This document shows positions 1 to 64,000 of a DNA stretch of 64,000 nucleotides, piece after piece. Position 1 is the first letter of the stretch. Every line of letters begins with the position of its first letter. The stretch lies in the sequence record MW882907. One strand, written 5' to 3'. The notes under the pieces are model-generated. The model had not been told where the DNA came from. It ran no database searches and saw only the letters and a program-made list of their open reading frames with translations. Source of the stretch: Escherichia phage vB_EcoM_SQ17. The translations under genes were made by a program, and so were the position numbers.

Positions 1-2214
1 TTATTTGGCCGCTTCCACGGCCTTCATGAATTTAACGATTTGAGCGACCTGTTCTTTAGAAAGAGTACCACGTCGTCCCATGTATTCTGACACAATATGA
101 TAATTGGTTTCAAATTCAATAACCATTTTATCATCATTATCGTAAGCATTATCTTTAAGCTTATCGAAAATTTTAGCACACAATTCTAACTTCCTGTTCA
201 GTTCTCTGTTAGTAGCACCTGAGAATCGATTCCATCCCCAACGATTATTTACTGTTGAAAGTTTTGCAAAATCTTTACTGATTTCTTTGTTCTTAGAGCT
301 AAAATACTTACTAAGGAAGTTAAGCTCTTCATTACGAGTAATATGATTCAAATAAGGCTGTGCTCTACGACTTGGTGATACATACTCATCATAATCCACT
401 TTATCAATTAGCGTAATATAGTCATTAATTGATTTTTCGAACAAGCATTCTACTTCGCCAAGTTTACGAACTTTCTTAGCAATCTGTGGACGGACCACAG
501 TGAACTCTTTAATACCTGACAAATCAGCAATACGGGTCAAGAAATTGGAGTCATAGTTCAACCAACCTTTATCTGCGTCAAGACATTCAGCATTAGAACG
601 ATTACGAACTATAGCATAACCTTGGATTTCATCAGCTTCACTCGCTGGAATAAAGAGATCTTCTGATACCCAAACATCGTTTTCATTCTTAAAGAACCGA
701 TGAGCACTTGGGGATTTAGGACGAGGCCCATTAGAACGAGTTTTGACTTCAATCCATGGCTTAACGATTTGTAAAAGCTCTGAAGTCTTGTACATGTTAA
801 TGTTGTCGCCATCAAAGATAACTTTAAGGCGTTCCAGAAGTTTCATTGCATCTTCGTCTGTAGGGTCAACGAATAGTACGCTTTTACCAAAACCGCGTGG
901 AACTTTACCGGTTAATTTAACCTCGTCTTTAGACATTTCAATTGAATTAAGAGCTCGCATTAATGGAACACGTCCCTTAACGTCGTCAATAACAATTTCA
1001 ACGTTTTTAATATTGATGCCAATCAGACTGTTAATTGAAATAGTTGCAGATGAGCTACCACTTTCACGAATACGACGAAGACGAGGGTCTTCAATGATAT
1101 CGTATACGACGCCGAGATTACACCATTCGGGTCCCATTTTAAAACGTTTGTACAACTCAGAATAAGTTAGTTGTTCTTTAGAATATTTCAGAGATTCAAT
1201 ATTAGACCCAGCCTTTTCCATGTATTTACGAGCGGTATAGCCAAGAGAATCAATTTCACGGAACACATGACGCGGGTATTTACAATCAATCCATTTCTTA
1301 GAATCTTCAGCAAATAATTTTGCATCGATTTCTGCAACGCGTTTATGGATATTTGCTACTGTACGTTTATCAAATGACAATGCTTCACGAGACGGGGCTA
1401 CATCTAGTTCACCCATAGGGAATTTAATATAAGCTGTAGTGCATCGCGTCATCATCCATGTTTGTTCTTTAATAACACTTCCGATTGGATATACAATACC
1501 ACCATAAACAGCCATGATATTACCACGTTCACCCCATGGAGCTTCCTTGGCTAAATAAACATCATCGAATTCCGGGAAGTATTTGATATCTTTAACACCA
1601 CGAACTTCTGCAATATCGCCGAGAGGACGCATAACATAAGCAATTTCGGATGCGAACTTTTCAAAATCTTCTGGGTTAACTGGTACAACTACTTCTACAC
1701 CCGTACGGTCATCAGGACCCATCTTATCTACGAAGGTTGGCTTAATCTGTGGACCGCTGTCATCTTGATAAATTACATAACCACGAACTTCACCATTGTG
1801 ATAAGACGTAAGGTTAAACGTATCGGTATATGCTAGTGGAGCTTTAGAGCCGAGTCCGAATCCACCAATGAAATCGTTACTCGATGTTTTAGTTGAAGCA
1901 AAATATGAGTTATAAATTCCTGGCTCTTCGTCATTACCTCGAATGGTGAAATCACTCATACCAGGACCAAAGTCTCGAACTACAAAACGTGGGTCTAAAC
2001 GACCTGGAGCCTGAACAATAAACTTATCAGTGCAACCATTAAGAATTTGACCATCGATACAGTTTGTGATTAATTCACGTACACAAGCCAATTCTTTGTT
2101 TGTATAAAGGTCATTAGACAAAATCTTATAAACTTTGCTATTGCCTTGAATAGTAAATGCTGTGCTCTTACCGCCTGAACCAATAATCGTTTCTTTAGCC
2201 GTTTCAATAATCAT
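1..2214 (-). CDS. rIIA: rIIA protein (GHKL/Bergerat-fold ATPase-like N-terminus)
   Basis: 737 aa; translation aligns along its length with remembered T4 rIIA (MIITTEKETILGNGSK..., ...GGFGLGSK...); TAA stop at 1-3, ATG at 2212-2214; followed by rIIA.1-like ORF and gene 39 as in T4. Confidence 0.9.
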   Translation of the reverse strand: MIIETAKETIIGSGGKSTAFTIQGNSKVYKILSNDLYTNKELACVRELITNCIDGQILNGCTDKFIVQAPGRLDPRFVVRDFGPGMSDFTIRGNDEEPGIYNSYFASTKTSSNDFIGGFGLGSKAPLAYTDTFNLTSYHNGEVRGYVIYQDDSGPQIKPTFVDKMGPDDRTGVEVVVPVNPEDFEKFASEIAYVMRPLGDIAEVRGVKDIKYFPEFDDVYLAKEAPWGERGNIMAVYGGIVYPIGSVIKEQTWMMTRCTTAYIKFPMGELDVAPSREALSFDKRTVANIHKRVAEIDAKLFAEDSKKWIDCKYPRHVFREIDSLGYTARKYMEKAGSNIESLKYSKEQLTYSELYKRFKMGPEWCNLGVVYDIIEDPRLRRIRESGSSSATISINSLIGINIKNVEIVIDDVKGRVPLMRALNSIEMSKDEVKLTGKVPRGFGKSVLFVDPTDEDAMKLLERLKVIFDGDNINMYKTSELLQIVKPWIEVKTRSNGPRPKSPSAHRFFKNENDVWVSEDLFIPASEADEIQGYAIVRNRSNAECLDADKGWLNYDSNFLTRIADLSGIKEFTVVRPQIAKKVRKLGEVECLFEKSINDYITLIDKVDYDEYVSPSRRAQPYLNHITRNEELNFLSKYFSSKNKEISKDFAKLSTVNNRWGWNRFSGATNRELNRKLELCAKIFDKLKDNAYDNDDKMVIEFETNYHIVSEYMGRRGTLSKEQVAQIVKFMKAVEAAK

Positions 2215-2226
2215 ATTTTTCTCTCA

Positions 2227-2427
2227 TCACAAGTTACGTTTAAAAATTTCTGCTACTTCAAGAAGTTCTTCTTTAGTAGCTGTATCGGTTTGTATTTTAT
2301 ATCGAATTTCTTTAAAGCGTTCTTTAAAGGACTCTGCTGACTCGATATCAAAAAATCTTTGGATAAGCCGGAATTCCCGGAGCACAGCTTTATCAAAAAG
2401 TTCCAAGTCCACGTTATATGTTCTCAT
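2227..2427 (-). CDS. small conserved protein, rIIA.1-like by position
   Basis: 66 aa ORF immediately downstream of rIIA on the same strand; size and position match T4 rIIA.1. Confidence 0.45.
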   Translation of the reverse strand: MRTYNVDLELFDKAVLREFRLIQRFFDIESAESFKERFKEIRYKIQTDTATKEELLEVAEIFKRNL

Positions 2428-2519
2428 AATATTCTCTTCAGTAGATTCCTAGGGCACTATTACTAAAGACCATATAATCCATCATCTTATGTGTAATAGT
2501 ACCTCAGGCTATTCAGGAT

Positions 2520-3620
2520 TTACGCTGTGAAGATTTTATCCCACATCGCAACAACTGCATCTCGGTTATACTTCTTCCATACTGCTTCAGCACGTTTAAC
2601 TCGAGCTTCGTATGTGTCGGTGAATTCTAATACAGCTTTTGTGTAAAGCGCAACTACTTCTTTCTTAGGAGTAGAGGAATCAATTTCTACACGCACAGTA
2701 TCTGGGTCGTATTCGAATGTCGCATGAGGATAATCCTTAAAAACTAACTGGATTACAGGGACACCTTTAGAGATGGCTTCAATAGAACTATTCTCTACTG
2801 TACCTGTGTCAGGACATGTATTAATAAGTGCTTTAGCTGTTTTAAGACGTTCCATGATTTCACTGTGTGGAGCATCAATAATAACAGGATATTTAGCTGG
2901 TGGGGCCCATTTACTAGGACAGTATCCTACACCATTTTCGCCTAGTGCTTTAATAGCTTCAAGAGCAACATCAGTACGACGCATTTTAGTGTCATAACGT
3001 TGTGCACTAATAATCAGATCAGTCGCCGGGAGAACTTCAGGTTTCTCATTCAAACAAATAACCGGATAATCTTCGGCTTCAAACAAAGGATTTGCTCGCC
3101 AATAATCATAATCAATTTTGTCAGTCAGAGCTGAAGTCATATGGCAATATTTACGTTCAAATTCACGGAAGGCTTTAGTAGGAGCATAACTCTTACCACC
3201 ATTCTTATGAATTTGAATAGTCTGGTCCCAAATTTGAACAATGCCACGAGATACCGGTTCAAATGGTGTTGCCATAAAATTCTTATGAACTTTAGAGAGA
3301 CCTGCGTCTTTAATTGCCTGAACGGTTAGTTTAGTCGGTTCCATAGTAACAACAAAATCGTATTCATGGATGCCGGCTAGTTCAACAATCTTACGAGCCA
3401 TAGTATAACTCATACCTAGACTGAATTTAGTCAGATGACCAACAGGATGGTGTGTAACTTTCCAGTCACCAAACGTGTCATTATCAAAGCCGATATAATC
3501 AATATCAGCACCGATGGACACAAGATATTTTAACACATTTAAATGTACTGCTTCAAGGCCACCTTGTACACGGTCAGGATTAAATGGGACTGCACGAGAT
3601 GGGATAAACATAACTTTCAT
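2520..3620 (-). CDS. GT-B fold glycosyltransferase; candidate hydroxymethylcytosine-DNA arabinosyltransferase
   Basis: 366 aa; N-terminus MKVMFIPSRAVPFNPDRVQGGLEAVHLNVLKYL resembles GT4-type N-terminal nucleotide-sugar fold; C-terminal TGTVENSSIEAISKGVPVI resembles the GT4 ExxxxxxxE region; sits where T4 carries gene 60/mobA; transferase substrate is inference. Confidence 0.6.
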   Translation of the reverse strand: MKVMFIPSRAVPFNPDRVQGGLEAVHLNVLKYLVSIGADIDYIGFDNDTFGDWKVTHHPVGHLTKFSLGMSYTMARKIVELAGIHEYDFVVTMEPTKLTVQAIKDAGLSKVHKNFMATPFEPVSRGIVQIWDQTIQIHKNGGKSYAPTKAFREFERKYCHMTSALTDKIDYDYWRANPLFEAEDYPVICLNEKPEVLPATDLIISAQRYDTKMRRTDVALEAIKALGENGVGYCPSKWAPPAKYPVIIDAPHSEIMERLKTAKALINTCPDTGTVENSSIEAISKGVPVIQLVFKDYPHATFEYDPDTVRVEIDSSTPKKEVVALYTKAVLEFTDTYEARVKRAEAVWKKYNRDAVVAMWDKIFTA

Positions 3621-3629
3621 AATTAAGCC

Positions 3630-3665
3630 TTATTAAAATTAAAATGAAGCTCCCGAAGGAGCTTA
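3630..3665 (-). terminator. putative rho-independent terminator (hairpin AAGCTCC-TTCG-GGAGCTT, then U-rich tract on minus strand)
   Basis: inverted repeat at 3646-3664 read on minus strand, followed by cattttaatttt; overlaps stop of the HNH gene. Confidence 0.4.
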
Positions 3666-4475
3666 GGACATCCAACACATTTTATAACCTTTGCAGGTTC
3701 TATTAGGATTATTTAATGCTTTCAATATATTAGAAGACCCTATATCTAAATACTCCCTTAATTCATAAAGATAGTTAAAATCAATAGTTTCGCCTGTTTT
3801 TACACTTGTGATTCTTATAGGCCTTCTTTCATATTTAGATTTATACAACTCTCTAGTCTTGGCTTTAGTTTCTTCTGACCTAGGAGTGTATGGTTTAAAT
3901 CCTTTTGTTTTAAATGTTTCCATTCTTGATTTAGTTATTTTATCCTGGTGTTCTTTTGTTTTTACAGGTGCTTTTCGCCCATTCTCCCAAGATAACTTGT
4001 TGGCCTGTATTATTTTATCTATTGCTTCTTGCGTATGAGTTTTACCATAAAATGGATTTAATTCGCCTATACGTTGTGAAGCAATATGTGACATTAATTC
4101 TCTTGTTGCTTTAGTATGTTTTTTACCTTTAAACGGGTTGCCATTTTTAGCAATCCATTCTTTCATAAATCTAGAGTGCTCTTTAGAGAATTCTTGTTTA
4201 AGCCAATCATAATCTCTAGAATTTCTAGCTCCCATGTAAAAAGCTCTAATAGCCATAAGCATAGAACGGTTCTTATGAATTTTATAAAGCAATAAATGGG
4301 CGATAAAATGCTCTCTAGGGGTCATTTTAACTAGATTTGATTTAGCATTACTCCCGCCCATAGATTTAGGCAAAATATGGTGAGTTTCAGTATAATTAGG
4401 AATAATGCTGCGGTTTTTAGCCGCAGCGATAAGTTTATCATAAATTTTACGGTAATTCATTATCCTAGCATCCAA
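3663..4475 (-). CDS. HNH homing endonuclease, Mob-like, free-standing
   Basis: 270 aa; HHILPKSMGGSNAKSNLVKMTPREHFIAHLLL is a typical HNH core; lies between the glycosyltransferase and gene 39 where T4 has mobA; true start may be the internal ATG at 4458-4460. Confidence 0.75.
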   Translation of the reverse strand: MDARIMNYRKIYDKLIAAAKNRSIIPNYTETHHILPKSMGGSNAKSNLVKMTPREHFIAHLLLYKIHKNRSMLMAIRAFYMGARNSRDYDWLKQEFSKEHSRFMKEWIAKNGNPFKGKKHTKATRELMSHIASQRIGELNPFYGKTHTQEAIDKIIQANKLSWENGRKAPVKTKEHQDKITKSRMETFKTKGFKPYTPRSEETKAKTRELYKSKYERRPIRITSVKTGETIDFNYLYELREYLDIGSSNILKALNNPNRTCKGYKMCWMS

Positions 4476-6280
4476 TCTTTACGGAGTTCAGGGTCGTTAC
4501 CCATGAGCATTTCAAATAGTTCTTTCCAATTTTCAGGAAGTTTAACTACGTCGTACACAGGGTTTTGAATCATTTCTTTATATTCATCCCGCTGAAGTGA
4601 GCCCAATCCCTTGATGTATCGAATACTATGCTTAGGCAGTGTATCTTTAGCTTCTTCATACTCAGCTACAGTATAAAACCATTTTTGAGTTTTGCCAATT
4701 TGTGCAATAATTACAGGCGTTTTAACAAAGCGAATACGTCCTTGTTCAAACAATTCAGGCCAATTACTAAAGAAAGCAAGCAAAGCCGGGTAAATACTTC
4801 CAAGACCATCATGATCGGCATCGGTCATAATTGCAATATTACGATAGTTCGTATTCTCAGCCTTTTCACCAAGAATAAGACCTGTGATAGCACAGATATC
4901 AAAGAGCTCTTTGTTCTTCATCATATCAGCATATGACATACCCCAGCTATTCATCACCTTACCACGTAATGGGAATCCGCCGTGTAGTTCACGGTCACGA
5001 ACATCAATGAGATAACCAATTGCCGAATCACCTTCTGTTAAAAACAATGTCGTATCTGCATCTTTACCGCATTGGTTAGCTTTAATATGCTTATGAACCT
5101 TAGCTTTAGTTGCCTTTTTAGCTGCTTTAGTTTCTGCAGCCTTTTCTGCCGCCAATTTACGAGCTAATGCTGCTTCAACAATAGGCATAATCAAGGCTTC
5201 GTTTTTAAGAAGTGCCTGAGCAATTTTCTTAGCATCTAATTGGATATGATTACGAATATCACCATACGTCGACGTTAAACGTTCTTTAGTCTGAGAATCA
5301 AAACGCATGTTGCTCATGTCTCTAATAAACATCAACATTGTGAGGCATTCTTTAACACGAGCTTTAGTGACTTCAATACCCTTATATTTCTTTTTAATGC
5401 CGGGCAAAAGATGTTCGCAGATATCATCCATTACACATTCAACATGATGACCACCATTTTTAGTATGAATGTTATTCACATAAGTTAAATGACGGAAGCC
5501 GTCTGGTGATGTTGTGAATGCTATAGAGACTTTATCATTTTCTTGAATGATGTTATCTTCGCCAAATTGTTTAGCAAATCGTTTAAAATTACCATCAACC
5601 TTTTTACCATTAAATGTGAACTTGATATCAGGATAAACGACTGCCAATGTTTGAAGTCGGTCCAAAGTAATATCTAAATAAATTTGAGATAAATTATGCT
5701 CTTCAAATGAAGAGAAATCAGGAGTGAAGATTACTTTAGTGCCTTTACCTTTAGATTTCTTAGAAGACCATGATTTGTTTTCCATTCCGTTTGAACAGTT
5801 AACAGTGATTTCATTTTCGCCATCTGATGTGATGCCTGTAAACAACGTAGAGAAGATATTAGTTAAACTACTCCCGACGCCGTTCATACCACCGGTCTTA
5901 CGTTCAGAGTCATCACCAAAGTTACCACCGGCCTTTGGAATAGTCCAGGCAGCTACAGGACCTGGAATCTGTTCACCATTTTGGTCGGTGACCATTGCTT
6001 GAGGAATACCACGTCCGTTATCTTCAACAGAAACTTGATTATTTTTAATTTGCACATCAATTTTATTTGCAAACTTAAATGATGTACGAATAGCTTCATC
6101 AACCGAGTTGTCAATAATCTCATCGATTAATTTAACCAGACCAGGAACATATTCAACTTGTTGATATTTACCAAACAAAAAACGCTCGTGGGCTTCTTTA
6201 GCAGAAGAACCAATATACATACCACTACGTTTCTTAATATGTTCTACATCCGACAATACCTTAATTTCATTTTTAATCAT
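4460..6280 (-). CDS. 39: DNA topoisomerase II large subunit (GyrB-like), uninterrupted 39+60 fusion
   Basis: 606 aa; N-terminal KKRSGMYIGS GyrB signature, GHKL ATPase region, Toprim FLTEGDSAIGYL; length equals T4 gp39 plus gp60 without the bypass element. Confidence 0.9.
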   Translation of the reverse strand: MIKNEIKVLSDVEHIKKRSGMYIGSSAKEAHERFLFGKYQQVEYVPGLVKLIDEIIDNSVDEAIRTSFKFANKIDVQIKNNQVSVEDNGRGIPQAMVTDQNGEQIPGPVAAWTIPKAGGNFGDDSERKTGGMNGVGSSLTNIFSTLFTGITSDGENEITVNCSNGMENKSWSSKKSKGKGTKVIFTPDFSSFEEHNLSQIYLDITLDRLQTLAVVYPDIKFTFNGKKVDGNFKRFAKQFGEDNIIQENDKVSIAFTTSPDGFRHLTYVNNIHTKNGGHHVECVMDDICEHLLPGIKKKYKGIEVTKARVKECLTMLMFIRDMSNMRFDSQTKERLTSTYGDIRNHIQLDAKKIAQALLKNEALIMPIVEAALARKLAAEKAAETKAAKKATKAKVHKHIKANQCGKDADTTLFLTEGDSAIGYLIDVRDRELHGGFPLRGKVMNSWGMSYADMMKNKELFDICAITGLILGEKAENTNYRNIAIMTDADHDGLGSIYPALLAFFSNWPELFEQGRIRFVKTPVIIAQIGKTQKWFYTVAEYEEAKDTLPKHSIRYIKGLGSLQRDEYKEMIQNPVYDVVKLPENWKELFEMLMGNDPELRKDWMLG

Positions 6281-6323
6281 GTTGTCTCCTCGTTATGAAG
6301 GTATTCTATCATCCGAAATCTAA

Positions 6324-6346
6324 AGCAAAAAGGGCCGAAGCCCTTA
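6324..6346 (-). terminator. rho-independent terminator (AAGGGC-TTCG-GCCCTT + U-run on minus strand)
   Basis: perfect 6-bp stem with GNRA-like loop at 6330-6345 followed by T-run when read on minus strand; directly after stop of ORF 6344-6769. Confidence 0.5.
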
Positions 6347-6769
6347 TTTAAATTTAATTTTCTGAAGTGCATCAATTGCAGCCAAACGCCCTTGTTCACT
6401 TTTAACTGTAATGACCACATCACCTGATACGATCACCGAACCATCAACGAATTCTATAGAGCCTTTTTTGAAATCGACAGTTGTATCTGGTTCCGGAACT
6501 TCTTCAAAGAATTTAAATTCTGCACCATAAAGCAGAATATCACCTTGCATACTATGAATAGTTCGGCCATAATCGCCTACGGCTTCTACAGCAATAATCG
6601 AAACGCCGTAACCAATCATCTCTTCCACAATAAAATCTTTGGACAATAAAGTAGTATGCAGATTAGTATTAAGACGTTTACCAGTCGTATTAAGAAGTCT
6701 CAAGAAATTATCTTCCTGTCCTTTGATAATACGATATTTCTTACCAACTTCAAAACCTTTAAAAGCCAT
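6344..6769 (-). CDS. hypothetical protein (T4 goF/39.x region)
   Basis: 141 aa ORF in the conserved minus-strand array; no motif recognised. Confidence 0.5.
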   Translation of the reverse strand: MAFKGFEVGKKYRIIKGQEDNFLRLLNTTGKRLNTNLHTTLLSKDFIVEEMIGYGVSIIAVEAVGDYGRTIHSMQGDILLYGAEFKFFEEVPEPDTTVDFKKGSIEFVDGSVIVSGDVVITVKSEQGRLAAIDALQKIKFK

Positions 6770-6771
6770 AA

Positions 6772-6951
6772 TTAACCCTTCTTAAGTAAGTCGTAAAAAC
6801 CACCGTTCACATGTTTAGGAGCAGAAACCCGACGAGTAGACAGACGATGACATTCAGGGCAAACATCGTTTTCTCGTTCAGAAATCCTTTTAATTTTTTC
6901 ATATTCATGACCACAATCTTCAGATTGACATTTATAGTCGTATAACGGCAT
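6772..6951 (-). CDS. small zinc-ribbon protein (CxxC-x17-CPxC), 59 aa, absent from the ORF track
   Basis: hand translation MPLYDYKCQSEDCGHEYEKIKRISERENDVCPECHRLSTRRVSAPKHVNGGFYDLLKKG; fills the gap between two annotated ORFs; FmdB-like zinc ribbon pattern. Confidence 0.5.
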   Translation of the reverse strand: MPLYDYKCQSEDCGHEYEKIKRISERENDVCPECHRLSTRRVSAPKHVNGGFYDLLKKG

Positions 6952-6953
6952 TA

Positions 6954-7364
6954 TTATTCCTTAAAATGTGCTTTCAACATTTGATACAAAGACCATGCCT
7001 GGTCGTTATTTTCGATAGTAATCGTCATCACCGGAAATTCAGACAATTCGTCAAGTTCACTAGAATCTTGCTCTTCAGACGCTTGATATGGATTTTCAAC
7101 TTCGTCAAAGAACTCTGCTTCATTCGTGGAGAGCCAGATAAAGTTTTCATCAAGGATATCACCGCCTGTTGCGTATCCAACCGTGCCAGTAGATGTTAAA
7201 ATTTTAGTAGGACGTCCGAGATGGTCAACATCTAAAATTTTAAAAGGTTCCATACCTAAACGTCGTGCATAAATCCCATTATCAGTGTGGTCTTTAATAA
7301 ACTCTTCTTGGGCACGTTTATCTATAAATTGGTACCATGAGTTAACGCGGAATTTATTAGCCAT
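6954..7364 (-). CDS. hypothetical protein
   Basis: ORF track start at 7382 is a TTG; ATG at 7362-7364 is preceded by GGAAGGAAAC and overlaps the upstream stop as TAATG. Confidence 0.5.
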
Positions 7365-7591
7365 TAGTAAGTTTCCTTCCAATAAGTTGTACCGTTTTCA
7401 GTGATTTCACGGAAGATACCATAGATAGGCATTTCATCGCCGAGTTTTTCGTAAACGTAAACCACTTCAGTGTAGCATAAAAATTCGGTCCAGTTTTTCT
7501 GTACAACAACTAAATCAGGATTAAACAGAACATCTTCAAACTCATCGATGTTTGAATCAGTAGTTACGTTTTTAATGATTTGACGTTTCAT
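7364..7591 (-). CDS. hypothetical protein (75 aa)
   Basis: start reassigned to internal ATG at 7589-7591 preceded by AAGAGGAGAA; the longer ORF-track N-terminus reads through the promoter. Confidence 0.5.
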
Positions 7592-7648
7592 AATATTCTC
7601 CTCTTGTTTTGATAGGTCTATAGTATCATAGACCATAGTTGTTGTACA

Positions 7649-8173
7649 TCATTTTAGCAAAATAAAATCAACTTGTTCTGCCAATGAACGTCTAAACATT
7701 AATTGACAACTTCCGAGGATGAAATCAGGTGCTTCATAGACCGCGATGTAGTATCCTTTAGCTTTCAAGAGTTCAACATCCACCTGGTCATCAAACCATG
7801 CATAAACCGCGTCAACACTTTCAAATCCAAAATAGAACCCTTGAGCCCAATCTTCACTCAATTCAAATGTGTGCTCAATTCTATAGTATCTTAAGATATT
7901 TTGTTCAAGGAGTTTGTCTTCATTTACTGTAGGACGATTAGGGACATTATAGTTGTCGCCGTGATGGTAGAAGTTACCTGAGAGTATTCCATGCTTATCA
8001 AGGAACTCCCATGTTTCTTCAGAGTTGTCGGTGCCCGACCAACCATACGGCGAACGAGGTTCTTTATTCCAAGAGGTTTCCCAAATTCTGACGGCTTTAC
8101 CATCTTCGATAGCAATTCCTGGTAATGATTCACGTTGAGTACAAAAACTACGTTCTACGCGGTAAACTAACAT
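7649..8173 (-). CDS. hypothetical protein
   Basis: 174 aa; ATG at 8171-8173 preceded by CAACCAGAGGAGAA and an early promoter. Confidence 0.55.
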   Translation of the reverse strand: MLVYRVERSFCTQRESLPGIAIEDGKAVRIWETSWNKEPRSPYGWSGTDNSEETWEFLDKHGILSGNFYHHGDNYNVPNRPTVNEDKLLEQNILRYYRIEHTFELSEDWAQGFYFGFESVDAVYAWFDDQVDVELLKAKGYYIAVYEAPDFILGSCQLMFRRSLAEQVDFILLK

Positions 8174-8199
8174 ATTATTCTCCTCTGGTTGATATGGTT

Positions 8200-8228
8200 A
8201 TAATATCAAAACCGGAGGAGAAGTAAAC
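8200..8228 (-). promoter_or_regulatory. T4-type early sigma70 promoter (-35 GTTTAC, 17-nt spacer, -10 TATTAT)
   Basis: minus strand reads GTTTAC-ttctcctccggttttga-TATTAT; about 30 nt upstream of the ATG at 8173. Confidence 0.55.
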
Positions 8229-8232
8229 AACT

Positions 8233-8652
8233 TTATGCAAAAGATGCTGGACAATATTTTTTGATTTGGAACTCAGGAACTACCATGAACTGCCCAGCGA
8301 AAACAATGTTATAAAGCTTAACACCATCTTCTACCCATTGGTCCGAAATAAAACCAGCAACTTGATTCGTTGTCCACGGTGTTCCATCTGTCGCAGCGGC
8401 AATGGTGAACTCGTAGTCTTTTACAACTAAAACTGATCTGCCCAGTTTCCATTTGAACGCTTTTTCTTCTGGTTCAATAAATTGGCTTTTAACGTAACCA
8501 ATGTTACCATCGGCGTCACGAACTTTAACTTGGTTACGACCAAAAACCGGATCACTCACAGAAAGAACTTCAACCAACTTCCCGGCAACTTTAGAGCGAG
8601 AAGCAACAGATACATATACGTAATCACCTGTAGAGAGATTTACAATATTCAT
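8233..8652 (-). CDS. hypothetical protein, member A of a tandem paralog triplet
   Basis: 139 aa; C-terminal GFISDQWVEDGVKLYNIVFAGQFMVVPE shared with the two ORFs upstream. Confidence 0.6.
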   Translation of the reverse strand: MNIVNLSTGDYVYVSVASRSKVAGKLVEVLSVSDPVFGRNQVKVRDADGNIGYVKSQFIEPEEKAFKWKLGRSVLVVKDYEFTIAAATDGTPWTTNQVAGFISDQWVEDGVKLYNIVFAGQFMVVPEFQIKKYCPASFA

Positions 8653-8661
8653 AATAATTCC

Positions 8662-9117
8662 TTAAGCTTTACGAGGAGACACATAACGAGTGATTTCAGA
8701 TTCTTTAACAACTCGGAAGTCACCTAAGAATACGATATTGTATAACTTTTCACCATCTTCAACCCATTGGTCACTAATGAAGCCACACATAGTATCAGTT
8801 TTGCTTGGATAACCGTATTCATCGATGAAGTCAAATTCTTTATCAGTCTGGAATTCAACACCTTTACACAAGGCCCATTTGAACTGTGCATTAGGTTCAG
8901 TAGAAGCAAAATGAGCGCTCACAGGAGTTTCCAAGAATTTAGGACTTACGTAAGCGTGCTGAGTATCCTGACGTCCAAAACTAGGAATGATTCGAACTTT
9001 AACTTCTTTAATGCGTCCCATGCCATTTGTGCGAAGTCCTACCACTTCAACCAGACGACCTGCGGCTTTAGACCGGGATGCAGTTGATACACGCTTAATT
9101 TCACCAATAGTAATCAT
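8662..9117 (-). CDS. hypothetical protein, member B of a tandem paralog triplet
   Basis: 151 aa; GFISDQWVEDGEKLYNIVFLGDFRVVKE; N-terminal STASRSKAAGRLVEV also similar to member A. Confidence 0.6.
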   Translation of the reverse strand: MITIGEIKRVSTASRSKAAGRLVEVVGLRTNGMGRIKEVKVRIIPSFGRQDTQHAYVSPKFLETPVSAHFASTEPNAQFKWALCKGVEFQTDKEFDFIDEYGYPSKTDTMCGFISDQWVEDGEKLYNIVFLGDFRVVKESEITRYVSPRKA

Positions 9118-9146
9118 AATTTTTCTCTCTTTGTTAAATTGAATTC

Positions 9147-9176
9147 ATTATACTCCATCCATCCTTGGATGTACAA
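9147..9176 (-). promoter_or_regulatory. early promoter with inverted-repeat spacer (-35 TTGTAC, -10 TATAAT)
   Basis: minus strand TTGTAC-atccaaggatggatgga-gTATAAT upstream of ORF 8662-9117. Confidence 0.5.
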
Positions 9177-9178
9177 CA

Positions 9179-9673
9179 TTAATTTAGAATATTAACTACT
9201 GCACTACGTGGAACCACACTAAAATCACCGGCATGAACAACGTTCAGAAGTTCAACCCCATCTTCAATCCACTGGTCAGTTACCCATCCATTTACTGGAC
9301 CATCGAATGGGCGTCGAATTGAAACATATTTACACAATAAATCAGTAGGCTCAATAGGCTTAATCAGAGTACCGTACATACAAACGATATCCATATCAAA
9401 GTGGAGACCATCTTTAACAGGTGCTTCTTCAATCAACAGTTCAAAGTCGGTGCTTGGGATGGCAGTAGTAGAAATTGTACCGTATGAATTTTTAATTTCT
9501 AAGAATAACCAAGGGCCTTCAACTTGTTTAATGAAGTTAACAATAGTGAAACTATTACCTTGAGTGGCACCTAAAATTTCACAAAACTTTTCATAAGCTC
9601 GCACTGAAGCACCGTACCAGTTGATTTGTTTTTCGTCTTTCAGGATGTAAGTAGCCATAGTATTGATATTCAT
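9179..9673 (-). CDS. hypothetical protein, member C of a tandem paralog triplet
   Basis: 164 aa; GWVTDQWIEDGVELLNVVHAGDFSVVPR matches the shared C-terminal motif. Confidence 0.6.
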   Translation of the reverse strand: MNINTMATYILKDEKQINWYGASVRAYEKFCEILGATQGNSFTIVNFIKQVEGPWLFLEIKNSYGTISTTAIPSTDFELLIEEAPVKDGLHFDMDIVCMYGTLIKPIEPTDLLCKYVSIRRPFDGPVNGWVTDQWIEDGVELLNVVHAGDFSVVPRSAVVNILN

Positions 9674-9704
9674 AATGTTTTTCCTGTTTGGTTAAGATAG
9701 AAAG

Positions 9705-9734
9705 ATTATACTCCAACCATCCTTGGTTGTAAAC
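9705..9734 (-). promoter_or_regulatory. early promoter (-35 GTTTAC, -10 TATAAT) with CAACCA-N4-TGGTTG inverted repeat in spacer
   Basis: minus strand GTTTAC-aaccaaggatggttggag-TATAAT; about 48 nt nearly identical to the cassette at 52405-52455. Confidence 0.55.
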
Positions 9735-9739
9735 TGGTT

Positions 9740-10417
9740 TTATCGCTGTTTTACACTTAACGGGTCAGGATTCTCAGGGACATCTTCAAGGCCAAGCGCA
9801 TAACGCTGAGCATATTTTAACATCAAAATATCTTTAGCACAATCATGAATACTATCATGGGCAACGAATCCTTTTAGCGTACCCATCGGTAATGGACACA
9901 TACTTAATCCTCGTGTCAACGAGTAAGCTTCGATTGCCGTACGAATATCACGTTGAGCCCAGAATTTAACCGGTTCTAATTTATCAGTATCAATCTCTGG
10001 TTCAGGAACACCTTCATCACGATAGAGGTCACGAATCAAATCGACCAATATCGGGAAGTCAAAGCTCATACCACGGCACCACATCTGTGATTTCCATTGG
10101 TCAACTTTATTAGCTCGGCAATAATCTAAAAAGATTTTAATGCCTTCAAGCGTAGTGACATCGTCTTCAGACGGAGCCAAGTTTTTACGTGCTTCAGCCG
10201 ATTGTTCTTTCCACCATTTCATAGTGGATTTAGCGAAAACTCGCTTACCTTTCTGAGAAGCTAAATTAAATTTAATTCGCTTACCTCGTTGAACAAGTTC
10301 TTCAAATGATTCAACAACTTCAGGGTCGGAATTATATGCAATAACCGCAAGGTCAATAACAGCCGCTTTTGATGTATTGCCGAATGTTTCAAAATCTATA
10401 ATAACATCAGTGCTCAT
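9740..10417 (-). CDS. dexA: exonuclease A (DEDDh 3'-5' exonuclease)
   Basis: 225 aa; N-terminal VIIDFETFG exonuclease motif I; size and position immediately downstream of dda match T4 DexA. Confidence 0.85.
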   Translation of the reverse strand: MSTDVIIDFETFGNTSKAAVIDLAVIAYNSDPEVVESFEELVQRGKRIKFNLASQKGKRVFAKSTMKWWKEQSAEARKNLAPSEDDVTTLEGIKIFLDYCRANKVDQWKSQMWCRGMSFDFPILVDLIRDLYRDEGVPEPEIDTDKLEPVKFWAQRDIRTAIEAYSLTRGLSMCPLPMGTLKGFVAHDSIHDCAKDILMLKYAQRYALGLEDVPENPDPLSVKQR

Positions 10418-10426
10418 AATTTTCTC

Positions 10427-11740
10427 TCAAATAAAATGGACGTCAAACCGACCACGAGTTGTGCCAACATACAATAACTGTTTAGCTAATTCTGAATCAG
10501 CGTAATGGATACACGGTGTATAAACAAAGGCCGTGTCAACAGACATACCCTGGGCCTTATGGAAGGTTGATACTGGTAGTGCCTTCACCTTAGTGAACAT
10601 ACGTTTAGCATCCCAGAATTCGCTCCATGGGGCTTTACCACCTTTATTCCAAAATTTGTATGTTTCTGCGGTCTTAGCCAAAAACAAATTGAATTTATAA
10701 AGCTCTTCTTCAGAAGAAATAACCTTTATATCTTCGCGGATGTATTCTTCATCATCCCCATATGTTTCTACTGTAAGATTCCAGTATCGTATCATATATT
10801 CGCCTGAAACACCACGTGCTTTAACGAATGTAGACGTTTCTACAGCATCTCGAATACGAACGAATTGGCCGTTATTGAAAAGCATTTCGGTCATATTTTT
10901 ACCATCTAGCTTATATGTCTTAGTAAACGGCTCTTGTAGAACAATGACTTCGTCTTTAATAAATGGTTTTTCTGTTTCAAGAAGTTTTCGGCGAATAATT
11001 GAATTTAACTTGTCCACCGACTTATTTGTGAATGCCATCATTCGATTTTCGAAAAGGTCTTCAGGAGTTTTAACGACGTTAAAATAGTTCATCATATACG
11101 ATTTAAGGTCTGTATATCCGTGAACACCATGTCCATCAACTACTTTATCATAAATCCATTTGCCATTACGAATATCAGTCGCAACATCAATAATCGGTGC
11201 ATTGCTACGTTTAACTTCTGTAAGGTTGCATTGCACGAAGTCTTTGTGGGTGAAGAAAGGACTTAGATACGCAGTTGATTCACCTGGGTCTACCGGACGA
11301 ATCTGGCATCGGTCGCCGATTCCAATTACTGTACACCATTTAGGGATACTAGCTAACATTATTTTAAACAGAGAACGGTCGCACATTGACGCTTCATCAA
11401 ATAACAGTACACGGCACAAGGCTAAGTCGGGAACCTTTTTCTGTTCAAACAGTACGTTTTCTTCGTATGTAGTTGGGTTGATTTTAAGAATGCTATGAAT
11501 AGTCGATGCTTCTTGACCCGCAAGTTTGCTTAGAACCTTTTTAGCAGCATGTGTAGGGGCTGCTAAAATAATACCTGATTCTCCAGAAGAAATAAGGGCT
11601 TCAACGATGAATCTAGTAAGGGTTGTTTTACCTGTACCAGCAGGTCCATTAATAGTTACATGATGTTTCTTTTCTTTAATAGCTTCCATAACAACGTTGA
11701 AGGCGTTTTTCTGGCCTTCAGTCAAATCATCAAATGTCAT
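10427..11740 (-). CDS. dda: Dda DNA helicase (SF1B)
   Basis: 437 aa; Walker A GPAGTGKTT, Walker B LLFDEASM; N-terminus matches remembered T4 Dda. Confidence 0.9.
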   Translation of the reverse strand: MTFDDLTEGQKNAFNVVMEAIKEKKHHVTINGPAGTGKTTLTRFIVEALISSGESGIILAAPTHAAKKVLSKLAGQEASTIHSILKINPTTYEENVLFEQKKVPDLALCRVLLFDEASMCDRSLFKIMLASIPKWCTVIGIGDRCQIRPVDPGESTAYLSPFFTHKDFVQCNLTEVKRSNAPIIDVATDIRNGKWIYDKVVDGHGVHGYTDLKSYMMNYFNVVKTPEDLFENRMMAFTNKSVDKLNSIIRRKLLETEKPFIKDEVIVLQEPFTKTYKLDGKNMTEMLFNNGQFVRIRDAVETSTFVKARGVSGEYMIRYWNLTVETYGDDEEYIREDIKVISSEEELYKFNLFLAKTAETYKFWNKGGKAPWSEFWDAKRMFTKVKALPVSTFHKAQGMSVDTAFVYTPCIHYADSELAKQLLYVGTTRGRFDVHFI

Positions 11741-12048
11741 CGTAAAGTCCCTGCAATTGGAATACTAACAATACGTCCTGTGTCCAGGATTCGTTGATAC
11801 AATTTTTGCGTCTCCGCATCTAGTTTAACGTGTTTCATTTCAAGCTTATTAAACCAGAACTTACGCGGAGTTTCGACCATTCTTAGAACTCCCATTTTTA
11901 AATCCGTTTTATACTGTGTTTTCAAAGTATCGAAAACTTTATCTGCAATATCTTTTCTAAAAAATACTGCAGGACGATGCTCATCAAGTGGAACCGGGAC
12001 AGTAAATCCTTCCATATCTCGATAAACTATTGCATATACATAAACCAT
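11737..12048 (-). CDS. hypothetical protein (dda.1 position)
   Basis: 103 aa ORF, start overlapping the dda stop. Confidence 0.5.
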   Translation of the reverse strand: MVYVYAIVYRDMEGFTVPVPLDEHRPAVFFRKDIADKVFDTLKTQYKTDLKMGVLRMVETPRKFWFNKLEMKHVKLDAETQKLYQRILDTGRIVSIPIAGTLR

Positions 12049-12050
12049 AA

Positions 12051-12797
12051 TTAACCTTTAATCAGTTGGAATAATGATGCGCTAAGTGGTAAGCCACGTT
12101 TCAATTTTAATTTACCAATGAAACCAATCTTTTTAAAACGTTGCAGACCTTGGATAACTTTATCATATGTATCGAAAAGCGATTCAGCGTCAGTTAATTT
12201 AGTTTTAGTTTTCCAGTCAGAGCCTTTAAGAAGAACGTTGAGTTTAGTAAGTTCATGGCCTTCTGCTTGATGTGAGCCATTAATGCGTGCTTTCAAAGCA
12301 ACAATTCTAAGTTTAGATTCGTTAGATAAAGGTTGATTTTTCATCATGTTTGCCATATGCTTAACACGATTTTCACGTTTTGCTCGGATTTTTAAAATAG
12401 TACCATAAACCTTTTTAATTTGGGCCCATTTCTTCTCGTCGAGATTAAGTTTCTCTACTTTACGGGCAGAAGGATTAGCGATACGTCTTGCAATGGCATC
12501 ACGTTTCTCAATAAGTTCTTCTAATGTTAAATCAGAACGAGCCGTGTTATATTTTTTCTTAACTGGGATAACATTACCTTTAATGTAGCCGATATCATTA
12601 TTAAAACGTTCTAAGGATAATTTCTCACCTTCAACAGAGTTATTAAAAGATTCACCTGAGTAAGCGCAGACCTTTTGATCAAGAATGTTTTTAAGGTAAT
12701 TAAAGTCTAAGTTAAAATCCTTAGAGCGTCTCTTCGCAGAAGCTCTGGTGTGGTCAAGACGACGATTGATTTTGTTAATTTTATTATTTGACAACAT
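12051..12797 (-). CDS. basic hypothetical protein; Srd-like by size and position
   Basis: 248 aa, Lys/Arg-rich; T4 carries srd (about 251 aa) between dda.1 and modA; sequence identity not verified; weak HNH-like LERFNNDIGYIKGNV pattern noted. Confidence 0.4.
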   Translation of the reverse strand: MLSNNKINKINRRLDHTRASAKRRSKDFNLDFNYLKNILDQKVCAYSGESFNNSVEGEKLSLERFNNDIGYIKGNVIPVKKKYNTARSDLTLEELIEKRDAIARRIANPSARKVEKLNLDEKKWAQIKKVYGTILKIRAKRENRVKHMANMMKNQPLSNESKLRIVALKARINGSHQAEGHELTKLNVLLKGSDWKTKTKLTDAESLFDTYDKVIQGLQRFKKIGFIGKLKLKRGLPLSASLFQLIKG

Positions 12798-12949
12798 AAT
12801 ATTTTCCTCTGTCTTACGGACGTTAGGTCATTTAGCTGATAAGCTTATAATATCATGCCCTCAGGTAGTGTACACTCTTTTTTCATAAAATGCTTTAATT
12901 TTTTATGTGTTATAATGGTTCTGAGTTCCATCCGGTTATTCCAATTCAG

Positions 12950-13558
12950 TCAGTAACTGACAATAGACAGATTCCAGATTGTATAACGTCCATCTTGAAT
13001 AATAGAATCTACACGCAGTGTAGTCCCTATAGGGAGCATAAATTCACATTCGTCAGATATAAGTCTAGCATTAGACCGTCTTGTCGCTTCAGGGAAAGCT
13101 CCATTGAACTCACAAGATGGTGCAGCCAGAATCATATTAAGCATATGTTCACGGAAGTTGAAAGCAAATGGTGCATCTTTGATGCAGAACATATTAAATG
13201 TTCCGTAAAAATTATACGAAGCAAAGTTACGTGCTACACCGAACACTGGGCTGAAGCTCATTACTCTGTCAAATTTAATAATACTACCAATACCTTTATC
13301 ATCGAGTGTGGCCATAGTTTTCTTAGAGATTCCACGATACATTGTCTCAGGAACAGAAGACGTCCAATTTCTACGAACGATTGAACTTAACTCCTGTTGA
13401 ATACAGTCTGGCTTGTTTTCCATACACTGCCACAGTACACTTTGTTCAATGTCGCTGAATTGACTATCAATTTCGTACTGCAATACATCTTGATATTCGG
13501 GGTTTTGAGCACGACGAACCATTTCTTCAATTTCACACTCGTTATACGGCATAAACAT
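12950..13558 (-). CDS. modA: ADP-ribosyltransferase, ModA/ModB family (ModA position)
   Basis: 202 aa; paralog of the adjacent ORF; conserved YRG arginine motif and S-x-S region typical of R-S-E ADP-ribosyltransferases; ATG at 13556-13558 preceded by CCAGAGGAGAA. Confidence 0.6.
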   Translation of the reverse strand: MFMPYNECEIEEMVRRAQNPEYQDVLQYEIDSQFSDIEQSVLWQCMENKPDCIQQELSSIVRRNWTSSVPETMYRGISKKTMATLDDKGIGSIIKFDRVMSFSPVFGVARNFASYNFYGTFNMFCIKDAPFAFNFREHMLNMILAAPSCEFNGAFPEATRRSNARLISDECEFMLPIGTTLRVDSIIQDGRYTIWNLSIVSY

Positions 13559-13615
13559 TTAGGTTTCTCCTCTGGTTGATAAAAGTATAGTATCATCGTC
13601 GGTAGAGTTTGTACA

Positions 13616-14197
13616 CTAAAAATTCAACATTTTTAAATGAATGATTTTGTATAACCGAGATAAAGGGTCATATTCTAAGTCTTCAATTTCCACAATCTCA
13701 AATCTAGAGATACCTGAGACCATGTACTCTTGTTCAGATTCAATCATATCTAGGACGTCAACACGCTTTTCTTCCATAACATGCTTAGGGTTCTTCCCGG
13801 CAAGTACAATGTTAACCATGTTTTGGTAGTAATCAAAAATGAATGGAGCATTCCTGAGACTAAGAATAGTGTACGTCTGATATTCCCATCTCCCAGAGAA
13901 TTGACGAGCTGTACTGAAATCAGTTGTGAACGATGTTACTCGTCCAGGAGACCAATGACATCCAACAGAAAGAAGGGAAAGACGTTCTACTTCTTCTGGA
14001 GTTACACCACGGTAGAGTTCTACTGGTACTGTAGAAGTCATATGCTTACGAACAAGATGGTCTAATTCATAGTGGAAATCCGGGTCTTCCTTAGAATCGG
14101 TGCAAGCCCAGAGAATGTTTTGTTCTTGGCGGGTGAATTTGCTATCAATCAGATTTGTTAGGTATTCGCGTTCTTGAAGTTCAGATTGACATGTCAT
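13616..14197 (-). CDS. modB: ADP-ribosyltransferase, ModA/ModB family (ModB position)
   Basis: 193 aa; ELYRGV and FSTARQF motifs; paralogous to 12950-13558; A versus B assignment is positional only. Confidence 0.6.
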   Translation of the reverse strand: MTCQSELQEREYLTNLIDSKFTRQEQNILWACTDSKEDPDFHYELDHLVRKHMTSTVPVELYRGVTPEEVERLSLLSVGCHWSPGRVTSFTTDFSTARQFSGRWEYQTYTILSLRNAPFIFDYYQNMVNIVLAGKNPKHVMEEKRVDVLDMIESEQEYMVSGISRFEIVEIEDLEYDPLSRLYKIIHLKMLNF

Positions 14198-14413
14198 GAT
14201 AGACCTCCATTTAAAGATAAGCCTATCATAACACGAGAGGAGGGAATGTAAACTACTTTTTAAGCTTTCCTACTAAAGGTCCATCAGGACCAGGTTGTTC
14301 TAACATGAATAAGGATGCTTTAAAAAGCAATGTCAACCCTTTCACCATTCGATACCATGTCTCAAAGTCTTTTTCCTTGATTTCTAGTAAGAATTTCTCT
14401 TTAAATTTCTCTT

Positions 14414-14602
14414 TCATTTCCAAGGACTCCATGGTGGAGGGTCGTCATAATAAGAGGCAAGGTCTTTCAGGGCTTCAACAGGTAAACTAAAGCCGTGACG
14501 TTGTATAATACTATCTAGTTCATCAACAAGTTCACTACGATGCACTTTAGGAGCCTCAACTTCAGGCTCATCAAACATACTCATCAAGTCCATATTATTC
14601 AC
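14414..14602 (-). CDS. hypothetical protein
   Basis: 62 aa acidic ORF in the array. Confidence 0.4.
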   Translation of the reverse strand: MNNMDLMSMFDEPEVEAPKVHRSELVDELDSIIQRHGFSLPVEALKDLASYYDDPPPWSPWK

Positions 14603-15059
14603 CGAGATAAAAACTAGCAGGTTCAGAGAATGTTTCTAGTGCTACACCTTTTGTCTTAAAAAATTTCCAAATAGCCCGTTGCAAGTGGATTAAATCTGCT
14701 AATGATGTAATAAAGTATTTTTTGGCAAAATACTTATGGTCTCGCTTTTCAAACAAGTCTAAACGCTTTTCAGGATTCACATAAACTGCATTTTCCGTGG
14801 ATTCATAACCTAAGTCCTTTATGCCTTCTTCAAGACTAAACGGAGAATTTTTAGAATGAGTAATAGCTCCAACTCGCTCTACACGAATTTTGTAACCTTT
14901 AGGAATCTGCAATTTGCAGAATTCTTCTACGATATATTGCGGATTATTTAGACTTTTGTTAATGAGAATAGCTATTTCTAGTGGAGTCTTATCTTCCACT
15001 GGTATATGTTTAAATGACTTGGCTTCAAGCAAATACATTTTAAATAGCATAGCATCCAT
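14595..15059 (-). CDS. hypothetical protein (mrh region by position)
   Basis: 154 aa ORF; positional analogy to T4 mrh only. Confidence 0.45.
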   Translation of the reverse strand: MDAMLFKMYLLEAKSFKHIPVEDKTPLEIAILINKSLNNPQYIVEEFCKLQIPKGYKIRVERVGAITHSKNSPFSLEEGIKDLGYESTENAVYVNPEKRLDLFEKRDHKYFAKKYFITSLADLIHLQRAIWKFFKTKGVALETFSEPASFYLGE

Positions 15060-15265
15060 TATAATTTCCTCGATGGTTCACCCATATAAAGTTTTACAAT
15101 ACGTTCGCCTTCATCTTCGACGAGCTTTTCTTCATGTTTCTGGAATTCTTTAGCCATATTCTCTTCAAGAACATCCAACCAATCTTCTGGTTCGACTCCA
15201 TCATTCCAGCTTTTAAACCATCTTACCACTCTGTTCATTCGCAGCTCCCTGAGCTTGAACCACAA
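15059..15265 (-). CDS. hypothetical protein (srh region by position)
   Basis: 68 aa ORF. Confidence 0.4.
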   Translation of the reverse strand: MWFKLRELRMNRVVRWFKSWNDGVEPEDWLDVLEENMAKEFQKHEEKLVEDEGERIVKLYMGEPSRKL

Positions 15266-15483
15266 TCAGAATAACTTGACCCAGAATCACCAGGCCAAGA
15301 CGATACGTATGAATGATTATAATCGGAAGAGCTTGAAGCATTAACCTGTTTTGTTTTTGGACGAACAACTTCTTCCATCATTCCATCACCGATATATTCC
15401 CAACTTTTTTCGTGTGTATCAGGAATAGGCACCATGCCTTCGCCTGGTTTAGCAGCAAACAACTTCTTCAGTATCGTAAGCAT
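15235..15483 (-). CDS. hypothetical protein
   Basis: start reassigned to ATG at 15481-15483 preceded by GAGGAA; the longer ORF-track version overlaps the upstream gene by 110 nt. Confidence 0.4.
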   Translation of the reverse strand: MLTILKKLFAAKPGEGMVPIPDTHEKSWEYIGDGMMEEVVRPKTKQVNASSSSDYNHSYVSSWPGDSGSSYSDCGSSSGSCE

Positions 15484-15676
15484 TAATTGTTCCTCGAACA
15501 AAACGAACACCGCCGTCGTCCCAACGGATTTCGGCGTTAAATTTGATGTCTTCACCATCCATCATGAATGAGTGTACGACTACATCATCATAATATCCAA
15601 GACCGTATTTCAACGAAACTTCTTGAGCAATTAAAGCACCTAATGTGTTATTAGGTTTAATCCAACGATTTAACAT
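15449..15676 (-). CDS. hypothetical protein (75 aa)
   Basis: start reassigned to ATG at 15674-15676 preceded by CAAGAGGAGAA; early promoter -35 GTTTAC at 15729-15734. Confidence 0.45.
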   Translation of the reverse strand: MLNRWIKPNNTLGALIAQEVSLKYGLGYYDDVVVHSFMMDGEDIKFNAEIRWDDGGVRFVRGTINAYDTEEVVCC

Positions 15677-15743
15677 ATTGTTCTCCTCTTGAGTAAGTAA
15701 GAATATCTTAACACAGTTTTTAGTGGTTGTAAACTGTAGAAAC

Positions 15744-15772
15744 AAAAAAAAAAAGGAATCCCGAAGGATTCC
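15744..15772 (-). terminator. rho-independent terminator (GGAATCC-TTCG-GGATTCC + U11)
   Basis: perfect 7-bp stem with tetraloop followed by an 11-nt T-run on minus strand, directly downstream of soc. Confidence 0.65.
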
Positions 15773-15780
15773 TTGAATTA

Positions 15781-16017
15781 TTAACCACCTATTTGTGTAG
15801 GCGTAAACATTGCTGCGTTCTTGGTCTTCCAGTCAGCAGCATCAGAAACTACAGTAGAATATGCTGCCTTTTCTGATGGAAAGATTTGGTAATGAGAATC
15901 CGCAATCCGATGTTCGTTTGAATAAATCTCAAACGGCACAGAAACTTCCATACCTTTAACTTCTTTGCCTTCACCGGCAGGATGCGTAAAGGTTTTGATG
16001 TTTACATAACCACCCAT
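15781..16017 (-). CDS. soc: small outer capsid protein Soc
   Basis: 78 aa; GYVNIKTF ... HYQIFPSEKAAYSTV matches remembered T4 Soc. Confidence 0.85.
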   Translation of the reverse strand: MGGYVNIKTFTHPAGEGKEVKGMEVSVPFEIYSNEHRIADSHYQIFPSEKAAYSTVVSDAADWKTKNAAMFTPTQIGG

Positions 16018-16048
16018 AATTAACTCCTTTGTTGTTTAATTACAGGTG

Positions 16049-16056
16049 TATTTATA
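16049..16056 (-). promoter_or_regulatory. T4 late promoter TATAAATA upstream of soc
   Basis: minus strand TATAAATA about 32 nt upstream of the soc ATG, followed by AAAGGAG ribosome-binding site. Confidence 0.5.
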
Positions 16057-16062
16057 ACTTAA

Positions 16063-16584
16063 TCAGTAACCATTATCTTGGCGTTCAAAGTTGTGTTGGT
16101 TTTTCAAGTAGTAAAGTTTAAAGATTTCTTCAGCAGTAAGACCCAGACCTTGGAACATATTTAGAACGAAATGTAGGATATCAATCATCTCGAATTTAAT
16201 TTCAAGCTGGTCTTCAGGAGACAGTTCATCGATACGACGATTTCGATATTCAGCATGTTGTGCCTTCCATGGCTTCCATACAGAGCTAGCGGCTTTTTCA
16301 CCATTGCTCATACCACCAAGTGAAGTCAGCAGTTCACGGAATTCATCATCAATATAATCTTTCTGATTACGCAGCCAATCAACAACATCACCAGCAGTAG
16401 CCAATTCATCAGGATGTTTGTTATGTTCAGGCTTGTCATTTGCCAGACGAACCTGTAAAGATTTCTGCATATCAAGCATTACCTGCAGTGGGTCTTTATC
16501 TTCGTGAATCAGAGCATTAAAATAAGCTTCTTCTGCTTTATCAACACCAGAAATAAGTTGTGAACATTCGTTAAAGTGCGCCAT
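16063..16584 (-). CDS. 56: dCTP pyrophosphatase (MazG-like dCTPase/dUTPase)
   Basis: start reset to MAHFNEC (ATG 16582-16584, upstream AAAGGAAA); N-terminus and DPLQVMLDMQ block match remembered T4 gp56. Confidence 0.85.
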   Translation of the reverse strand: MAHFNECSQLISGVDKAEEAYFNALIHEDKDPLQVMLDMQKSLQVRLANDKPEHNKHPDELATAGDVVDWLRNQKDYIDDEFRELLTSLGGMSNGEKAASSVWKPWKAQHAEYRNRRIDELSPEDQLEIKFEMIDILHFVLNMFQGLGLTAEEIFKLYYLKNQHNFERQDNGY

Positions 16585-16673
16585 TATTTTTCCTTTCAAT
16601 TCAGTATAAGAGAGTTTAATTCTAACATTAATTTTATAAAGCGTAATAAATAATAGGTAACTAAGGAGATATT

Positions 16674-16871
16674 ATGTTTAAACTTCCATCGTTAATCAAC
16701 GCTATTAAAGGCAATAAAAAGAAAACTGCTATCGCTGCAATAGTTGTAGGTGGCATTATTTCATGGAACTTCGGGATTGCGCCATTGTTAGTTGCCCATG
16801 GTGTTATGGTTCCTTCTGTTCCATTGGATACTGTAGTTGATTTGGCCTTTGCTATTATAGGGCTTGTTTAA
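16674..16871 (+). CDS. small hydrophobic protein, the only convincing plus-strand gene
   Basis: 65 aa with two predicted membrane-spanning segments; AAGGAG six nt upstream of ATG; lies in the minus-strand intergenic gap between gene 56 start and gene 61 stop. Confidence 0.45.
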   Translation: MFKLPSLINAIKGNKKKTAIAAIVVGGIISWNFGIAPLLVAHGVMVPSVPLDTVVDLAFAIIGLV

Positions 16872-17890
16872 ATCTTCGAATAACGAGATAATCTCATTTT
16901 AGCATGCAACCCACTTGAAATATTCTGTTTCATATATTCTAAAATTTCTTGTGGTGTTGCATTTTCTTTCATTACCATATCATTCACATCCTTTGATCTC
17001 CATGGAGCTCGGTCCCAGAACATGACACGTTCGCCTGCATCAACTAATCGCTTCATGCGAGCTATAGTATCCGGATGCCTAGGTTCATTATCCATTACCC
17101 ATACCCGACGTTCTTTAAATGGTACCACATCTAAATCTATTGAGCCGCCTGTAATAGCGATTGCATTGGGTATGAATAAACTATCAATAGGGCCTTCCAT
17201 TACCCAGACGTCTCCTTCCTTAACACGTTCAACACCATAAATTTTTGTTGCAGACTCAAACGCTTTAATAGTGATATATTTCTGAGGAGCATCTTTACGA
17301 AGTGCACGTCCTTGGAATGACTCGGCCTTCCCGTCTTTATTAAAAATAGGAATCACTAAACGTGGTTCGGGAATCTCTTTCTTATACGTACCAGGTTGAA
17401 TCTTATTGACCAATTTAGGCCATTCTAATGTGAACCATAGTCTATTCCATGATTCTTTAGGAATACACCGAGACTTAACATATTTCACAATAGGATGCTC
17501 TTCAGGCAGTTTGTCCAGACGAGAACAAGACGGCAAAGAATTTATAGTCTTTTTCTCTGGCTCCGGCTTAGCTTCAGGAACCTTTTCAATCTTTGGTTCC
17601 ATTCTAGTTTTTTCTTTACGGACTTCCATTAGATATTCGCGATAAAGCTCTTCATCATACTCTTTTAAGTATCCTGAAATTGTATTGTGGTATTGACAGT
17701 TATAGCAATGTACATTACCAGGAGTACCGCCATAATACCATCCACGAGCTTTCATTGCATCTGTCTGGGAGTCGCCACAAACTGGACATCGAAATGTTAA
17801 TTTAAATGTGCTTGAATTATTGATTTGTCTAAAACGAGGTAGGTGAGAAAACGCACGATAAGCAAATTCATTATCTATCCATTCAGCCAT
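16868..17890 (-). CDS. 61: DNA primase
   Basis: 340 aa; zinc finger CPVCGDS...CYNC and Toprim region; collinear with remembered T4 gp61. Confidence 0.9.
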   Translation of the reverse strand: MAEWIDNEFAYRAFSHLPRFRQINNSSTFKLTFRCPVCGDSQTDAMKARGWYYGGTPGNVHCYNCQYHNTISGYLKEYDEELYREYLMEVRKEKTRMEPKIEKVPEAKPEPEKKTINSLPSCSRLDKLPEEHPIVKYVKSRCIPKESWNRLWFTLEWPKLVNKIQPGTYKKEIPEPRLVIPIFNKDGKAESFQGRALRKDAPQKYITIKAFESATKIYGVERVKEGDVWVMEGPIDSLFIPNAIAITGGSIDLDVVPFKERRVWVMDNEPRHPDTIARMKRLVDAGERVMFWDRAPWRSKDVNDMVMKENATPQEILEYMKQNISSGLHAKMRLSRYSKI

Positions 17891-17929
17891 AGTATTCTCC
17901 AGAGGCCTTAAATTAATAAGGCCATCATA

Positions 17930-18424
17930 TCACAACTTATTAATATTTACTTTAATTCGCTTTCTTTTCTTGGAAGGAATTTGTTCTGGACCTTTATTTA
18001 CGACTGCACCTGTAGTTGTTCCTGATGCAATAGCTTGAGGACTACCGCCTGAATCACCAGCAACCATATCCTCAAATAAAGGGAGTTCTTTAAATATTTC
18101 TTTCTGTTGTTCTTCCGTAATGTTATAGCGTGAAGCTACAGCACTCCAGGCAGACATCATTGAGGCCATTCCATTAAGACCCGGAACAGTGCTCATCATT
18201 CGCTTCATTGAACGAACTGAAGCATGAAAAGGTGTATACGCCGCTTTCTCTTCGGGAGTAGAAGGACGTTTAAGAACACTTCCACGTTCATCGATGATTT
18301 TGGCTTCGTATGCTTTCCATTCGGTAAAAGGTTTTTGCATTAGTCGAATAAACTTATATGCATAAACAGAATCTATTGCAGTGTTAATAATACCCATAGG
18401 TACCTCCTGAGTATATTTAATCAA
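17930..18424 (-). CDS. hypothetical protein (61.1 position)
   Basis: 164 aa ORF. Confidence 0.5.
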   Translation of the reverse strand: MIKYTQEVPMGIINTAIDSVYAYKFIRLMQKPFTEWKAYEAKIIDERGSVLKRPSTPEEKAAYTPFHASVRSMKRMMSTVPGLNGMASMMSAWSAVASRYNITEEQQKEIFKELPLFEDMVAGDSGGSPQAIASGTTTGAVVNKGPEQIPSKKRKRIKVNINKL

Positions 18425-18614
18425 TTACAAAGATTGCTTTGTCACCATTTATATCTGTGACTTCATATGTAGTGCCTTCATACTGTGGAATATTCCAAAT
18501 TACACCATCATTAGCTTTTACGCTAATATGGCATTGGTGTTTTGAAACAACTTCATAATCTTCAAAACTTGTAAAAACACTAATTTTAGAACCAGTGCAA
18601 ATTGCAGTAGTCAT
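18417..18614 (-). CDS. hypothetical protein
   Basis: 65 aa ORF. Confidence 0.4.
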   Translation of the reverse strand: MTTAICTGSKISVFTSFEDYEVVSKHQCHISVKANDGVIWNIPQYEGTTYEVTDINGDKAIFVID

Positions 18615-18615
18615 T

Positions 18616-19275
18616 TTAACCTCGATTCATAAATGCATTAAATATTTGGTCATCAACAGAAATTTCTAATTCGACTTCAATTGCTTCAGCCTTTTCTTCA
18701 GGTGGTAATTCGTATCCACACACTACAATTTTTTCATCGATATCAAAATACACAGAAGCAATATGATTAATGTTATTTTCGGTTAAGTCTAAATCAACAT
18801 CAACATCTTTTTGACCTACACTTAAAGGATAACTAATACGGGTTATTTTATTATCTTTAACAAAGAGTCCACCAACATACTCTGTACTACGTTTGAAGTT
18901 TACACGTTTCCGAAATGAAAGATATGATGCATCTTTACCGTGAGCTCGGCTCATAGGACATAATGAATAACTAGAATAAGAGATGTCAAATCCTACACCT
19001 TCAATATGAGCCAACGTGTCATGATTAAACCAATTATAATCATATGCCAAATCCATTATATTGTAATATGTGAAAGGCACCGGATTAACATCATATGTTG
19101 TACCTTTAAAATCTGCCCAGGCAACGATTTCGTTATCTTTAACAATTACAAAAATTACACCAATATGATATCCGTTATTATTTTCATTCGGCGTTATATT
19201 ATAACATTGTGCATTAGGAAATTTACCATATTTAAATGGCGCATTTTTGTGCATATAATAAATCATATTATTCAC
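18616..19275 (-). CDS. hypothetical protein (61.2 position)
   Basis: 219 aa ORF. Confidence 0.5.
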   Translation of the reverse strand: MNNMIYYMHKNAPFKYGKFPNAQCYNITPNENNNGYHIGVIFVIVKDNEIVAWADFKGTTYDVNPVPFTYYNIMDLAYDYNWFNHDTLAHIEGVGFDISYSSYSLCPMSRAHGKDASYLSFRKRVNFKRSTEYVGGLFVKDNKITRISYPLSVGQKDVDVDLDLTENNINHIASVYFDIDEKIVVCGYELPPEEKAEAIEVELEISVDDQIFNAFMNRG

Positions 19276-19561
19276 CTGTGATTTCGGTTACGATATCTTT
19301 GTTATCGAAATTAGGGTCACAATACAAAACATAATTGTACTGCATGATACCGCCAGACTTAAGTTGTTCAACAACTTTATTAACCATATTAGGACGGTCT
19401 CGTTTAGTGATGTTCATGATATCAGAGAAGATTTGTTGTTCAACATCTTCTTGATTTGCAGTCATTGACCACTCACAGAGGTCTTTATCATAACCTGCCG
19501 TAACTGGAGCTGGTGCACATGATACTGCGAGTAAGATTGCTGCCAATGATAACCTTTTCAT
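19268..19561 (-). CDS. sp: Spackle periplasmic protein (superinfection exclusion, gp5 lysozyme inhibitor)
   Basis: 97 aa; signal peptide then AGYDKDLCEWSMTA ... SGGIMQYNYVLYCD matching remembered T4 Sp. Confidence 0.85.
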   Translation of the reverse strand: MKRLSLAAILLAVSCAPAPVTAGYDKDLCEWSMTANQEDVEQQIFSDIMNITKRDRPNMVNKVVEQLKSGGIMQYNYVLYCDPNFDNKDIVTEITGE

Positions 19562-19624
19562 TTTAACTCCTTAGTTGATTTGATAGGACTACTATACTAT
19601 AGTCCATCTATAATGTAAACAAGT

Positions 19625-19873
19625 TTATTCTTTTTCGCGAATAATAATTACTTGTTGAGGCTGCTGAGCAGATTTCTTTTCGGCAACGATAGACCAAATT
19701 AAAGTTCCAATCCAACCAACCATCGTCCAGTTAAAGAGTAAAGCTACAAAGAAGATTGCTGTTGTGCTTTTTGTGCCACGAATAAGTGCGATTACCCAAG
19801 GCAACATGTAAATGATGATTGAACCAATACCTGCGATTAAAACTGCTACTGAACTAGCCACGAATAATTCCAT
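19625..19873 (-). CDS. small integral membrane protein
   Basis: 82 aa with three hydrophobic segments. Confidence 0.5.
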   Translation of the reverse strand: MELFVASSVAVLIAGIGSIIIYMLPWVIALIRGTKSTTAIFFVALLFNWTMVGWIGTLIWSIVAEKKSAQQPQQVIIIREKE

Positions 19874-19934
19874 GTTAATTTCCTCTTGATTTGTTATGTT
19901 TATAGTATCTTATTTTAACTTTGGTGTAAACCAA

Positions 19935-20303
19935 TTAATTAAATTTGTTTAAACGTTCAATACACTGGACGTAGCTATTTGCGATTTGTTTCTGGGTAGG
20001 CTCTTTACCAGTTGTTTCAACATAGCGAATGAATGCGATTTCAGTAGCCTGTAGACAATGTTCTTTAACGCGTTGTTCTTTTGACAATGCTACAGTATCA
20101 GAATCACGATAACGTTGAGCATGGGCATCAGCTTGAATCATTCGATTACCTACAGTAACCGGGTCTTCCACTTCAACTTTAGGTTGTTCATATTGTTTAA
20201 CATTCGGATTGTAAATCAGTTGGCCGACGTTATTAGGAATAAAGCCGTGGGCACCACATCCGGTTAATCCAAATACCATTGCTAAAGCGATTAATTTTTT
20301 CAT
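19935..20303 (-). CDS. predicted lipoprotein
   Basis: 122 aa; signal peptide with lipobox LTGC. Confidence 0.55.
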   Translation of the reverse strand: MKKLIALAMVFGLTGCGAHGFIPNNVGQLIYNPNVKQYEQPKVEVEDPVTVGNRMIQADAHAQRYRDSDTVALSKEQRVKEHCLQATEIAFIRYVETTGKEPTQKQIANSYVQCIERLNKFN

Positions 20304-20373
20304 TTCAATTTCCTCTGTAGTTGATAGAAAGATAGTAACACAGTATGTGGTGCTTGTAAACAGTTATTTAAAA

Positions 20374-20562
20374 TTATTGAAAATCTGCTTCGAAAACTTT
20401 CTCGTCATTAACAAATGCTTTAACTAATGCGTTGTTCACTTCAGCAAGTTGTACCGTAACCCACTCGATTTCTTCGCGATCACCTGATAACATGATATCT
20501 TTAGTGAACATCTCACCGCTTTTAAACCAACCGATAAAAGTAACTTTAGTTAATTTGTTCAT
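20374..20562 (-). CDS. dmd: Dmd, antitoxin against RnlA/LsoA mRNA endoribonucleases
   Basis: 62 aa; VTFIGWFKSGEMFTKDIM ... NNALVKAFVNDEKV matches remembered T4 Dmd (gene 61.5). Confidence 0.8.
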   Translation of the reverse strand: MNKLTKVTFIGWFKSGEMFTKDIMLSGDREEIEWVTVQLAEVNNALVKAFVNDEKVFEADFQ

Positions 20563-20876
20563 ATTTCCTCACAAAATGCCCATTCAGCGTGATAAACTGT
20601 AGCACCTTTAGTATTATTCATTTGAACTACGTCTACCGGAGAAATTACTCGATAGAGACGTGGTTCACCTCCATAAGAGCGTGCTGCTCGTCCTGCATAA
20701 ATCTTTGCTAAACCGATATCTTCAGTAAAGAATACACGATCCAAGTTTTTCTTACGTCCGGTTTCAGACAGAACTCCTGTTTCCTCAGGAGGACAAAGCA
20801 TGTTTTCGATGTTAGCTGAACTACTTGAACCGTGATAAAAAATCTTAAATTCTGCTTTACAATCGATGGTTTTCAT
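20559..20876 (-). CDS. hypothetical protein
   Basis: 105 aa; contains FYHGSSS motif; ATG preceded by CCAAGAGGAGAA. Confidence 0.5.
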   Translation of the reverse strand: MKTIDCKAEFKIFYHGSSSSANIENMLCPPEETGVLSETGRKKNLDRVFFTEDIGLAKIYAGRAARSYGGEPRLYRVISPVDVVQMNNTKGATVYHAEWAFCEEI

Positions 20877-20964
20877 TTTGTTCTCCTCTTGGTTGGTGTA
20901 AGTACATCATATCATGCCTAGAGGAAGATGTAAACCCCGAAAGGAGACCGAAGTCTCCTTTTTA

Positions 20965-22407
20965 TTAAAATTTTAACTCATTGGCTAAGCTATCTAGGTC
21001 AGCACGTGTTGCTTTGGCTTTACCTACGCGTTCCGTACGATTCATCTCTGCCTGACGCATCTGAGCACCTGCGTTTTCATTTACTGTGTTAGATGTGTTC
21101 ATGCCTTCTTGCTCAATCTCAATCCATTTTTGGTTGCCTTTACGTACACCCATCAGGAATTTATTCCACTTATTCTTATCACCGTATCGTGATTTGATTT
21201 GTTTGATAAGTTGTTGTTCAGCTTGTGCAAGTTCTTCGGTTTCAATTACAGCCAACATGAAATCTGCTGTTGCTGGTAAACCTGCTGATTCTGCAATATC
21301 GCTCATGTTCATATCCGAAGCATCCCATGCTGCACGTCCTACTTGAGCTGCAGTCCATAGAACTGTTTCAGATTCTACTGCTAATGCACGAAGTTCTTCT
21401 GCGATAGCTTTAACTAATGTGTAGCTATTTTCAGTGTAAACTCTGATACGACAAGACCCACAAATACCTAAGTAATCAACCATGATTACAGATGGCACAA
21501 AGTTCTTCTTGAGTTTCAATTCATTAAGCAATGCACGGAATGTATTAGCATTAGCTCCGCCAGTAGGATACTGTTTAACTACTAAACGTCCTAATGTTGT
21601 TTTTGAACGCCATTTTTCCATCTTGGCTTTATATTCGGCATAAGATACGTTACCATCATCGATATCATCGAGCGATACGTCAAGCATGTTTGCATCTATA
21701 CGCTTAGCACAAACTTCTTCAGCCATTTCCATGGAAATATAAAGAACATTATGGCCTGTTTGAAGATAATCTGCAGCAAGTGAACAAAGGCCTAAAGATT
21801 TACCGACGTTAACACCAGCCATTAAAACGTTTAGTGTACCGGTTTCAGCACCACCTTTAGTGATTTTATTCAAAATGTTTAATTTGAACGGGACCTTACG
21901 TGCTTTGTTCAGATAAGAAAGCCAGCGGGCTTCATAGTCTTCCATCCAGTCATGTCCAACATAACTATCAAACGAAATTGAAAGTGCTTGACGCATAATA
22001 TCAGGAATAGCTCCTACATCAGGCATTTTCTTGTTACGTTGTTCTGGAGGTAGTTCAGCATTAGACTGAATCTCAATGATTTTGGATGTAGCATTATACA
22101 TCGCTTTTTGCTGGACGTATTTCTCAGTTTCTTTAACCAACCATTCGTGGTCTTCAGGAGTATCAGCCAATTTTTCAATTAGGTCTGAAGTTCCTTTATA
22201 TTCGGCTTCAGTTAAAGAACTGTTATCTAAAGCCACCTTTAATGCGTTGATAGACGGCATTGCATTATATTCGTTAACGTGGCTCTTTATAATTTTAAAG
22301 ACATTTTTTGCCGGTCCACGCTCAAAATACTCAGAATCCATATAAGGCCAGACCTTAGAAAAATAAGCCTGGTCATATACTAGATGAGACAAAATAATTT
22401 CTACCAC
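20965..22407 (-). CDS. 41: replicative DNA helicase (DnaB-like)
   Basis: 480 aa; Walker A GVNVGKS, DnaB-family architecture; position between gene 40 and dmd as in T4. Confidence 0.9.
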   Translation of the reverse strand: MVEIILSHLVYDQAYFSKVWPYMDSEYFERGPAKNVFKIIKSHVNEYNAMPSINALKVALDNSSLTEAEYKGTSDLIEKLADTPEDHEWLVKETEKYVQQKAMYNATSKIIEIQSNAELPPEQRNKKMPDVGAIPDIMRQALSISFDSYVGHDWMEDYEARWLSYLNKARKVPFKLNILNKITKGGAETGTLNVLMAGVNVGKSLGLCSLAADYLQTGHNVLYISMEMAEEVCAKRIDANMLDVSLDDIDDGNVSYAEYKAKMEKWRSKTTLGRLVVKQYPTGGANANTFRALLNELKLKKNFVPSVIMVDYLGICGSCRIRVYTENSYTLVKAIAEELRALAVESETVLWTAAQVGRAAWDASDMNMSDIAESAGLPATADFMLAVIETEELAQAEQQLIKQIKSRYGDKNKWNKFLMGVRKGNQKWIEIEQEGMNTSNTVNENAGAQMRQAEMNRTERVGKAKATRADLDSLANELKF

Positions 22408-22416
22408 GATAACTCC

Positions 22417-22779
22417 TTAAAAGAATTTAAATTTTTTCTTGGTCCGTTCATTAAAAGCTTGTTGTACTTGCATTGTAACACATTTTTCAACATGTGGCGC
22501 AAGTTCTGCTTTTCTGTCCTGGTCAAGAACTGCAAAGTCCATTACGATTTTACCATCAACCCAGTCTAGTTTTGTAATATAGACTATATGATGGGAACCG
22601 TCTTCAAGTGTAATCAGAATCTCTTGAATGACATTTTCCATTGCTGAACGGACAATTTTAAGAGATTCATTAAACACTCGTTCTTTGCGAATGTCCTCCC
22701 CTTCCAAAGAAGGGGATTCATCAACGATTTCTAGATTTAAATCATCGAGATTATTCATCGAAATCTTCCATTTCGTCAA
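22417..22779 (-). CDS. 40: head vertex assembly chaperone gp40 (by size and position)
   Basis: 120 aa ORF between uvsX and 41. Confidence 0.6.
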   Translation of the reverse strand: MTKWKISMNNLDDLNLEIVDESPSLEGEDIRKERVFNESLKIVRSAMENVIQEILITLEDGSHHIVYITKLDWVDGKIVMDFAVLDQDRKAELAPHVEKCVTMQVQQAFNERTKKKFKFF

Positions 22780-23923
22780 GGTCGTTTTCTATATCTGCTG
22801 CAGACGGAGCATCAGAAGTTTTAACCGGAACTTTAGTTGTTGCTTTGCAATTAATAAGGTCGTTAACAGCGTCATCAACTTCTTTAATAGAAGAGATAGC
22901 ACCTAGTTTATATTTAGTTTCAATTGCATCTCGGAAAGGTTTGTGTTTAAACAACGGTCCCCAGAATTCTACACAATCAGTAGCTTTAGCACGCCATGAT
23001 TTTTCTTCACGAATCATTTCGCCTGTTTCTTCGTCAAGGAATTCTCGAGCATACCACCCTGCTTTAGGCTTAACTACAAAACCAATTTCAGTTGCCATTT
23101 CTAACAAGCCACTGAATGGGTCAATACCGCCATCAAAATTAACCGTGATCGGGAAAGTAGATTTTTCTTTAACGGTGCGAGATTTTTCTGCTTTCAACGT
23201 GAAGTCATAACCGGTCAATTCTGTACCTTCTTTAACCTGACGTTTAGAGATAAAGAATACAGTGTTAGCAGAGTAAAGAATACCTGTGCCACCGCCCATA
23301 ATCTCTTTAGGATATAGTCCGCCGATTTCCATTGCTGTATGGTTGATTGCAACACATGGAATATCTTTAATAGTCAGATAAGGAGTCACAATGCGGAACA
23401 GAGATTTAAGTGCCTTAGCACGAGACATATCACCTACAACTTTCTCGTTCAACGCATCTTCGGTTTCTTTCTTAGATGCAGTATTACCAATCGAGTCGAT
23501 AAAGATAATAACTTTATCACCGCGTTCAATCGCGTCAAGCTGATTAGTCATATCAACTTTAAGTTGTTCGACAGATTGAATCGGAGTATGAACTACACGG
23601 TCTAAATCAACACCCATTGAACGAAAATAAGATTCTGAAGCACCAAATTCTGAATCATAGAACAAACAAATTGCATCTTTATATTTCTTCATATACGCTG
23701 CAACCATAGTTAGTCCAAACAACGTTTTAAAGTGTTTAGAAGGAGCAGCAAAAATAGTTAAGCCTGATTGCAACCCGGCATTCAGTGCACCACCTAATGC
23801 AATATTCAACATCGGAATACGAGTAGGGACTTCATCGCGATTATTAAACAACTTAGACTTAGTCAAGTCTGCAGTCATTTTAGAAGTAGAAGCTTTAATC
23901 AGACGAGATTTTAAATCAGACAT
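22751..23923 (-). CDS. uvsX: UvsX recombinase (RecA-like)
   Basis: 390 aa; N-terminus MSDLKSRLIKASTSK... matches remembered T4 UvsX; RecA core motifs present. Confidence 0.9.
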   Translation of the reverse strand: MSDLKSRLIKASTSKMTADLTKSKLFNNRDEVPTRIPMLNIALGGALNAGLQSGLTIFAAPSKHFKTLFGLTMVAAYMKKYKDAICLFYDSEFGASESYFRSMGVDLDRVVHTPIQSVEQLKVDMTNQLDAIERGDKVIIFIDSIGNTASKKETEDALNEKVVGDMSRAKALKSLFRIVTPYLTIKDIPCVAINHTAMEIGGLYPKEIMGGGTGILYSANTVFFISKRQVKEGTELTGYDFTLKAEKSRTVKEKSTFPITVNFDGGIDPFSGLLEMATEIGFVVKPKAGWYAREFLDEETGEMIREEKSWRAKATDCVEFWGPLFKHKPFRDAIETKYKLGAISSIKEVDDAVNDLINCKATTKVPVKTSDAPSAADIENDLDEMEDFDE

Positions 23924-24022
23924 TGTATTTTTCCATAGGCATCATTATATTTTACTCATGTTTAAAAGATAAGACGATTATATACTAAGGGTTATACAGC
24001 ATTTAAAACTTTAAACAGGCTC

Positions 24023-24571
24023 TTAACGAGCCCATTTGATAATTTCTGTAATCAAATAATTACGTTCGCTTGCATTAAATCCTATAACTTTGTTAGCACC
24101 GTCATGATTAAGTAATTGATACGTTTGGATTTTGTTATGAATTGCAAACTCTTCAAAATATGAAATGACTGTATTAAAACCGAATGAAGACAAAGTAATA
24201 AGGTCGTCTTCAAAACTTTCAGTCATTTCGTTACGTGTTAAAATAATTGTGAACACATCATGGTTTTGGCAAAGACGAACATAATCCTGTTCATAAACGT
24301 CAAGAACCGAGTCCGCATCTTGTCGAATACGTCCATAAACCCAGTTACTAATATATCCACGGTCTAACAGATAAATCTTAGTAGAGTCTAAATAATTCAA
24401 CATCGTTTCGAAACAGCCAACTTCATTTCGAGACTTAACATCGAAACGTCCATCAACTGTTCGTTTAGGGAAATCAATCTTTATATATCTTTCACTAATT
24501 TCCATTATGTCATTAATGAAAGTTGTTTTACCAGCATTATCCGGGCCATCTACTAAAATAATTTTAGCCAT
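24023..24571 (-). CDS. P-loop nucleoside/nucleotide kinase-like protein at the beta-gt locus
   Basis: 182 aa; Walker A GPDNAGKTT and LLDRGYIS resembling the thymidylate-kinase DRY motif; occupies the position of T4 beta-glucosyltransferase. Confidence 0.55.
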   Translation of the reverse strand: MAKIILVDGPDNAGKTTFINDIMEISERYIKIDFPKRTVDGRFDVKSRNEVGCFETMLNYLDSTKIYLLDRGYISNWVYGRIRQDADSVLDVYEQDYVRLCQNHDVFTIILTRNEMTESFEDDLITLSSFGFNTVISYFEEFAIHNKIQTYQLLNHDGANKVIGFNASERNYLITEIIKWAR

Positions 24572-24572
24572 T

Positions 24573-25472
24573 TTATTCCTCGATTACGACATCTTCATAT
24601 TTAGGTATATTATACGGTGAAGAAATTAAAGCGTTAAAGTAGATGAACTCGCCAAGACCTGGATGGAATACTTCTTCAGGATTTTCGAAATATTGAATCT
24701 TCGGCCGTCCTTTAAGAATTTGATAGTACTCAGTTTTAGTTGGATTAAAAATTCGAATCAGCGCTTCTTCAGGATACTTATTTCTGTCGAAGCTATTATT
24801 TGGATCGGTTATATAAAGCGGTTGACCTAATTGAATTGCACATTCAACCACTTGTTCAAAACGATAACACGGGTCACTAATTCGAAATGGATGAAAAATA
24901 CCATCTAGATGAATAGGAGCCAAATCACCTACAAGACGCTGCATGATGGAAGGACGTATAACTTTCTGCGTTACGATAATCTTATTACCATCTGCACCTG
25001 CGTTAACCAGCACTTCTTTTTGACGTTCATTCAACACAGTAGTTTGAAGTGAACGATTAACAGACAACATGTCGGTTTTTAAGAATTCGTCAATATAAAA
25101 ACGTGGTTTATTAGGGTCTGCAGTGATATTGAAATTGAATTCTACGTCAAAAGTGCCGTCATATCCAGTGATATCTGTGATTAGAAAATCACAATCATAA
25201 TAATCAATTAATGAATCAACCACAAATTCATTTTCAGACCAGAAATATTTACGAGTGTTATATGCGTTATCTTTATACCATAATGGAACAAACTTAAATT
25301 CTGGGAAAAGACGTTCACATTCTTTAATATCAGATGCATTACGTGGATATGTAATCACATCACCCGGATTAGCACGGTGCAAATGAAGTTGGAAGTTGCC
25401 ATCCTTAAGGATAGCATACTGTCCAGTTTCATAAGACCGCATACTCAAGATAGGTACGCGGAAAATAGCCAT
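24573..25472 (-). CDS. hypothetical protein at the beta-gt locus
   Basis: 299 aa ORF with no recognised motif. Confidence 0.5.
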   Translation of the reverse strand: MAIFRVPILSMRSYETGQYAILKDGNFQLHLHRANPGDVITYPRNASDIKECERLFPEFKFVPLWYKDNAYNTRKYFWSENEFVVDSLIDYYDCDFLITDITGYDGTFDVEFNFNITADPNKPRFYIDEFLKTDMLSVNRSLQTTVLNERQKEVLVNAGADGNKIIVTQKVIRPSIMQRLVGDLAPIHLDGIFHPFRISDPCYRFEQVVECAIQLGQPLYITDPNNSFDRNKYPEEALIRIFNPTKTEYYQILKGRPKIQYFENPEEVFHPGLGEFIYFNALISSPYNIPKYEDVVIEE

Positions 25473-26188
25473 TAGTCAAGGAATCCTTTAACATAATCAA
25501 AATCACGTTCAAACACATGGGCACTTACCATGGTATGAGTATAATCACCAACTTCTACACCACATTCGTTAGCGATATAATGAAGTAATTTTCCTTGGAG
25601 ATAAAAATCCAGCTGCATAACAACAGCACAGTTCTGAGAACGCATATGACAGTGGGTATAAAGCTTACCATCACGAATATAATAAGTCACTGAGTCAGTA
25701 CATGGATATTCAAGCGTTTCATCCGAATCAAGCAAAGCCTGATCTGAACTTTCTAGAATTTGGAACACAACTCTTCGAGAGTTAGGTTTCTCTTTAAGTT
25801 CTTTGAGAAGAGCTGGTAACTGGGCCGCAATTCGTGGACCATAGAAAGTGTTGAAGTTTGCAGGCAAAGCATCTGATTTAGGTTTAGAAATAAATTTAGC
25901 AACGTTAGGATATGCCTTAAATGCTTCTTCTGCATCAGTACCACCAGAAATCATAAACTTCCAGAAATCTTCAGCATATCCATAAGAGATGCGATTAATA
26001 CGTGGGTCGGTCATTTTGAATGATGATGGAGTGTCAACAACTACTGTCATAGACCCAATTTCATTACAACGTCCAATACGAGAATCAGTTACGAATTCCG
26101 GGTTTTCTAAAATTTCACGATTGACTGCTTTAAATGCGGTTTGAAAATCTGCGGCTTTGATATATTTCATTGTGTTATGTTTTCCCAT
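25472..26188 (-). CDS. 42: dCMP hydroxymethylase (thymidylate-synthase family)
   Basis: 238 aa; EYPCTDSVTYYIRDGKLYTHCHMRSQNCAVVMQLDFY aligns with remembered T4 gp42 active-site region DFMCTNTVQYLIRDKKINAVVNMRSNDVVFGFRNDY. Confidence 0.8.
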   Translation of the reverse strand: MGKHNTMKYIKAADFQTAFKAVNREILENPEFVTDSRIGRCNEIGSMTVVVDTPSSFKMTDPRINRISYGYAEDFWKFMISGGTDAEEAFKAYPNVAKFISKPKSDALPANFNTFYGPRIAAQLPALLKELKEKPNSRRVVFQILESSDQALLDSDETLEYPCTDSVTYYIRDGKLYTHCHMRSQNCAVVMQLDFYLQGKLLHYIANECGVEVGDYTHTMVSAHVFERDFDYVKGFLD

Positions 26189-26204
26189 GTTTACCTCAAT
26201 ACAA

Positions 26205-26232
26205 TTTATTATATACTCAATTCGTAAAGCTT
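26205..26232 (-). promoter_or_regulatory. possible MotA-type middle promoter upstream of gene 42
   Basis: minus strand AGCTTTAC about 11 nt upstream of TATATAAT; approximates the MotA box TGCTTtA plus -10 geometry. Confidence 0.3.
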
Positions 26233-26466
26233 ATTTGAATTTCTTGACAATGTTGATATAACGTAAAGCTTCAGCATCGATACTTCCAAGAACACTATGA
26301 AGAAATGCATCAGCGTAGTATTCCAATTAAACAGGTTCTTTAATCACTTTAGCCGCTTTAGTTTCAAACAGGCCCATCAGGGCCTTTTTAAGAATTTGTT
26401 CGTTGCTGTTAATTTTCGTAGTCAAAATCTCTTCATTAAGTTGGTGGTTAAAAGTTTTTCTAGAAA

Positions 26467-27627
26467 TCATTCTGGGTACCTCAAAGCGTCGTCAGAGTTA
26501 GTTATATCAATAATAGATATAGAGTTTTCTGATAACCCATTTTTAGATAACTGACGTTTATAATATCTTTCACAATATGTACACGTCGTCCCGCAGATTT
26601 CATTAGCACAATCGAAATCTGGATGTTTGAACCACCTTTTTTCTAAAAAGCCATCTAACAAAGAGGTTTCAATATTTACCGTATGTGAAAACTCAGTCTC
26701 ATTTTCAAGAGTGAAAATGGTCTCTAAAGGCTTCCATAATTCTAACAAATTACCTTCAAATTTTTCAGAAGCATAAGCTTCAAGAACTTTCAAAATGTAG
26801 TCTGTGCTACCTGTACGTCCTGAAACTTTGAATTGAGTGATACCAATATCATTATAAAGTTTCAAATCTTGAGGACGAACAAAACGAGTTCTCAACCAGT
26901 TAAATGGGTCTGTATCACGAGCTTTAATACAATGTTGCATTGGATATCCATTTAAAGATTTGGCATCATCTACTGTAACATCGGTGCTATGGAAAATATA
27001 GCAAGAGTCACGATAACTACAATGTGTTGTATACCCTTTACCAGCATTAGAACAGAACTCATTTACAAGAACTTCAAATATTATATTGTTCTTATTACAA
27101 AACTCTGCTGCACGCTTCAGGAAAGAAACTGAACGGTTCTTATGAATTCCGCAGCAGACCTTTTTGATATTATACTGGTCATGCAAGTATTTGATTTGAG
27201 TTACAGCATCGACATGTAGAATTGTTGAAACTTCAATCTCAATGTCTTTATTGACTTCACGAACAATTTCCATAACAACAGGGTTAGCGATAGTAATACG
27301 CCATACGCCTATTGACCAAAGATACTGAACATAATCCTGAATAGCTTTCTTCTTCCACTCAACTAGTTCTCTTTTTGAACCAGGATTTATCGTGTTGAGT
27401 GTATAGTTAAAGCAAATACCTAATTCGTTACAACGTTTAACGTAATCTTCTAACATCTTTTTGTCAACGTCAGGAAGCCTAAAATCAGGTCTGGCTGCTA
27501 CAAAAGCCATTTCTCTTGTAGAGCCGTATACTTCGTTTATCAAGCTATTAGGATAAGTTTTATTGAGCTCTACGATTTTATCAAGAAGAGCTAAATCAAA
27601 ATTCGTTCCGATTTTAAAAGTATTCAT
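26467..27627 (-). CDS. Cys-rich protein of unknown function, first gene of the sugar-nucleotide cassette
   Basis: 386 aa; clusters NEFCSNAGKGYTTHCSYRDSC and FDCANEICGTTCTYC suggest metal or Fe-S binding; faint resemblance to peptidase U32 signature; no T4 counterpart here. Confidence 0.55.
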   Translation of the reverse strand: MNTFKIGTNFDLALLDKIVELNKTYPNSLINEVYGSTREMAFVAARPDFRLPDVDKKMLEDYVKRCNELGICFNYTLNTINPGSKRELVEWKKKAIQDYVQYLWSIGVWRITIANPVVMEIVREVNKDIEIEVSTILHVDAVTQIKYLHDQYNIKKVCCGIHKNRSVSFLKRAAEFCNKNNIIFEVLVNEFCSNAGKGYTTHCSYRDSCYIFHSTDVTVDDAKSLNGYPMQHCIKARDTDPFNWLRTRFVRPQDLKLYNDIGITQFKVSGRTGSTDYILKVLEAYASEKFEGNLLELWKPLETIFTLENETEFSHTVNIETSLLDGFLEKRWFKHPDFDCANEICGTTCTYCERYYKRQLSKNGLSENSISIIDITNSDDALRYPE

Positions 27628-27682
27628 TTTTTACATCTCGCGTTAATTGATGCGATGGTTTTTGCAGGTCTTACTTAAATTA

Positions 27683-28084
27683 TTATAGATTCGGTTTATA
27701 TGATTTAAATGTTTCGAATTCGCCTTTATTCATAAGAGCTTTGAATTCGTCAGGACGCATAGCTTTGTCATCGATAATCCAATCATATACTGGTTTATGT
27801 GTTAGCAAATTATGGTACTTCAATCCAATGTTTGCCAAGTTCTGAATCAGACTCGGGAGAATGTCAATTGCTATACGACCAGGACCGACTGACTTCATAC
27901 CGCGAGCAGTGTAAAGCGTTATTGTATGCCCTGCATCATACAGGGCATTAATGGCAGACACCATTTCGACGTCTGGTTTGAAGTTCACGTAATCACGATT
28001 GTTATTCCACTCTGTTATACAATCATCGACATCAAAACAAAGATTAAGCATGTTTTCTACACGGTGCATTAGATTCGTTCCCAT
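27683..28084 (-). CDS. HAD-superfamily phosphatase (KdsC/GmhB-like small sugar-phosphate phosphatase)
   Basis: 133 aa; motif I FDVDDCIT (DxDxT), motif II TLYTARG, C-terminal DWIIDDK; alternative ATG at 28067-28069. Confidence 0.65.
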   Translation of the reverse strand: MGTNLMHRVENMLNLCFDVDDCITEWNNNRDYVNFKPDVEMVSAINALYDAGHTITLYTARGMKSVGPGRIAIDILPSLIQNLANIGLKYHNLLTHKPVYDWIIDDKAMRPDEFKALMNKGEFETFKSYKPNL

Positions 28085-29754
28085 TGATGAGTGATATCGC
28101 CACCGATTGGACGATAGGAAACACCAGTTTCTTTATCAGTTAGTACCCATTTACCAGGATTTTTTGTAATCAGAGTAGCCGTTACAGGTTCTGCTACGTC
28201 ATAACTAATAGAACCGTCCTGAAGTACACGGCCCATGTTACGTAATTGCTTAGTCAGAAGTTCCATACCTTTATAATATGCGGCTACCGCTTTAAGTGGA
28301 TTATTCTTGAAATAACCACCTAATGCAATCCAGATAATTGCTACAGCCAAATGATGATACTCGTTAAACGAACTCATCTTTCCATATTTGTAAACTAATG
28401 GATTGATGTTAATAGTCACATTACAAGTTGTTTCATCAATAGTAAACTGCCCCCAGGTCGGATTAGCGTTGAATTCATCATAACCTGAAACAGCATAAAG
28501 CACTTTAGCTTCATCATACAATTTTGGCCCATAAATCTTGGTTTCGCCAAAATATCCACGAGGGTCGATAAACTTGACTTCGCCATTATCAGTAATCATA
28601 GTATTACTGAAGTTCGGGTCACCATGAATAACAGAGTACTGTCCCTGAGAACGGTTATGATAACGAATAAGGTGTTCTAAAGCTTGTTTCAGCATTGGCT
28701 TCAGACGCCCAATCTTAGTGTAGTTCACATGTGTGATTTTACCAAATGAATCAATCAATGGTTGAATACTTTCACAACGATCAATAACTTTAGTATAGAA
28801 TTCTTTAGTGAAATCACGACGAACAGTTTCAGGACTTACAAAATAAGTGTCTGTGCTGAATTTCAGTGCATCTAAAATTGCATCAACAATTTGTGGACGA
28901 GCAAGACTCGATTTGGATTTAATATATTCAAATGCCGGCTTACCTTTAATGCGTTCCATTTCAAAGTTATTTTCATTAACAGAAACTAACTGAGGAACTG
29001 AATCTGATTTCACTTTAAGATACCATGAAATCTCATCTTTCTGAAGAGCTCGGCCTTGTTCGGTTAATGCGAATTTAGTTACAGTTTCTTCACCAATTTC
29101 AACGGCATTAAAACTACGATTAAGTTCACGAACTTCATGAGCCTTTTCAAGTTTAGGCATATCACCTAAATCAATTAGATTCATAAGCTCTGATTTATTG
29201 AATGCGCTGCCGTAAAGGAATTCTACGAAATCACGTCCTTTGCAGTATTCATGAATTTCCTCATCAGTAGAACCCATATAGAATTCCCAGTCTTTGAACT
29301 GATAAATTCCTACAACATTACCACCTGTTGAACCTACGTTAGTGATATTTTCGCCGTCGAAATTATATCGACATTCGTCACCCTTAACATAGATTGCGTT
29401 AACATTCCAAGACCATGAACCAAAATCAGGAATAATATCACACCAGTTAACAATTACATTATGGCCGTCTAAATCTTTGTGTAATTTAGCAAGAGCATAA
29501 GCAGAACCATACGCTTCATCAACTGTACGAATAGTCACATTGAACCCTTCTTGCTCACAATAAGCTCGAACAGTTTCAGCAAATTTTGAATGAACTACTA
29601 CAATAATTTCATCTGCGCCAAGGTCAGAATAAATTGTATACAAATTGCTCAGAATAGTGTCTTGTTTATAGTTAACAAGCACCTTAGGAATATGATGCGT
29701 TATTGGATACAAACGAGTTGCCAGTCCAGCACCAAGAATAACAGCTTTTTTCAT
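28069..29754 (-). CDS. bifunctional sugar-1-phosphate nucleotidyltransferase (N-terminal) and APH/choline-kinase-like sugar kinase (C-terminal)
   Basis: 561 aa; N-terminal ILGAGLATRL sugar nucleotidyltransferase signature; C-terminal IHGDPNFSNTMITDNGEVKFIDPRG kinase catalytic loop (HGD...N, IDxx). Confidence 0.75.
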   Translation of the reverse strand: MKKAVILGAGLATRLYPITHHIPKVLVNYKQDTILSNLYTIYSDLGADEIIVVVHSKFAETVRAYCEQEGFNVTIRTVDEAYGSAYALAKLHKDLDGHNVIVNWCDIIPDFGSWSWNVNAIYVKGDECRYNFDGENITNVGSTGGNVVGIYQFKDWEFYMGSTDEEIHEYCKGRDFVEFLYGSAFNKSELMNLIDLGDMPKLEKAHEVRELNRSFNAVEIGEETVTKFALTEQGRALQKDEISWYLKVKSDSVPQLVSVNENNFEMERIKGKPAFEYIKSKSSLARPQIVDAILDALKFSTDTYFVSPETVRRDFTKEFYTKVIDRCESIQPLIDSFGKITHVNYTKIGRLKPMLKQALEHLIRYHNRSQGQYSVIHGDPNFSNTMITDNGEVKFIDPRGYFGETKIYGPKLYDEAKVLYAVSGYDEFNANPTWGQFTIDETTCNVTININPLVYKYGKMSSFNEYHHLAVAIIWIALGGYFKNNPLKAVAAYYKGMELLTKQLRNMGRVLQDGSISYDVAEPVTATLITKNPGKWVLTDKETGVSYRPIGGDITHQWERI

Positions 29755-29795
29755 GTTGTGGTCCTCATTGGTAAGTAGGAGTATTGTACACTATT

Positions 29796-29939
29796 CTAGT
29801 TAAAGCATTCATACTTTGCTTGTAGTCCAATCATAATCCATCCGATTACAAGTGTTGGAATCATTACTGGAGCCGTTAAGCTCCAGTAGATAGTCATGAC
29901 AAGCATCAATAGTAAAAGTCCTATTGTTATTGCTTTCAT
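29796..29939 (-). CDS. small membrane peptide (47 aa), translationally coupled, absent from ORF track
   Basis: ATG overlaps the TAA of the isomerase gene (TAATG); translation MKAITIGLLLLMLVMTIYWSLTAPVMIPTLVIGWIMIGLQAKYECFN is strongly hydrophobic. Confidence 0.35.
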   Translation of the reverse strand: MKAITIGLLLLMLVMTIYWSLTAPVMIPTLVIGWIMIGLQAKYECFN

Positions 29940-30571
29940 TATTCGCCTCGTAACATGGCACCTAGTGCACCACCAGGGTGGAACTTAAGGAAGTCATTAG
30001 AGGTAAATCCACGCTCAGATGAAAGGTTGATAGCAAAAGTATCGATAAGCGCTAACAACAATGTAGTGGACATGGTCGGAGCCAGAGAATTCTCATCAAC
30101 CTCTACTGCGATGCCTGTACAGAAAGAGTAATCAAAAAGGGCTTCATTTTCTTGTGGAATGTCTGGGTTACAATGCAACAGAATCTGTTTGACGTTCGGA
30201 CGAATCATTTTAAGATGCTTAGCCACGCCTATCATTTCTTCAGTTTTACCGGAACGACTAATATGAATCAACACATCATTAGGCGCAATGAATCCTGCAT
30301 CACCGTGAGAATAATGCCCAGTGTTCAAGTACATACTCGGGATACCGAGTGAAGCAAATGTCTCAGAAGCTTTAGTTGCAATATTAGCATTCTTACCAAC
30401 ACCTGTAATAATTACTCGGCTTTCATAATTACTAAGTCCTGGGCGTCGAAGAGTTTCTAGAATAGCATTATAACGAGCAGGGTTTTGACTAATTACTTTG
30501 GCCATAGCGGCCAAAGAAGAAGCTTGTTTTATGATTGCGTCAATAGCGATAGTAATAGGAGTAGTTTTCAT
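29939..30571 (-). CDS. D-arabinose-5-phosphate isomerase, KdsD/GutQ-like single SIS domain
   Basis: 210 aa; ITGVGKNANIATKASETFASLG, HISRSGKTEE, LAPTMSTT and FHPGGALG align with the KdsD SIS domain hallmarks (GxGKSG, SNSG, LAPTSSTT, HPGGALG). Confidence 0.8.
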   Translation of the reverse strand: MKTTPITIAIDAIIKQASSLAAMAKVISQNPARYNAILETLRRPGLSNYESRVIITGVGKNANIATKASETFASLGIPSMYLNTGHYSHGDAGFIAPNDVLIHISRSGKTEEMIGVAKHLKMIRPNVKQILLHCNPDIPQENEALFDYSFCTGIAVEVDENSLAPTMSTTLLLALIDTFAINLSSERGFTSNDFLKFHPGGALGAMLRGE

Positions 30572-30611
30572 ATTTCTCTCATTTAATTAGTTTACCGTCC
30601 ATGTCATTATA

Positions 30612-33323
30612 TCAAAAATCGAACATATCGAACAGAGATGCTTTCTTCTCGTAATCGAGTTTCGCTGCTGATGTGAATCCTTCAAGTGGTTTAATAAATG
30701 TTTTCTCAAGGAGAACAGTGTAGTCCATCCAATGAAGTACATCGTCTTTAATTAAATCTGTGATTTCAGTACCAGAAGGCCATGCGATACATTTATCACC
30801 GAATGGGTTTCCTTCACGTAAAGGCAGAACATATACTTTTTCACCTTCTACAACTTGCGGTGCATCGATATTACCTTTGATAGCCCGGTTATACGTCAGA
30901 ATTCCACGAATATGGAACGGGCATTTGGGACCAGGGAATCCACCTACATCATATTTAGCAATGTTATTCGCAGAAGATACCGACGCGATGCTAATATAAT
31001 TCAATTGACGGAATTCTTTTTCAAACTCTTTAAAATATTCTTGTAATGATTCTTCACCTTCTTGAAGCATACGACGAATACATTCTTTAAGAGCTTTCTG
31101 TACTGCTTTAGGAGTCGAAGATTTCTGAGTCTCTAGACCCATGATTTTGAGTTTAGGCTCAGCGTAACGAGTACCTTCCATATCCCACACGTTTAATGCA
31201 TAACGTTTCTTACCAGTCCAGAATCCACCAATACCTTTAGAACCGAGTGGAGGCCCAGCGATAGCTTCTCGGTCCATGAACATTAAGTGTTGTTTATTGT
31301 TCATGTATTCACACATTTCACGGAAACCTCTATCAATAGCAGGTTCCATACGTTCACGTGCAAACTTATCTAAGAAGTCTACCCAATGGTTGGTATCACG
31401 GAATTTAGATTCACCAACCTTATCGATAATTTTATCAGCAGATACGTAAATAGAGTCTGTATCACCATAAAGAACGAAAGCTTCACCTTCTGTACCGCAA
31501 ACTTCATTCAGATATTCATTAACTTTACGTTCAATCCACTGTAAAGCCATTTGCCCGAATGTTGTGATTGCAGTAGCATTACGCAAATCATAATAACGGA
31601 ACCAAACGTTGCCAAGTGCACCATAAAGTGAGTTGATAAGCAATTTACGGTTAATTTGGGCAGTCATACCTGCAACTTCAGTACGTTGAGCTCTAAACAA
31701 CATTTCATTAAGAGATTTAGCAGACAACTTTTTAATCTTTTCTTTAATCTCATCGCTGAAGTCGAAACGATAATCAACATCTAATGGTTCGTCAACAGAA
31801 AGATTAGGATTATGCAATGCCTCTTTAATTATTTCACCATTACGTTGAGCTGCAAGCATGTAACCTTTATGTTCTTTACGTTGATTAAAGACTTTAGTGA
31901 TTTCAGTTGGAACTACACCATCACGGTCTTTATAATACATCATGCCGTTAGGAGAACAACTGTACACATCAGAAGGACGTTCAGCAACAGCGTTAATATA
32001 ATCATGCAATGGAGCTACTTTAAACGTTCCTGCTATTGTTTCTGGGCTAATATTCACTTGGCGAATAATACTTGGATACAGAGATGTAAGGTCGAAACTC
32101 ATTACATATTTGTATCGATTTGGAATAGGTTCCTTAACAAAAGCGCCGGGATAAGGTTGAACCGGGTGAGAACGACCTTGTGGAATCACCTTGTTCTGCT
32201 CTTTAAGGCTATTAAAAATAATAGCATCCCATGTTTTAATTGGGCTAAACACAGATTGAATCTGTATCTTAGCATAATAACCCATGTCCAAACTCAAGTT
32301 GATGAACTGACGCTTAGCATCAATTTGCAATACACGATACACGTCGATAATGTTATAAGAAATATATCGTTGGTGATTGCTTTCACGAAGCTTAGAAATA
32401 GGGCCGTCATATTTCAGTTTACCAACGTTCAATTCAAATTCTGAAATGTAATCCAGAGAATATGACGGTTGATTGGTAAAAGAGAATTTTTTGTAAAGGT
32501 CAATGTAATCAAGAACAGAGATACCGAACAATGTAATGATTTCACGAGAACCATACATGTTTTCAATAACTTTAACACGAGTTTTACGATGTGGTGATAA
32601 ACGTTTCGCAGTAGATTCGCCAAAAATATTCTTGATTCGGTTATACACATATGGAATATCAAATGACTCAACGTTCCATCCAGTCAAAATGACAGGAGTT
32701 TTCTGTTGCCAGAAGTTGAGATATTCCATCAACAATTCTTTTTCGTTATAGAACGGCATATAAATGATTTTATCGATAATTTCAGATGGAACTTCATCTC
32801 CACCTTGTTCTTGAAGCTTAGCCGCAATTTCGATAGACCATTCTTCTACATTACCATATGGAGAATTCAATAGATCAAATACGTAGAACCTGTCGTCAAT
32901 TGAGTCATAATGGGTGATAGCATCAATCGGATGTTTTGCTTGTGATGGCTCAGGGAACCCATCCGGAGATGTTACTTCGATGTCGAAGTTAGCCACACGA
33001 ATTTTTGTATGGTCGTATTTGATTTCATAGTTATAAGTGTCAGACAAATACGCCAATTTGAAATCGTCCATGCCAAGTGCTTCAAGACCGATATCTTCCA
33101 TGCGTTTAATCCATTGTGAGGCATCACGCATATTAGCGAACAACTTACGAGTACACGGCTTACCGTAGATATCGAAATATTTCGTAGCCTGACTTTCCGG
33201 ACAATGAGCAAACAGTGATGGTTTATATTCTACTTCACGAGTACGTTCACGGCCGTTAGAATCGATGTAACGTTCAAAAATTGAATCACCAATCTGTTCA
33301 ACCGTTAAGTAAAATTCTTTCAT
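30612..33323 (-). CDS. 43: DNA polymerase (family B) with 3'-5' exonuclease
   Basis: 903 aa; exo motifs FDIE and YNIIDV, polymerase motifs DxxSLYPS, KxxxNSxYG, YGDTDS; position upstream of regA. Confidence 0.95.
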   Translation of the reverse strand: MKEFYLTVEQIGDSIFERYIDSNGRERTREVEYKPSLFAHCPESQATKYFDIYGKPCTRKLFANMRDASQWIKRMEDIGLEALGMDDFKLAYLSDTYNYEIKYDHTKIRVANFDIEVTSPDGFPEPSQAKHPIDAITHYDSIDDRFYVFDLLNSPYGNVEEWSIEIAAKLQEQGGDEVPSEIIDKIIYMPFYNEKELLMEYLNFWQQKTPVILTGWNVESFDIPYVYNRIKNIFGESTAKRLSPHRKTRVKVIENMYGSREIITLFGISVLDYIDLYKKFSFTNQPSYSLDYISEFELNVGKLKYDGPISKLRESNHQRYISYNIIDVYRVLQIDAKRQFINLSLDMGYYAKIQIQSVFSPIKTWDAIIFNSLKEQNKVIPQGRSHPVQPYPGAFVKEPIPNRYKYVMSFDLTSLYPSIIRQVNISPETIAGTFKVAPLHDYINAVAERPSDVYSCSPNGMMYYKDRDGVVPTEITKVFNQRKEHKGYMLAAQRNGEIIKEALHNPNLSVDEPLDVDYRFDFSDEIKEKIKKLSAKSLNEMLFRAQRTEVAGMTAQINRKLLINSLYGALGNVWFRYYDLRNATAITTFGQMALQWIERKVNEYLNEVCGTEGEAFVLYGDTDSIYVSADKIIDKVGESKFRDTNHWVDFLDKFARERMEPAIDRGFREMCEYMNNKQHLMFMDREAIAGPPLGSKGIGGFWTGKKRYALNVWDMEGTRYAEPKLKIMGLETQKSSTPKAVQKALKECIRRMLQEGEESLQEYFKEFEKEFRQLNYISIASVSSANNIAKYDVGGFPGPKCPFHIRGILTYNRAIKGNIDAPQVVEGEKVYVLPLREGNPFGDKCIAWPSGTEITDLIKDDVLHWMDYTVLLEKTFIKPLEGFTSAAKLDYEKKASLFDMFDF

Positions 33324-33404
33324 TTAATTTCCTTTAGACGAGTTATTGTCTTTTGTTTGTTGATGAACTTATTATACTCCAAATGGGACCGAAGTCCCAT
33401 TGCT

Positions 33405-33773
33405 TTAATTACCAATTGTATATTTTGCTTTCAAAGTCCAGTCATCTTTCTGTTTAAAAGAGATAACACGGAAGTTATTAGTCAGGCCAAACAGATCTTC
33501 ACGAGCAGAGTCTTCAATAACAATCAATCCCCAGTCTTCAAGCAACTGAGCAATCGAATCACGTCGCTGATAGTCTTCACCGTCAATATCAACCTGACGT
33601 CCGTCCATACGCAACATTTCTTTAAAGTGGACGATGTAATATTTACCCTGCTTTTGGAGGATATGACAAGACTGGTAAAGGACTTTATCCTTGTTATTAG
33701 CGATGCCCATACGGGTCAAAGTCTCTTTGACTTTCAGAAAATCTTCAGGGTTCTTCAATTTAATTTCAATCAT
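33405..33773 (-). CDS. regA: RegA translational repressor
   Basis: start set to MIEIKLK (ATG at 33771-33773); near-identical to remembered T4 RegA across most of its length. Confidence 0.9.
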   Translation of the reverse strand: MIEIKLKNPEDFLKVKETLTRMGIANNKDKVLYQSCHILQKQGKYYIVHFKEMLRMDGRQVDIDGEDYQRRDSIAQLLEDWGLIVIEDSAREDLFGLTNNFRVISFKQKDDWTLKAKYTIGN

Positions 33774-33775
33774 TT

Positions 33776-34339
33776 TTACCATTCCAATGCTAATTTTTTA
33801 AATTGTTTTTGTTCTTTCACATTTTTTGTAACTTCTTTGAGAAACTCATCAGTGACCATGGCCTTCAGTTCTTTAAGGACTATTGGCAACTTGTTATTTT
33901 TTTCAAGGAGCCGCTTATACTCAGTAGCATCATTCATGTTGATTGTGTAATGTTTCATCAACAGTTTGATAACTAGTAACTCTGAAGTGTCTTCGACTAG
34001 TTTAGCCCATTTAGAGAATCGACGACCACGTGGAATTGCCGCCATCATATAGTTGAAGTGCGCTTCATCACTTAATTCAGAACCGACTAAGTTCATCATG
34101 TAAACAGCTGGCATACATTCTGGGAACTGGGATAATGAGTTCTCAACCATAAATTTTGAGTAGTCGACCTGAGCAATTGACATAGATTTCTTTTCATTAA
34201 TAGCATTAATGATTTTAAAGAATTCATTCTCAGGTTTTTCTTTAAACATATCAGCACATTTTTGAATCGCATCAGCGTCATTAGACTTCCATGCAATTTG
34301 GTGCTCGTTAAGCTGGACGTCATCATCGAATAAGTTCAT
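33776..34339 (-). CDS. 62: clamp loader small subunit
   Basis: 187 aa, same length as T4 gp62; position between 44 and regA. Confidence 0.8.
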
Positions 34340-34340
34340 A

Positions 34341-35303
34341 TTATTTCCAAGTCAGTTCGCAGGTCAGTTGAAGAAGCATATACATAACATGTAATTCAAT
34401 ATTACTTGCTAATCCATGAAACTTATTGTTTTCGCCTGCAATTTCGTAAAGCGAAATAATACTTTTACCAGGTGCAACTTGGTCATAACATTCTGAAACT
34501 AATTTATCGATGAACCATGAATAATCTGCGGCATATTTTGGAGCTAATGCACGAAGTTGTTTGATATCTTTGTTCTTCATTGCTTCGATAACATCAGAGA
34601 CTGTGCCACGGTCATTAGTTACGATAGACAAAATACCCGCATCAAGAACACCTTTAGACGAGTACTGGTCTAATTGACCAATTGTACGACGAAAGTCCGG
34701 GAAGTTCTTTTTAACCAGAGCTGCAACAACTTTCATATCAGCGATTTCGATATTTTCATTCTTACAGATTTCAACCATACGATGAATCATTTTCTTCATC
34801 ATCGAGATTTTATCTTCTTCGGTTGGACGACCGAATTCGATAACTCGGCAACGACTACGTAATGGTTCAATAATTCCATCGATGTTGTTAGCAGTAATAA
34901 CAATAGAGCAGTTACTAGAGAATTCTTCCATAAACGTACGAAGGTGACGTTGTGATTCGGCGAGGCCACTACGGTCAAATTCATCAATAACAATAACTTT
35001 AGGCTTGCCTTCCATTGAGACTGAACGAGCGAATGCAGTTAACGGTCCCCGTACAAAATCAATCTTACAATCAGAACCGTTGACGAACATCATTTCAGCG
35101 TTGATATCATTACATAATGCTTTTGCTACGGTTGTTTTACCTGTACCAGGAGAAGGAGAGTGCAAAATAATATGAGGAAGTTTTCCTTTAGATACTAAAG
35201 ACTTGAATGTTTCATGGTCATACGCAGGCAGAATACATTCGTCAATGGAAGAAGGACGATATTTCTGTTCTAGAATGTGTTCTTTGGAATTGATAGTAAT
35301 CAT
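34341..35303 (-). CDS. 44: clamp loader ATPase subunit (AAA+)
   Basis: 320 aa; Walker [11 protein letters not shown], Walker B IVIDEFD, SRC motif LRSRCR. Confidence 0.9.
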
Positions 35304-35378
35304 GTAATTTTCCTCATTATCATTAAACTGGAGGATTTCTCCTCCATAATCGTATCACAATAAACGTAAAGCTTTGAC

Positions 35379-36065
35379 TTAGAAGTCGTGAGTAGAATCG
35401 GCTTCCATCGCAATAACATAACTTACTTGAGAGCTTTCAAACTTGGCTGCAACTTTATCACCAGCTCCCCACAACATTACTTTATAGTTACCTGGCTGGA
35501 TTTTCATATTAGCCATATTGATTACGAAGTTAAAATTGTTAGAACCGTCATAATCGGTAAGAGTCAAAGAATACTTAGGACGAGTTAGTCCAGAATCTTC
35601 AACTTTATTGTAACCATTGATAACAATTTTACCATCTTTATTTGTAATAGCAATTGTATCAATCTGAAGACCACGTGAAACTCGAAGCAATTGTTGAAGG
35701 TCTTCAGCTTTAATTTCAGTAATCACAGAAGCCACTGGGAATTGAATTGGCTTATTAGGAAAAACAATGGTGCTCTTGTCAGCGGCAGGCCAATAAACCG
35801 TGGAACGTGTATCTGCAATTTTAATATTGCCATCAGTGTGCATTGAAATTTCAGCATCATCAGACACTAGACTCAAAATGCTTAAGAAGCTATTCAAATC
35901 ATAAAGTGCTACGTCAAAATCAATTTCATCAGAGATATTTGCTTCCGCATAAGTGGTGCCATTAACTGCACGAGTCATAATAAATTTACCTTGACTCAGC
36001 AGAATGCCGGAGTTAATAGAGGCAAAGTTTTTCAGAATAGCGATAGTATCTTTAGACAGTTTCAT
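35379..36065 (-). CDS. 45: sliding clamp
   Basis: start set to MKLSKDT (ATG at 36063-36065); 228 aa closely matching remembered T4 gp45. Confidence 0.9.
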   Translation of the reverse strand: MKLSKDTIAILKNFASINSGILLSQGKFIMTRAVNGTTYAEANISDEIDFDVALYDLNSFLSILSLVSDDAEISMHTDGNIKIADTRSTVYWPAADKSTIVFPNKPIQFPVASVITEIKAEDLQQLLRVSRGLQIDTIAITNKDGKIVINGYNKVEDSGLTRPKYSLTLTDYDGSNNFNFVINMANMKIQPGNYKVMLWGAGDKVAAKFESSQVSYVIAMEADSTHDF

Positions 36066-36107
36066 TTTATTTCCTTTCAAGACAATTCAAAGTTTATAAC
36101 AAATTTA

Positions 36108-36524
36108 TTATGCAGCAACCATCTGCTTTTTAATAGCTTCAGGCAGTGATTCAATATATTCTGGAATTTTAGAAGCAACAATTTCACCAGCTGCAATTAG
36201 TTGTTCGTCGGCATCAACACAGTAGAAATCTTCCAGACGCTCAGAACCATCTTTATCAAGAACGATTTTTCCGCCAGCTTCAATAGAATCTTTATAGTGC
36301 TTACGCATCAGATGAATCCACATATCAGATACATCGTTATCAATAAAACCATAAATCATAAAACGAGTTTCTTGTGGCAAAGATTGGAGTTTTTTGGCAC
36401 TTGCGTCATCACAATGCAGGACCCATGCTTTACGAACACGATTATGGTTATGTGGGTTAGCGTCAGTACGGATAGAAGTAACTTTCAGATCAGCAGCAGT
36501 GAAACCTTTAGCAGTAGTAAACAT
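36108..36524 (-). CDS. rpbA: RpbA-like RNA polymerase-binding protein (by position)
   Basis: 138 aa ORF between genes 46 and 45. Confidence 0.5.
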   Translation of the reverse strand: MFTTAKGFTAADLKVTSIRTDANPHNHNRVRKAWVLHCDDASAKKLQSLPQETRFMIYGFIDNDVSDMWIHLMRKHYKDSIEAGGKIVLDKDGSERLEDFYCVDADEQLIAAGEIVASKIPEYIESLPEAIKKQMVAA

Positions 36525-36536
36525 ATTATTTCTCTC

Positions 36537-36737
36537 TTATTCGTAGAAGTCGGTAACTGTCCATGCGGAATTGCGATTAGACATTATTTTATTATACTCA
36601 TCTTTAAAAGCAGATTTGAGCATTTGTTCAGTAACAATATGTTCTTCACCTGAAAACGTATTGGTCAAAACATATTTTTTAATTTCAGGGACAACGAGAA
36701 GATGTTGTCCGGTTGAATACTCCATGTTGTTCTCCAT
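36537..36737 (-). CDS. hypothetical protein (45.2 position)
   Basis: 66 aa ORF. Confidence 0.45.
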   Translation of the reverse strand: MENNMEYSTGQHLLVVPEIKKYVLTNTFSGEEHIVTEQMLKSAFKDEYNKIMSNRNSAWTVTDFYE

Positions 36738-36779
36738 TTAATTTGATGTGGTCATTATAACCACATCGTGTTAAAGCGT

Positions 36780-38468
36780 TTATGAAACAGTCATTACAGT
36801 AAATCGTCCAACTTTGCTCATTTGAAGATGTTGTCCATAAGCTTGTGGGTCATGGTCTCTGTGACTAATTATAAACACGTTTGCATCGGTTAGAGAGTTA
36901 AGAATTGTTGAAATAGCTTTAATACCTTCAGAATCAGTCGCGGAATCCATGACTTCGTCCATAATTAATGTATTGATTCTAACACCAGAGACCTTTTCAG
37001 CAATATCTCGCCATGTAAACAACAATGCGATATCGATACGCGCTTTTTCGCCTTGACTAAATGAAGCATAACTGAACTCTTCACGGCCACGTGATTTTAT
37101 AGATTCATTGAATTCTTCATCAATAGAAAACACGTAATCAGCTTCCATGATTTTAAGATAATGGTTAATCTGCTTGTTGAACAGAGGCACATATTTTTTA
37201 ATGATAGCACCTTTAATACCAGAATCTTTTAACATATCTGTGATAATACCACGATGGTATTTTTCAAGAACGATATCAGATTTTGTTTTAATGATTTTAT
37301 CAAGTTCTTTTTGAAGCAAAGCTATCTCATCGGCATGGTCGATAAATTCCGCTGAGGCTTGTTCTATTGCAGCTTTAACTTTCTTAGCTTTATCAATAGT
37401 GGCAATCATTGCTTGTTTCTTGGTACGAATATCAGATGCAAGGTCCTGTTTAGTCTTAACATTAGCTCTATATTCGTCCACTAGGACACTCAGATTATCT
37501 CTGTGACATGTAAGTTGCTCGAATGAGTGATTACATTCGTGAAGCTTATCGGTAATCTTAGAGACAATAGGATCACCCTGGTGCAACTGTGATGCACAAG
37601 TAGGACATGTGCCACCGTCATGATACATCTTAATAACTTTGTTATATGAGTCGATTTTAGATTTAATCAAGAATGCTTCTTGTCCGATCTTGTTGAATGC
37701 CTCAGTAGGGTCTTCATCAAGAACGATATTAAGTAGACGCTCGTTAGCTTCTTCGATTTCTGCTTTTAATGAACGAGCTTCTTTGGCTAGGTCGTCATAC
37801 ATATTCTGTAGACGCGCTACATTATCACCAGATAATTTCTTTTGACGTTCGATATTCTCGTTATAAATCTTAATTTGTTGGATAATACCATCTTTCTTGG
37901 CGTCGAGAACTTGTCCCTGGGAATTAAGTTCTCGAACTTGAGACTTATTGATTTTATCCATTTCAGCGAGTGTGCCGACTTCTAAAAGGTCTTCGACAAG
38001 TTTTCTACGAGCAGGGGTGCTAAGAGCCATGAAAGGGGTATACCCTGCCGTCCCAAGCACAACGATTTGTTTAAAAGACGCGTATGACATTCCGATGCTA
38101 CGTTCAAATTCTTCTTGGAAGTCACGACTGCTGGCAGATTCATCGAGACGAACACCGTCAACGGAGATTTCGAAAATATTGGGCTTTTGGCCACGTTTAA
38201 TGAAGTATTTTTTACCATCGAATTCCATCCAAAGCTCAACTAAGAGCTCTTTCTTGTTCGTGCTATTAATGATTTGCCCTTTCTTAACATCACGAAATGG
38301 TTTACCGAAAAGTCCGAAAGTAATGGCTTCTAACATCGTAGATTTACCACCACCATTTTTACCTGTGATTAAGGTCTTTTGGACTTTATCTAATTGGATA
38401 TCGATAAAATTTTGCCCAACAGACATTATATTTTTATAACGAACACGATTTAATTTAAATGTTTTCAC
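36780..38468 (-). CDS. 46: recombination endonuclease subunit (Rad50/SbcC-like ATPase)
   Basis: 562 aa; Walker A GKNGGGKST, coiled-coil middle with CPTC zinc hook, C-terminal signature and Walker B LIMDEV. Confidence 0.9.
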   Translation of the reverse strand: MKTFKLNRVRYKNIMSVGQNFIDIQLDKVQKTLITGKNGGGKSTMLEAITFGLFGKPFRDVKKGQIINSTNKKELLVELWMEFDGKKYFIKRGQKPNIFEISVDGVRLDESASSRDFQEEFERSIGMSYASFKQIVVLGTAGYTPFMALSTPARRKLVEDLLEVGTLAEMDKINKSQVRELNSQGQVLDAKKDGIIQQIKIYNENIERQKKLSGDNVARLQNMYDDLAKEARSLKAEIEEANERLLNIVLDEDPTEAFNKIGQEAFLIKSKIDSYNKVIKMYHDGGTCPTCASQLHQGDPIVSKITDKLHECNHSFEQLTCHRDNLSVLVDEYRANVKTKQDLASDIRTKKQAMIATIDKAKKVKAAIEQASAEFIDHADEIALLQKELDKIIKTKSDIVLEKYHRGIITDMLKDSGIKGAIIKKYVPLFNKQINHYLKIMEADYVFSIDEEFNESIKSRGREEFSYASFSQGEKARIDIALLFTWRDIAEKVSGVRINTLIMDEVMDSATDSEGIKAISTILNSLTDANVFIISHRDHDPQAYGQHLQMSKVGRFTVMTVS

Positions 38469-39330
38469 TTAAATTTTTCCTCATGAATTCAGAAACTAAA
38501 GCCTGTAAAGAACTTTGTATAGGATATCCTAAATTGACTAAATTTTTAGAAAAAGTCACATATTTAGGTTTGTTCATTTTAACCCATTCAACGTAAAGCA
38601 TATCAAAATTTTCCCAATGATATCCTTTTCTTCTAGATTTCAAATGAGTGTCTCTAACTTTAGGATTTTTCCAACTGCGTGAAACTCCAGCCGATAATGA
38701 TTCTCTATATTCGGCTGTTTTAGATATTTTACGACAAGCATCCAAATGTTTTTGTTTATTAATAGGGTCACTAAACCACTTTTGGGTCATAATAGAGACG
38801 GTTTCTTTAAATTCCTTTGAACTTGTCATAATTCTGTGTTTCTTTAAATTTTCCGGATTTTTAAACCATGCTTTTAAAGCTTGACTAATCTTAATTCTAT
38901 TATCCTGATTGGAATAGTATAATGTCATTTTTATAGAATTAACTTTACAAACATTTTCGAATTCTAAAGAATACACCTCGGCTATATTATTTAGTTCATG
39001 CGTTGTACAATTTAAATTAAATCGCCCGGTATACATTCTTTGAAGCGCGTTAATCATCTTGTGGTTGCCAGTTTTTGCCAAAATGCTATGTGCAATAAAA
39101 TGGTTATAATGACTTAAATGACACAAGTTCCATTTACATGTTTTAAAATCTGGAAAAATAGATTTTGGTAGTATATGGTGAACCTGAGTCAGTCCTTTTA
39201 CTTTATTAGTGGAATTAGTTTTTATAAAGTTTAAATACTCATCAAGTCCTTCCCACGAAGGGAAGGAGGTTTTAAGAATTTTATAAATTTGAGTTTCATA
39301 ATCAGTCTTCGTCATTATACGCGTCCTCAA
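38455..39330 (-). CDS. HNH homing endonuclease with NUMOD-like repeats, inserted between genes 47 and 46
   Basis: 291 aa; VHHILPKSIF ... NHFIAHSILA HNH core; repeated basic modules (KNPENLKKH, KWFSDPINKQKH, SWKNPKVRDTH). Confidence 0.75.
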   Translation of the reverse strand: MRTRIMTKTDYETQIYKILKTSFPSWEGLDEYLNFIKTNSTNKVKGLTQVHHILPKSIFPDFKTCKWNLCHLSHYNHFIAHSILAKTGNHKMINALQRMYTGRFNLNCTTHELNNIAEVYSLEFENVCKVNSIKMTLYYSNQDNRIKISQALKAWFKNPENLKKHRIMTSSKEFKETVSIMTQKWFSDPINKQKHLDACRKISKTAEYRESLSAGVSRSWKNPKVRDTHLKSRRKGYHWENFDMLYVEWVKMNKPKYVTFSKNLVNLGYPIQSSLQALVSEFMRKNLSENI

Positions 39331-39559
39331 TACATGCTTCAGCCATTTTAAGAATAGAGCCAGGAGTATCGTTGTCCATTATATTAAAGCTAAATTCAAT
39401 AGCCCAGTCGGTGCAGACATGAACTGCTTTAACTTCATTGCCTTCAACGCGTAATGGCTCAATCCAATACTTGATAGTGTTCTCGAATCCATCATCGTCT
39501 TTAACGTCCATTTCAACTTCAAGTCGAAGCCCAGCATTATTAAATTCATCTAAAGTCAT
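39302..39559 (-). CDS. hypothetical protein
   Basis: 85 aa acidic ORF between gene 47 and the HNH gene. Confidence 0.45.
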   Translation of the reverse strand: MTLDEFNNAGLRLEVEMDVKDDDGFENTIKYWIEPLRVEGNEVKAVHVCTDWAIEFSFNIMDNDTPGSILKMAEACIEDAYNDED

Positions 39560-40575
39560 TGTGTTGCCTCAATATAAAGTTCGTTGGAATATTTGACCAG
39601 CGCTTCTCTGTCTTCGTCTGAGATATCTGGAATCGCGTCAATATATTCTTTAATGATATCTTGAAGTGATTTAATCTCGATTTCCTGGTCGTCATCAGAT
39701 TCAACACTGTTATCAACTTTAGAAACCATACGAAGAGAGTGAACTACTTTTTCAAGTTCGGATTCAAACTTAGTCAACTCTAAATCAATTTCTGATACTA
39801 TAACACGTAAGGCTAGATTAGTATAATCAGAATAATTGATTTTGCCTTTAAACGGATAAGTGATTCGTCGATGCCATGTTGTTTCATTAGGAATAAATTC
39901 CATACGTTCAACATCAGTGTCAAATACCCAGAATCCGCGTGGGTCGTTTTCATCACCTGCAGTAAGGGTCCATGGTGTCCCAATATATTTAACGTTAGCA
40001 GCTTCAGAGATTGTGTGGAAGTGGCCGGACCAGACTTGTTTATAGGTCTTTAAGAAATCAGGTTCAAGCCCATGAGACTTCATTCCTTTATAGAAATAAA
40101 AACCATTCAGTTCCCAGTGCCCAACACAATACGCTGCGGAAGAAGTCTTGATGTGCTCTAAGATTTCACCTGTATTTTCTTCGCACATCCATGGAACGAT
40201 ATCAATCAGACATCCGTCAAAATCTACGGTAGTTGGATGCTCGTAAATAGTAAAGTTTTCAAATTGAGTTAACAATTCAGAAACAGTGTTAGGTGTTATT
40301 GTATTCTTAAACGCCATGTCATGGTTTCCTATCGTGACATGAACGTGAATGCCTGCTTTAGAAATCATATCAACGATTTCACGATTGAATTCCATTGTAC
40401 GATGTGTTATTGCTTTACGGACGTCAAACCAATCACCGTACTGAATCCAAGTTTTAATCCCGTGTTTCTTAGAGTATTCAATTGCTTGACGAATACCATC
40501 ACGTTGAATATCTTGAACCCATGGGTCATCTTGTTTGACTCCGATATGGAAGTCGCCTAAGTGCAAAATTTTCAT
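39556..40575 (-). CDS. 47: recombination endonuclease subunit (Mre11/SbcD-like phosphoesterase)
   Basis: 339 aa; calcineurin-like motifs LGDFH, GDWFD, GNHD, GHWE..GH. Confidence 0.9.
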   Translation of the reverse strand: MKILHLGDFHIGVKQDDPWVQDIQRDGIRQAIEYSKKHGIKTWIQYGDWFDVRKAITHRTMEFNREIVDMISKAGIHVHVTIGNHDMAFKNTITPNTVSELLTQFENFTIYEHPTTVDFDGCLIDIVPWMCEENTGEILEHIKTSSAAYCVGHWELNGFYFYKGMKSHGLEPDFLKTYKQVWSGHFHTISEAANVKYIGTPWTLTAGDENDPRGFWVFDTDVERMEFIPNETTWHRRITYPFKGKINYSDYTNLALRVIVSEIDLELTKFESELEKVVHSLRMVSKVDNSVESDDDQEIEIKSLQDIIKEYIDAIPDISDEDREALVKYSNELYIEATQ

Positions 40576-40621
40576 ATTATTTCCTCATTAGTTAATTCAT
40601 TCTATCATCCGTTTATAAAGC

Positions 40622-40646
40622 AAAAAAAGGAACTCCGAAGAGTTCC
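40622..40646 (-). terminator. rho-independent terminator (GGAACTC-TTCG-GAGTTCC + U7)
   Basis: perfect 7-bp stem and tetraloop followed by a T7 run on minus strand, upstream of gene 47. Confidence 0.55.
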
Positions 40647-40858
40647 TATCCACATAGTACACCGTACAGAGGCTCATTTGAACTTTTAAATCGAATGGGC
40701 TTGTATGTAATAGTTCCTTCGGCTTTAGCTTTATCATAAGACTCTTTAAAACGTCTCATTCTTTCTGCTTTGCCTTTACGGATTTTATCGAAATTTTCAG
40801 AAGTCGGGATGTTCGTCATGCATAAGCACCTCTCAGAAAATACCTAAATCGATTTCTC

Positions 40859-41080
40859 TCATCGTTTCCACCATTTCTTAACTTGAAATGAATCAACCCA
40901 CACGAGTTGTTTTGGGTCTGCCTTTACAATAGGCGGACAAATTTCTGTAATAGAACCGTCGTGATATTCCTTTTCAGAGATTTTAACACAAAGAGGACCT
41001 CCCAATTTAAGGGTGAACCCTGCGTTCAGCTTCAGTCGTTTAAACTTTGTTTGAACTAGCGCCATTAATGATGTCCTCAA
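40859..41080 (-). CDS. hypothetical protein
   Basis: 73 aa ORF in the region where T4 carries alpha-gt. Confidence 0.4.
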   Translation of the reverse strand: MRTSLMALVQTKFKRLKLNAGFTLKLGGPLCVKISEKEYHDGSITEICPPIVKADPKQLVWVDSFQVKKWWKR

Positions 41081-41363
41081 TAGCCTGACGAGTAGTAACC
41101 CACTGGATTTTAATTAACTTGTCATTGTATGGTTGTCGTAGAATATCCCGAGATTTCTTAATAGCATATTCGTAAGCTTCGAAGTTGTTTTGAATTGCTG
41201 CTTCTTGAGCATGAGCATAAAGACGGTTTAGTTCAAAACGATTCTTTTTAAGAATCTTTTCGGATTTTTTACGTGCTTCAGCTTCATTTTTCTTTTGGAT
41301 TTCTTGTAGCATTTTAGCTACTGCATCTTCTGCTTCTTTATTTTCAATAATCTCGGTAGTCAT
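41040..41363 (-). CDS. hypothetical protein
   Basis: 107 aa ORF, Lys/Glu-rich. Confidence 0.4.
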   Translation of the reverse strand: MTTEIIENKEAEDAVAKMLQEIQKKNEAEARKKSEKILKKNRFELNRLYAHAQEAAIQNNFEAYEYAIKKSRDILRQPYNDKLIKIQWVTTRQAIEDIINGASSNKV

Positions 41364-41364
41364 A

Positions 41365-41574
41365 TTATCTCATTAAATTAAAATAAAAACGTCCATCCTC
41401 TTCAATACAGAACTCATACTCAACCGGAGTCCCATTTATCGAAAATGACACGTCATGTGGGTTCAAAGGGTCGATGTCAAAATTAATTTTAAATTCACGA
41501 CCCAACAGTTTTACCAAATAAGGGATTGCTTCGTCAAAAGGTTCTTCTAAGTAGTTAGAGATGTCAATTGTCAT
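41365..41574 (-). CDS. hypothetical protein
   Basis: start moved to internal ATG to limit overlap with gene 55. Confidence 0.4.
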
Positions 41575-42139
41575 CCTCATATAAAAAATCCAAACTAGGC
41601 GAATCGCTAACAACTTCCTTCTTTTCAGCCCCAGGAGCTTTATAAGCGGATTCTTCATAATGCGTCATTTTATCGTAGATGTCTTGAATAAACGTTTCAT
41701 CTACCAACGCTACCATATCATCGTCATGACTGTCGTAGACATTATGAACGAAGTAACTATATTTCTTTGCAACTTCCTTACGTTCTTTTTTGATACGTTG
41801 GACAAAAGCATTAAAACAAGCTCGAGTTATGTATGCATGTGGGTTATTGTACTTAGTTTCGTCGAAATTATGAAGTCCCTTAATAGAGGCTTCAATCCCA
41901 TCTGCAATCATCTCCTGCTTCCAAGACTGGGTATATCCTGAAAAGTTGAAACGTTTGGACAGGCCTTCGGCGATAAGCATAATTGCTAAACCGATGGTAT
42001 CATTCTGACGAATAATTTTGTTTGGGTCTTTATTATTTAAGAGCTCCTTTTTCCACTCGATTATAGCGGCGAGAAGCTCTTTATTATTCACATAGTTATT
42101 TTTAGGTTTTTGTTCAGTCATAAGTACCTCTTGGCTCAA
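41564..42139 (-). CDS. 55: late-transcription sigma factor
   Basis: 191 aa; NYVNNKELL ... [33 protein letters not shown] matches remembered T4 gp55. Confidence 0.85.
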
Positions 42140-42193
42140 TTCATAGGTCTATTATATCATAATATTTAGAGACCTATCTTAAAGCACGAGATA

Positions 42194-42463
42194 CTATCGG
42201 AGCAAACAATAAGCCTGAAACACTTTTTCCATTAAACGTTTGAACTCATGGATATCGATATAAAGCTCAGTAAGACCGGCATTATAAAGAAAATCTAAAA
42301 AGTTCTCATGTGTTTCGTTATAGTCGCCTTCGTTTAATTGAGATACATGAGTTTCCCAAAAACCAACACCTTTAACGAATGGAAAATACGTGACTTTCAT
42401 GTATTCGTCAACATAAAATTCGCCCAGCTTTTCTTCAGTTATACTGATTCGAGTTAATTTCAT
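42194..42463 (-). CDS. hypothetical protein
   Basis: 89 aa ORF in the array. Confidence 0.4.
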   Translation of the reverse strand: MKLTRISITEEKLGEFYVDEYMKVTYFPFVKGVGFWETHVSQLNEGDYNETHENFLDFLYNAGLTELYIDIHEFKRLMEKVFQAYCLLR

Positions 42464-42687
42464 TCTAGTTCCTTTGCTGCTTCAAGAGCAGCATCCAACG
42501 AATCAAATTGGTCAACGAAATCAATATTCAACGCATCGTCAACCGTAGCATATAACCACCATTGTTTGAATTCGTATTCTAGAATAAATCCAGGACCTTC
42601 AATCTGAGGAAGACCTAGACTATTTGTACCAACTTCGTAACCAGCTAGACGCAGGTCATTAATCAAAGTTTCTGTTAATACGCTCAT
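42460..42687 (-). CDS. hypothetical protein
   Basis: 75 aa ORF; start overlaps upstream stop. Confidence 0.4.
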   Translation of the reverse strand: MSVLTETLINDLRLAGYEVGTNSLGLPQIEGPGFILEYEFKQWWLYATVDDALNIDFVDQFDSLDAALEAAKELE

Positions 42688-43055
42688 TTTACCGCCTTAA
42701 CAATTTTCAGGTCAACGAATTTTTTCTTACGTTGATTTTTCATACGACGGATAGTTTTTTCAGAGATTTCATGTTTCTGATAAGCTTTAGATTCAACACC
42801 AAATGCAGCAACGTCAAATTCAGAAAGAATATATTGTACTAGAATTTCGCGAATAGAATTACGTCCAATTTTCTGGTCGTGTTTTTGCATGATTTCATAA
42901 AGACGGAATTCCCACGCGTCAAGAACTTGAGGAGTAACAATATTGCCGGATTCAAGAAGAGCAACAACTTTATCGAAAGCGAAAGAATTAACTACATTTT
43001 TGATTTTAGTAGACATATTATTTTCCTCGGTTGTTTTATTATCCAATGAGAGCAT
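42684..43055 (-). CDS. hypothetical protein
   Basis: 123 aa ORF. Confidence 0.4.
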   Translation of the reverse strand: MLSLDNKTTEENNMSTKIKNVVNSFAFDKVVALLESGNIVTPQVLDAWEFRLYEIMQKHDQKIGRNSIREILVQYILSEFDVAAFGVESKAYQKHEISEKTIRRMKNQRKKKFVDLKIVKAVK

Positions 43056-43082
43056 TATACTCTGCTCTCAAGAGTTTGTGCA

Positions 43083-43322
43083 TTATTTCGTGATAAGATA
43101 ATGTAAATAGTTTGCTTGACGAACACTGATATCAACACCCATATCAAAGATACCTTTATAGAACGGGTATTTGTTTTCAGTAGAATCTAGACTAAAAGCC
43201 TTTCCACCACAACTAACGGTAATAGCATCAGTTAAAGTGTCATATACAAACTTAATAGTTGAACCATTCACTACGACTTCAAGACGTTTTTTCGATGTAG
43301 TAATGTCTAATTCTTGTTCCAT
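43083..43322 (-). CDS. hypothetical protein
   Basis: 79 aa ORF. Confidence 0.4.
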   Translation of the reverse strand: MEQELDITTSKKRLEVVVNGSTIKFVYDTLTDAITVSCGGKAFSLDSTENKYPFYKGIFDMGVDISVRQANYLHYLITK

Positions 43323-43385
43323 GATATTTTCCTCATTTTAAGACGATAGGAAGATAATAACATGTCTTCCTATCGTTGTACATTA

Positions 43386-43598
43386 TTAACCGAACTTTTT
43401 AGCGCCTTTCCAGCCTTCGTACATAACTGCACAAGTCAGTAATACAGCGTGCTGGCATTCTTTGTATTTGTAAATCCAGAACCAGCGTAAGAAGTCTTCG
43501 TCCTCAACGCCGTTGAGTTTCATATTGGCAAAGAATTCGGCACGTTCTTCACGAAGTTGCCATGACACAATATTTTCAGGATTCATTTTGTGTTCCAC
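43386..43598 (-). CDS. hypothetical protein
   Basis: 70 aa ORF. Confidence 0.4.
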   Translation of the reverse strand: MEHKMNPENIVSWQLREERAEFFANMKLNGVEDEDFLRWFWIYKYKECQHAVLLTCAVMYEGWKGAKKFG

Positions 43599-43810
43599 GC
43601 CCCATTTTCATCGATGAACTTAATCCAGTCATTTACAGACCATTTAGTTGTATCACCCTTTGGATTAGCATTTAAAGTATATAATCCCTGCTTAAAAAGC
43701 ATTCGTTTGATATTCATAATTTCCTCAACTGTAACGATAACATTCGTTAGCTTTACGTTTGGCTTCAGTATGAGAAGTATTATAATCATAATCTTCTTTA
43801 CTGTAAACAT
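43583..43810 (-). CDS. hypothetical protein
   Basis: 75 aa ORF. Confidence 0.35.
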   Translation of the reverse strand: MFTVKKIMIIILLILKPNVKLTNVIVTVEEIMNIKRMLFKQGLYTLNANPKGDTTKWSVNDWIKFIDENGAWNTK

Positions 43811-44045
43811 CCTTTTTCAACTTACGAACTTCTTTGCGAAGTTGTCGATTCATTTCATTCTTGACTTCAGAATCAACGCCTTTCATACGTTTCCATTTAT
43901 CTGAGCGGAAAATGTTTTCAACCATGTCTTTGTGGCTAACACCGTCAGGAGCTTTACGTTTACCAAAATAGTCGTAATCACGAACTTTCAAATCTTTACG
44001 ACGATACGTTTTACCCATAAGTACCTCAGAGGTTGATTGATACAA
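43725..44045 (-). CDS. basic hypothetical protein
   Basis: 106 aa Lys/Arg-rich ORF; likely starts at an internal Met. Confidence 0.35.
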   Translation of the reverse strand: MYQSTSEVLMGKTYRRKDLKVRDYDYFGKRKAPDGVSHKDMVENIFRSDKWKRMKGVDSEVKNEMNRQLRKEVRKLKKDVYSKEDYDYNTSHTEAKRKANECYRYS

Positions 44046-44394
44046 TGCGTTTGATAAAATTCACTTCACTTACTGAAAGGTCTTTAAGACCGATTGATTC
44101 TAAACGCTGAGTAAGCGTCAACATTGGGATATAGTCCCAATGTGTTTTAGACGTTTGATAAGTACGGACGCCATTAGCAATTTCAACGTTCAAATCAGAA
44201 ATGGTAATGAACACCAGACGTTCGTTGTTTACATTAAGAGTTAGAACAACTTTCTTTGAATCCAAACTAATCATTTTATTTTCCTCTATAGTAGATGGTT
44301 TAATCTTAACACATCTATTGAGGATGTAAACTGTTTTATGAAAATATTTTCGATTTGAGAGGGGCACAAGGAGATAGTGAAGTGAAGATTCCAA
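44026..44394 (-). CDS. hypothetical protein
   Basis: 122 aa ORF. Confidence 0.4.
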   Translation of the reverse strand: MESSLHYLLVPLSNRKYFHKTVYILNRCVKIKPSTIEENKMISLDSKKVVLTLNVNNERLVFITISDLNVEIANGVRTYQTSKTHWDYIPMLTLTQRLESIGLKDLSVSEVNFIKRIVSINL

Positions 44395-44439
44395 TGGATT
44401 ATATTAGAAGTGAGATAAAGAAGACCAGGCGGCACCTGG

Positions 44440-44766
44440 TCAATCTTCTATGATATCAGAGTCATATCCTAATGAAATCAAGGACTTTTTAAACTCTGCA
44501 ATATTCTTTTGTTTCTTATCATTTAAAAATATGACAGGATAACGAATATTAAGTGAAGTGAATCCTGCACGTTTAGCAAGAGATACGATTAAAGGACGGT
44601 CATATTCAATCTTACCATTATTAGTGAGGACTTTATAAAATGTATAAGGAGCATTGAGCTCCTTTAAAAGTTTTGTAACAGTATAACATCCTGGACAACG
44701 TCCTACTTCTTCAGGGATGCCATAAATTTCAATCTTGTTCTTTAAGTTCGAGTTTTGTTCCACGAG
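44440..44766 (-). CDS. glutaredoxin/NrdH-like redoxin with CPGC active site
   Basis: redoxin fold motif IEIYGIPEEVGRCPGCY; no in-frame ATG anywhere in the domain; proposed GTG start at 44764-44766 preceded by AAGGA; overlaps upstream ORF. Confidence 0.5.
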   Translation of the reverse strand, partial: LVEQNSNLKNKIEIYGIPEEVGRCPGCYTVTKLLKELNAPYTFYKVLTNNGKIEYDRPLIVSLAKRAGFTSLNIRYPVIFLNDKKQKNIAEFKKSLISLGYDSDIIED

Positions 44767-45046
44767 AAATAATTCCTTGGTAAGCCCAATAAGGAGGATT
44801 AACAGAATCCTCGCCAGAGTTTTCTTCAGGAAAATAAACCTGGATAACAAATCCGGATTCATCAAAGGTAAAATAAACCGTAGGCAGTTCACCTAACAAT
44901 TCGGCACGAGCATTAATTTCTTCGAGATCTCGTTCACGTCCGGCCCAAAAACTAGGATTTAGACTACATTCATAAAAATAATAGTCATTACCGAACATAT
45001 CAAAACCTTTCCAACTCTCTACCACATACTGCTCAAAACTAATCAT
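44729..45046 (-). CDS. hypothetical protein
   Basis: 105 aa acidic ORF. Confidence 0.45.
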   Translation of the reverse strand: MISFEQYVVESWKGFDMFGNDYYFYECSLNPSFWAGRERDLEEINARAELLGELPTVYFTFDESGFVIQVYFPEENSGEDSVNPPYWAYQGIISRGTKLELKEQD

Positions 45047-45048
45047 AA

Positions 45049-45264
45049 TTAAGCCTTTTTATCAAGAACAGAATTCAGTTTATTAGTAATTTTGTCCAAA
45101 CGTTCATTGAATTCGCTGGAGGATAAACCCTTTTCAGGAGAAATTAAACTAATCACGAAAAATACAGCAGTAAAAGGAATAAGAAAAATAGCTCCAACTG
45201 CCATAAACAGAAAGAATGTTACAGTTGTAAGAAAATCAGCTAAACCTTTACGAAATTTATACAT
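45049..45264 (-). CDS. small membrane protein
   Basis: 71 aa with two hydrophobic segments. Confidence 0.4.
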   Translation of the reverse strand: MYKFRKGLADFLTTVTFFLFMAVGAIFLIPFTAVFFVISLISPEKGLSSSEFNERLDKITNKLNSVLDKKA

Positions 45265-45374
45265 ATTTACCCTTAATTAACTAAGCATTGATAAGCACTA
45301 AACTATATTGCGAATAAAATTCTGGACCAAAACGAAAAATCATATCATTTATAGTATCCATAATGTAATTCAAT

Positions 45375-45845
45375 TTAATCATGTTTCCACACCCCATCGG
45401 TATTTGACCAAAGTCGCTGATTATCTGATCCTCGCCACAGCTTTTTAGTCGGAAGATTTTTCTCATACTTCCCATCAATAATAACATCAACATATTTAAG
45501 CATTTCTAGTTGTTTAATATCTTCAAACTTATATCCTGTCCACAACCAAATGCTTTTATTAGGATAAAGATTTTTTACTGTTTGAACGATGCAATGAACA
45601 ACATCTCGGTTATCAGGATAGAGAGGGTCACCTCCGGTTATAGTCAATCCTTCTATATAATCATTATTCAAGCATTCAATTAATTGTTCTAGTGTCTCTC
45701 CAGTGAATGGAATGCCATTTCTAGCATTCCATGTTGATTTATTATAACACCCTTCGCATTTATGCAAACAACCTGTAACGAAAAGAACGACCCTGCATCC
45801 AGGGCCATTCACAAAATCGCAAGGATAAAATCTATCATAATTCAT
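45375..45845 (-). CDS. nrdG: anaerobic ribonucleotide reductase activating protein (radical SAM)
   Basis: 156 aa; CDFVNGPGCRVVLFVTGCLHKCEGCYN with the CxxxCxxC radical-SAM cluster motif; directly downstream of nrdD. Confidence 0.85.
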   Translation of the reverse strand: MNYDRFYPCDFVNGPGCRVVLFVTGCLHKCEGCYNKSTWNARNGIPFTGETLEQLIECLNNDYIEGLTITGGDPLYPDNRDVVHCIVQTVKNLYPNKSIWLWTGYKFEDIKQLEMLKYVDVIIDGKYEKNLPTKKLWRGSDNQRLWSNTDGVWKHD

Positions 45846-47150
45846 TGGTGTTTAACCCTATGCATGATTTCTTTATTTTTACCGAGATTAAATCCGCGTT
45901 CGTTCGGATTTCCCAAATAACCGCATGTTCTTCTTATAGTATTCATCTTTTTAGGATCACTTTCTCCACAAACTGAACAAACAAATCCGTTTTCAGTAGG
46001 AGTCATTTCATGGGTACTTCCACATGTAAAACATTTATCTACTGGCATATTAACACCAAAATAATCTAAATGTTGTGCAGCATAATCCCACACGGCCTCA
46101 AGACCTTTTAGGTTATTTTTCATATCAGGAAGTTCAACATAAGAAATGTGACCGCCTGTCGCAATGAAATGATATGGGGCTTCGCGAGAAATCTTTTCAA
46201 ACGGAGTAATATTTTCTTCTACTGAAACATGGAAACTATTAGTGTACCAGCCTTTATCAGTAACATCTTTTACACTTCCATATTTTTCGGTATCAAGTTT
46301 ACAGAAGCGATAGCACAGGTTTTCAGCAGGAGTAGAATACAAACTAAAAGCGAATCCGGTTCTTTCAGTCCATTGTTTAAGATGAATATTCATTTTAGTT
46401 AAAATTTCTTGTCCAATATCACGACCGACAAGAATATTCAATTCGTGAATACCAATGTATCCCAAAGACACTGAACTTCTACCGTTTTTAAATAACTCAA
46501 TTATATCGTCATCAGGTTTAAGACGAACACCGAATGCACCTTCTTGGTAAAGAATAGGAGCAACAGTAGCTTTAACACCCTTTAAAGAACTAATTCTGCA
46601 CATCAATGCTTCAAAACACAGATCCATTCGTTCATTGAATAATTCAACAAATTTCTGTTCATTGAATTGTGTTCCAATATAAGAATCTAACGCAATACGA
46701 GGAAGATTCAGTGTTACAACACCAAGATTATTACGTCCATCAAGAATTTCATTACCAGTCGAATCTTTCCATACACTCAAGAAACTACGGCAACCCATTG
46801 GAGAAACAGGAACAGATGAACCAGTGATAGCTTTATTATTCTTAACTGAAATAATATCAGGATACATTCTTTTGCTTGCACACTCTAGAGCAAGCTGCTT
46901 AATATCGTAGTTCGGGTCGTCTTTATAAAGATTGACACCCTCTTCAACGAACATAACAAGTTTAGGGAAAATAGGAGATATCCCATTGCGACCAAGACCT
47001 TTAATACGATTTTTCAGAATTGCTTTTTGAATCATTCGTTCAGTCCAGTCAGTTCCCGTACCAAATGTAATTGTTACAAAAGGCGTTTGTCCATTAGAGC
47101 TGAAAAGTGTATTTACTTCATCATTATATTCAGCATGAGTCGCAAATTCA
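45842..47150 (-). CDS. nrdD: anaerobic ribonucleotide reductase NrdD, exon 2 (3' splice boundary approximate)
   Basis: about 440 aa of class III RNR C-terminal region including the C-terminal zinc site CFTCGSTHEM...CSVCGE and glycyl-radical tail RTCGYLGNP; upstream limit set near the homing endonuclease stop. Confidence 0.7.
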
Positions 47151-47918
47151 TGCCCGTTTATATGAAACAACAAAATTTGGATAGTCCATAGATATGCAAC
47201 GTTCTTTTATAGTGCTAGGATGAAAATTTAGCGCTTTAGCTGCTTCTATATAAGACGTATACTTAATACCGTCAACAACCACATATTCAGGAACTTTATG
47301 AATAGTAGTCTTAATACTCAAAACAAGAGGATGAGTTTCGACTTCACTTTCAGTGCAATTTAAATATTCCGCTGCTTTTTTAAAACTTCTAAAAGTTTTA
47401 TTTTTAAGCTTTATCGATACTTGTTTTTTACTTTTTCGACTATTGATATTATTTTGCACATGTTCCTTAGATCTTCCGTTTTTAGCATAATATTCAGCTA
47501 CAGAAGATTTTATATTGTTTTTATGAGATTCGGATAACACTTTACCCTTATGAGCATCTCTTAATTTTTGAATATGTTCTTCAGTATCCGGATGCTTATA
47601 AAACTTTTTACCGCCTATGGATTTATTTAAACACTTTTTGCTATAAAAATATTTACGTATGACCTCTTCTTCATGTTTTAATGCATCTTTATAACTATCA
47701 AATGTTTTTAAAATTATCCATTTAGTAGGTGTATCAGTTTTTAAGCGTTCATTTATATACTTAGATGACGTTGTGTAAGTTTTCCAGTTTGTGGGCTTGT
47801 TTTTAATTGTTCTAAATTTTTTATAACCGATATAAATGTCACCATTAGAAAACTTAACTAAGTATGTAAATGCGTCTTTATCTTTTATTTTAGTACAACG
47901 TCTTTTTATCCATTTCAT
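47148..47918 (-). CDS. GIY-YIG homing endonuclease encoded within the nrdD group I intron (I-TevII-like)
   Basis: 256 aa; YLVKFSNGDIYIGY GIY-YIG motif; NUMOD3-like basic repeats; ATG preceded by GAGGTGAAACA; T4 has an intron ORF of similar size at this position. Confidence 0.75.
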   Translation of the reverse strand: MKWIKRRCTKIKDKDAFTYLVKFSNGDIYIGYKKFRTIKNKPTNWKTYTTSSKYINERLKTDTPTKWIILKTFDSYKDALKHEEEVIRKYFYSKKCLNKSIGGKKFYKHPDTEEHIQKLRDAHKGKVLSESHKNNIKSSVAEYYAKNGRSKEHVQNNINSRKSKKQVSIKLKNKTFRSFKKAAEYLNCTESEVETHPLVLSIKTTIHKVPEYVVVDGIKYTSYIEAAKALNFHPSTIKERCISMDYPNFVVSYKRA

Positions 47919-48165
47919 TGTTTCACCTCGTATTCATAAGATAATCTTATTTATACAAGATGACTGCTGCATGTCGCCATGCAGATTAGACTATATCTTC
48001 ATCTTTCGATGCCGGCCGTTTCGAATAGCATTAGCTTCTATTCTACACCGCTACATTCATCACGGTTAGTCGTTAGGCATTTAGTTCAAAAGAACATTTA
48101 GCACGGGATTGTCTACTAGAGAGGTTCCCCGTTTAGACCGGTTTTACATGAGCCTGAATTAAATT
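47150..48165 (-). mobile_element. group I self-splicing intron interrupting nrdD (boundaries approximate)
   Basis: nrdD reading frame is split into two ORFs separated by about 1 kb that contains about 240 nt of non-coding structured sequence (47920-48160) plus a homing endonuclease ORF; same arrangement as the T4 nrdD intron. Confidence 0.6.
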
Positions 48166-48704
48166 AACTCATACGCCTGGAATGCATCGTATACGTCTTT
48201 TTCTGTTTTAGATTGGGCGTAATTCAACGCATCAGCGATTTGCCATTTTTCTGCATCTTCAACATGTTTAGCGTATGTGCGTTTAACATAAGGAGAAAGT
48301 ACTTTATCTACATTAGCAAATGTAGTTCCGCCGTACTGGTGTGAAGCAACTTGTGCAGTAATTTGTGCCATAATTGCAGTAGCAACACCAATCGATTTAG
48401 GCGTTTCAATTTGAGCATTACCTAGCTTAAATCCGTTTTCAAGCATTCCTTTTAAATCTACTAAACAACAATTAGTAAATGGAAGAGCAGGGGAATAATC
48501 AATATCATGGAAATGGATAATTCCACTTTCATGTGCTTTCATAATAAAAGACGGGACCATATTTTTGGCAATGTGCTTAGACACAATACCAGCCATAAGG
48601 TCCCGTTGAGTTGGAAAAACACGAGAATCTTTATTAGCATTCTCGTTCAAAAGATCTTTATTAGTTTTATGAATTAATCCTTCAATTTCTTTTTCAATTT
48701 TCAT
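48159..48704 (-). CDS. nrdD: anaerobic ribonucleotide reductase NrdD, exon 1 (5' splice boundary approximate)
   Basis: 181 aa N-terminal segment; in-frame stop at 48159-48161 lies inside the intron; start abuts gene 49 stop. Confidence 0.7.
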   Translation of the reverse strand: MKIEKEIEGLIHKTNKDLLNENANKDSRVFPTQRDLMAGIVSKHIAKNMVPSFIMKAHESGIIHFHDIDYSPALPFTNCCLVDLKGMLENGFKLGNAQIETPKSIGVATAIMAQITAQVASHQYGGTTFANVDKVLSPYVKRTYAKHVEDAEKWQIADALNYAQSKTEKDVYDAFQAYELI

Positions 48705-49174
48705 TTTAAACTCTTTTTAAGCTGCTTTTTGAATGAAGCTATTAATTGTGTTTTGGTATCAGATTCATTATATTCAAATCCTCTTTGAAGCATCTCAGCC
48801 ATCATTTCCTCTTTACCTAGTCTTGAGAACTCTTTAGTTTTGTCTGGAACAAAATTAGGATGGATATTATTATCAGAATAATCTTGTTTCAAATAAGCAA
48901 GAAGAGCTTCAAGCCATTCGAGGTAGTCGACATCACGTCCTTTAAGACCGGAACGGTTGAACTTATGCTTCATTTGACCTTCTGCTGCATTGCACAGATT
49001 ACAGAGTAACCCACGAACTCTACCTGCTTTTGGCCCGTTTAATTCATGGTCGTGGTCAAGATGGTTACCTTGAACATCAGGGTCTAATTCACGGTGGCAA
49101 ATAGGACACTTACCATTCTGTGCATCATAAAATTTTTGTTTTTCTTCTTTGTATAATTTGCCAGATAATAACAT
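48701..49174 (-). CDS. 49: endonuclease VII (Holliday junction resolvase)
   Basis: 157 aa; nearly identical to remembered T4 gp49 (MLLTGKLYKEEKQKFYDAQNGKC..., zinc-binding CxxC pairs). Confidence 0.9.
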   Translation of the reverse strand: MLLSGKLYKEEKQKFYDAQNGKCPICHRELDPDVQGNHLDHDHELNGPKAGRVRGLLCNLCNAAEGQMKHKFNRSGLKGRDVDYLEWLEALLAYLKQDYSDNNIHPNFVPDKTKEFSRLGKEEMMAEMLQRGFEYNESDTKTQLIASFKKQLKKSLK

Positions 49175-49202
49175 AATAAACCCTTACCATATTAGATAAG
49201 GG

Positions 49203-49210
49203 TATTTATA
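49203..49210 (-). promoter_or_regulatory. T4 late promoter TATAAATA upstream of gene 49
   Basis: minus strand TATAAATA about 30 nt upstream of the gene 49 ATG. Confidence 0.45.
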
Positions 49211-49212
49211 AT

Positions 49213-49392
49213 TTAATAAATGTTATAAAAGTCACGATGGAAACGTTTGTATTGGCGAATCATTCTTTTAGTAGGACGTGTTACCGAAATGATTGAAGTC
49301 CTCATGTTCGGATTGTTTGGAGCACCAATTATAACAAATTTCCAAGATTTTTGTCCGTTTGTTCTTTCGCCAAAAAATAATGCAGTTTTCAT
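49213..49392 (-). CDS. small basic protein (59 aa), paralog of 49817-49987; absent from ORF track
   Basis: hand translation MKTALFFGERTNGQKSWKFVIIGAPNNPNMRTSIISVTRPTKRMIRQYKRFHRDFYNIY; shares TNG/KNG ... RPTKR..R..KR.HR.FY with its paralog. Confidence 0.45.
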   Translation of the reverse strand: MKTALFFGERTNGQKSWKFVIIGAPNNPNMRTSIISVTRPTKRMIRQYKRFHRDFYNIY

Positions 49393-49401
49393 AATAAGCC
49401 C

Positions 49402-49815
49402 TTAACTTAAACGTCTTTCTAAATATTCAATGTATTCCGCTGCGGCTTGCATCAGATTACCTTCATAACCGTCATTATTTTCTTGGGCGGCTAATTTAGC
49501 TAAAGCATAAGAAATACGTTCACCTTCGAATTCGCCAAGTCCACCATCACAAACTACTTGGTCAATTTCTTCGAGTTCATCTATTGAATGGGATTCCCAG
49601 AAGCACCAAAGAGAAGTATCACGGTCATAGATGCAAAGTTTCTCACCTGTGTTCAACATCACTTCGATAATGCCATGGTCGCCATAACCATCTTCGGTAG
49701 TAGTACCAATTACCTTGATGATCGTATCTTTCTTTAATTCAGGAAACTTATCTTGGAGTTCTTCGTCTTCTTTAACAATCTTGAACCATTTACCGCGAGT
49801 TTCAGAAATATTCAT
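49402..49815 (-). CDS. hypothetical acidic protein
   Basis: start set to internal ATG at 49813-49815 (MNISETRGKWFK...); flanked by the two small basic paralogs. Confidence 0.5.
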   Translation of the reverse strand: MNISETRGKWFKIVKEDEELQDKFPELKKDTIIKVIGTTTEDGYGDHGIIEVMLNTGEKLCIYDRDTSLWCFWESHSIDELEEIDQVVCDGGLGEFEGERISYALAKLAAQENNDGYEGNLMQAAAEYIEYLERRLS

Positions 49816-49816
49816 A

Positions 49817-49987
49817 TCAATATTCTCTATAAAAGTTACGATGAGAACGTTTAGCTTTGCGAAGCTGACGTTTAGTAGGACGAACTGTAAATGGTTGTCC
49901 AGAGAAAAAATTCGGATCGGTTTTAATAAGCAAATACCAATCATGCTTGCCATTTTTTAATAAACGGTATAATAATTTAACTTGCAT
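49817..49987 (-). CDS. small basic protein (56 aa), paralog of 49213-49392
   Basis: start set to ATG at 49985-49987 (MQVKLLYRLLKNGKHDWYLLIKTDPNFFSGQPFTVRPTKRQLRKAKRSHRNFYREY). Confidence 0.45.
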   Translation of the reverse strand: MQVKLLYRLLKNGKHDWYLLIKTDPNFFSGQPFTVRPTKRQLRKAKRSHRNFYREY

Positions 49988-50115
49988 AATAATCTCTTCC
50001 CATTTCCATATCAATTAATTCATTTATTGAAGGTTCATCATAACACGTTTCTTCGTCATTGTAAACTGTTTCGACGTCTGGCTCGACTGTCTCCCATCGA
50101 GCCGAATACCACGGT

Positions 50116-50472
50116 TTAACCCCGGAGTTTATTGAGCTCTTCATAATCAATCCAGGATTCTAGCCCTGACGGCAGGTCACATTCAATGTTCCACAGAAGC
50201 TCTTCAATGGCTTGCAGGCGATTATATTCTTCAACGGTAATGGTAACCATTGGTGCAACCGGTTCTGCCTTTTTAACCATCATATCGTTCATCAGGACGT
50301 AAAGGTCATCACGAACAACAGTGTCGCTCCAACCCCATGATTTGGCTTCGTAAGCTAATGATGAAGGGAGCACATTTAAAACTTCAATAATAGTTGGAGC
50401 ATCAGGACCAAGTTCATTGGCACAAACTTCGTATACATCTTGGAAATCTTTAAGATTTAATGAATATGTCAT
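50116..50472 (-). CDS. hypothetical protein
   Basis: 118 aa ORF directly downstream of nrdC. Confidence 0.5.
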   Translation of the reverse strand: MTYSLNLKDFQDVYEVCANELGPDAPTIIEVLNVLPSSLAYEAKSWGWSDTVVRDDLYVLMNDMMVKKAEPVAPMVTITVEEYNRLQAIEELLWNIECDLPSGLESWIDYEELNKLRG

Positions 50473-50732
50473 TTAAAATATTCTCGTAGTTGGTCAAAGC
50501 CACCGATCGAAGTTCCATCAGGAGCAAACACTTGAGGCATAGTCAATCCGACTTGTGATTCACGTCCAAGCTTAACCAGAAGCTCAGCAATTTTCTCATC
50601 ATCAAAAACACCTTTTTCCGGCATAACATTAATGAATTCGAATGGTTGTTTCTTAACAGTCAGCAATCGTTTCGCATTATCACAATAAATGCATTTATGA
50701 ATAGTAGAGTCATACCCGTACACTTTAAACAT
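50469..50732 (-). CDS. nrdC: phage thioredoxin/glutaredoxin NrdC
   Basis: start set to MFKVYGYD; near-identical to remembered T4 NrdC including the CIYC active site. Confidence 0.85.
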   Translation of the reverse strand: MFKVYGYDSTIHKCIYCDNAKRLLTVKKQPFEFINVMPEKGVFDDEKIAELLVKLGRESQVGLTMPQVFAPDGTSIGGFDQLREYFK

Positions 50733-51138
50733 TATTTTTCCTTTCATCGATTAAATATGCAATGCCAAATACAATACATGTAATAAAACCTGTGATACAG
50801 ATAGAAACCAACAACACTGTACCAAAGAACCAAATCAAGTTATCTTTAGTAGTTTGTTTGATATCCATCTCACGAATTTCTATAGCTATCGTATCACCTT
50901 TATTCAGAAGCGTATAAAACGATGGCGATACACGCATGTCAAAAACTCGTCCTTGCTCATCTTTATAGACTGCAATAAATTCTAATTTAGAATATTTTCC
51001 TGTAGATTGGCCTGAGATTAATTCCACTACCTCCACAGGAATTACTTTAGTTTCCATGTAAGTATTCTGGCTGTTCCAAATGAATGGAATGATGGCAAAA
51101 ACTAAAGCTGCAATAAAACAACGAAGGCTATATCTCAT
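50725..51138 (-). CDS. membrane protein
   Basis: 137 aa with N- and C-terminal hydrophobic segments. Confidence 0.5.
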   Translation of the reverse strand: MRYSLRCFIAALVFAIIPFIWNSQNTYMETKVIPVEVVELISGQSTGKYSKLEFIAVYKDEQGRVFDMRVSPSFYTLLNKGDTIAIEIREMDIKQTTKDNLIWFFGTVLLVSICITGFITCIVFGIAYLIDERKNNV

Positions 51139-51443
51139 TATAATGTTCTCTCAAATTTGTGGAAGCATTTACGGCATTTCAATTTCAAGTTATCGGTGGT
51201 CCAGTTAACCAGCTGGACTTGGATAGTTCCACATTCCGGGCATGGATGTTTTGCTGCCGATTTGGCAGCATTTTCACGTCGTTCAACCATTTTCATTATT
51301 TCGTTCCATGCCGGAGGAACGAACTCTTCTTCACCGTGGATTTTATCTCGCTGAACAAATTCAATCTTTGAACTATCGTCAATAAACTTAACCAAGCCAT
51401 GATTAGTGCTCATATCAATATCCTCTAAAAGACGTAGTTTCAT
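51138..51443 (-). CDS. zinc-ribbon protein
   Basis: 101 aa; CPECG ... CRKC four-cysteine ribbon at the C-terminus. Confidence 0.5.
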   Translation of the reverse strand: MKLRLLEDIDMSTNHGLVKFIDDSSKIEFVQRDKIHGEEEFVPPAWNEIMKMVERRENAAKSAAKHPCPECGTIQVQLVNWTTDNLKLKCRKCFHKFERTL

Positions 51444-52393
51444 TATAACACCTCAATGACATTTCGTAAACCATCAGCTTTTGCATTCAGAGCTTTTAAT
51501 GATTTAGTTTGTTTTGCAATCTGGGCTTCGACTTCTTTCAGACGAGATTTGAGATATTCGCGTTCTTCTCTTAAATTATCAACTTTTTCTACTTTAGGTT
51601 CTTTAATAGGCTTAGGCTTATACTCGTTAGGGTTCTTCAACTTAATTTGAATGCGAGAACTGTATAACATTGAATCGTTATCTTCGGATTCGTCGAACGT
51701 TTCAACAACATCCATAGTCTCTAACAATGTAATAAGTTTATAAGACAACGAACGAATAGTTTTGTTGTGCTTATTAATTTCTTCGGCTTTCATGGTACCG
51801 AGATTACGTGAGTAGTAATAAGGAACCTGGATATCAATTGACAATGATGCGTTACCATTACCAGTTGGTTTGAATACTGCAGTAACCCAATCTTTAACAT
51901 GAACTTTATTTGTACGACCATCACCGCCTGTGAATAATTTACGTGAATGTTTAAAAAGCATATTCACTTGATTATTAAATTCACAAGCAAATTTATCAGC
52001 AAATTTAGTTTCAGGAATGGTAGATAACCAATCAGCCAAATGAGTCTTTTTAACATCATTAACAATAGTGAATTCAACCAAATCGGTTTTAGATGTCACA
52101 GATTTAATAAAGCTCGGCTTCATAAAGTTTTTAATGTTATCGCGAGCTACAGTAGAAGATAATAAACGAGAACGTTTGAACCATTGAAGCAGTGTCCCTA
52201 ATGAATGAGAATATGCATTCTGAGTATCTTTACAGATATGATTTTCTTGGCCTGTGTATGTACCAAAATCGCGAAGAATACCACTTACTACAACTCGGTG
52301 TGGAACATCAAATCCTAATGAACCAGAAGCACGTTGGGCATGAACGTTAGCGATAAGACCTGCAAAATAATCAATGTAATGTGAACGTGTCAT
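51443..52393 (-). CDS. hypothetical protein with C-terminal coiled coil
   Basis: 316 aa; heptad-rich C-terminal 60 aa; own early promoter. Confidence 0.5.
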   Translation of the reverse strand: MTRSHYIDYFAGLIANVHAQRASGSLGFDVPHRVVVSGILRDFGTYTGQENHICKDTQNAYSHSLGTLLQWFKRSRLLSSTVARDNIKNFMKPSFIKSVTSKTDLVEFTIVNDVKKTHLADWLSTIPETKFADKFACEFNNQVNMLFKHSRKLFTGGDGRTNKVHVKDWVTAVFKPTGNGNASLSIDIQVPYYYSRNLGTMKAEEINKHNKTIRSLSYKLITLLETMDVVETFDESEDNDSMLYSSRIQIKLKNPNEYKPKPIKEPKVEKVDNLREEREYLKSRLKEVEAQIAKQTKSLKALNAKADGLRNVIEVL

Positions 52394-52420
52394 AATATTT
52401 TCCTCTCGTTAAGATAGAAA

Positions 52421-52450
52421 GATTATACTCCAACCATCCTTGGTTGTAAA
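52421..52450 (-). promoter_or_regulatory. early promoter cassette, near-identical copy of 9705-9734
   Basis: minus strand GTTTAC-aaccaaggatggttggag-TATAAT with the same flanking leader as the copy at 9.7 kb. Confidence 0.55.
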
Positions 52451-52455
52451 CTGAT

Positions 52456-53391
52456 TTATGATTTTAATGCATTCATTGCGTTAAAAAGTTTAGAGTACTG
52501 CAACTGGAGCTTGGTAACTACTTGTTGAGCATCACGAAGCTTAGCTTGTGCTTTGTCAAGTTCAACAGACAGTTGGTCCACAGTGGCTTTGATTTGATTA
52601 TAATAGTAATCTTCGGCAGGAAGAAGACCGTTAGAGATTTCCAGTTTAGTCGACGGTGAAGTGTATATAGATGGAGCAGTAAAATATGCACCTTGAACTT
52701 CAGCATTGCCAATTGGGGTTGTAGTAATTGACGCTTCGAACGTTGCATTTTCCTTTTTAAGATTTTGATAGTATTCAGAGTCTTTGTGCCACCATGGCGC
52801 AGGAACCTTTTTACCAATAGATACACGAGCCTGGATAGCGATATGGCCCTTATTCTTGATAGGGTTGATAATATTAAGCTCACGAGAATAAATTGCTTTA
52901 ATCTGGTGGATATTATCACCTAACACTTCCAACGCTTGGTGGAATACACGAGCAACGTTATCATTCTTAGGTTTATACGTAAGAGTGAACTCGTTCTCAC
53001 TGATAACCATGATTTCTAACTTATCGTAAGTATATTTCAAATGTTTCATGTTAATTGCTTGAGGACGAATACGAGAAGCAATGGCCATCAGATTGTTAAG
53101 GTTATTCCTGAACTGCTTAGCGAAATATTGTCCTTCACCGCCAATACAAAAATTACGAAGTTTCTGTTTGGCTAATAAACGGCTGAACTCACCATTTTTA
53201 ATGAACTCTTTAACGGGTGTGTTAGTAACGCATTCAAATTGAGTAAACTTACGAGAATTAATCCCATAATATGAACAGATTTCCTCAATCTCTTCAGGAG
53301 TCTTTACAGGCATACGGATAGGATTAGGTCCTGGGGTATATGCGTTCGAGGTAAATTCTTTGATAAGTTCTCTACGTGTAATAGAAGCCAT
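52456..53391 (-). CDS. hypothetical protein with C-terminal coiled coil
   Basis: 311 aa; C-terminal VDQLSVELDKAQAKLRDAQQVVTKLQLQYSKL. Confidence 0.5.
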   Translation of the reverse strand: MASITRRELIKEFTSNAYTPGPNPIRMPVKTPEEIEEICSYYGINSRKFTQFECVTNTPVKEFIKNGEFSRLLAKQKLRNFCIGGEGQYFAKQFRNNLNNLMAIASRIRPQAINMKHLKYTYDKLEIMVISENEFTLTYKPKNDNVARVFHQALEVLGDNIHQIKAIYSRELNIINPIKNKGHIAIQARVSIGKKVPAPWWHKDSEYYQNLKKENATFEASITTTPIGNAEVQGAYFTAPSIYTSPSTKLEISNGLLPAEDYYYNQIKATVDQLSVELDKAQAKLRDAQQVVTKLQLQYSKLFNAMNALKS

Positions 53392-53417
53392 TTTATATTC
53401 CTCATGTTGAAAAATTT

Positions 53418-53446
53418 ATTATACTCCAACCATCCTTGGTTGTACA
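53418..53446 (-). promoter_or_regulatory. early promoter cassette with inverted-repeat spacer (-35 TGTACA, -10 TATAAT)
   Basis: minus strand TGTACA-accaaggatggttggag-TATAAT upstream of ORF 52456-53391. Confidence 0.5.
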
Positions 53447-54442
53447 TCATTCCTTAAGAAGTTTTACTACTTGAATAAGATTAGCTCGTTCCGTTTTATT
53501 TTTACCATTTAAGCCTGCTAATCGTGAGATTTCATCGTCAGTCTGTTGAATAGTTACATTAAGTTCGTTAATCAAAGCTTCAAAGTATTTGATTTGCTCA
53601 GCATGTTTTGATTCAAATTTCTGAACCGGAATAACGTCTTGGTTTAGTTCATCAATAAGGTCTTTAAGAGCATCTTCTTGGTTGATATCATATTCAACTT
53701 CTTTTATTTCTTCAACGAGCTCGTCTTTATATCTAACGTCTTTTAGTCCTGGTGCTGGTCCTGAAATCTCTTCTTTAAGAGTACAAACATATCCAATACG
53801 GTATCCAATGCCGTCTCGCTTGATAACAACTTCGTCGATAAATCCACAATGTTTAAGACCAGAGCCGATTAGGTCAAAATATCCTTGACGTCGTCCTTCA
53901 AACGTTACACGAACTACTAAGACAGTTTTACCTGCAACCTTTTGAAGCTCACATTTATAAAAGTCTGTTGAACCTGAATAACGTGGATGAGTTTTAAAGT
54001 TCATCTGACGATCTAGGCCCATTTGTAAGCGTGCTGATACGGCCATAAAACGTGTTTGGTTCTCGTTAAGATGAGCAACAATCCATTTCAAAGGCATTTT
54101 ACACTGTTCACGACCGAACAAATCAGTACGTCCTAGATTACGCAGAATGTTGTTAGAGTTAATCATCGACAGAACGTTAAGTTTATTCAGCGCGCTGAAG
54201 ATTCCATCGGCCATTGATTTTCCGTAACCTTTACACGCTTTAATAAGCGCTCGCGGTAGATTAGTATAAATTTCAGACGGCATATGAAAATCAAATTTAC
54301 TAGTCAGTAATTGATGAACTTGGATAGCAATTTGCTCATAATTAAGTGCTCTGCGATCATTATGGTCTTTAAACCATACTTTAATCTGTGAAGCACATAA
54401 ACCGTTAATTTCATGTTTTACCGCATCAGATGTAATGCTCAT
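53447..54442 (-). CDS. hypothetical protein with C-terminal coiled coil
   Basis: 331 aa ORF. Confidence 0.5.
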   Translation of the reverse strand: MSITSDAVKHEINGLCASQIKVWFKDHNDRRALNYEQIAIQVHQLLTSKFDFHMPSEIYTNLPRALIKACKGYGKSMADGIFSALNKLNVLSMINSNNILRNLGRTDLFGREQCKMPLKWIVAHLNENQTRFMAVSARLQMGLDRQMNFKTHPRYSGSTDFYKCELQKVAGKTVLVVRVTFEGRRQGYFDLIGSGLKHCGFIDEVVIKRDGIGYRIGYVCTLKEEISGPAPGLKDVRYKDELVEEIKEVEYDINQEDALKDLIDELNQDVIPVQKFESKHAEQIKYFEALINELNVTIQQTDDEISRLAGLNGKNKTERANLIQVVKLLKE

Positions 54443-54504
54443 AACTATTTCCTCAGATTGAATTGGAACTCAAAACCATTATAACCCGTCCTTGGGTAAA
54501 GCGT

Positions 54505-55032
54505 TTATGCGTGAACCGTCTTTAAACGTTCTTCAAATTTCCGAAGAGTACTAATACGTTCTGCTTTCTGTTTTGTATAGTTTGCAATACGTTCTGAAGT
54601 GAGAGCGTATCGTTCATTTACTGTTTCTTTCATGAAGTCAGGGATTTCACGAGAAGCTTTAATTTCATCAAACTTATCGAGTACTGCCTGGTCTTCAGCG
54701 ATTAAATTTTCGTACATCTCGATATCTTTCTTGATAAACTCGATATCTTCCTGTGTTACTTTGGATAAACGAGATGCTTTATCCTTTTTGTACTGCTCGT
54801 TAGTTTCACGAGACCAGAATAATGTACGTTTTTTGTTAGTGTTTTTGTAGACTTCCACAATTCCAACTGAATCGATGATAGCAATCCAATTCCAGCGAGA
54901 TTTGAAAATCTGACCTCCGTCCACGGTAATCTCGTTACCATAAGCAACGTCATTAAAGAACTTGCTTTGTGCTTCAGATTTAAATTTACCGTCGTTATAA
55001 TTTACCAGGTTGAAAATATCTTTAGCGTTCAT
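54505..55032 (-). CDS. hypothetical protein
   Basis: 175 aa ORF. Confidence 0.5.
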   Translation of the reverse strand: MNAKDIFNLVNYNDGKFKSEAQSKFFNDVAYGNEITVDGGQIFKSRWNWIAIIDSVGIVEVYKNTNKKRTLFWSRETNEQYKKDKASRLSKVTQEDIEFIKKDIEMYENLIAEDQAVLDKFDEIKASREIPDFMKETVNERYALTSERIANYTKQKAERISTLRKFEERLKTVHA

Positions 55033-55090
55033 GTTTTACCTCCAGTAGTTGATAGGTCTATAATAACATAACCATAGACCTTGTAAACAA

Positions 55091-55480
55091 CTAAAAGAAA
55101 CTTTTTTCGGTATTTTTTCCACTGAACCAAACCGATTTAGGAATTTTCTGTAATTTTTCAGATTTAAGTTTCTCTTCCTGTTCTTTCTTGTATGCATCCT
55201 TGTCGTACTGGAACAACTCTAGGGCATTCTTTTGTAGACGGTCTAAGGTAATTAAGGCTTTAGTTTTTCCTTTCAAGGAAGAGTCCTGGCGAACCTCCTC
55301 GCTATATTGCATCGTAGAACTAACCATACGATGAGCATACAGTTCGACTGCGGCTTTAATTTTTTGCATAAAATCCATAACATAGCCCTCTTTGATTTGT
55401 ACAACATTATTTTTAAATATTTCTATGCCCTCAGTAGGTTCCTGGTGTCCTTCTTTGAGGTAAGCCATATGATTATTCAT
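55091..55480 (-). CDS. hypothetical protein
   Basis: 129 aa ORF. Confidence 0.45.
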   Translation of the reverse strand: MNNHMAYLKEGHQEPTEGIEIFKNNVVQIKEGYVMDFMQKIKAAVELYAHRMVSSTMQYSEEVRQDSSLKGKTKALITLDRLQKNALELFQYDKDAYKKEQEEKLKSEKLQKIPKSVWFSGKNTEKSFF

Positions 55481-55517
55481 CTTTATGGCTTTTGTTACCT
55501 CAGAACTTCCTATAAGC

Positions 55518-56519
55518 TTATTTCAGTAAAGTAACTTCAGAGATTTCCTCCCAACCATCTTTATCAGTTGAAATAAAATCTGCTACGTAAAGAGCCGTAC
55601 GTAATGATACATTGCGAAGACGAGATACGTTAGCCTTCATCCAGGACAATGCTTTATACGTTTCTGCATCTGTCAGACCACGTTTCTGCATCATGTCAGT
55701 AGATAATATTACATCTTCAACTCGAACCATAATCTCTTCATTAGAGTGTACTCCAAGGTCGAGATACACTGAACGAGATACTAAAGCTTGAAGGTGTGGG
55801 GCAAGTTTCGAACCGCGTTCTAACTCTTTATCGATATCAACGTTTGTAATGAAAACGATAGTACCTTCAAACTCAAATTCTTTATCAATACCCTTATCAT
55901 CGAGATAAGATGACGCAGTGCTCCAACAAACTTTGCGTTTATCTCCAGTATCTAATGCTGCTTTAAGAAGGTTCAAGATGTCCATATCTGAGAATACGTC
56001 AACGTCGTCGATTAAGAGAACGCTGTCTGCATCACGGTTGAGCCAAAGTTGTTCGTAAAGGCCAATACCAGAGATTTTACCATTAATGCTTTTGTATTTG
56101 ATGAAACCGTTATCATTAGCATTATTAAGTGCTTTATCCAGAGAATACGTCTTACCAATACCAGCTGCACCTGAAATAATGAGTGAACGAATTTTGCCAT
56201 CGATAATGCCATTCGTCATCATGTTCATTACTTTAAAGCGTTTGTTGATACGAGTTTTCATATCTTCAGTGCTTTCAACAACTGCAACTGGTGATGTCTC
56301 AGCTCCTTCCATTATGATGTCTGATTTGAAGACCCATACTCCACGTTCAGAACCATCGATCATAACGAAAATTTTACCGTCACCTAAGTGGGAACATTCA
56401 GGATTAAGCTTTGCCGGGAACCATGTCTTTGTGGCAACATAAGAACCAGAGATTTCGTTATTACGATAGATACCTTTTTTGATTTGAACGTTGAACATTT
56501 TATTCTCCAATTTACTCAT
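55518..56519 (-). CDS. P-loop ATPase (AAA-like)
   Basis: 333 aa; Walker A GAAGIGKT and Walker B LLIDDVD. Confidence 0.6.
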   Translation of the reverse strand: MSKLENKMFNVQIKKGIYRNNEISGSYVATKTWFPAKLNPECSHLGDGKIFVMIDGSERGVWVFKSDIIMEGAETSPVAVVESTEDMKTRINKRFKVMNMMTNGIIDGKIRSLIISGAAGIGKTYSLDKALNNANDNGFIKYKSINGKISGIGLYEQLWLNRDADSVLLIDDVDVFSDMDILNLLKAALDTGDKRKVCWSTASSYLDDKGIDKEFEFEGTIVFITNVDIDKELERGSKLAPHLQALVSRSVYLDLGVHSNEEIMVRVEDVILSTDMMQKRGLTDAETYKALSWMKANVSRLRNVSLRTALYVADFISTDKDGWEEISEVTLLK

Positions 56520-56567
56520 TTCGTTTCGATAGGTCTATAATAACATGTTTAAAGCAAAAGTAAACAA

Positions 56568-56783
56568 TTATTTGCGACGAGATTTTTTGGTAAGAGGTTG
56601 AAAGAACACTGCTTTACCTGCAGGAGTCAAAGTAACTCGTAATGCATTACCTATTCCCAAGGATGCTTTAACTAAACCTTTAGCTTTCAGTTCACCGAAT
56701 GCTTGACGCTGGTCTGCATCACGAGTGTTAACCATAAGACCTTTATCACCTGCTTCACGAATCATTTCTAACATTTTGGTTTT
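56568..56783 (-). CDS. hypothetical protein (71 aa)
   Basis: start set to internal ATG (MKTKMLEMIREAG...) preceded by CAAGAGGAGAA; the ORF-track extension runs through the promoter. Confidence 0.45.
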   Translation of the reverse strand, partial: KTKMLEMIREAGDKGLMVNTRDADQRQAFGELKAKGLVKASLGIGNALRVTLTPAGKAVFFQPLTKKSRRK

Positions 56784-56871
56784 CATTTTGTTCTCCTCTT
56801 GTTTTGATAGGTCTATAATAACATATCCTAAAAGCATGTACACTACTTTTTAAAAATATTTTGACCCCCTA

Positions 56872-56889
56872 AAGGGCCCGAAGGCCCTT
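56872..56889 (-). terminator. terminator-like hairpin (AAGGGCC-TTCG-GGCCCTT) without an immediate U-run
   Basis: perfect 7-bp stem and tetraloop immediately after the stop of ORF 56891-57880. Confidence 0.35.
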
Positions 56890-56890
56890 A

Positions 56891-57880
56891 TCATTTATAG
56901 TATGAATTGTGGTTTTCTAAGTAGACTTGCTCAAGGAAATCATCCCAGAAACTCATATCTACTTTTTGTTGCATACAGTTCTTAGCGGCTTGTTCTGACG
57001 CATGTTCAACTTGGTCAACTATATCTTCTAAGAATTCCTGTACGGTTTTAAACGTATGTTTACCAAGCTTAACATCGAGAATAAATGGAGCATCCTGAAG
57101 TGGGTAAACCAGGTCTCCGGTTTTGTAAATTTCCAATAGTTGAAGTCCACCGCGACATGCATGACTCAGTGCTTTCCAGTCAATACCTTCGTTAGCTTCT
57201 GCCTTACGAGCACGTTCACCATAGTTCTCTTCTAGTTTAACAAGGATGGCATTGAACTCTTTATTGGTTAACGTGTCTTGGAATTTACGGTCCAACAGAT
57301 TATAGAATGTTTGCTTACCTGTTTTCTCGTTTTCGGTTTCAACCCATGAAGCAAATTCACCTACAGGCAGAACATTCTTCATATGTGATAAACGAATTAC
57401 TGCACCATTATCAAAGTATTGTCCCCATTCATTAGAACGTTTAAGGGCTTGACGAAGAACAGCCAGTCGAGAACCCTTGACACCGTATTTAGAAGCTTGC
57501 TTACGGACATACCCTAAATAAGATTTCATGTTAGTGGTATAGAAACGAGACCTGTTATCTTGAATATACTTCCATACATCAGGCAAATCAGATTTAACTA
57601 CTAAACTTGGTGGAGTGTGAAGCATATCTAATGCGACAGTTTCGCCATCCGCAGCTAGTTTAAAGAAATATTTGAGACTATACAACTCATGGTCCACGTC
57701 GTCTTTTGTGTTCTTCGAAGCGGTGTTGTTAGTGTTCTTGCTCATATGTTCTTTAACGTTACCTGTCAAGATATCACGAGCATGAGGGACGTAAATTTCT
57801 TTAAAATCAACGTCAGATTCAGGAGTAGACGTTCCATAAAGGTGGCTACCAAAGTAGCCTTTCATAATTGTTTTCATCAT
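56891..57880 (-). CDS. Pol-beta-superfamily nucleotidyltransferase of unknown specificity
   Basis: 329 aa; N-terminal GS-x9-SDVDF nucleotidyltransferase motif (FGSHLYGTSTPESDVDFKEIYV). Confidence 0.55.
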   Translation of the reverse strand: MMKTIMKGYFGSHLYGTSTPESDVDFKEIYVPHARDILTGNVKEHMSKNTNNTASKNTKDDVDHELYSLKYFFKLAADGETVALDMLHTPPSLVVKSDLPDVWKYIQDNRSRFYTTNMKSYLGYVRKQASKYGVKGSRLAVLRQALKRSNEWGQYFDNGAVIRLSHMKNVLPVGEFASWVETENEKTGKQTFYNLLDRKFQDTLTNKEFNAILVKLEENYGERARKAEANEGIDWKALSHACRGGLQLLEIYKTGDLVYPLQDAPFILDVKLGKHTFKTVQEFLEDIVDQVEHASEQAAKNCMQQKVDMSFWDDFLEQVYLENHNSYYK

Positions 57881-58350
57881 TTAGCCTTATATTCAAGAGT
57901 AGGACAGACTTTTTCTTTACGAGCTTTAAGGTATTCACCTATTAATGATTTCTTACGTTCAATAGGCTCTAGTCCATTTTTAATTCGTTCTTGGTTTTGT
58001 GCAATGAACTCAATTTCTTTATAATATTTTCTGTCGTTATATTTGTCTAACAACCAAGACGGACCAATTACCAACCCGGCAGCAATAAAAGCCATGACTG
58101 CTACAATTAAAATGCCTACACCAATTGAGGCTGGAACTAATGTCCATAGACTGCTAAAAACAAAGAATTTAGTTAAAATTTCCTGGCCAATGATTACGAC
58201 TGCTGCTAAAATCGCAAATCCAATAATTGAAACAGCCAATACTGGGATTAACGTTTTCCAAAAATAAGCACACAATGTTTTCGGGCGATTCCATGTACTA
58301 TTGAACGCGGCATAAATTTTAAAGTGCCAAGAGTTTTCATTGATAATCAT
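57877..58350 (-). CDS. integral membrane protein
   Basis: 157 aa with about four hydrophobic segments. Confidence 0.5.
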   Translation of the reverse strand: MIINENSWHFKIYAAFNSTWNRPKTLCAYFWKTLIPVLAVSIIGFAILAAVVIIGQEILTKFFVFSSLWTLVPASIGVGILIVAVMAFIAAGLVIGPSWLLDKYNDRKYYKEIEFIAQNQERIKNGLEPIERKKSLIGEYLKARKEKVCPTLEYKAK

Positions 58351-58359
58351 AATAATTCC

Positions 58360-58902
58360 TTATTTCAAAGTCGGGATAATAGAATCAAGATAAGCTTTAA
58401 GAGCAACTGCTTCATCTTTGTCTAATGTAATGATATGTTGACGAAGGTCATCAATTTGACGAATAACTACGACATCACCATCTTCATAAGAAGGATTAAC
58501 GCCTAGGACTGTTGTAGAGTCAGGGTTGGCCAGATTTGTAATAAAAGCATTACGGCATTTAGCCCATTGAAGTTTGGCCTTTTTGGCTGTTTCAGATTCC
58601 ATTAATTCTTTCACCTTAGTGACGAATGTTTTCCAATTATTAATAGAAAAACATTCGTCTTCAGTTTCGATATTAACCCCACTATAAAGTCCATGATAAA
58701 AACGAACTTGAAGGTCTTCGTCAATGTTAATTACAGATGCATGGCCCGGTGGATTGAGTTTCAAAATCTTGTCCAGTTCCATAGGAAGAATAGTAACCGC
58801 ATCATCTTCTTGTGTCAGAACGTAAGCACAACCACGTTTTTCTATACATAAATCACCAAACAACTCAGTCGTTTCAATTACAGTTTTCATATTATTCACC
58901 AA
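58360..58902 (-). CDS. hypothetical protein
   Basis: 180 aa ORF. Confidence 0.5.
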   Translation of the reverse strand: MVNNMKTVIETTELFGDLCIEKRGCAYVLTQEDDAVTILPMELDKILKLNPPGHASVINIDEDLQVRFYHGLYSGVNIETEDECFSINNWKTFVTKVKELMESETAKKAKLQWAKCRNAFITNLANPDSTTVLGVNPSYEDGDVVVIRQIDDLRQHIITLDKDEAVALKAYLDSIIPTLK

Positions 58903-59235
58903 TTAAAGTTTCAACAAAATTCACCAAAGCATTCTGGCAAGCATCAACCTGATTTTCATAAAAGTCTCCGCTATCATTTACCGCATGATAAGCTACATCA
59001 TTCAAATCTGAATCGGCTTCACGTAAGTCACGGATAAGGTCCATCAATTTATTAGCTTGTTCACGGGTCATTTTACCATACTCGTTTCAATAAGATTCAC
59101 CATGCCGTTTACCATGTTATAAGTAAACATCGGATAATTGTATTGTACTACAATATAAGCGATAAGCAAAAGTTTCATTTTGTTCTCCATTTGTTTTGGT
59201 AGGACTACTATAACATAGTCCTATCAAGTTGTAAA

Positions 59236-59469
59236 CTACCGATTATGTTTTAAATGTTGATAAAGTTCTTCAACTTGTTTAGGGTCCAAAACAATTAAGT
59301 CATTTTCTTGGCGAAGATAAATCCATCCCTTATCCCCAGGACCATTTTTACAAAACATCACCACCATATCATCATCTTCAGCGCTTTCAGGTAAAAGTTC
59401 AAGTACACCGTCTTCAGATTTTCCAGTATAATCGTAAAGCATAATGTCCTCACATAATCTCGTTAACAT
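59236..59469 (-). CDS. hypothetical protein
   Basis: 77 aa acidic ORF. Confidence 0.45.
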   Translation of the reverse strand: MLTRLCEDIMLYDYTGKSEDGVLELLPESAEDDDMVVMFCKNGPGDKGWIYLRQENDLIVLDPKQVEELYQHLKHNR

Positions 59470-59629
59470 ACATTTGCAATTCAGTGTGCGTATCAGCCAT
59501 CTTTTTCATAGCTCTGTTAATATCGATGTCTCCATCTTCGCAACCATGAGCATTTTCCCAATCAGACACCGCATTAGCATACTCTTCAATCAAAAACATT
59601 AACTTAGAAATTTTTTCTTTACGTGACAT
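59450..59629 (-). CDS. hypothetical protein (60 aa)
   Basis: start set to ATG at 59627-59629 preceded by GGAGAA. Confidence 0.4.
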   Translation of the reverse strand: MSRKEKISKLMFLIEEYANAVSDWENAHGCEDGDIDINRAMKKMADTHTELQMYVNEIM

Positions 59630-59656
59630 AACGTTCTCCTCTAGTAAGTAAGGTCT

Positions 59657-59685
59657 ACTATAACACAACCTGAGGAGAAGTAAAC
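59657..59685 (-). promoter_or_regulatory. early promoter (-35 GTTTAC, -10 TATAGT)
   Basis: minus strand GTTTAC-ttctcctcaggttgtgt-TATAGT upstream of ORF 59450-59629. Confidence 0.45.
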
Positions 59686-59693
59686 TGCTAAAT

Positions 59694-59724
59694 GCAAAAA
59701 AGCCCCAACCTTTCGGAAGGGGCA
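59694..59724 (-). terminator. rho-independent terminator downstream of rI
   Basis: minus strand GCCCCTTCC-gaaa-GGTTGGGGC hairpin followed by TTTTTT. Confidence 0.5.
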
Positions 59725-59730
59725 GGTAAA

Positions 59731-60033
59731 TTAGATAGATTTAGGCTCTAATTTTATTTTCATGAACTCTGCAAATTGTCTGGCAGTTTTTATGCCTTGT
59801 TCATGACATTCAAATGCATCATCACAGGGGCTATTTTTGTAATGCTTTGCCATATACTTATAAAATTTTTCAGAATTCTCAACATTTTGAATTTCGAACA
59901 AAGTATATACGTTTTTAATCCCTGATTCCATAAAGTTGTCAAAGTACGGGTCTACATATGCAGTGCCAACGATAGGAGTTGTTGCTGCAAAAAACCCCAG
60001 CATCGCCACAATGGCTATCGCTCTTAAGGCCAT
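59731..60033 (-). CDS. rI: RI lysis-inhibition regulator (antiholin partner)
   Basis: 100 aa; N-terminal signal-anchor then DPYFDNFMESGIKNVYTLFE ... SPCDDAFECHEQG matching remembered T4 RI. Confidence 0.85.
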   Translation of the reverse strand: MALRAIAIVAMLGFFAATTPIVGTAYVDPYFDNFMESGIKNVYTLFEIQNVENSEKFYKYMAKHYKNSPCDDAFECHEQGIKTARQFAEFMKIKLEPKSI

Positions 60034-60045
60034 ATAGGCCTCCTG

Positions 60046-60258
60046 TTAATTTTGGCCAGTATTTATTTTTCGCCTTTGGACGGCCTTAACATCTGCGAGG
60101 TATTTTTCCAGCTTGCGCTTGCGTGTATAATCTGCTTTAGAACCGGTTTGACGGATATCCTCATTTAAATGAGAAATAGAATGTCCTAATTCTCTTCGGA
60201 TTTCATCCAATTGGGTTACAGTAAGATTACGAAGTTGTCTTTCGTTTAATTGCTGCAT
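60046..60258 (-). CDS. hypothetical protein
   Basis: 70 aa basic ORF. Confidence 0.45.
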
Positions 60259-60285
60259 ATATACCTCTTGGTTAGATATTAGTAT

Positions 60286-60867
60286 TTATAACAACCCTGT
60301 CAAATCATTCCAATGCTTCCGGCATAATGACACATATCTATCGGTGTCACCAATTTCAATTTGACTGCCATCTGTAATTGGAAGTCCGTCTTCCGTGACT
60401 CTAGCTACCATTGTGGCCTTTTTACCACAATGACAGACACCTTTAAGTTCAACAAGCTTATCAGCAATAGCCATTAATGCTTGAGAACCTTCAAATAGAT
60501 TACCTTTAAAATCTGTTCGTAGTCCATATGCCATTACCGGCACATTGTATACGTCAACAATACGACTAAGTTGATACACCTTTTCAGTAGTTAAGAACTG
60601 AGCTTCGTCAACAAATACACAATGAATATCCTTTTGTGCTGCAGCCCATTTATAGAATTCAAAGATATCCATGTCTTTTGTAATTATATTGGCGTCCTGA
60701 CGAATACCAATACGGGAGACTATTTCACCTTTTGAATCGCGAGTATCAATAGCCGGTTTAAGAACTAATACACCCATGCCACGTTCTTTATAGTTATGTG
60801 CGGCAGTAAGTAATGAAGCAGACTTACCAGCGTTCATAGCGGCATATGTAAAAATTAAACTAGCCAT
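60286..60867 (-). CDS. tk: thymidine kinase
   Basis: 193 aa; near-identical to remembered T4 Tk; P-loop AAMNAGKS and C-terminal zinc ribbon. Confidence 0.9.
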   Translation of the reverse strand: MASLIFTYAAMNAGKSASLLTAAHNYKERGMGVLVLKPAIDTRDSKGEIVSRIGIRQDANIITKDMDIFEFYKWAAAQKDIHCVFVDEAQFLTTEKVYQLSRIVDVYNVPVMAYGLRTDFKGNLFEGSQALMAIADKLVELKGVCHCGKKATMVARVTEDGLPITDGSQIEIGDTDRYVSLCRKHWNDLTGLL

Positions 60868-61057
60868 AAGAGTCCTTAGTTAAATTTTCTAAATATGTTT
60901 CTAAATCATTTTCAGCTTTATCGATAGATTTTACTAATTCGTAGTATGTTTCAGCATCTCCATAATCCGAAGCCAATTCAAAAGATAAATCTCGTTCTAA
61001 ACTAATAATTTCGCTGATTAAAAATCGTATTTCATTCTTTTGTTCGCGAGTAATCAT
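60860..61057 (-). CDS. hypothetical protein
   Basis: 65 aa acidic ORF. Confidence 0.4.
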   Translation of the reverse strand: MITREQKNEIRFLISEIISLERDLSFELASDYGDAETYYELVKSIDKAENDLETYLENLTKDSYG

Positions 61058-61260
61058 AAGGAATTTATATAATCAATAAGTTCTTGTTCTTTATCGTCGA
61101 AATCTTTACACAGTTCTTCGTATTCGTCGGTATTAAAAGGACCGCATTCATCGCAAACTTTTTCCAATTCACTATTTTTATCCATAACTTCGTGAATAAG
61201 AGAAAATAGTCTGTCTTTTTGTTCTTTACTTAAACTCATAACCATGTAACCTTTAAGCAA
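61054..61260 (-). CDS. hypothetical protein
   Basis: 68 aa acidic ORF. Confidence 0.4.
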   Translation of the reverse strand: MLKGYMVMSLSKEQKDRLFSLIHEVMDKNSELEKVCDECGPFNTDEYEELCKDFDDKEQELIDYINSL

Positions 61261-61463
61261 TATTCTTCTACATGTTGTTTACGACCTTTCTTATCAATAA
61301 AGGTATATTCAACGAATGTTCCGATGTAGTCTTTATCTACATCATGTGGACTATTAATTGGGCATTTAGTACGGCAAATGCGTTCCCATTGACGAATAAT
61401 TACTGCCTTATTCTTTGGGTCATATGGATGTGGATAATGTATATTCATAATAATGGTTCCCAA
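61236..61463 (-). CDS. hypothetical protein
   Basis: 75 aa ORF. Confidence 0.4.
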   Translation of the reverse strand: MGTIIMNIHYPHPYDPKNKAVIIRQWERICRTKCPINSPHDVDKDYIGTFVEYTFIDKKGRKQHVEEYCLKVTWL

Positions 61464-61942
61464 TCAACAATCACAATTTCTAGTTTAGTGGAATACGTAT
61501 CTAAAATCTCTTCGATGATATCCCAGTTTCCGCCACCGATACCTGCACCAATTCTTGGCATATAAATTACAGGCTTTGTTATCTTATTCTTTCCGAATTC
61601 ATTTAATTCTATTATACAATTCATTAAAGCAGAGTACTCAAAATTAGGTCCTGGCTCAAACTGTGTATAAAGATTAAAGCAATAAGCTTTATGTGTCTTA
61701 AAATATTTTTCATAAACCGAATAAGTCCCGAGTTTAGACTCGTCTCCGAATTCGGTTTGAAGTTTATCGGCTTCCAGAATTTTTGGATAAGCCTTTGCTA
61801 ATTGTCCTGCCACACCAGCGCCCATTGTATGAAAACAATTACACCCATGAGCGATATTATTACCTTTAGAAAACAGGGCGACAATATCGCCCTTGATATA
61901 GTTTTTAATCACTTGCTGCAAGTCCTCTAGTATAAGAGTCAA
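61445..61942 (-). CDS. macro-domain protein (ADP-ribose binding or hydrolysing)
   Basis: 165 aa; HGCNCFHTMGAGVAGQLA and RIGAGIGGGNW match macro-domain signature blocks. Confidence 0.6.
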   Translation of the reverse strand: MTLILEDLQQVIKNYIKGDIVALFSKGNNIAHGCNCFHTMGAGVAGQLAKAYPKILEADKLQTEFGDESKLGTYSVYEKYFKTHKAYCFNLYTQFEPGPNFEYSALMNCIIELNEFGKNKITKPVIYMPRIGAGIGGGNWDIIEEILDTYSTKLEIVIVDWEPLL

Positions 61943-62252
61943 CTAGGCGGTCCACCATAGAATTGCATGCTGCCTTATCTTTAGGTTCCGCCACCGAGCA
62001 TTCTAATATTTGCCATTTTTTATAGTATCTTTTAATTAAGGTAGACGCCTTGAACCTACTAGACGCCCCATCTTTTTCTCCGTCTTTATACGCATATAAC
62101 AATTTTTGTGAAAAATCTACTTTACACTCTTGACTTTTACCACAATAATCAGACGCTGTTCTGTTTGTATACTCCGTTACATCAGTATATGTAGTATTAG
62201 CAAGAGCGTTAAATGAAACCAAGCCAACTATTAAAGCCAACATTTTGGTCAT
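61905..62252 (-). CDS. secreted or periplasmic protein
   Basis: 115 aa with N-terminal signal peptide. Confidence 0.45.
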   Translation of the reverse strand: MTKMLALIVGLVSFNALANTTYTDVTEYTNRTASDYCGKSQECKVDFSQKLLYAYKDGEKDGASSRFKASTLIKRYYKKWQILECSVAEPKDKAACNSMVDRLVDSYTRGLAASD

Positions 62253-62791
62253 TCTTTTATTTCCAGTAGTTTGGTTGATTTAAGGTAATTAGCCTTTTCT
62301 AGGACTTCAGAAGCATATTTACTTCCAGCACTTGTCTTCCATCCCGCATTATATGAGGATATAGCTTTTCTTATATCCCCGTTATGTATATTTAACCAAT
62401 AAGAAAATTCGATATAAGCCCATCTGGCTGAATTAGACCGCTTAGATAGCATTTTCTTAATTTGGGCATCAGTCATATTATAACCAAGCTGGTTAATTCT
62501 TGCCCTCATTGTTGGTAGATAATTTTGGAACATTCCATACGCATGGTGACCTTTCTTATCTTTAAGATTAATACCGGCAGATGATTCCTGCCATAGTATT
62601 GCGGCCATTATGTATCCAAGTCCTTTCTTATGCATATTTTCATGCGTTTTAAATTTTCCATCCTTAGAAAACTGTTCCCCAAACTGATAAGCATAATTCA
62701 AGTTATCGAGTTGGACATTACTAAAAGTATGCTCGGAGCTATGTGCTGATAACGAAAGAGCAAATAGACCAGCGAGTAGTGCTTTTCTCAT
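62249..62791 (-). CDS. periplasmic lytic transglycosylase (SLT domain)
   Basis: 180 aa; signal peptide; catalytic ES-motif LWQESS and downstream SYNAG. Confidence 0.6.
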   Translation of the reverse strand: MRKALLAGLFALSLSAHSSEHTFSNVQLDNLNYAYQFGEQFSKDGKFKTHENMHKKGLGYIMAAILWQESSAGINLKDKKGHHAYGMFQNYLPTMRARINQLGYNMTDAQIKKMLSKRSNSARWAYIEFSYWLNIHNGDIRKAISSYNAGWKTSAGSKYASEVLEKANYLKSTKLLEIKE

Positions 62792-62799
62792 GTTTACCT

Positions 62800-63258
62800 C
62801 TAGATTTTAATCACTGCTTTAGAAGCTTTTCCTGGTAGTCGTTTACTGTTAATAATAGCCATTCTGCATTGAAGAGTCTTCATTTTGAATGCTGGATTTT
62901 CGCGACAAACTGTAAGTCCTAACCAAAGATTTCCGTCAGTTATTTCTAAACGGCCTGGACGATATTCGACACCTTCGACAAAATCTTCGTCAACATCTGG
63001 ACGTGCCGGCATTGATAAAAATTCTGCAACTTCTTTAACATGATTTTTTACTTTACGAAATAATTCAAAAACGTAGTTCTCATCTATTTCTCTCTGGATA
63101 GCACGATCTAAGAGATGTTGAGAATACTTGATATGAAAGCCTGGTAGTCCAAGAGACTTTGCAGCATCTTTTATACCGGCATTTATTTTGCGGAACTCCG
63201 TTTCAAAGATTCGACGGAGTTTATTACGGCGGATAAAAACGTCAGAATTGATAGTCAT
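62800..63258 (-). CDS. regB: RegB sequence-specific endoribonuclease
   Basis: 152 aa; near-identical to remembered T4 RegB (MTINTEVFIRRNKLRR ... RMAIINS.RLPGKASKAVIK). Confidence 0.85.
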   Translation of the reverse strand: MTINSDVFIRRNKLRRIFETEFRKINAGIKDAAKSLGLPGFHIKYSQHLLDRAIQREIDENYVFELFRKVKNHVKEVAEFLSMPARPDVDEDFVEGVEYRPGRLEITDGNLWLGLTVCRENPAFKMKTLQCRMAIINSKRLPGKASKAVIKI

Positions 63259-63287
63259 TTTTGATTTCTCCTCTAGTTGACAGGACT

Positions 63288-63316
63288 ATAGTAACACATC
63301 TAGAGGAGAAGTAAAC
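63288..63316 (-). promoter_or_regulatory. early promoter upstream of regB (-35 GTTTAC, -10 TACTAT)
   Basis: minus strand GTTTAC-ttctcctctagatgtgt-TACTAT, followed by GAGGAGA ribosome-binding site. Confidence 0.5.
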
Positions 63317-63320
63317 AACT

Positions 63321-63536
63321 TTATTGATAAAATGGAGTTAAAGCCCAAGATTCTTTAGATACCATATCGGCGAAATGCCTCATCTCTTCGATTTGGCGCC
63401 GACGCTGGTCGGCATAGTCTTCTTCGCCTTCTTCCTTACAATCTTCAAGGTCTTCTTCAAGATACTTTAAGTATTCACTACAAATTTTGTTGACCTTTTC
63501 TTGAAAGTCCAATAACCCAGTAATAGTAGAAGCCAT
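63321..63536 (-). CDS. hypothetical protein
   Basis: 71 aa acidic ORF. Confidence 0.45.
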   Translation of the reverse strand: MASTITGLLDFQEKVNKICSEYLKYLEEDLEDCKEEGEEDYADQRRRQIEEMRHFADMVSKESWALTPFYQ

Positions 63537-63802
63537 TAGTATTTTTCCTCAGGTCGAAATACTGCACGACATGCCCACATACTGGCTTCTTTTAGATGTT
63601 GCTTAGCATACTTAAGAGCCTGCACTGCATCCATATCTTCTTTGGTTTGTTGCTCTGTTTCATTTTCTTTCAAGATATACGCTTCTTCAATCAGAGCATC
63701 AAACATCAATCCAAGACGGACTTCGGCATCTTTAATAGCGTTCACTTTACCGATTTTATCGTCGGTATGCGGCTTGTAGCCTTTGATGTCTTCAATCGAC
63801 AT
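63536..63802 (-). CDS. hypothetical protein (88 aa)
   Basis: start set to ATG at 63800-63802 preceded by GAGGAA; the ORF-track N-terminal extension looks non-coding. Confidence 0.4.
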   Translation of the reverse strand: MSIEDIKGYKPHTDDKIGKVNAIKDAEVRLGLMFDALIEEAYILKENETEQQTKEDMDAVQALKYAKQHLKEASMWACRAVFRPEEKY

Positions 63803-64000
63803 AAGGAATTTCCTCATCGGTGGCAAGGTCATATTCGACCAATTGGATAGGCTCATTAATACCATATCCACGTACAGTGATATCAGTTGTCGGATAGTTT
63901 CCAGTAATATCACCCATTCTAAATGCTTCAGTGAATGATTGCTCGCCTGAGCAACTAAACCAGGCGGCAAAACATTTTAAAACATCTTCAGACCCTTCTA

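Follow-up and report, generated by a model that had tools for sequence, protein, structure and literature searches.

The 105-aa gene that directly precedes dmd in Escherichia phage vB_EcoM_SQ17 most probably encodes a very small relative of the rifampin ADP-ribosyltransferase Arr. In full, our main reading is that this protein is an early effector of the ADP-ribosyltransferase (ART) superfamily, which would use an NAD+ pocket to ADP-ribosylate a host or defence target independently of the neighbouring Dmd, and we assign this full statement a probability of about 0.5. The ART nature of the protein and its pairing with Dmd are already known as computational predictions in the literature. The present analysis links the protein explicitly to Arr, places its pocket residues in register, notes that the canonical acid and the rifamycin site are both missing, and finds the domain in polyvalent proteins; it also weakens the toxin-antitoxin (TA) reading of the pair by a phyletic survey. 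Literature searches with phrog_2110, RB69ORF040c, and "Arr-like" combined with phage found no experimental work on the 105-aa protein.

The window is the whole stretch of vB_EcoM_SQ17 DNA that was analysed (64,000 nt), and it belongs to a Mosigvirus (RB69-like T-even) genome. An earlier note, made from the letters of the window, placed two ORFs at 20374-20876; both are found exactly within these limits on the minus strand, which carries every gene of the stretch around the pair (Table 1). Escherichia phages 348Ecol098PP, HX01, JK45, and many others share 98-98.6% identity with the 4.1 kb around the ART-dmd pair, and the 503-nt ART-dmd segment is 98.6% identical to that of RB69. The number of deposited Mosigvirus genomes with near-identical copies of the pair is well above one hundred. 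The genes are transcribed in the order uvsX, gene 40, gene 41, the 105-aa ORF, dmd, and then the genes for a DUF5481 lipoprotein, an Imm-like protein, Spackle, and AdfA. The earlier note had named dmd first and had put the pair upstream of helicase 41; as transcription runs, dmd is the second of the two genes, and both come after gene 41. For the small anti-defence island that the note had proposed, the identities of the neighbours (Dmd, AdfA, Imm, and Spackle) are the only pointer to such a role. Two ORFs of 56 and 40 aa on the plus strand of the region lack support and are treated as spurious.

Table 1. Features of the region around the ART-dmd pair, in order of transcription (positions in the window)
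Feature	Position	Strand	Basis
uvsX	22751-23923	-	
Gene 40	22417-22779	-	
Gene 41, replicative helicase, upstream in transcription	20965-22407	-	Pfam DnaB_C, E = 9.6e-18, and annotation of relatives
Predicted hairpin, 9 bp, UUCG tetraloop, just after the gene 41 stop	20940-20961	-	MFE -12.8 kcal/mol, z -2.86
Putative early-type sigma-70 promoter, TTTACA-17 nt-TATGAT, TGn extended -10	20906-20934	-	10/12 matches with TG; consensus match only
Putative Shine-Dalgarno sequence GAGGAG, 6 nt upstream of the ART ATG	20883-20888	-	Sequence
105-aa ART-like gene, RB69ORF040c orthologue, phrog_2110	20559-20876	-	
ATGA overlap, ART stop TGA and dmd start ATG	20559-20562	-	Read from sequence
dmd, 62 aa, antitoxin inhibiting host RnlA and LsoA RNases	20374-20562	-	Pfam Dmd
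DUF5481 lipoprotein, downstream accessory gene	19935-20303	-	Pfam
Imm-like superinfection immunity protein (membrane), downstream accessory gene	19625-19873	-	Pfam
Spackle, downstream accessory gene	19268-19561	-	Pfam
AdfA, anti-DarT factor, downstream accessory gene	18616-19275	-	Pfam

The signals around the two genes point to joint expression. The ART start codon is found 30 nt downstream of the promoter-like site at 20906-20934. The UUCG hairpin at 20940-20961, which is not followed by a T-run, separates gene 41 from the ART-dmd unit and could serve to terminate transcription or to stabilise RNA; an Rfam search of both strands of 18000-23000 returned no known RNA. A GAGGAA Shine-Dalgarno sequence for dmd lies inside the 3' end of the ART gene, just upstream of the ATGA overlap, and this arrangement indicates that translation of the two genes is probably coupled. 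The next promoter-like site (20360-20332) occurs only after dmd, and another early-type site is located at 19930-19902. A single promoter-like site upstream, reading frames that overlap at ATGA, and a next such site beyond dmd together suggest that the two genes form a single bicistronic early unit.

The 105-aa ORF is a real gene, to judge from its distribution and substitution pattern, and it is under strong purifying selection, because tblastn finds it in 609 phage records and its dN/dS is 0.07-0.13 in comparisons with eight orthologues. These records include 215 from Escherichia, 116 from Klebsiella, 68 from Acinetobacter, and 62 from Aeromonas, besides others, and the carriers are T4-like phages of Escherichia, Klebsiella, Acinetobacter, Aeromonas, and Vibrio. 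The protein matches PHROG 2110 (E = 6.9e-60), which is annotated as function unknown; the RB69 counterpart, RB69ORF040c, is annotated as hypothetical, and a few GenBank records label the gene "putative ADP-ribosyl transferase". A direct search with the 105-aa protein gives no match in Pfam, NCBIfam, PADLOC, or the PDB sequences, and the Pfam Arr-ms model does not match it even at E <= 1, its gathering threshold of 25 bits not being reached.

Two alignments were used in the comparisons that follow. The narrow alignment consists of close homologues (the T4-like subfamily), which are uninformative on their own because they are >60% identical. A profile search of 1.84 billion cluster representatives yields a broad family of 229 proteins at E <= 1e-3, and the broad alignment holds 72 diverse members of it. 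In many members of the broad family the domain stands alone, as a protein of 95-140 aa, and others embed it in proteins of 270-3,900 aa; the 105-aa protein is itself very small, its size range being 94-112 aa.

The broad alignment ties the family to Arr. Its comparison with Arr-2 and MsArr by hhalign gives a probability of 96.1% and an E value of 2.9e-9 over residues 8-84 (71 columns), and an hmmsearch of the PDB with its profile returns Arr chains only (2hw2 and 9iaf at E = 3.3e-4, and also 9iba). Pfam Arr-ms is matched at E <= 0.01 by 35 of the 72 members, the best at 1.1e-10, and essentially nothing else is matched; some distant family members exceed the Arr-ms threshold, for example with 29.4, 27.5, and 26.9 bits. 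The link depends on intermediate sequences, because the narrow profile alone reaches Arr weakly, with an hhalign probability of 16%. The connection is transitive yet solid at the level of sequence profiles, and the nearest characterised relative of this phage-centred family is the rifampin ADP-ribosyltransferase Arr. A match of the narrow profile to complement factor I in the PDB (E = 1.7) was dismissed as chance.

The predicted structure points in the same direction with less force. AlphaFold2 models of the protein have a pLDDT of 84.4 with the narrow alignment and of 89.6 (pTM 0.80) with the broad one, and the predicted fold consists of six strands and one long helix (residues 54-68). Foldseek searches of the PDB with the two models give no significant match, the best E values being 0.5 with the narrow-alignment model and 0.18 with the broad-alignment model; the latter belongs to the tRNA 2'-phosphotransferase Tpt1 (7kw8) and is not significant. 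The weak matches with a TMq of at least 0.37 all belong to the ART superfamily and include PltA/typhoid toxin, Arr-2 (0.48), ParT, and cholera toxin A (0.50), and the matches outside the superfamily have TM < 0.26. Among the predicted viral structures of BFVD, the model matches its orthologues and also a phage protein of 94 aa labelled "Rifampin ADP-ribosyl transferase" (E = 2e-8, TM 0.72). A fold unrelated to NAD-utilising enzymes, which the earlier note had named as the outcome that would overturn its proposal, did not emerge, the highest-TM matches in the PDB all being ARTs, but none of these PDB matches is significant. Taken alone, the modelled structure is only suggestive of an ART fold.

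It could be argued that the protein is not NAD-related at all and that its HGS motif and its similarity to Arr are convergent or due to chance in a small beta-rich phage protein. The lack of a direct database match and of a significant structural match would agree with this explanation. We nevertheless consider it highly improbable, since the profile-profile comparison places the common motifs all in register over 71 columns at E = 2.9e-9, half of the members match Arr-ms independently, with E values down to 1e-10, and the weak structural matches with the highest TM are all ARTs. Homology of the 105-aa protein to the ART superfamily is, in our judgement, very likely.

The residues conserved in the family define a candidate NAD pocket. 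The FYHGSSS motif that had drawn attention to the protein is present at residues 13-19. Within it, H15 and G16 are invariant in the broad alignment, as are A57 and Y60 (72/72 each), and residue 17 is Ser or Thr in all 72 members. H15 and G16 close the predicted strand 10-18 and align with H19-G20 of Arr, so that the HG[ST] motif is found at the end of strand 1. In ARTs of the H-Y-[EDQ] type, the backbone of the Gly after this His binds the nicotinamide amide, a Tyr in strand 2 stacks on nicotinamide, and the catalytic Glu, Asp, or Gln is on strand 5. E38, R41, and T51 are conserved in 71, 69, and 70 of the 72 members, and G69 and G70 in 70 and 68; E38 and R41 lie in the D-loop and align with the conserved E-x-G-R of the Arr loop. 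In the register with MsArr, H15-G16 correspond to H19-G20, F49 to Y49 of the catalytic motif, and A57 to A57. The MsArr residues H19, G20, Y49, and A57 line the nicotinamide site, and H19, Y49, and D84 form the catalytic H-Y-D motif of Arr (bioRxiv 10.1101/2025.02.20.639278). The position of Arr Y49 on strand 2 is occupied by Phe in 70 of the 72 family members and by Tyr in 2, so the aromatic ring is retained and the hydroxyl is lost; 11 residues further on, the invariant Y60 provides a second aromatic. The resulting spacing, F49-x7-A57-x2-Y60 or [F/Y]-x7-[A/S]-x2-Y, equals that of Y896/S904/Y907 in PARP1. Because the pocket residues align with those of MsArr and the spacing is PARP1-like, the nicotinamide pocket of the 105-aa protein is plausibly intact.

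The catalytic acid is a different matter. Across the 72 members of the broad alignment, no acid is conserved at beta-5, the position of Arr D84 and of the PARP/DT catalytic Glu. E103 in the last strand is present in all 38 sequences of the T4-like subfamily but in 14/72 of the broad family, and the nearly invariant E38 sits in the D-loop, not at the canonical catalytic-acid site. Of the Arr H-Y-D motif, only the His remains, with Phe in place of the Tyr and no conserved equivalent of D84. The H-Y-E core that the earlier note had read into the HGS motif is not borne out, its second position being Phe and its acid lacking family-wide at beta-5; the underlying suggestion of an NAD-binding ART core gains support from the profile homology to Arr (hhalign 96.1%; 35/72 members with Arr-ms), without the canonical triad.

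These substitutions raise the alternative that the protein binds NAD+ or an ADP-ribose ligand without catalysis and either sequesters NAD-derived immune signals or serves as a decoy or inhibitor of ART defences (DarT, CmdT). A conserved pocket combined with a Tyr-to-Phe change and a canonical acid that is not conserved family-wide would suit such a binder, as would the very small size of these proteins (94-112 aa) and the sharing of the interval with the anti-DarT factor AdfA. An enzyme, however, better explains the invariant H-G and Y and the near-invariant E38 and R41 held in common with Arr, and it also better explains why the module keeps company with enzymatic domains in polyvalent proteins. 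Moreover, mono-ARTs without the Glu can be active, as in the PARP10-type H-Y-I. We regard a non-catalytic role as quite improbable, and the 105-aa protein as slightly more likely than not to be catalytically active.

The similarity to Arr does not extend to the part of the enzyme that handles rifamycin. If the protein were a true Arr orthologue, it would inactivate rifamycin-like inhibitors of RNA polymerase and so protect phage transcription; Arr is indeed its closest characterised relative, and phage-borne Arr genes have been discussed (PMC9503650). Arr contacts rifamycin through N86, the K91 lid, L130, and L133 (bioRxiv 10.64898/2026.05.04.722716), and neither the rifamycin-binding lid nor the C-terminal helix that bear these residues has a counterpart in the 105-aa protein. 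The Arr alignment stops at about residue 84, leaving the rifamycin-contact segments unmatched, and the H-Y-D motif is lost. We rejected a rifamycin-resistance function because the substrate-binding part is absent, and orthology to Arr in this functional sense is scarcely credible.

The domain also occurs in a second setting. Domains of the 105-aa type are found inside giant polyvalent phage proteins of 1,000-3,900 aa, and several of the copies inside large proteins pass the Pfam Arr-ms threshold. The other domains in these larger proteins are ART-PolyVal, NUDIX, GNAT, Toprim, a lambda-type portal, a 2H/Acb1-like phosphoesterase, CHAP, PcfJ, and DUF7178. Polyvalent proteins of phages and conjugative elements have been proposed to enter the cell together with the DNA (PMC5512222).

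The identity of the second gene is certain at the level of sequence. The 62-aa protein matches Pfam PF17587 (Dmd) with E = 1.6e-19 and 70.4 bits against a cut-off of 27, matches PHROG 2102, is 95% identical to the solved Dmd structure 5i8j_A, and matches T4 Dmd in its complex with LsoA (5hy3_B) with E = 9e-17; the Dmd assignment of the earlier note is thus confirmed. By orthology, SQ17 Dmd would act as an inhibitor of RnlA and LsoA.

We surveyed how often the two genes occur together. Dmd is present in 800 phage records, nearly all from T-even phages of Escherichia and Shigella, and the contiguous ART-dmd pair in 215, compared with 609 records that hold the ART gene. About 394 of the 609 ART carriers have no Dmd, and about 585 of the 800 Dmd carriers, T4 included, have no ART. 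Of 66 ART loci from IMG/VR, 10 have Dmd immediately after the ART gene and the other 56 lack it within 3 kb; the ARTs of those 10 Dmd-adjacent loci are all at least 85% identical to the SQ17 protein. The other downstream neighbours of the ART gene fall into more than 20 unrelated clusters, which include small membrane proteins, Cys-rich peptides, and signal-peptide lipoproteins, and a 4-nt overlap with the ART gene is frequent for these unrelated neighbours too. In some close ART orthologues (81-88% identity), the downstream gene encodes a signal-peptide lipoprotein. The position of the ART gene varies as well, being after gene 41 in SQ17 and near srd/rnlB or inh in other genera. None of the neighbours examined in Klebsiella, Acinetobacter, and Aeromonas phages proved to be Dmd-like, as they match neither Pfam Dmd nor an iterated Dmd HMM. 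Where ART and Dmd are both present, they are immediately adjacent and coupled (13/13 loci), and in Dhakavirus-type phages the ART gene is followed at once by two Dmd copies in tandem. An always-adjacent pattern of this kind is also expected of a functional pair.

A pair of ART and Dmd has been described as a predicted phage type II TA system with a "p0068-like" ART family by Iyer, Burroughs, Anantharaman, and Aravind (Iyer et al., 2022, Viruses 14:1977, PMC9503650). The gene neighbourhood and the phage host range (Escherichia, Shigella) match, and the 105-aa family is very probably this "p0068-like" family, because no other ART adjoins dmd here. The TA prediction casts the ART as a toxin that may act on RNA; Dmd would then be the antitoxin belonging to it, besides inhibiting RnlA and LsoA. 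The co-transcription and coupling of such systems are indicated at this locus, which has a single upstream promoter-like site and the ATGA overlap, and the unfailing adjacency of the two genes in the 13 loci and the tandem Dmd copies of Dhakavirus-type phages can also be cited for it. The conserved co-occurrence of toxin and antitoxin families, however, is not seen: Dmd is missing from most ART records and from 56 of the 66 IMG/VR loci, and most Dmd carriers, including T4, do without the ART. A lipoprotein next to orthologues of 81-88% identity could not neutralise a cytoplasmic toxin, and the four-base overlaps, being general in these loci, do not single out Dmd. The obligate relationship implied by the TA prediction is therefore unsupported by the phyletic survey of the 105-aa ART, and we consider a TA pair unlikely, though conceivable for the coliphage lineage. 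The co-occurrence that the earlier note had suggested surveying is real, with its 215 records, but restricted to a lineage (215/609 ART records). On balance, the ART probably does not depend on Dmd, nor Dmd on the ART, and their adjacency is more economically explained by shared early regulation in a variable accessory region than by a TA relationship. The 105-aa protein probably acts independently of Dmd.

In the reading that we prefer, an early ART-superfamily effector working apart from Dmd, host RNA polymerase would transcribe the ART-dmd unit immediately after infection from the early promoter, which is predicted by its match to the consensus. NAD+ would be bound by H15-G16 at strand 1, F49 on strand 2, and A57 and Y60 of the following helix, and the ADP-ribose would be moved to a host or host-defence target other than rifamycin, which may be a protein, RNA, DNA, or a small molecule. 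E38 and R41 of the D-loop might have a role in substrate binding or catalysis. Dmd, presumably made by coupled translation, would separately block RnlA and LsoA, and the two genes would be neighbours because both are early accessory insertions in the variable 41-to-61 interval of coliphage genomes. A bolder version, which we put forward tentatively and hold to be doubtful, makes the protein an atypical enzyme with the smallest ART fold known to be catalytically active (~95-105 aa), its essential acid being relocated to the D-loop (E38, together with R41). T4-like phages and elements bearing polyvalent proteins would use it during the first minutes after infection to ADP-ribosylate a nucleic acid of the host or a component of its defences, and Dmd would be an unrelated neighbour.

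The gene deserves attention as it is under strong purifying selection in more than 600 T4-like phages of at least six host genera and has a predicted early promoter. If the protein is an active ART, the host-takeover and anti-defence repertoire of T-even phages would include, beyond Alt, ModA, and ModB, a fourth ART class unrelated to these three, and the protein would define a minimal ART scaffold. The phyletic data also suggest that the published TA reading with Dmd may be wrong.

Compared with known systems, the 105-aa protein is closest to Arr (Pfam PF12120 Arr-ms; PDB 2HW2, 9IAF, and 9IBA). Each is a small, single-domain protein, and their motifs are homologous and in register over ~75 residues: the HG[ST] strand, the D-loop E-x-G-R, the aromatic-x-T strand, the pocket-floor Ala, and the GG/GRG...V-x-P-x-G strand. 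They differ in length, the phage protein having 105 aa and Arr ~143-150 aa; the alignment ends at about residue 84 of 105, with nothing equivalent to Arr residues ~90-143, so that the C-terminal 55-60 residues of Arr, which form the rifamycin lid and cleft, are lacking. Their contexts differ as well, phage early genes and polyvalent proteins on the one side and antibiotic resistance on the other. The second gene of the unit is a clear orthologue of T4 Dmd (gene 61.5; PDB 5HY3 with LsoA), at an equivalent position after the gene 41 region; the T4 gene adjoins gene 41 with no ART in front of it, whereas in SQ17 the ART gene lies between them. Finally, ART-PolyVal (PF18760/Tox-ART-HYD2) and T4 Alt, ModA, and ModB resemble the proposed effector in being ADP-ribosylating phage proteins deployed at the start of infection, and ART-PolyVal even shares giant proteins with the 105-aa-type domain. 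ART-PolyVal is nevertheless a different family, with an H-Y-D motif and ~140 aa, and the Alt and Mod proteins have R-S-E; unlike those effectors, the 105-aa protein would be made from an early gene and not packaged.

The small accessory units ART-dmd, DUF5481 and Imm-like each have their own early-type promoter match upstream. Because the promoter-like sites in the region total 4, with 3.7 expected from shuffles and thus no excess, it is the placement of these three matches, not their number, that is suggestive. A UUCG hairpin directly follows gene 41, which encodes the replicative helicase, and folds with an MFE of -12.8 kcal/mol (z -2.86). Since no T-run is found downstream of this hairpin, a role in RNA stability or processing may be likelier than one as a terminator.

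Features of the region, in window coordinates
Feature	Position	Strand	Remarks
Hairpin, 9 bp, UUCG tetraloop	20940-20961	-	AAAGGAGAC-UUCG-GUCUCCUUU; directly 3' of gene 41 stop codon
Early-type promoter match, TTTACA-17-TAnnAT	20934-20906	-	precedes ART-dmd
Early-type promoter match, TTTACA-17-TAnnAT	20360-20332	-	precedes DUF5481 gene
DUF5481 protein	19935-20303	-	lipoprotein-type signal MKKLIALAMVFGLTGC
Early-type promoter match, TTTACA-17-TAnnAT	19930-19902	-	precedes Imm-like gene
Imm-like superinfection-immunity gene	19625-19873	-	
AdfA (anti-DarT factor A), full-length	18616-19275	-	Pfam E 2e-121; four genes downstream

Like the DUF5481 gene, several genes downstream of ART in other phages encode signal-peptide proteins, and this cluster of envelope-directed small proteins adjoins cytoplasmic anti-defence genes. 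For AdfA, the literature describes the R164 allele (RB69) as inactive and H164 alleles as active against DarT1.

In Dhakavirus-type phages, two Dmd paralogues lie in tandem directly after ART. An additional ORF of 110-113 aa in two other loci matches a Dmd HMM (E 3.5e-21 and 4.6e-9), and these matches suggest larger proteins with a Dmd domain. Among the compared loci, these paralogues and ORFs are located at L006 2819-3217, L015 3532-3873 and L019 3498-3830.

An Arr-like domain also forms the C-terminal end of a 271-aa protein in another compared locus (L068, 2509-3324). Only 20 nt separate its gene from the next one, which encodes a Thg1-like tRNA-His guanylyltransferase (Pfam E 9e-28); L069 is a further example of this arrangement. 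The polyvalent protein P0167 combines a portal, this Arr-like domain and a 2H/Acb1-like phosphoesterase in one chain. This neighbour and this architecture hint at a context of RNA-end or ADPr-phosphate chemistry.

The interval holding ART, dmd and the Imm-like gene is a hot spot for indels; in HX01 relatives it additionally contains a 124-aa ORF and a DUF7279 ORF. The gene order in T4 (L073, 16877-24047) is 41 > dmd > 61.4 > sp > 61.2 > 61.1 > 61; compared to T4, the window phage carries ART as an insertion ahead of dmd, and the Imm-like gene as another that separates the DUF5481 gene from sp.

Follow-up and report, generated by a model that had tools for sequence, protein, structure and literature searches.

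The DNA of RB69-type phages contains arabosyl-5-hydroxycytosine. The non-canonical nucleosides of RB69 are mono- and poly-arabinosylated 5-hydroxycytidines, which replace cytidine completely. The TS homolog gp48 is an O2/flavin-dependent dCMP hydroxylase, with the source of the oxygen established by 18O2 labelling, and gp48 together with a dNMP kinase suffices for the production of 5hodC under aerobic conditions (PMC13326640). The synthesis of UDP-arabinofuranose is complete with arabinose-5-phosphate isomerase (API), an AfhE-like kinase/uridylyltransferase and an AfhF-like phosphatase (PMC13326640, NAR 2026), and the glycosyltransferases of the RB69 pathway act on DNA (PMC13326640). Since gp48, AfhE/AfhF and the transferases cover the known steps, gp50 is left without an assigned step; its ortholog is labelled ‘sugar or heterocycle reductase’ in Table 1 of PMC13326640. 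What does this protein do? We addressed the question in Escherichia phage vB_EcoM_SQ17 (MW882907), of which a stretch of 64,000 nucleotides (the window) was analysed.

The gene and its cassette

The gene occupies 26467..27627 on the minus strand of the window, as an ATG-to-stop ORF encoding 386 aa. Copies with at least 80% identity are present in 221 phage records, PHROG 5757 matches the protein over its full length (E=2e-266), and the cassette as a whole is 97.8% identical to that of RB69 at the DNA level. By these comparisons the ORF is a real gene and the ortholog of RB69 gp50 (RB69p050, NP_861740). The two cysteine-rich strings that the original prediction had quoted for this 386-aa product, NEFCSNAGKGYTTHCSYRDSC and FDCANEICGTTCTYC, are both found in its translation.

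The gene had been described as heading the modification cassette, co-oriented and tightly packed with the arabinose genes. The orientation and the packing are borne out by the layout of the cassette; the position is not, the gene being the fifth downstream of the DNA polymerase gene gp43. On the minus strand, gp43 is followed by API, an ORF of 47 aa, the AfhE-like gene, a HAD phosphatase gene and the U32 gene, and a TS homolog, a glycosyltransferase and a kinase-like gene lie 3′ of the latter. All of these features are on the minus strand. API (29939..30571) has a SIS domain and is the ortholog of RB69 gp55 (Pfam, PHROG, PMC13326640). The AfhE-like bifunctional nucleotidyltransferase/kinase (28069..29754) is recognised by Pfam NTP_transferase and weak kinase-family matches (PMC13326640); the counterpart of RB69 gp52:53, it is one intact ORF in SQ17. 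The HAD-type phosphatase (27683..28084; PHROG 1238) is AfhF-like and orthologous to RB69 gp51, with its role assigned in PMC13326640; it matches NCBIfam TIGR01689 with E=4.3e-13, below the curated cut-off. The TS homolog (25472..26188; Pfam Thymidylat_synt) is a 5-hydroxy-dCMP synthase and the ortholog of RB69 gp48. It is followed by putative DNA arabinosyltransferase 1 (24573..25472; PHROG 3891; PMC13326640, Table 1), in which the counterpart of RB69 gp46:47 is again one intact ORF, and by a thymidylate-kinase-like nucleotide kinase (24023..24571; PHROG 761; PMC13326640, Table 1), the ortholog of RB69 gp45.

A weak sigma-70-like promoter candidate, TTTAAA-16-TATAAT (27682..27709, minus strand), precedes the start of the U32 gene, within the 3′-terminal part of the HAD gene. 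It has 10 of 12 matches, in a promoter/terminator scan that as a whole was not enriched over shuffled sequences. No FNR-type box was found upstream of the U32 gene, and the count of such boxes across the window is at chance level (95 versus 85.7 ± 9.1).

Family and fold

The protein matches the Pfam profile PF01136 (Peptidase_U32) with E=6.3e-11. At 42.4 bits the match clears the gathering score of 22.4 and makes the protein a member of the U32 family. The profile covers residues 94-286 (26770..27348, minus strand), and the Entb_45 ortholog scores 43.6 bits. The loose resemblance to peptidase U32 that had been noticed earlier is thus real and statistically significant, and the view that the protein has no clear family assignment has to be given up; many GenBank records already name U32 or peptidase. 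The AlphaFold2 model (pLDDT 92.9, pTM 0.91) has a predicted U32-type fold. Its best match in a Foldseek comparison with the PDB is a solved U32 structure, 5D88 (U32 peptidase Mk0906; E=6.2e-7, TM 0.70 normalised to the target), and the remaining matches are generic TIM barrels. A sequence search of PDB chains returned nothing at E≤1; only the fold comparison reached 5D88.

The clade to which the protein belongs comprises 482 clusters at 50% identity (E≤1e-30) and is mainly phage-borne. In hhalign, the clade profile aligns with E. coli RlhA over residues 54-285 with a probability of 82% and E=1.1e-5, so that profile-profile comparison also supports the family assignment. RlhA is the closest of the four E. 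coli U32 paralogs; the probabilities for UbiU and TrhP are 4.5% and 10.6%, although single-sequence templates make this a weak comparison. The UbiU equivalog model NCBIfam NF047963 gives only 19.4 bits, where the curated cut-off is 440. PF01136 alone was found in the phage protein, with no DUF3656 or other RlhA-specific domain. The phage protein is homologous to RlhA, but it is not an RlhA ortholog.

The characterised U32 proteins RlhA, TrhP and UbiU/V are Fe-S proteins needed for O2-independent, prephenate-dependent hydroxylation. RlhA (YdcP) is required for the formation of 5-hydroxycytidine C2501 in 23S rRNA; it needs prephenate and the isc genes, as well as cysteines in both its U32 motif and its C-terminus. 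Like the phage protein, it combines a U32 domain with core and C-terminal cysteine sets, and its product chemistry, hydroxylation of cytosine at C5, is what the phage pathway needs. The two proteins are ~21% identical and differ in size and domain content, RlhA having 653 aa and DUF3656, and the phage protein 386 aa with no DUF3656 match. The CX6CX15CX3C spacing of RlhA is absent from the phage protein. RlhA acts on a ribosome assembly intermediate, whereas the phage gene is part of a module for DNA precursors. The key lead proved to be one that the original prediction had mentioned, the connection with Fe-S dependent enzymes that hydroxylate nucleic-acid bases.

The phage protein could also hydroxylate RNA in the manner of TrhP or RlhA, adjusting translation in infection through the tRNA or rRNA of the host or of the phage. 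Of the characterised U32 proteins, the two that target nucleic acids both act on RNA, RlhA is the best E. coli match, and T4-like phages encode their own tRNAs. Such a role nevertheless appears quite improbable, given the absence of RlhA-specific domains and the failure of the UbiU equivalog model. In addition, across about 45 sampled loci the gene lies within DNA-precursor and DNA-modification modules and has no tRNA or ribosome genes beside it, and TrhP and RlhA are both already encoded by the host.

A true protease, similar to the collagenase-like PrtC, is suggested by database names: many GenBank records call the gene product ‘peptidase’ or ‘U32 peptidase’, and others ‘putative protease’ or ‘collagenase-like protease’. 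Some U32 proteins have indeed been reported to be collagenolytic. However, such names have spread from the family label, no proteolytic catalytic mechanism is known for U32, and characterised members are required for hydroxylation. A protease also fits neither the clusters of invariant cysteines nor the genomic contexts described below, which makes this function scarcely credible.

Conserved cysteines and candidate Fe-S sites

In an alignment of 60 sequences with 46-100% identity, ten cysteines never vary, even at 46% identity. Four of them form a core motif, C192-x10-C203-x5-C209-x23-C233 (26929..27054, minus strand), which is a candidate [4Fe-4S] site. Four more, C340-x4-C345-x3-C349-x2-C352 (26572..26610, minus strand), form a C-terminal cluster whose spacing is kept in 58 of the 60 sequences and which may be a second site for a metal or an Fe-S cluster.

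The canonical U32 motif CX6CX15CX3/4C is present in the TrhP and RlhA controls and in 0 of the 60 clade members, where the variant four-Cys motif occupies the same region. Similarly, the PROSITE-like pattern E-x-F-x2-G-[SA]-[LIVM]-C-x4-G-x-C-x-[LIVM]-S, which we take to be the U32 family signature, matches the UbiU, TrhP and RlhA controls at residues 161-162 and none of the 60 clade members. The corresponding stretch of the phage protein reads NEFCSNAGKGYTTHCSYRDSC. MAFFT and hhalign disagree on which phage cysteines are equivalent to the canonical ligands, and the register is ambiguous. We therefore dropped a one-to-one equivalence between phage cysteines and canonical ligands, and the claim is limited to the invariant four-Cys set. 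With the canonical motif missing from the clade, Fe-S binding rests on the variant motif. The partners UbiU and UbiV carry one [4Fe-4S] cluster each, UbiU through the motif CX6CX16CX38C, and UbiV illustrates that the positions of the ligands are not fixed in the U32 family. We infer that the phage protein binds Fe-S as well.

Link to prephenate supply

In 11 other T4-like lineages, a chorismate mutase that exceeds the gathering score of Pfam CM_2 is encoded adjacent to the U32 gene or one gene away from it. The pair has been relocated together in Thanatos-2, and the gene order is inverted in locus L025. The PheA residues R11, R28, K39, E52, S84 and Q88 are kept in the phage chorismate mutases. 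A more distant set of 26 non-redundant viral loci, with U32 identities of 34-55%, contributed 140 neighbour proteins. DAHP_synth_1 is the commonest neighbour family in this set (6/140) and CM_2 ties for second (5/140), some of the ORFs being DAHPS/CM fusions; nucleotide-metabolism and sugar-activation genes are also found there. A DAHPS/CM fusion is likewise encoded near the U32 gene in a Gastranaerophilaceae MAG (L082).

No chorismate mutase or DAHP synthase was found elsewhere in the 64-kb window, where a search returned a lone, spurious 14-bit match at 12054-12827. The genus of SQ17 lost, or never had, a chorismate mutase gene, and for this reason the clue offered by chorismate mutase and DAHP synthase is invisible from the SQ17 sequence. 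By analogy with the characterised U32 proteins, the neighbourhoods point indirectly to prephenate use by the phage U32 protein.

Genomic contexts, conservation and distribution

The neighbours of the U32 gene in relatives include genes for dCMP deaminase, thymidylate kinase, dUTPase, UDG, NT5C, dNK and a DnaE-type polymerase. A TAGT-like DNA glycosyltransferase together with UDP-galactopyranose mutase and an NMP-kinase/methyltransferase fusion are also among the neighbours; beyond the lineages and loci described above, two contexts have a DNA-glycosyltransferase-like gene after U32. Where sugar genes are missing, U32 lies next to dCMP deaminase, dNK, NT5C or the NMP-kinase/methyltransferase fusion. 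Distant phages and one Oscillospiraceae genome contig repeat the block API-AfhE-HAD-U32 with its gene order unchanged; in the distant loci with API and AfhE-like genes, there is no strong TS homolog within 6 kb on either side of U32.

The recurring block bears on the earlier suggestion of sugar tailoring. An arabinose-branch enzyme acting in sugar tailoring or on sugar nucleotides would agree with this block and with the packing of U32 with API, AfhE-like and HAD genes in SQ17. The TIM-barrel fold resembles many sugar enzymes, and two existing labels point the same way, the one in Table 1 of PMC13326640 and that of GenBank record MZ501056, ‘putative enzyme involved in UDP-arabinose biosynthesis’. 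However, UDP-arabinofuranose is complete with API, AfhE and AfhF, and the attached sugar is arabinose (PMC13326640). The arabinose genes occur without U32 in Acinetobacter and Pseudomonas phages and in Dhakaviruses, and members of the clade also accompany galactofuranose genes or occur where sugar genes are lacking altogether. A sugar role would moreover leave the chorismate mutase and DAHP synthase neighbours unexplained. We regard it as unlikely: the recurring block keeps the idea alive, with less support now that UDP-arabinose is accounted for.

The U32 protein is among the most conserved proteins of the cassette. Its identity across genera is 76-87%, compared with 60-83% for the gp43 C-terminus, 62-83% for the TS homolog and 37-73% for AfhE, the glycosyltransferases and the kinase. 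The gene is carried by phages of Enterobacterales and Shewanella. It is missing from the cassettes of Acinetobacter phage Lazarus and Pseudomonas phage PspYZU05, which have the same pathway, and no Acinetobacter phage is among the U32 matches, although 57 of them have a TS homolog and AfhE. Dhakaviruses such as JS98, which infect E. coli, have the same TS homolog and arabinose genes and no U32 gene, and the enzyme is therefore not indispensable for enteric phages. Homologs of the clade in cellular genomes are mostly from gut lineages, which we take to be obligate anaerobes.

Proposed function

The expectation that the U32 protein takes part in the same pathway as its neighbours holds up well; it very probably belongs to the DNA-modification pathway. 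What it does there is less certain. We consider it somewhat probable that it is an O2-independent, prephenate-dependent Fe-S hydroxylase that provides a route to 5-hydroxy-dCMP. In such a mechanism the enzyme would hydroxylate C5 of a pyrimidine, most likely yielding 5-hydroxy-dCMP; in a less likely variant it would hydroxylate cytosine already in DNA. The resulting 5-hydroxycytosine would be the acceptor for the arabinose added by the phage glycosyltransferases. The hydroxyl oxygen would come from prephenate, by analogy with UbiU/V, TrhP and RlhA, and a [4Fe-4S] cluster on C192/C203/C209/C233 and a second site on the C-terminal Cys4 cluster would carry the electrons. Prephenate could be supplied by the adjacent phage chorismate mutase in most related phages, and would have to come from host PheA/TyrA in the genus of SQ17. 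Prephenate is the oxygen donor for UbiU/V, as shown with 18O labelling (2024 PNAS paper).

The U32 enzyme would thus be the anaerobic counterpart of the adjacent TS homolog, which makes the same product with O2 and flavin. The original prediction had considered a second modification step. Such a step is not needed for the known product, and the evidence favours an alternative, O2-independent first step, the C5 hydroxylation. The 5-hydroxy-dCMP synthase of the RB69 gp48/HY126 type shares with gp50 the proposed product and the cassette, being encoded two genes downstream of U32. The two proteins differ in that gp48 has an unrelated fold, a flavin cofactor and O2 as its oxygen source, and in that gp48 has been verified experimentally while gp50 is predicted.

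An enzyme of the same kind might act on another substrate, such as dUMP, another pyrimidine nucleotide or residual cytosines in DNA, or give a minor second modification. U32 directly follows a gene for dCMP deaminase, which produces dUMP, in distant relatives, TrhP hydroxylates uridine, and the NMP-kinase/methyltransferase fusion suggests varied substrates and follow-up chemistry in the clade. On the other hand, the reported RB69 nucleosides are arabinosylated 5-hydroxycytidines with complete replacement of cytidine, and the gene lies inside a 5hoC cassette, beside a dCMP-specific TS homolog. A different substrate or product is in our judgement fairly unlikely. Both the identity of the substrate, dCMP, and the independence of O2 are inferred; the distribution across phages and cellular lineages lends the latter indirect support, with the Dhakaviruses of E. 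coli as a counter-example.

Pairs of O2-dependent and O2-independent enzymes are known from other systems. In the formation of ho5U34 in tRNA, two unrelated enzymes give one product: TrhP, which depends on prephenate and is not affected by anaerobiosis, has the O2-dependent TrhO as its partner, a parallel to the proposed pair of gp48 and gp50. The authors who described TrhP and TrhO considered a dual pathway useful in organisms that live in both aerobic and anaerobic environments. The tRNA system differs from the phage pair in its uridine substrate, its rhodanese-family O2 partner and its unclustered genes; E. coli trhP has no adjacent chorismate mutase gene, unlike most related phage U32 genes. 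UbiU and UbiV are U32 proteins that form the anaerobic counterpart of O2-dependent flavin monooxygenases, and their four-Cys positions vary between paralogs. They work as a heterodimer with the accessory protein UbiT on a lipid substrate, whereas the phage has a single U32 gene. Among T4-type phages a precedent for such a pair is found in T4 itself, where the aerobic NrdAB and the anaerobic NrdDG ribonucleotide reductases serve the same DNA-precursor step, with different chemistry and from different families.

The one route by which 5-hydroxycytosine has been demonstrated to arise in phage DNA depends on O2, and the enteric hosts live largely without it. If the proposal is correct, the replication of such phages in the gut would be explained, a point that matters for therapy with phages of the Mosigvirus type. 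U32 hydroxylases would gain their first function related to DNA, and prephenate-dependent hydroxylation, known for RNA and quinones, would be extended to DNA precursors. Mononucleotides are not among the known substrates of the family, which are RNA polymers and a quinone. By the time of the 2024 PNAS paper, no direct U32 hydroxylase activity had been obtained in a reconstituted in vitro system, and a soluble mononucleotide substrate could make such a reconstitution possible. Full-text literature searches for U32 or chorismate mutase in connection with phage 5hoC returned nothing relevant.

For the clade as a whole, the chances seem evenly poised that its mainly phage-borne members are O2-independent, prephenate-using nucleobase hydroxylases, which would place a hydroxyl handle on DNA precursors for later glycosylation or methylation and would be fed by phage chorismate mutases and DAHP synthases. 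If so, these would be the first phage shikimate-pathway enzymes known to supply a co-substrate for DNA hypermodification, and 5-hydroxypyrimidine-based DNA modifications would be predicted to be widespread in phages of anaerobic gut bacteria. The metagenomic U32 loci with DAHPS/CM, glycosyltransferase-like or kinase-methyltransferase genes may point to undescribed hypermodifications in phages of anaerobes.

The downstream micro-ORF

The U32 gene had also been described as coupled to a micro-ORF downstream. The coupling is there, in that the TGA stop of U32 overlaps the ATG of a 47-codon ORF (ATGA at 26467-26470). The 47 aa of this micro-ORF (26327-26470) are the 5′ part of a 79-codon gene (26231..26470, minus strand), a homolog of RB69 ORF049c (PHROG 8601) with an in-frame TAA at 26327-26329. 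At codon 48 a C-to-T nonsense change has produced TAA where RB69 has CAA. From the alignment with RB69, the micro-ORF is a nonsense-truncated remnant of an RB69 ORF049c copy. The same TAA is found in S143_2, and HY126 has two +1 insertions in this gene. We considered the micro-ORF as a possible chorismate mutase and rejected this identity: neither Pfam CM_2 nor the NCBIfam chorismate mutase models match it, even when it is read through the stop to 79 codons, and its hhalign probability against a phage chorismate mutase profile is 2.4%. Homologs of the small gene are g049 of phiR1-RT, gp045 of PM2 and a 74-aa ORF of 92A1, and in these three phages it coexists with a separate chorismate mutase gene.

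Genomic context and family assignment

The source of the window is an RB69-like (Mosigvirus) T4-type phage, and positions 24000-30600 are 97.8-98.4% identical to RB69, F2, ST0 and ~150 further phage records. The DNA-modification cassette lies downstream of the DNA polymerase gene gp43 (30612-33323), with all of its genes on the minus strand. They encode the arabinose-5-phosphate isomerase (29939-30571), an abutting hydrophobic ORF of 47 aa (29796-29939, PHROG 3610), an AfhE-like nucleotidyltransferase/kinase of 561 aa (28069-29754), a HAD phosphatase (27683-28084), the target (26467-27627, ortholog of RB69 ORF050c/RB69p050), a micro-ORF of 47 codons (26327-26470), a thymidylate-synthase (TS) homolog (25472-26188), a putative glycosyltransferase of 299 aa (24573-25472) and a kinase-like protein (24023-24571); uvsX follows on the same strand. 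The target does not head the cassette, as the original prediction had it, and sits instead in its middle. The ORF itself was described accurately: it encodes 386 aa, is co-oriented with the cassette genes, contains both cysteine strings in its translation and is coupled to the micro-ORF by an ATGA overlap.

The protein was thought to be unassigned, whereas Pfam Peptidase_U32 matches it with an E-value of 6.3e-11 (42.4 bits, gathering score 22.4). With 60 homologs as input, AlphaFold2 gave a high-confidence model (pLDDT 92.9, pTM 0.91), whose best match among solved structures is 5D88, a U32 protein. Many existing records name the protein a (U32) peptidase; protease action is not known for the characterised U32 proteins, and a protease is the last thing we would expect it to be. 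When the clade profile was aligned (hhalign) with the four E. coli paralogs, RlhA was the best match (probability 82%, E=1.1e-5, 205 columns), and UbiU and TrhP reached a probability of only 4-11%.

Residues C158, C177, C192, C203, C209, C233, C340, C345, C349 and C352 are invariant in the clade (60 sequences, 46-100% identity). A regular expression for the canonical CX6CX15CX3/4C motif, which finds it in the positive controls TrhP and RlhA, found it in 0/60 clade sequences. In its place the clade carries C192-x10-C203-x5-C209-x23-C233, and a C-terminal C-x4-C-x3-C-x2-C is present in 58/60. MAFFT and hhalign give different answers as to which phage cysteines correspond to the canonical ligands, and we therefore limit our claim to two conserved four-cysteine sets. 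Judged from the sequence, these would suffice to hold two clusters or metal sites, and they resemble the arrangement in RlhA.

Proposed function of the U32 protein

RlhA is needed for 5-hydroxycytidine 2501 of 23S rRNA and depends on prephenate, on Fe-S biogenesis and on two groups of cysteines, one in the U32 motif and one in a C-terminal cluster. TrhP is needed for tRNA ho5U34 in a prephenate-dependent manner on which anaerobiosis has no effect; the unrelated TrhO makes the same ho5U34 using O2. UbiU and UbiV, with one [4Fe-4S] cluster each, carry out O2-independent hydroxylation of ubiquinone precursors with prephenate as the oxygen donor. Each of these U32 proteins has an O2-dependent counterpart whose work it does without oxygen.

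RB69 DNA contains mono- and di-arabinosylated 5-hydroxycytosine and not hydroxymethylcytosine (PMC13326640, NAR 2026). According to that study, 5-hydroxy-dCMP is made by the flavin-binding TS homolog gp48, with oxygen derived from O2 as seen by 18O2 labelling; the isomerase, the AfhE-like bifunctional enzyme and the AfhF-like phosphatase together produce UDP-arabinose; and DNA is the substrate of the transferases. RB69p050 appears there only in a fold-match table, labelled 'Sugar or heterocycle reductase', without experiment or discussion, and the cluster of Acinetobacter phage DLP3 has no counterpart of it.

The most economical explanation, which we consider moderately probable, is that the target would provide an oxygen-independent route to hydroxylated cytosine. 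The U32 enzyme would work without O2 alongside the O2-needing TS homolog, and the proposed pair mirrors TrhP/TrhO and UbiUV/UbiIHF. We favor this reading because the aerobic steps to the known product are all assigned to other genes, 5-hydroxy-dCMP synthesis is known only from an O2-requiring enzyme, hydroxylation in this family depends on prephenate but not on O2 and includes that of cytidine C5, the U32 protein is among the most conserved of the cassette, and its relatives carry prephenate-pathway enzymes of their own. Its main weaknesses are the non-canonical cysteine motif and, as described below, the recurring isomerase-AfhE-HAD-U32 block and the Dhakavirus exception.

The target already carries a U32 peptidase annotation and has been listed in the cluster, which means that the gene as such is not new. 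As far as checked, the proposed function appears to be new, as does the family-wide association with chorismate mutase (CM), DAHP synthase and DNA-modification genes; a full-text literature search of incomplete coverage found no link between a phage U32 protein or CM and 5-hydroxycytosine.

Association with prephenate supply

Prephenate is the product of chorismate mutase. A 79-aa AroQ CM (Pfam CM_2, E=2.4e-10, above the gathering score) is encoded in Enterobacter phage Entb_45 by the gene that overlaps the U32 stop codon. The two genes likewise lie side by side or one gene apart in Thanatos-2, CHI14, phiR1-RT, PhiKpNIH-6, PM2, Providencia PSTRCR_121, Proteus Pm5461, EcS1, Serratia 92A1 and a metagenomic T4-like contig (L025), 11 lineages in all with Entb_45. 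In Thanatos-2 the pair is relocated within the cassette to a position after the kinase gene, and in L025 the order is inverted, with CM preceding U32. That the two genes stay together through such rearrangements is good evidence that they are functionally coupled. The phage CMs keep the PheA residues R11, R28, K39, E52, S84 and Q88, which we take to be the active-site set of the E. coli enzyme. Mosigviruses, the window included, and one type of Klebsiella phage possess U32 but no CM, and would have to rely on host PheA and TyrA.

More distant relatives of ~360 aa and 46-58% identity are numerous in the protein database, and an exhaustive profile search gave 482 clusters (50% identity) at E<=1e-30. 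To our knowledge, shikimate-pathway enzymes are not expected to be common in phage genomes. In phage contigs, a type I-beta DAHP synthase directly adjoins U32 (L023:9145-9888, L044, L055, L057-L059, L069, L076, L082); one such enzyme directly downstream of U32 matches NCBIfam DAHPS at E=2.6e-70 versus 2.9e-17 for KDO8P synthase. Several of these loci have it fused to a CM domain (about 340-372 aa), and the same fusion stands beside U32 in a Gastranaerophilaceae genome contig (L082). Among Pfam families within three genes on each side in 26 non-redundant distant viral loci (140 proteins), DAHP_synth_1 came first with 6, followed by CM_2, DNA polymerase III alpha and thymidylate kinase (5 each), UDG and SIS (4 each), dUTPase and NTP_transferase (3 each) and dCMP deaminase (2). 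These neighbors indicate three common denominators: a source of prephenate, nucleotide metabolism, and enzymes for decorating a hydroxyl group.

Neighborhoods of distant relatives

These contexts are phage replication and nucleotide modules, and action of the target on RNA, the substrate type of RlhA and TrhP, seems improbable. On a 466-kb contig, dCMP deaminase lies directly upstream of U32, and thymidylate kinase, UDG and a DnaE-type polymerase are also present; elsewhere U32 occurs with NT5C, dNK and nucleoside deoxyribosyltransferase. The proposed hydroxylation acting on a different nucleotide substrate is conceivable for the target, if unlikely. In two unrelated phage contigs of about 44-61 kb, the gene directly downstream of U32 encodes a TAGT-like (Tet-associated-type) DNA glycosyltransferase (weak Pfam match; L024:8001-10000, L052:6001-7979), with dUTPase/DCD and UDP-galactopyranose mutase close by and no TS homolog seen within the locus. 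They may encode a galactofuranosylated hydroxypyrimidine pathway.

In ~10 loci, AfhE-like and isomerase genes adjoin U32 and no strong TS homolog lies within 6 kb; in L046 a weak match (E=5e-6) stands at a distance of 3.6 kb. A role in sugar metabolism would also fit the recurrence of the isomerase-AfhE-HAD-U32 block. The kind of sugar differs between U32 contexts, and we regard a sugar role as quite unlikely.

In several genome loci U32 follows an NMP-kinase/methyltransferase fusion. A set of GP88, a guanylate-kinase-methyltransferase fusion (about 415-445 aa), a further protein (about 265-285 aa) and U32 recurs (L087:2936-6089, L080, L086, L088, L018) in contigs assigned to Phocaeicola faecalis, Angelakisella, a BRC1 MAG and Bacillota. 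Speculatively, this set may hydroxylate and then O-methylate a nucleotide.

Conservation and distribution

When this phage is compared with 11 other T4-like lineages, U32 identity is 76-87%. The corresponding ranges are 60-83% at the gp43 C-terminus and 62-83% in the TS homolog, and 37-73% in the genes of the AfhE-like enzyme, the transferase and the kinase. Among phage records, 373 contain the TS homolog (57 Acinetobacter and 20 Rhizobium phages are among them) and 221 contain U32, with only Enterobacterales or Shewanella as hosts among the U32 matches listed. In Acinetobacter phage Lazarus and Pseudomonas phage PspYZU05, the phosphatase is directly followed by the TS homolog with no U32 between. 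Acinetobacter and Pseudomonas are aerobic hosts; the hosts of U32-positive phages are facultatively anaerobic. Only 10 contigs among 185,579 species genomes carry cellular relatives, most of them from the gut obligate anaerobes Erysipelotrichales, Oscillospiraceae, Romboutsia, Gastranaerophilaceae, Phocaeicola and Angelakisella. The E. coli Dhakaviruses (JS98, L013), which have the TS homolog and lack both U32 and CM, weaken this pattern.

The Dhakaviruses also have the AfhE-like, HAD, kinase and transferase genes and lack the isomerase; their arabinose-5-phosphate is presumably supplied by host KdsD/GutQ.

The micro-ORF and other features of the cassette

The micro-ORF is the 5' part of a 79-codon gene (26231-26470, minus strand; PHROG 8601), the homolog of RB69 ORF049c, which is intact in RB69. 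In the window and S143_2, codon 48 has become TAA (26327-26329) through a C-to-T change; HY126 has two independent +1 insertions, and Klebsiella phage Clarke_MM3 lacks the gene. These disruptions are independent and affect a gene translationally coupled to U32, which appears to be dispensable in the Mosigvirus genus. Its homologs are small genes between U32 and CM in phiR1-RT, PM2 and 92A1, and the micro-ORF gene is not itself a chorismate mutase.

The 47-aa ORF (29796-29939) has counterparts of like size and position in CHI14, PM2 and EcS1, and probably encodes a small membrane protein located where T4 has its imm region. The putative arabinosyltransferase (24573-25472) and the AfhE-like enzyme (28069-29754) are each one intact ORF here and are split in the RB69 reference (046/047 and 052/053), which fits the published interpretation of the RB69 splits as sequencing errors. 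A stem-loop at 27638-27655 (TCGCATC-AATT-AACGCGA on the coding strand, 7-bp stem that includes a G-T pair) sits within the 55-nt gap, immediately 5' of the U32 ribosome-binding region, and could affect translation or mRNA stability.

Follow-up and report, generated by a model that had tools for sequence, protein, structure and literature searches.

A MobD-like homing endonuclease gene in place of gene 46.1 of a Mosigvirus, with a predicted target in gene 46

Gene order and expression in the 47-46 operon

The window, the whole stretch of 64,000 nucleotides that was analysed, represents a Mosigvirus (RB69-like) genome. On its minus strand, gene 47 (39556..40575; Mre11/SbcD-like, 339 aa) is the first gene of a transcription unit that continues with a gene 46.2 homolog (39302..39559; 85 aa; Pfam PF25721 T4_Y03C, E=5.6e-44), an endonuclease gene, and gene 46 (36780..38468; Rad50/SbcC-like, 562 aa), which is the downstream neighbor and predicted target of the endonuclease. 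A terminator-like hairpin lies upstream of gene 47 (40647-40628). The initial annotation had placed the endonuclease gene within the gene 47/46 (Mre11/Rad50-like) operon, which our analysis supports, and between genes 47 and 46, which is correct for the gene order but not in the sense of directly following gene 47, as the 46.2 homolog (PF25721) intervenes. T4, as previously noted, has no endonuclease gene between 47 and 46; only 46.2 and 46.1 are present there.

An uninterrupted frame on the minus strand spans 38455..39330 and encodes 291 aa if counted from a TTG, the mechanical start at 39330. This open frame, as first annotated, is real, but translation almost certainly begins at the ATG at 39315, which yields a protein of 286 aa (38455..39315, minus strand; stop codon 38455-38457). 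A GAGGA Shine-Dalgarno sequence (39328-39324) is found 8 nt 5' of this ATG, and the TTG at 39330 was discarded as a start because it overlaps this sequence. Relatives of the gene have an annotated length of 861 nt.

The endonuclease gene is free-standing, outside any intron or intein, and is encoded on the same strand as 46.2 and 46, with start/stop codon overlaps of 14 nt at both ends. Its ATG lies 14 nt inside the 3' end of gene 46.2, constituting a translational overlap, and its last 14 nt (38455-38468) are shared with the start of gene 46, exactly the overlap initially described. A sigma-70 promoter scan near the gene returned matches at chance level, with no excess, and no T4 late-promoter TATAAATA was found near it. 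On the basis of these two results, a promoter belonging to the gene itself was discarded. The cassette is expressed as part of the resident 47-46.2-46 transcription unit, using the ribosome-binding site, ATG, and first seven codons of gene 46.1. This layout fits the "promoter-less cassette" arrangement described for mobA, C, D and E (PMC2988022).

A Mob-type HNH protein

Judged from its sequence, the ORF product is a T4 Mob-type HNH homing endonuclease, closest to MobD. The HNH (His-Me finger) core (residues 43-80; 39076..39189, minus strand) contains two strands (43-47 and 64-68) and a helix (69-80), which may form the beta-beta-alpha-metal fold of the superfamily. The catalytic motif, HHILPKS..WN..HLSHYNHFIAH, presents the His-Asn-His residues in order (HH..N..H..H; H46, H47, N63, H72, H76). 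Across 118 homologs, all four histidines (H46, H47, H72, H76) are invariant, and conservation of N63 is at least 90%. The protein matches PHROG 655 "homing endonuclease" (E=3.9e-31) and phrog_12434 "HNH endonuclease" (E=3e-12), and BLASTP aligns residues 43-277 with T4 MobD (E=1e-19), with the catalytic motif in register. Searches with tblastn also recovered mobD in T4 records. Thus, the motif bears out the initial description of an HNH protein, and the PHROG 655 and MobD matches support a homing endonuclease gene, now specified as Mob type.

Curated HNH models gave weak Pfam matches in few of the 118 homologs: 10 for HNH, 6 for HNH_5, and 5 for HNH_4. No Pfam HNH family (including PF01844, PF13392, and PF14279) matched the window protein at E<=1, and no HNH model was matched in an NCBIfam search. 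With the Pfam HNH cut-off at 21.4 bits, MobB reaches 22.5 and T4 MobD itself just 18.2, a weak match, whereas the window protein has no score. PDB searches returned no meaningful match with the protein sequence and nothing but low-complexity noise with the 118-sequence profile, and no relative of the protein was found in IMG/VR.

The middle of the protein contains three tandem basic helical repeats of ~33 aa (residues 132-232; 38620..38922, minus strand). This stretch is strongly basic (26 K+R versus 9 D+E) and all-helical in the structure model. Compared with shuffled sequences, repeats 1 and 2 and repeats 2 and 3 resemble each other with z of about 6, and repeats 1 and 3 with z of just 1.7. 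The repeat consensus, S..[FY][KR]..[VIL]S......W..P.....H, differs from NUMOD, and neither NUMOD1 (PF07453) and NUMOD3 (PF07460) nor the I-HmuI NUMOD-like model (PF22083) matched the endonuclease at E<=1. NUMOD3 was found in 51 of the 118 family members, which are more distant homologs. The initial report of repeated basic NUMOD-like modules is therefore accurate for the three basic repeats, but not for their resemblance to NUMOD. The repeats presumably contact DNA. The C-terminal module (residues 233-286; 38458..38619, minus strand; G.HW..D.LY..W.K.N.PK..F....LGYP), where model confidence is lower, is common to T4 MobD and to the Melville and Aplg8/T2 homologs described below, and is presumed to be a sequence-specific DNA-binding domain.

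T4 MobD and the window protein are homologous over their full length (29% identity) and have in common the HH..N..H..H motif, the helical basic middle, and the C-terminal module. Like the window gene, T4 mobD is free-standing, co-oriented with its neighbors, and without its own promoter (PMC2988022). The locus differs, as T4 mobD is located between nrdC.11 and mobD.1 and the window gene between 46.2 and 46. The window gene is typical of its kind, and public records already contain similar copies labeled "MobD-like homing endonuclease" or "HNH endonuclease".

Replacement of gene 46.1 and distribution of the cassette

Comparison with empty Mosigviruses (those without the endonuclease gene, a group that includes RB69 and APCEc01) delimited 825 nt of cassette-specific DNA without counterpart in these phages (38469..39293, minus strand). 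The junctions map to 39294/39293 and 38469/38468, the right one having been placed by end-anchored comparison. The slot is filled in other records by gene 46.1 (DUF5487, 79 aa, 240 nt, in the two empty genomes fetched), of which the cassette stands in place of 214 nt of the body. Thus, the cassette is a replacement of the non-essential 46.1 body and not a plain insertion.

To the left of the cassette is a captured initiation region (39294..39328, minus strand), which comprises GAGGA (39328-39324), the ATG (39315-39313), and the opening 22 nt of the ORF, and is identical to the gene 46.1 start in empty genomes. The alignment to the 46.1 gene of APCEc01 shows identity up to and including ATGACGAAGACTGATTATGAAA and then ends, and the cassette carrier retains the 46.1 ribosome-binding site and first seven codons. 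On the right, the cassette provides a new start for gene 46 (38466..38482, minus strand), with GAGGA (38482-38478), which lies within the endonuclease ORF, followed by a GTG (38468-38466). Gene 46 of empty Mosigviruses starts with ATG, not GTG.

With carriers defined as records covering at least 80% of a 2-kb query, the endonuclease gene was found in 9 of 161 matching phage records; the other listed Mosigvirus records matched the query in two pieces with a shorter span. The gene is thus absent from about 94% of Mosigvirus records, and its presence varies among near-identical phages, for which the empty alleles were aligned to the base. A conserved core gene, the reading that the initial annotation had named as one that would refute it, was discarded on the basis of this absence from close relatives. 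Carriers include F2, pEK20, and phiEC1. The window, F2, and pEK20 differ at 2-4 positions in the 825 nt of the cassette, at none in nt 1-70 of gene 46, and at 17-27 in 1370 nt of the gene 46 body, and gene 47 of pEK20 has 147 differences. A near-identical cassette in otherwise mosaic backgrounds is a mobile, sporadic element. The initial proposal of a mobile insertion is therefore retained for mobility and sporadic occurrence, but the element replaced 46.1 downstream of 46.2 and did not simply insert. The rarity of the gene (about 6% of records) fits a recent arrival and also a poorly mobile or decaying element.

Homologs are located directly upstream of gene 46 in two other genera: in Gelderlandvirus (Salmonella phage Melville; 56% identity), where 5 of 16 records are carriers and S16 and STML-198 are empty, and in T2/Aplg8-type Tequatrovirus phages (about 45% identity). 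Both align over their full length and have the same three-part architecture as the window protein, and the T2 copy is broken into ORFs of 615 and 258 nt. The Melville homolog is present or absent among close Gelderlandvirus relatives, as is the window gene among Mosigviruses. Among T4 relatives, an endonuclease in this position is therefore not unusual, and the initial comparison, made with T4 alone, overstated its rarity. We found no published description of an endonuclease at the 46.1/46 locus, although our search was not exhaustive.

The window, Melville, and T2/Aplg8 genes each take over a resident start site, in different ways. The window gene is fused to codon 7 of 46.1. In Melville, which has neither 46.1 nor 46.2, the endonuclease ATG overlaps the gene 47 stop, and the protein lacks the captured N-terminal residues. 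T2/Aplg8 phages keep 46.1; their endonuclease ORF has taken over codons 1-6 of the old gene 46 as its own beginning, and a new gene 46 start follows 15 nt past the endonuclease stop. Melville shares with the window gene the 14-nt read-through into gene 46. Given this same overlap in a 56%-identical homolog, the junction predates the window/Melville split, and the overlap is not, as had been proposed, a sign of recent insertion.

The recurrent place of these genes beside gene 46 in three genera, together with translational coupling within the 47-46 operon, would be explained if the protein were a domesticated accessory nuclease or DNA-binding factor of the gp46/gp47 (Rad50/Mre11-like) complex, and HNH genes beside essential genes can be read either way (PMC10448857). 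A similar case has been argued for HNH proteins beside terminases. Domestication is nevertheless very improbable here. The gene is missing from most Gelderlandvirus records and from T4 as well as from about 94% of Mosigvirus records, and it is therefore not needed for gp46/47 function. Moreover, the T2 copy is split, the full-length homolog T4 MobD occupies an unrelated locus, and the target-like polymorphism linked to the gene (see below) is a prediction of a selfish element.

The split T2 homolog is also consistent with a relic, i.e., an element that arrived by homing or recombination, is now immobile because its activity has been lost or sensitive targets are lacking, and persists only since its deletion would damage the gene 46 start inside the endonuclease ORF. 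The gene 46 Shine-Dalgarno sequence and GTG are indeed embedded in that ORF, making the cassette hard to lose cleanly, and both the low frequency (9/161 records) and a protein too divergent for Pfam HNH models fit a relic. We consider a relic unlikely, as the ORF is intact in 3/3 Mosigvirus copies compared, every residue of the catalytic motif is conserved, and about 140 sensitive-type alleles occur within the same genus. The cassette is also far less diverse than its flanks, which suggests recent spread.

A variant patch in gene 46 and the predicted target

Carriers also differ from empty Mosigviruses inside gene 46, where a patch at nt 34-62 has 11 substitutions in 29 nt and three amino-acid changes (Q12K, G19Q, P21F). 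The empty allele reads TA[TC]CA[AG]AACAT[CT]ATGTC[GA]GT[AG]GG[TC]GG[GT] (YQNIMSVGG) and the carrier variant AATATAATGTCTGTTGGGCAA (NIMSVGQ). A 98-nt variant of the gene 46 5' end, 99-100% identical, occurs in 9/9 carrier records and in 5 of about 150 empties (Fisher p=1e-11, without correction for phylogeny). Overall, about 850 Tevenvirinae records match the gene 46 5' end. Within Gelderlandvirus, the same diagnostic gene 46 bases tell the filled allele (Melville) from the empty ones (S16, STML-198). The endonuclease-linked divergence stops at gene 46 nt 61-64 in each of the three genera, with ends at nt 62, 63, and 64, and from this shared limit we predict a target or immunity site at gene 46 nt ~34-64 (codons 12-21; 38405..38435, minus strand). 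No exact match to the patch was found in IMG/VR.

Five empty genomes, including G2285, have the carrier-type patch. The patch may therefore be older than the cassette, with common descent as their only link. Furthermore, about 32 nt of ordinary Mosigvirus sequence separate the patch from the cassette, so that the two are not one continuous foreign tract. These observations could be accounted for by an active homing endonuclease that has its site elsewhere, for example in 46.1 or at the 46.1/46 junction, both of which the cassette has destroyed, or at an unlinked locus, with the gene 46 patch a hitchhiking polymorphism. Loss of 46.1 alone would destroy a target inside it and give immunity, and no known target is listed for T4 MobD (PMC2988022). 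Such a site elsewhere is, however, quite unlikely given the comparison among genera: the left junctions differ (inside 46.1, at the stop of gene 47, and within codon 6 of gene 46), STML-198 is without any 46.1, and the gene 46 5' end is the sole part common to all three. In addition, the three genera agree in the right limit at nt 61-64, and the same base changes are seen in both Mosigvirus and Gelderlandvirus.

We therefore favor, with a probability of roughly 0.75, a promoterless MobD-like homing cassette that replaced 46.1 and targets empty gene 46 near nt ~34-64. During mixed infection, the enzyme would nick or cut the endonuclease-free gene 46 allele near this site, and the break would be resected and then repaired off the endonuclease-carrying genome. 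Repair would place the cassette and a resistant site variant where 46.1 was, and the carrier's own gene 46 would be shielded by its variant sequence. The outcome would be "intronless homing", in which the DNA lying between the gene and the cut site is necessarily co-converted. In the known form of this process, a free-standing endonuclease gene adjoins a conserved gene, and its product cuts that conserved gene in genomes without the endonuclease. Repair of the break copies the endonuclease gene in and co-converts markers on its flanks, and substitutions in the site protect the carrier (PMC2988022, PMC2790892). The proposed mechanism is that of MobE on nrdB and SegG on gene 32. Activity has been demonstrated and sites mapped for MobE and SegG, whereas for the window gene the activity, site, and biased inheritance are inferred from comparative sequence.

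Replacement at a shared slot has a parallel in T4 relatives, in which Sandegren, Nord and Sjoberg reportedly described in 2005 that SegH/Hef replace mobC/mobE. In both cases the slot is held by a different gene in close relatives. SegH/Hef exchange one endonuclease gene for another, whereas the window cassette replaces the small ORF 46.1.

More tentatively, and with somewhat less than even odds, a single MobD-like lineage may have specialized on the first ~64 nt of gene 46 and crossed between three Tevenvirinae genera, rebuilding the gene 46 start. Each time it would have taken over whichever start codon lay upstream, be it that of 46.1, the one at the gene 47 stop/gene 46 start, or that of gene 46. 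If this is true, the comparative data already narrow the recognition site down to about 30 bp, the T4-type and G2285-type alleles would be resistant, and the RB69/APCEc01-type and S16-type alleles sensitive. The target gene would then encode part of the nuclease complex used in T4 break repair, and possibly in homing itself.

The window gene leaves the current understanding of homing endonucleases unchanged. The cassette is a clean example of resident-gene replacement that spares an essential downstream gene, with one start site taken and another donated. In Mosigvirus phages employed in therapy, the locus marks mosaicism and is a hotspot of recombination. Gene 46 is absent from the list of known T4 endonuclease targets (PMC2988022). 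If our inference holds, it would be added to the few conserved genes of the T4 family on record as targets of free-standing endonucleases, and a MobD-like enzyme would gain a predicted target some 30 bp long, for which sensitive and resistant alleles occur in nature.

The endonuclease cassette and the displaced 46.1

An uninterrupted open reading frame of 291 aa runs from a TTG across 38455..39330 (minus strand), the coordinates given in the initial annotation. This TTG overlaps a GAGGA Shine-Dalgarno sequence (39328-39324), which is followed after an 8-nt spacing by an ATG at 39315, and near-identical genes are annotated in GenBank with 861 nt (286 aa). We take the ATG at 39315, not the TTG, to be the probable start. 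The order on this one strand is gene 47 (Mre11/SbcD-like; 39556-40575), a homolog of T4 46.2 (39302-39559; Pfam T4_Y03C, E=5.6e-44), the endonuclease ORF and gene 46 (Rad50/SbcC-like; 36780-38468). The ORF shares 14 nt with 46.2 and, as originally recorded, 14 nt with gene 46, and only 46.2 and 46.1 lie between 47 and 46 in T4, which indeed has no endonuclease there. Directly upstream of gene 47, a terminator-like hairpin at 40628-40647 (minus strand; AGGAACTCTTCGGAGTTCCT and then a T-run) bounds the 47-46.2-endonuclease-46 unit on its upstream side; a terminator is annotated at the matching position in phage G2285.

Matches to a 2-kb query spanning the locus came from 161 phage records, nearly all of them Mosigvirus-type phages of Escherichia and Shigella at 95-99% identity. 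The whole query was covered in only nine (phiEC1, PNJ-9, G2469, pEK20, two records of F2, AV112, AV113, and 172859UKE1), and the remaining listed Mosigvirus records matched it as two pieces. In the fetched genomes without the endonuclease (“empty”; APCEc01 and G2285), the slot holds a 240-nt gene annotated as DUF5487 family, a homolog of T4 46.1. End-anchored comparison of the window with APCEc01 showed left homology extending 22 nt into the ORF (ATGACGAAGACTGATTATGAAA). Beyond 39294 this homology is lost until the gene 46 start codon (38468/38467), so that an 825-nt cassette (38469-39293) stands in place of 214 nt of the 46.1 body. From 46.1 the ORF has taken the ribosome-binding site, the ATG, and the first seven codons (MTKTDYE), residues that are absent from the homolog in Salmonella phage Melville. 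The 3′ end of the cassette carries GAGGA (38482-38478) and a GTG that now starts gene 46, for which empty Mosigviruses use ATG.

Comparison of the window, F2, and pEK20 gave 2-4 differences over the 825 nt of the cassette and none over the first 70 nt of gene 46, against 17-27 over 1370 nt of the gene 46 body. In pEK20 gene 47, the 5′ half (first ~470 nt) has ~147 differences from the window, F2, G2285, and APCEc01, ending at a sharp mosaic boundary inside the gene. Since the cassette is near-identical while the gene 46 body and pEK20 gene 47 differ, we conclude from these alignments that one cassette has been placed in different backgrounds.

Relationship to the Mob endonucleases

Identification of the protein as an HNH homing endonuclease depends on several indirect lines of evidence that agree with one another. 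Searches gave no HNH or NUMOD match in Pfam at E<=1, no match in NCBIfam, and none among PDB sequences. The protein matches PHROG 655 (“homing endonuclease,” E=3.9e-31) and phrog_12434 (“HNH endonuclease,” E=3e-12), and BLASTP aligns its residues 43-277 with T4 MobD (E=1e-19), with the HH..N..H..H motif in register and a common C-terminal module (G.HW..D.LY..W.K.N.PK..F....LGYP). GenBank labels near-identical genes “MobD-like homing endonuclease” or “HNH endonuclease,” and the Melville and T2-type homologs “homing endonuclease.” The family comprises 766 representatives at E<=1e-3, with few close full-length relatives. In a 118-sequence family alignment H46, H47, I48, P50, H72, and H76 are invariant and N63 is conserved in at least 90%; NUMOD3 is present in 51 of these sequences, and weak Pfam matches were obtained to HNH (10), HNH_5 (6), and HNH_4 (5). 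T4 MobB lies above the Pfam HNH cut-off and T4 MobD slightly below, and the Mob group as a whole is therefore borderline for these models.

AlphaFold modelled the protein with confidence (pLDDT 88 overall, 91.5 for the N-terminal domain), and in the models the conserved residues lie on a strand-strand-helix unit (43-47, 64-68, and 69-80). Residues 132-232 form three ~33-aa repeats (z ~6 versus shuffles in two of the three pairs) with 26 K+R versus 9 D+E; the repeated basic modules first proposed are thus real, but no NUMOD model matches them.

The window holds a second Mob-like HNH ORF of ~265-270 aa (3663-4475, minus strand), presumably the one that the initial annotation counted as the first. 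It carries HHILPKS..N..REHFIAH and NUMOD3-like GKKHT/GKTHT repeats, and lies directly downstream of, and overlapping, the gene for a 606-aa topoisomerase subunit (4460-6280), a placement like that of T4 mobA near gene 39.

The locus in other genera and a candidate target in gene 46

Melville (Gelderlandvirus) encodes a 280-aa homolog, 56% identical, directly between 47 and 46 and extending 14 nt into gene 46. The endonuclease is present in 5/16 Gelderlandvirus records (4 phages), and the others are empty. Because the empty forms are of two kinds, S16 with a 123-nt 46.1-like ORF and STML-198 with nothing between 47 and 46, the interval is variable in this genus even without the endonuclease; in STML-198 genes 47 and 46 overlap directly. 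T2-like Tequatroviruses (Aplg8, T2, and many others) have a ~45%-identical homolog between 46.1 and 46. An intact 855-nt copy occurs in Aplg8 and many other Tequatroviruses; the T2 copy (2932-3784 of L005, the T2 sequence) is split into ORFs of 615 and 258 nt and appears to be decaying in this classic laboratory phage.

The window, Melville, and T2-type proteins can be aligned over their entire length, and their left junctions are not alike. The junction falls inside codons 5-8 of 46.1 in the window. The Melville ATG and the gene 47 stop overlap, exactly at the GTGA of STML-198 gene 46. In Aplg8 and T2 the ORF opens with GTGAAGAATTTTAAACTT, the initial six codons of gene 46 in T4, and their own gene 46 restarts downstream with ATGAAATCATTTAAACTT. 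In all three genera the resident start site is taken over by the cassette and a new one is supplied for gene 46.

Separated from the cassette by ~32 nt of ordinary Mosigvirus sequence, gene 46 of the window has 11 substitutions relative to APCEc01 in 29 nt (nt 34-62; 38407-38435), three of them protein-altering, versus 0-4 per 60 nt over the next several hundred nt. A 98-nt query of this 5′ region is 99-100% identical in 9/9 carrier records; among the empty records only five reach this level (G2285, WFL6982, WFK, ESCO47, and PTE-Eco05), and the other ~140 Mosigvirus records are at 86-88% (Fisher p=1e-11, uncorrected for relatedness). G2285 is 100% identical and the other four 99%; all five have an intact 46.1 and no endonuclease, and G2285 gene 46 starts with ATG. 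Empty alleles in Mosigvirus and Gelderlandvirus read TA[TC] CA[AG] AAC AT[CT] ATG TC[GA] GT[AG] GG[TC] GG[GT] (YQNIMSVGG), and carrier alleles in the three genera AAT ATA ATG TC[TA] GTT GG. CAA (NIMSVGQ); T4 is empty, yet has the carrier-type sequence.

Over the first 63 nt of gene 46, Melville differs from S16 and STML-198 at 24-26 positions, with hardly any differences thereafter; linked differences end at nt 62 in Mosigvirus, 63 in Gelderlandvirus, and 64 in Tequatrovirus. The first 33 nt of Melville gene 46 are T2-like (2 mismatches, versus ~10 per 33 nt further on), which suggests that the cassette moved between genera along with the start of gene 46. The target assigned to the gene 46 5′ end is a putative one, mainly because empty but resistant (G2285-type) genomes exist. 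Such genomes could be products of short conversion tracts or retain a pre-existing (ancestral) resistant haplotype. The ~32-nt gap between patch and cassette and the three protein-altering changes likewise call for caution over this target.

A second dense patch of divergence from APCEc01 lies at the 3′ end of gene 46 (~36841-36968), with 41 substitutions in nt 1501-1620 and many amino-acid changes at residues 497-543; most of this variant is common to the window, F2, and G2285. Just downstream of gene 46, F2, G2285, and Aplg8 have a mobB-like endonuclease gene on the opposite strand that replaces 45.2, which is present in the window. The 3′ patch may have been left by another homing endonuclease, as its footprint or as its resistant allele.

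Proposed homing into the 46.1 slot

The best-supported reading of these comparisons is “intronless homing,” as for the free-standing endonucleases of T4, in which the endonuclease cuts a conserved gene at some distance from its own and repair co-converts all DNA between cut site and endonuclease gene (PMC2988022). A YQNIMSVGG-type allele would be nicked or cut near nt ~34-64 of gene 46, resection would extend as far as the homologous DNA of 46.2/47 to one side and of gene 46 to the other, and carrier-templated repair would put the cassette where 46.1 had been and bring the resistant site with it. The upstream operon would drive expression, through translational coupling. No promoter signal was found for the endonuclease gene, which matches the promoterless mobA, mobC, mobD, and mobE cassettes of T4 (PMC2988022).

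Our literature search found no paper on an endonuclease at the 46.1/46 locus; gene 46 is not among the T4 endonuclease targets listed in PMC2988022, where the MobD target is given as unknown. The present analysis adds the replacement architecture of the cassette at 46.1, the capture of start sites in three genera, and a predicted target of ~30 bp whose natural alleles would include sensitive and resistant ones.

Follow-up and report, generated by a model that had tools for sequence, protein, structure and literature searches.

How is a gene translated when it has no methionine codon and when its open frame runs back, out of frame, into the gene that precedes it? This question is raised by a redoxin-like coding region in the genome of Escherichia phage vB_EcoM_SQ17 (MW882907), of which a stretch of 64,000 nucleotides (hereafter, the window) was analysed. 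The window comes from a T4-like phage of the RB69/JS09 group (genus Mosigvirus): 659 phage records were matched by megablast, the best of them from Escherichia phages at 98-98.6% identity. For positions 44440-45046, the original prediction proposed two answers, translation from a GTG codon preceded by AAGGA or a programmed +1 frameshift by which the two frames would be linked. The region does contain the two predicted ORFs, one of which encodes a thioredoxin-fold protein with a CPGC motif. As argued below, the feature is very probably the nrdH gene of Mosigvirus, which would encode a separate protein of 107 aa (rather than the 108 aa first given) from a GTG codon directed by AAGGA; the 129 nt over which the frame stays open upstream of this codon would be a chance extension that is not translated.

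All the genes around this region are on the minus strand (Table 1), and the order of the block nrdD-nrdG-55.8-nrdH-55.6 in the window agrees with that in JS09 and T4. The gene immediately upstream of nrdH, which overlaps it, resembles RB69ORF082c and is referred to here as ORF082c. A G+C-rich hairpin-like sequence is also found in T4 at the same place, 3' of nrdH. Elsewhere in the block, mobC, which lies between nrdG and nrdD in T4, is absent from the window. The nrdD gene of the window (45842-48704, minus strand) comes in two parts, exon 1 (48159-48704) and exon 2, with a GIY-YIG-like ORF of 256 aa between them (47148-47918), and the stretch is collinear at 84% identity with T4 nrdD plus its group I intron and I-TevII; in JS09, nrdD is uninterrupted, although this phage is otherwise 98.5% identical to the window. 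An Rfam scan of 43500-49500 at gathering thresholds gave no match, to an intron model or to any other.

Table 1. Coordinates of features in and around nrdH in the window
Feature	Position	Strand	Basis or remark
nrdD exon 2	45842-47173	minus	
nrdG, anaerobic ribonucleotide reductase activase; operon context	45375-45845	minus	ORF list; homologue annotated in JS09 and T4
gp55.8-like small membrane protein gene, 71 aa, next upstream	45049-45264	minus	ORF list; homologue annotated in JS09 and T4
RB69ORF082c-like gene, 105 aa	44729-45046	minus	phrog_2749 match
Open frame of 150 codons with nrdH as its C-terminal 107 codons	44440-44892	minus	ORF list
Stop-free upstream extension, 43 codons (129 nt)	44764-44892	minus	judged non-coding in the nrdH frame; chance feature of the subclade
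ATG inside the extension, codon 11 of the 150-codon ORF	44860-44862	minus	used by some automated annotations to begin a 140-aa 'NrdH'
Shine-Dalgarno AAGGA, 10 nt upstream of GTG	44774-44778	minus	best anti-SD duplex of three candidate starts
GTG, putative initiation codon of nrdH	44761-44763	minus	homologous to the annotated T4 nrdH GTG; conserved
Dual-coding overlap, 35 nt, nrdH GTG to ORF082c stop	44729-44763	minus	reduced variability
nrdH CDS, 107 aa, GTG start, CPGC active site	44440-44763	minus	T4 NrdH homology, phrog_22
Terminator-like hairpin (GACCAGGTGCCGCCTGGTC then T-rich tail), overlapping the nrdH stop codon	44423-44441	minus	consensus scan

The GTG and the AAGGA of the original prediction are both present, the former at 44761-44763, three nucleotides away from the predicted 44764-44766. 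The statement that the frame lacks a methionine codon holds for the domain part, where no ATG occurs from GTG 44763 to the nrdH stop at 44442-44440, and fails for the extension, which has an ATG. Between the GTG and the CPGC motif, no canonical start codon exists in either the window or T4. When the three candidate starts are compared for their anti-Shine-Dalgarno duplexes, GTG 44763 has the best (-5.4 kcal/mol), followed by ATG 44862 (-2.4) and by the GTG at 44892, where the open frame begins (+0.1).

A homologous gene in T4, nrdH (T4p072, NP_049686, 'NrdH glutaredoxin', formerly ORF 55.7; NC_000866, 41805-42113), encodes a protein 85% identical to that of the window over 102 aligned residues, CPGC and RYPVIF being common to both. 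The two genes occupy the same place, after nrdG and 55.8 and before 55.6, have a GTG start with AAGGA, contain no Met codon, and are followed by a hairpin. In T4, the GTG is the annotated start, and an in-frame TAA is found about 3-4 codons upstream of it. The start regions, AGTAAGGAATAGTT-GTG-AAACAAAA in T4 and CCAAGGAATTATTTCTC-GTG-GAACAAAA in the window, can be aligned base for base as AAGGAAT...GTG(G/A)AACAAAA. There are, however, differences: the N-terminus of T4 NrdH is 5 residues shorter, the spacer between the Shine-Dalgarno sequence and the GTG is 6 nt in T4 versus 10 nt in the window, and, since T4 lacks ORF082c, its nrdH starts directly after the 55.8 stop without the overlap seen in the window.

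The layout of the window recurs in Escherichia phage JS09, where the DNA of the corresponding pair (JS09_0104 and JS09_0105, NC_024124) is 98.5% identical to that of the window, and where RefSeq gives a 324-nt, GTG-started glutaredoxin CDS that overlaps the end of the upstream ORF. The same 324-nt CDS is annotated in the curated Ac3 record, in which ribosome-binding sites are also marked. The JS09 annotation differs in that the upstream ORF is made to start at an internal ATG (89 aa), compared with the 105 aa of the window, whose phrog_2749 match begins at residue 1. The T4-type nrdH gene, its GTG start, and its layout are therefore already known, being annotated in T4 and in the RefSeq records of RB69-like phages, and a search of the literature found no paper on the nrdH start codon.

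Comparison with the nrdH-like genes of related phages, which had been suggested as a check, favours the GTG. At the homologous place, a GTG with AAGGA, AAGGAG or GAAGGTGG upstream is found in six genera: Mosigvirus, Tequatrovirus, Dhakavirus (WG01), Gaprivervirus (VR20), Kanagawavirus (IME523), and Mosugukvirus (PM2). Additional IMG/VR contigs share this GTG and purine-rich motif, as do two metagenomic lineages with an ORF082c no more than 66-67% identical to that of the window; indeed, both elements are kept in every examined locus that has ORF082c as well as in the T4-type loci. In distant T4-like phages without ORF082c, nrdH begins at an ATG directly before KIEIYG. The GTG start accompanies the layout in which the tail of ORF082c carries the beginning of nrdH. 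This conservation, together with the homologous annotated GTG of T4, supports translation from the GTG, which we infer to be the codon used in vivo.

The overlap with ORF082c calls for a closer look at the upstream gene. Its product matches phrog_2749, an unnamed family, from residue 1 and over profile positions 1-99 of 100 (E = 2.3e-49), and since the whole of the family is covered, ORF082c is a complete small protein that ends at its own stop codon. Both a word-indexed search (4 clusters) and an exhaustive HMM search over 1.84 billion representatives found its homologues to be stand-alone proteins of 88-105 aa; the latter gave 10 matches, eight to small proteins and two to long proteins, which were weak and were judged spurious. 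No match to the ORF082c-like protein was found in Pfam or NCBIfam. An AlphaFold2 model confidently predicts a small alpha/beta fold (pLDDT 82, pTM 0.71), for which there was no PDB match at E < 1 and for which the BFVD matches were only to uncharacterised proteins of T4-like phages.

The Shine-Dalgarno sequence and GTG of nrdH lie within the last 50 nt of ORF082c, so the two genes overlap by 35 nt in different frames. The Gln-Gly codons of YQG, a conserved motif of the ORF082c-like protein, supply the AAGGA, and the GTG spans Arg-Gly codons of this protein (cGTGGa) in the window and Arg/Cys/Ser-Gly codons across lineages. An out-of-frame overlap of this length exceeds the 1-4 nt that are commonest in phages, which counts against initiation at this GTG. 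In the mechanism proposed here, initiation directed by the Shine-Dalgarno sequence would occur at the GTG, 35 nt inside the 3' end of ORF082c, and would yield NrdH as a separate 107-aa protein; translation of ORF082c may keep the start site accessible, a form of coupling, and the weak GTG start might tune the expression of NrdH. The conservation of a weak start and the embedding of the start signals in ORF082c suggest a modest expression of NrdH that is possibly coupled to the translation of ORF082c.

The limits of the second coding frame can be read from the variation among close relatives. Substitutions in ORF082c fall mainly at its third codon positions, of which 22/51 are variable before the extension and 14/37 inside it (p = 0.67). 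From the Shine-Dalgarno sequence to the ORF082c stop, in contrast, only one of 18 is variable, versus 36/88 in the two upstream regions combined (p = 0.003), and when all sites are considered, the figures are 2/53 versus 45/265 upstream (p = 0.01). Since it is only at the Shine-Dalgarno sequence that ORF082c begins to lose synonymous variability, a second frame constrains the DNA from the Shine-Dalgarno/GTG region and not further upstream.

It remains to explain why the nrdH frame is open so far into ORF082c. This frame is +1 relative to ORF082c, as had been proposed, and is open for 164 nt of that gene (44729-44892), slightly more than the 160 nt first estimated. In the long ORFs of the window, stops make up 6.2% of the +1-frame codons; a stop-free +1 run of 43 codons upstream of a given point has a p of about 0.06 (empirically, 958 of 15609 positions), and 69 such runs exist in the window, so the long open overlap is no more than would be expected by chance. 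A stop interrupts the nrdH frame 3 codons ahead of the GTG in VR20 and in another locus, L005 (about 3-4 in T4), 9-10 codons ahead of it in IME523, 10 in WG01, and 14-15 in two further loci, L053 and L054. The open extension is present only in the window's own subclade, in which ORF082c is 90-99% identical. All 11 of the close relatives examined keep the 150-codon open frame, but these relatives are 90-99% identical, so this retention reflects shared ancestry. A comparison of 11 distinct close relatives shows 19 variable sites in the extension, most of them at third codon positions of ORF082c; 18 of the 19 change the residue in the +1 frame and only five change that of ORF082c. By these comparisons, the extension is non-coding in the nrdH frame and is a product of chance.

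Several other explanations have been considered, one of which draws on a single genome. In Pectobacterium phage PM2 (NC_028940.1, 41901-42500; positions 501-1100 of locus L052), ORF082c and nrdH are in one frame of 199 aa annotated as 'glutaredoxin', the only in-frame fusion seen among the matches sampled. The PM2 junction (about 775-790 of L052) reads ...TCTAGTGGAAAAAAATATCCTAAAATTGAA..., and it has the conserved Shine-Dalgarno sequence and the GTG, immediately followed by an A7 run. The addition of one A to PM2 would restore the standard layout, with ORF082c ending in ...SSGKKIS before its stop and nrdH starting GTG-E-K-K-Y-P-K-I-E-I-Y-G. The single frame of this one genome is most likely a homopolymer length error or a recent indel. 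It could instead be that ORF082c and NrdH are functional partners whose coding regions are interlocked, with the Shine-Dalgarno sequence and GTG lying in the YQG-I-I-S-R-G tail, and which occasionally form one polypeptide; the PM2 gene would then be a real fusion or a slippage-prone site. We consider this idea improbable, and PM2 is the one observation that keeps any fusion alive, at a low probability.

The PM2 fusion protein was used as a tblastn query. In every sampled phage record that has both halves, with the exception of PM2, the halves are in two frames; the query is covered to 80% or more in 543 records, and about 850 of the 1397 matching records did not match both halves, those sampled among them matching the nrdH half alone. 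The frame break is accordingly real and conserved rather than an error of sequencing, and NrdH works by itself.

Another possibility is that nrdH starts at the ATG at 44862-44860, which would give a 140-aa NrdH with a hydrophobic N-terminal extension of 33 residues. The window and all 11 close relatives have this ATG, and it has been chosen by automated pipelines (MZ234025, ON528725, OL741432). It has, however, no Shine-Dalgarno sequence (-2.4 kcal/mol), and its presence is dictated by codons that ORF082c conserves for FD(E/A)S, namely those of Asp-Glu/Ala. The residues that it would add vary freely, as in ARILLILLIGLT versus AMILLTRHTGLI, and in other genera the extension is closed by stops; their hydrophobicity is probably what an off-frame reading of A+T-rich sequence yields. 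The choice of this ATG also makes annotators drop the conserved ORF082c. The ATG is probably unused, and the 140-aa protein is very improbable.

The programmed +1 frameshift of the original prediction would occur somewhere in the 164-nt overlap and join ORF082c to the redoxin frame in a fusion of about 200 aa. The openness of the redoxin frame in +1 across these 164 nt, its persistence in 11 close relatives, and the single frame that encodes both domains in PM2 are what this proposal has in its favour. The open extension, however, is missing in the seven lineages named above (T4, L005, VR20, WG01, IME523, L053, and L054), an open +1 run of 43 codons has a p of about 0.06, and the extension has no +1-frame coding constraint, the third positions of ORF082c being as variable inside it as before it (p = 0.67). 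Neither a conserved shift-prone site in the alignments nor a stable RNA structure in the region (fold z = +1.2) was found, and the stop of ORF082c moves (103 or 105 aa) and has a different context in different genera. In addition, members of the ORF082c family occur by themselves, at 88-105 aa, in the search of 1.84 billion representatives, and nrdH exists without ORF082c in T4, T6, and the sampled phages of Klebsiella, Aeromonas, and Acinetobacter. The only likeness to the +1 frameshifting of the RF2 (prfB) type is a downstream frame in +1 that runs without a stop through the end of the ORF before it; unlike prfB, the window has no CUU-UGA-type shift site and no Shine-Dalgarno sequence 3 nt upstream of such a site, and its open overlap, its fused product, and its extended product are all unconserved. 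A programmed frameshift is therefore highly improbable, and the conserved GTG start, combined with the lack of any sign of such a frameshift, makes this an ordinary gene.

Equally hard to credit is initiation at a non-canonical codon nearer the first beta-strand, such as the AUU at 44733-44731. This AUU sits where distant relatives without ORF082c have the ATG of MKIEIYG, but neither the window nor T4 has a canonical start codon between the GTG and CPGC, no Shine-Dalgarno sequence is at a suitable distance, and it is the GTG and its Shine-Dalgarno sequence that are the conserved elements.

The idea that the window's frame break arose from a sequencing error (named by the original prediction as a way in which it might be wrong) or from an assembly error, the real gene being one fused ORF, can be practically dismissed: PM2 demonstrates that a one-base homopolymer difference can fuse the frames, but nothing in the window points to this, its junction has no homopolymer, the ORF082c stop and the nrdH GTG are both conserved, and, among the matches listed, all the phage records covering both genes except PM2 have two frames.

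The 107-aa product of the GTG start can now be considered as a protein. It matches phrog_22 ('thioredoxin domain', E = 1.2e-15), and Pfam Glutaredoxin (PF00462) gives it 21.0 bits, below the gathering cut-off of 22.9 (E = 3.8e-4). In the NrdH alignment, KIEIYG...RCPGC and RYPVIF (the cis-Pro region) are invariant and align to T4 glutaredoxin, which is the closest solved structure by sequence (1ABA/1AAZ). Since residue 3 of the latter aligns with residue 12 of NrdH, the GTG product holds the whole fold. This T4 glutaredoxin or 'thioredoxin', NrdC (PDB 1AAZ, 1ABA, 1DE1, 1DE2), is nevertheless a distant relative (E = 0.01, with an alignment from the first beta-strand through CxxC to the cis-Pro): it has CVYC in place of CPGC, is 87 aa long, and is encoded by a separate gene at another locus. 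NrdH is, to judge from these matches, a divergent thioredoxin-fold protein.

The bacterial NrdH-redoxin family, the electron donor of class Ib ribonucleotide reductase (NCBIfam GlrX_NrdH), has the motifs CVQC and WSGFRP. The protein of the window has CPGC and lacks WSGFRP, and an NCBIfam scan with it found no NrdH model, the sole match being to a YruB-type glutaredoxin-like model at 13.6 bits (cut-off 88.55). Membership of the bacterial family was consequently rejected: the name is common to the two, the family is not. The RefSeq record of T4 notes that NrdH is 'related to T4 thioredoxin but has glutaredoxin activity', and nrdH has been listed among the quasi-core auxiliary-metabolism genes (nucleotide metabolism) of T4-related phages (PMC2993671). 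From this note, this listing, and its position beside nrdD and nrdG, NrdH is a putative thiol reductant tied to the ribonucleotide reductase genes of the phage.

The public annotations of nrdH disagree with one another. In the window and five related loci, the gene is given 107 aa when started at the GTG, 140 aa when started at the ATG in ORF082c, or else 82-88 aa. In the records examined, the 140-aa calls (ESh15, Isf-Pm2, 172859UKE1) leave ORF082c unannotated. The short calls are those of WG01 (88 aa) and VR20 (82 aa); that of WG01 probably begins at the Met located two codons ahead of CxxC, so that the first beta-strand would be lost. The comparisons made here show that the model to keep is that of 107 aa from the GTG. 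This conclusion has little biological weight, its practical value being to correct an inconsistent public annotation of nrdH.

Some variants of the overlap deserve mention. The stop of ORF082c is mobile (44729-44737 in the window, compared with five related loci), a change of CAA to TAA placing it two codons earlier (103 versus 105 aa); in nrdH this change is synonymous (AAC to AAT). In one ORF082c variant from a Logan assembly, P0002 (101 aa), the C-terminus, NYFSWNKTQT, reads the third frame from the YQG motif onward, which is due to an indel or a misassembly around the start of nrdH in this sample. In Shigella phage CT01 (Tequatrovirus, OK018184; positions 612-875 of locus L016), a deletion has produced an in-frame fusion of gp55.8 with the 26 C-terminal residues of ORF082c (...KLNSVNPPYWAYQGIISRGTKLELKE, followed by the stop). 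The part of ORF082c that is kept in this fusion is exactly that which carries the Shine-Dalgarno sequence and GTG of nrdH, and the layout of CT01 looks like an intermediate between the RB69 type and the T4 type.
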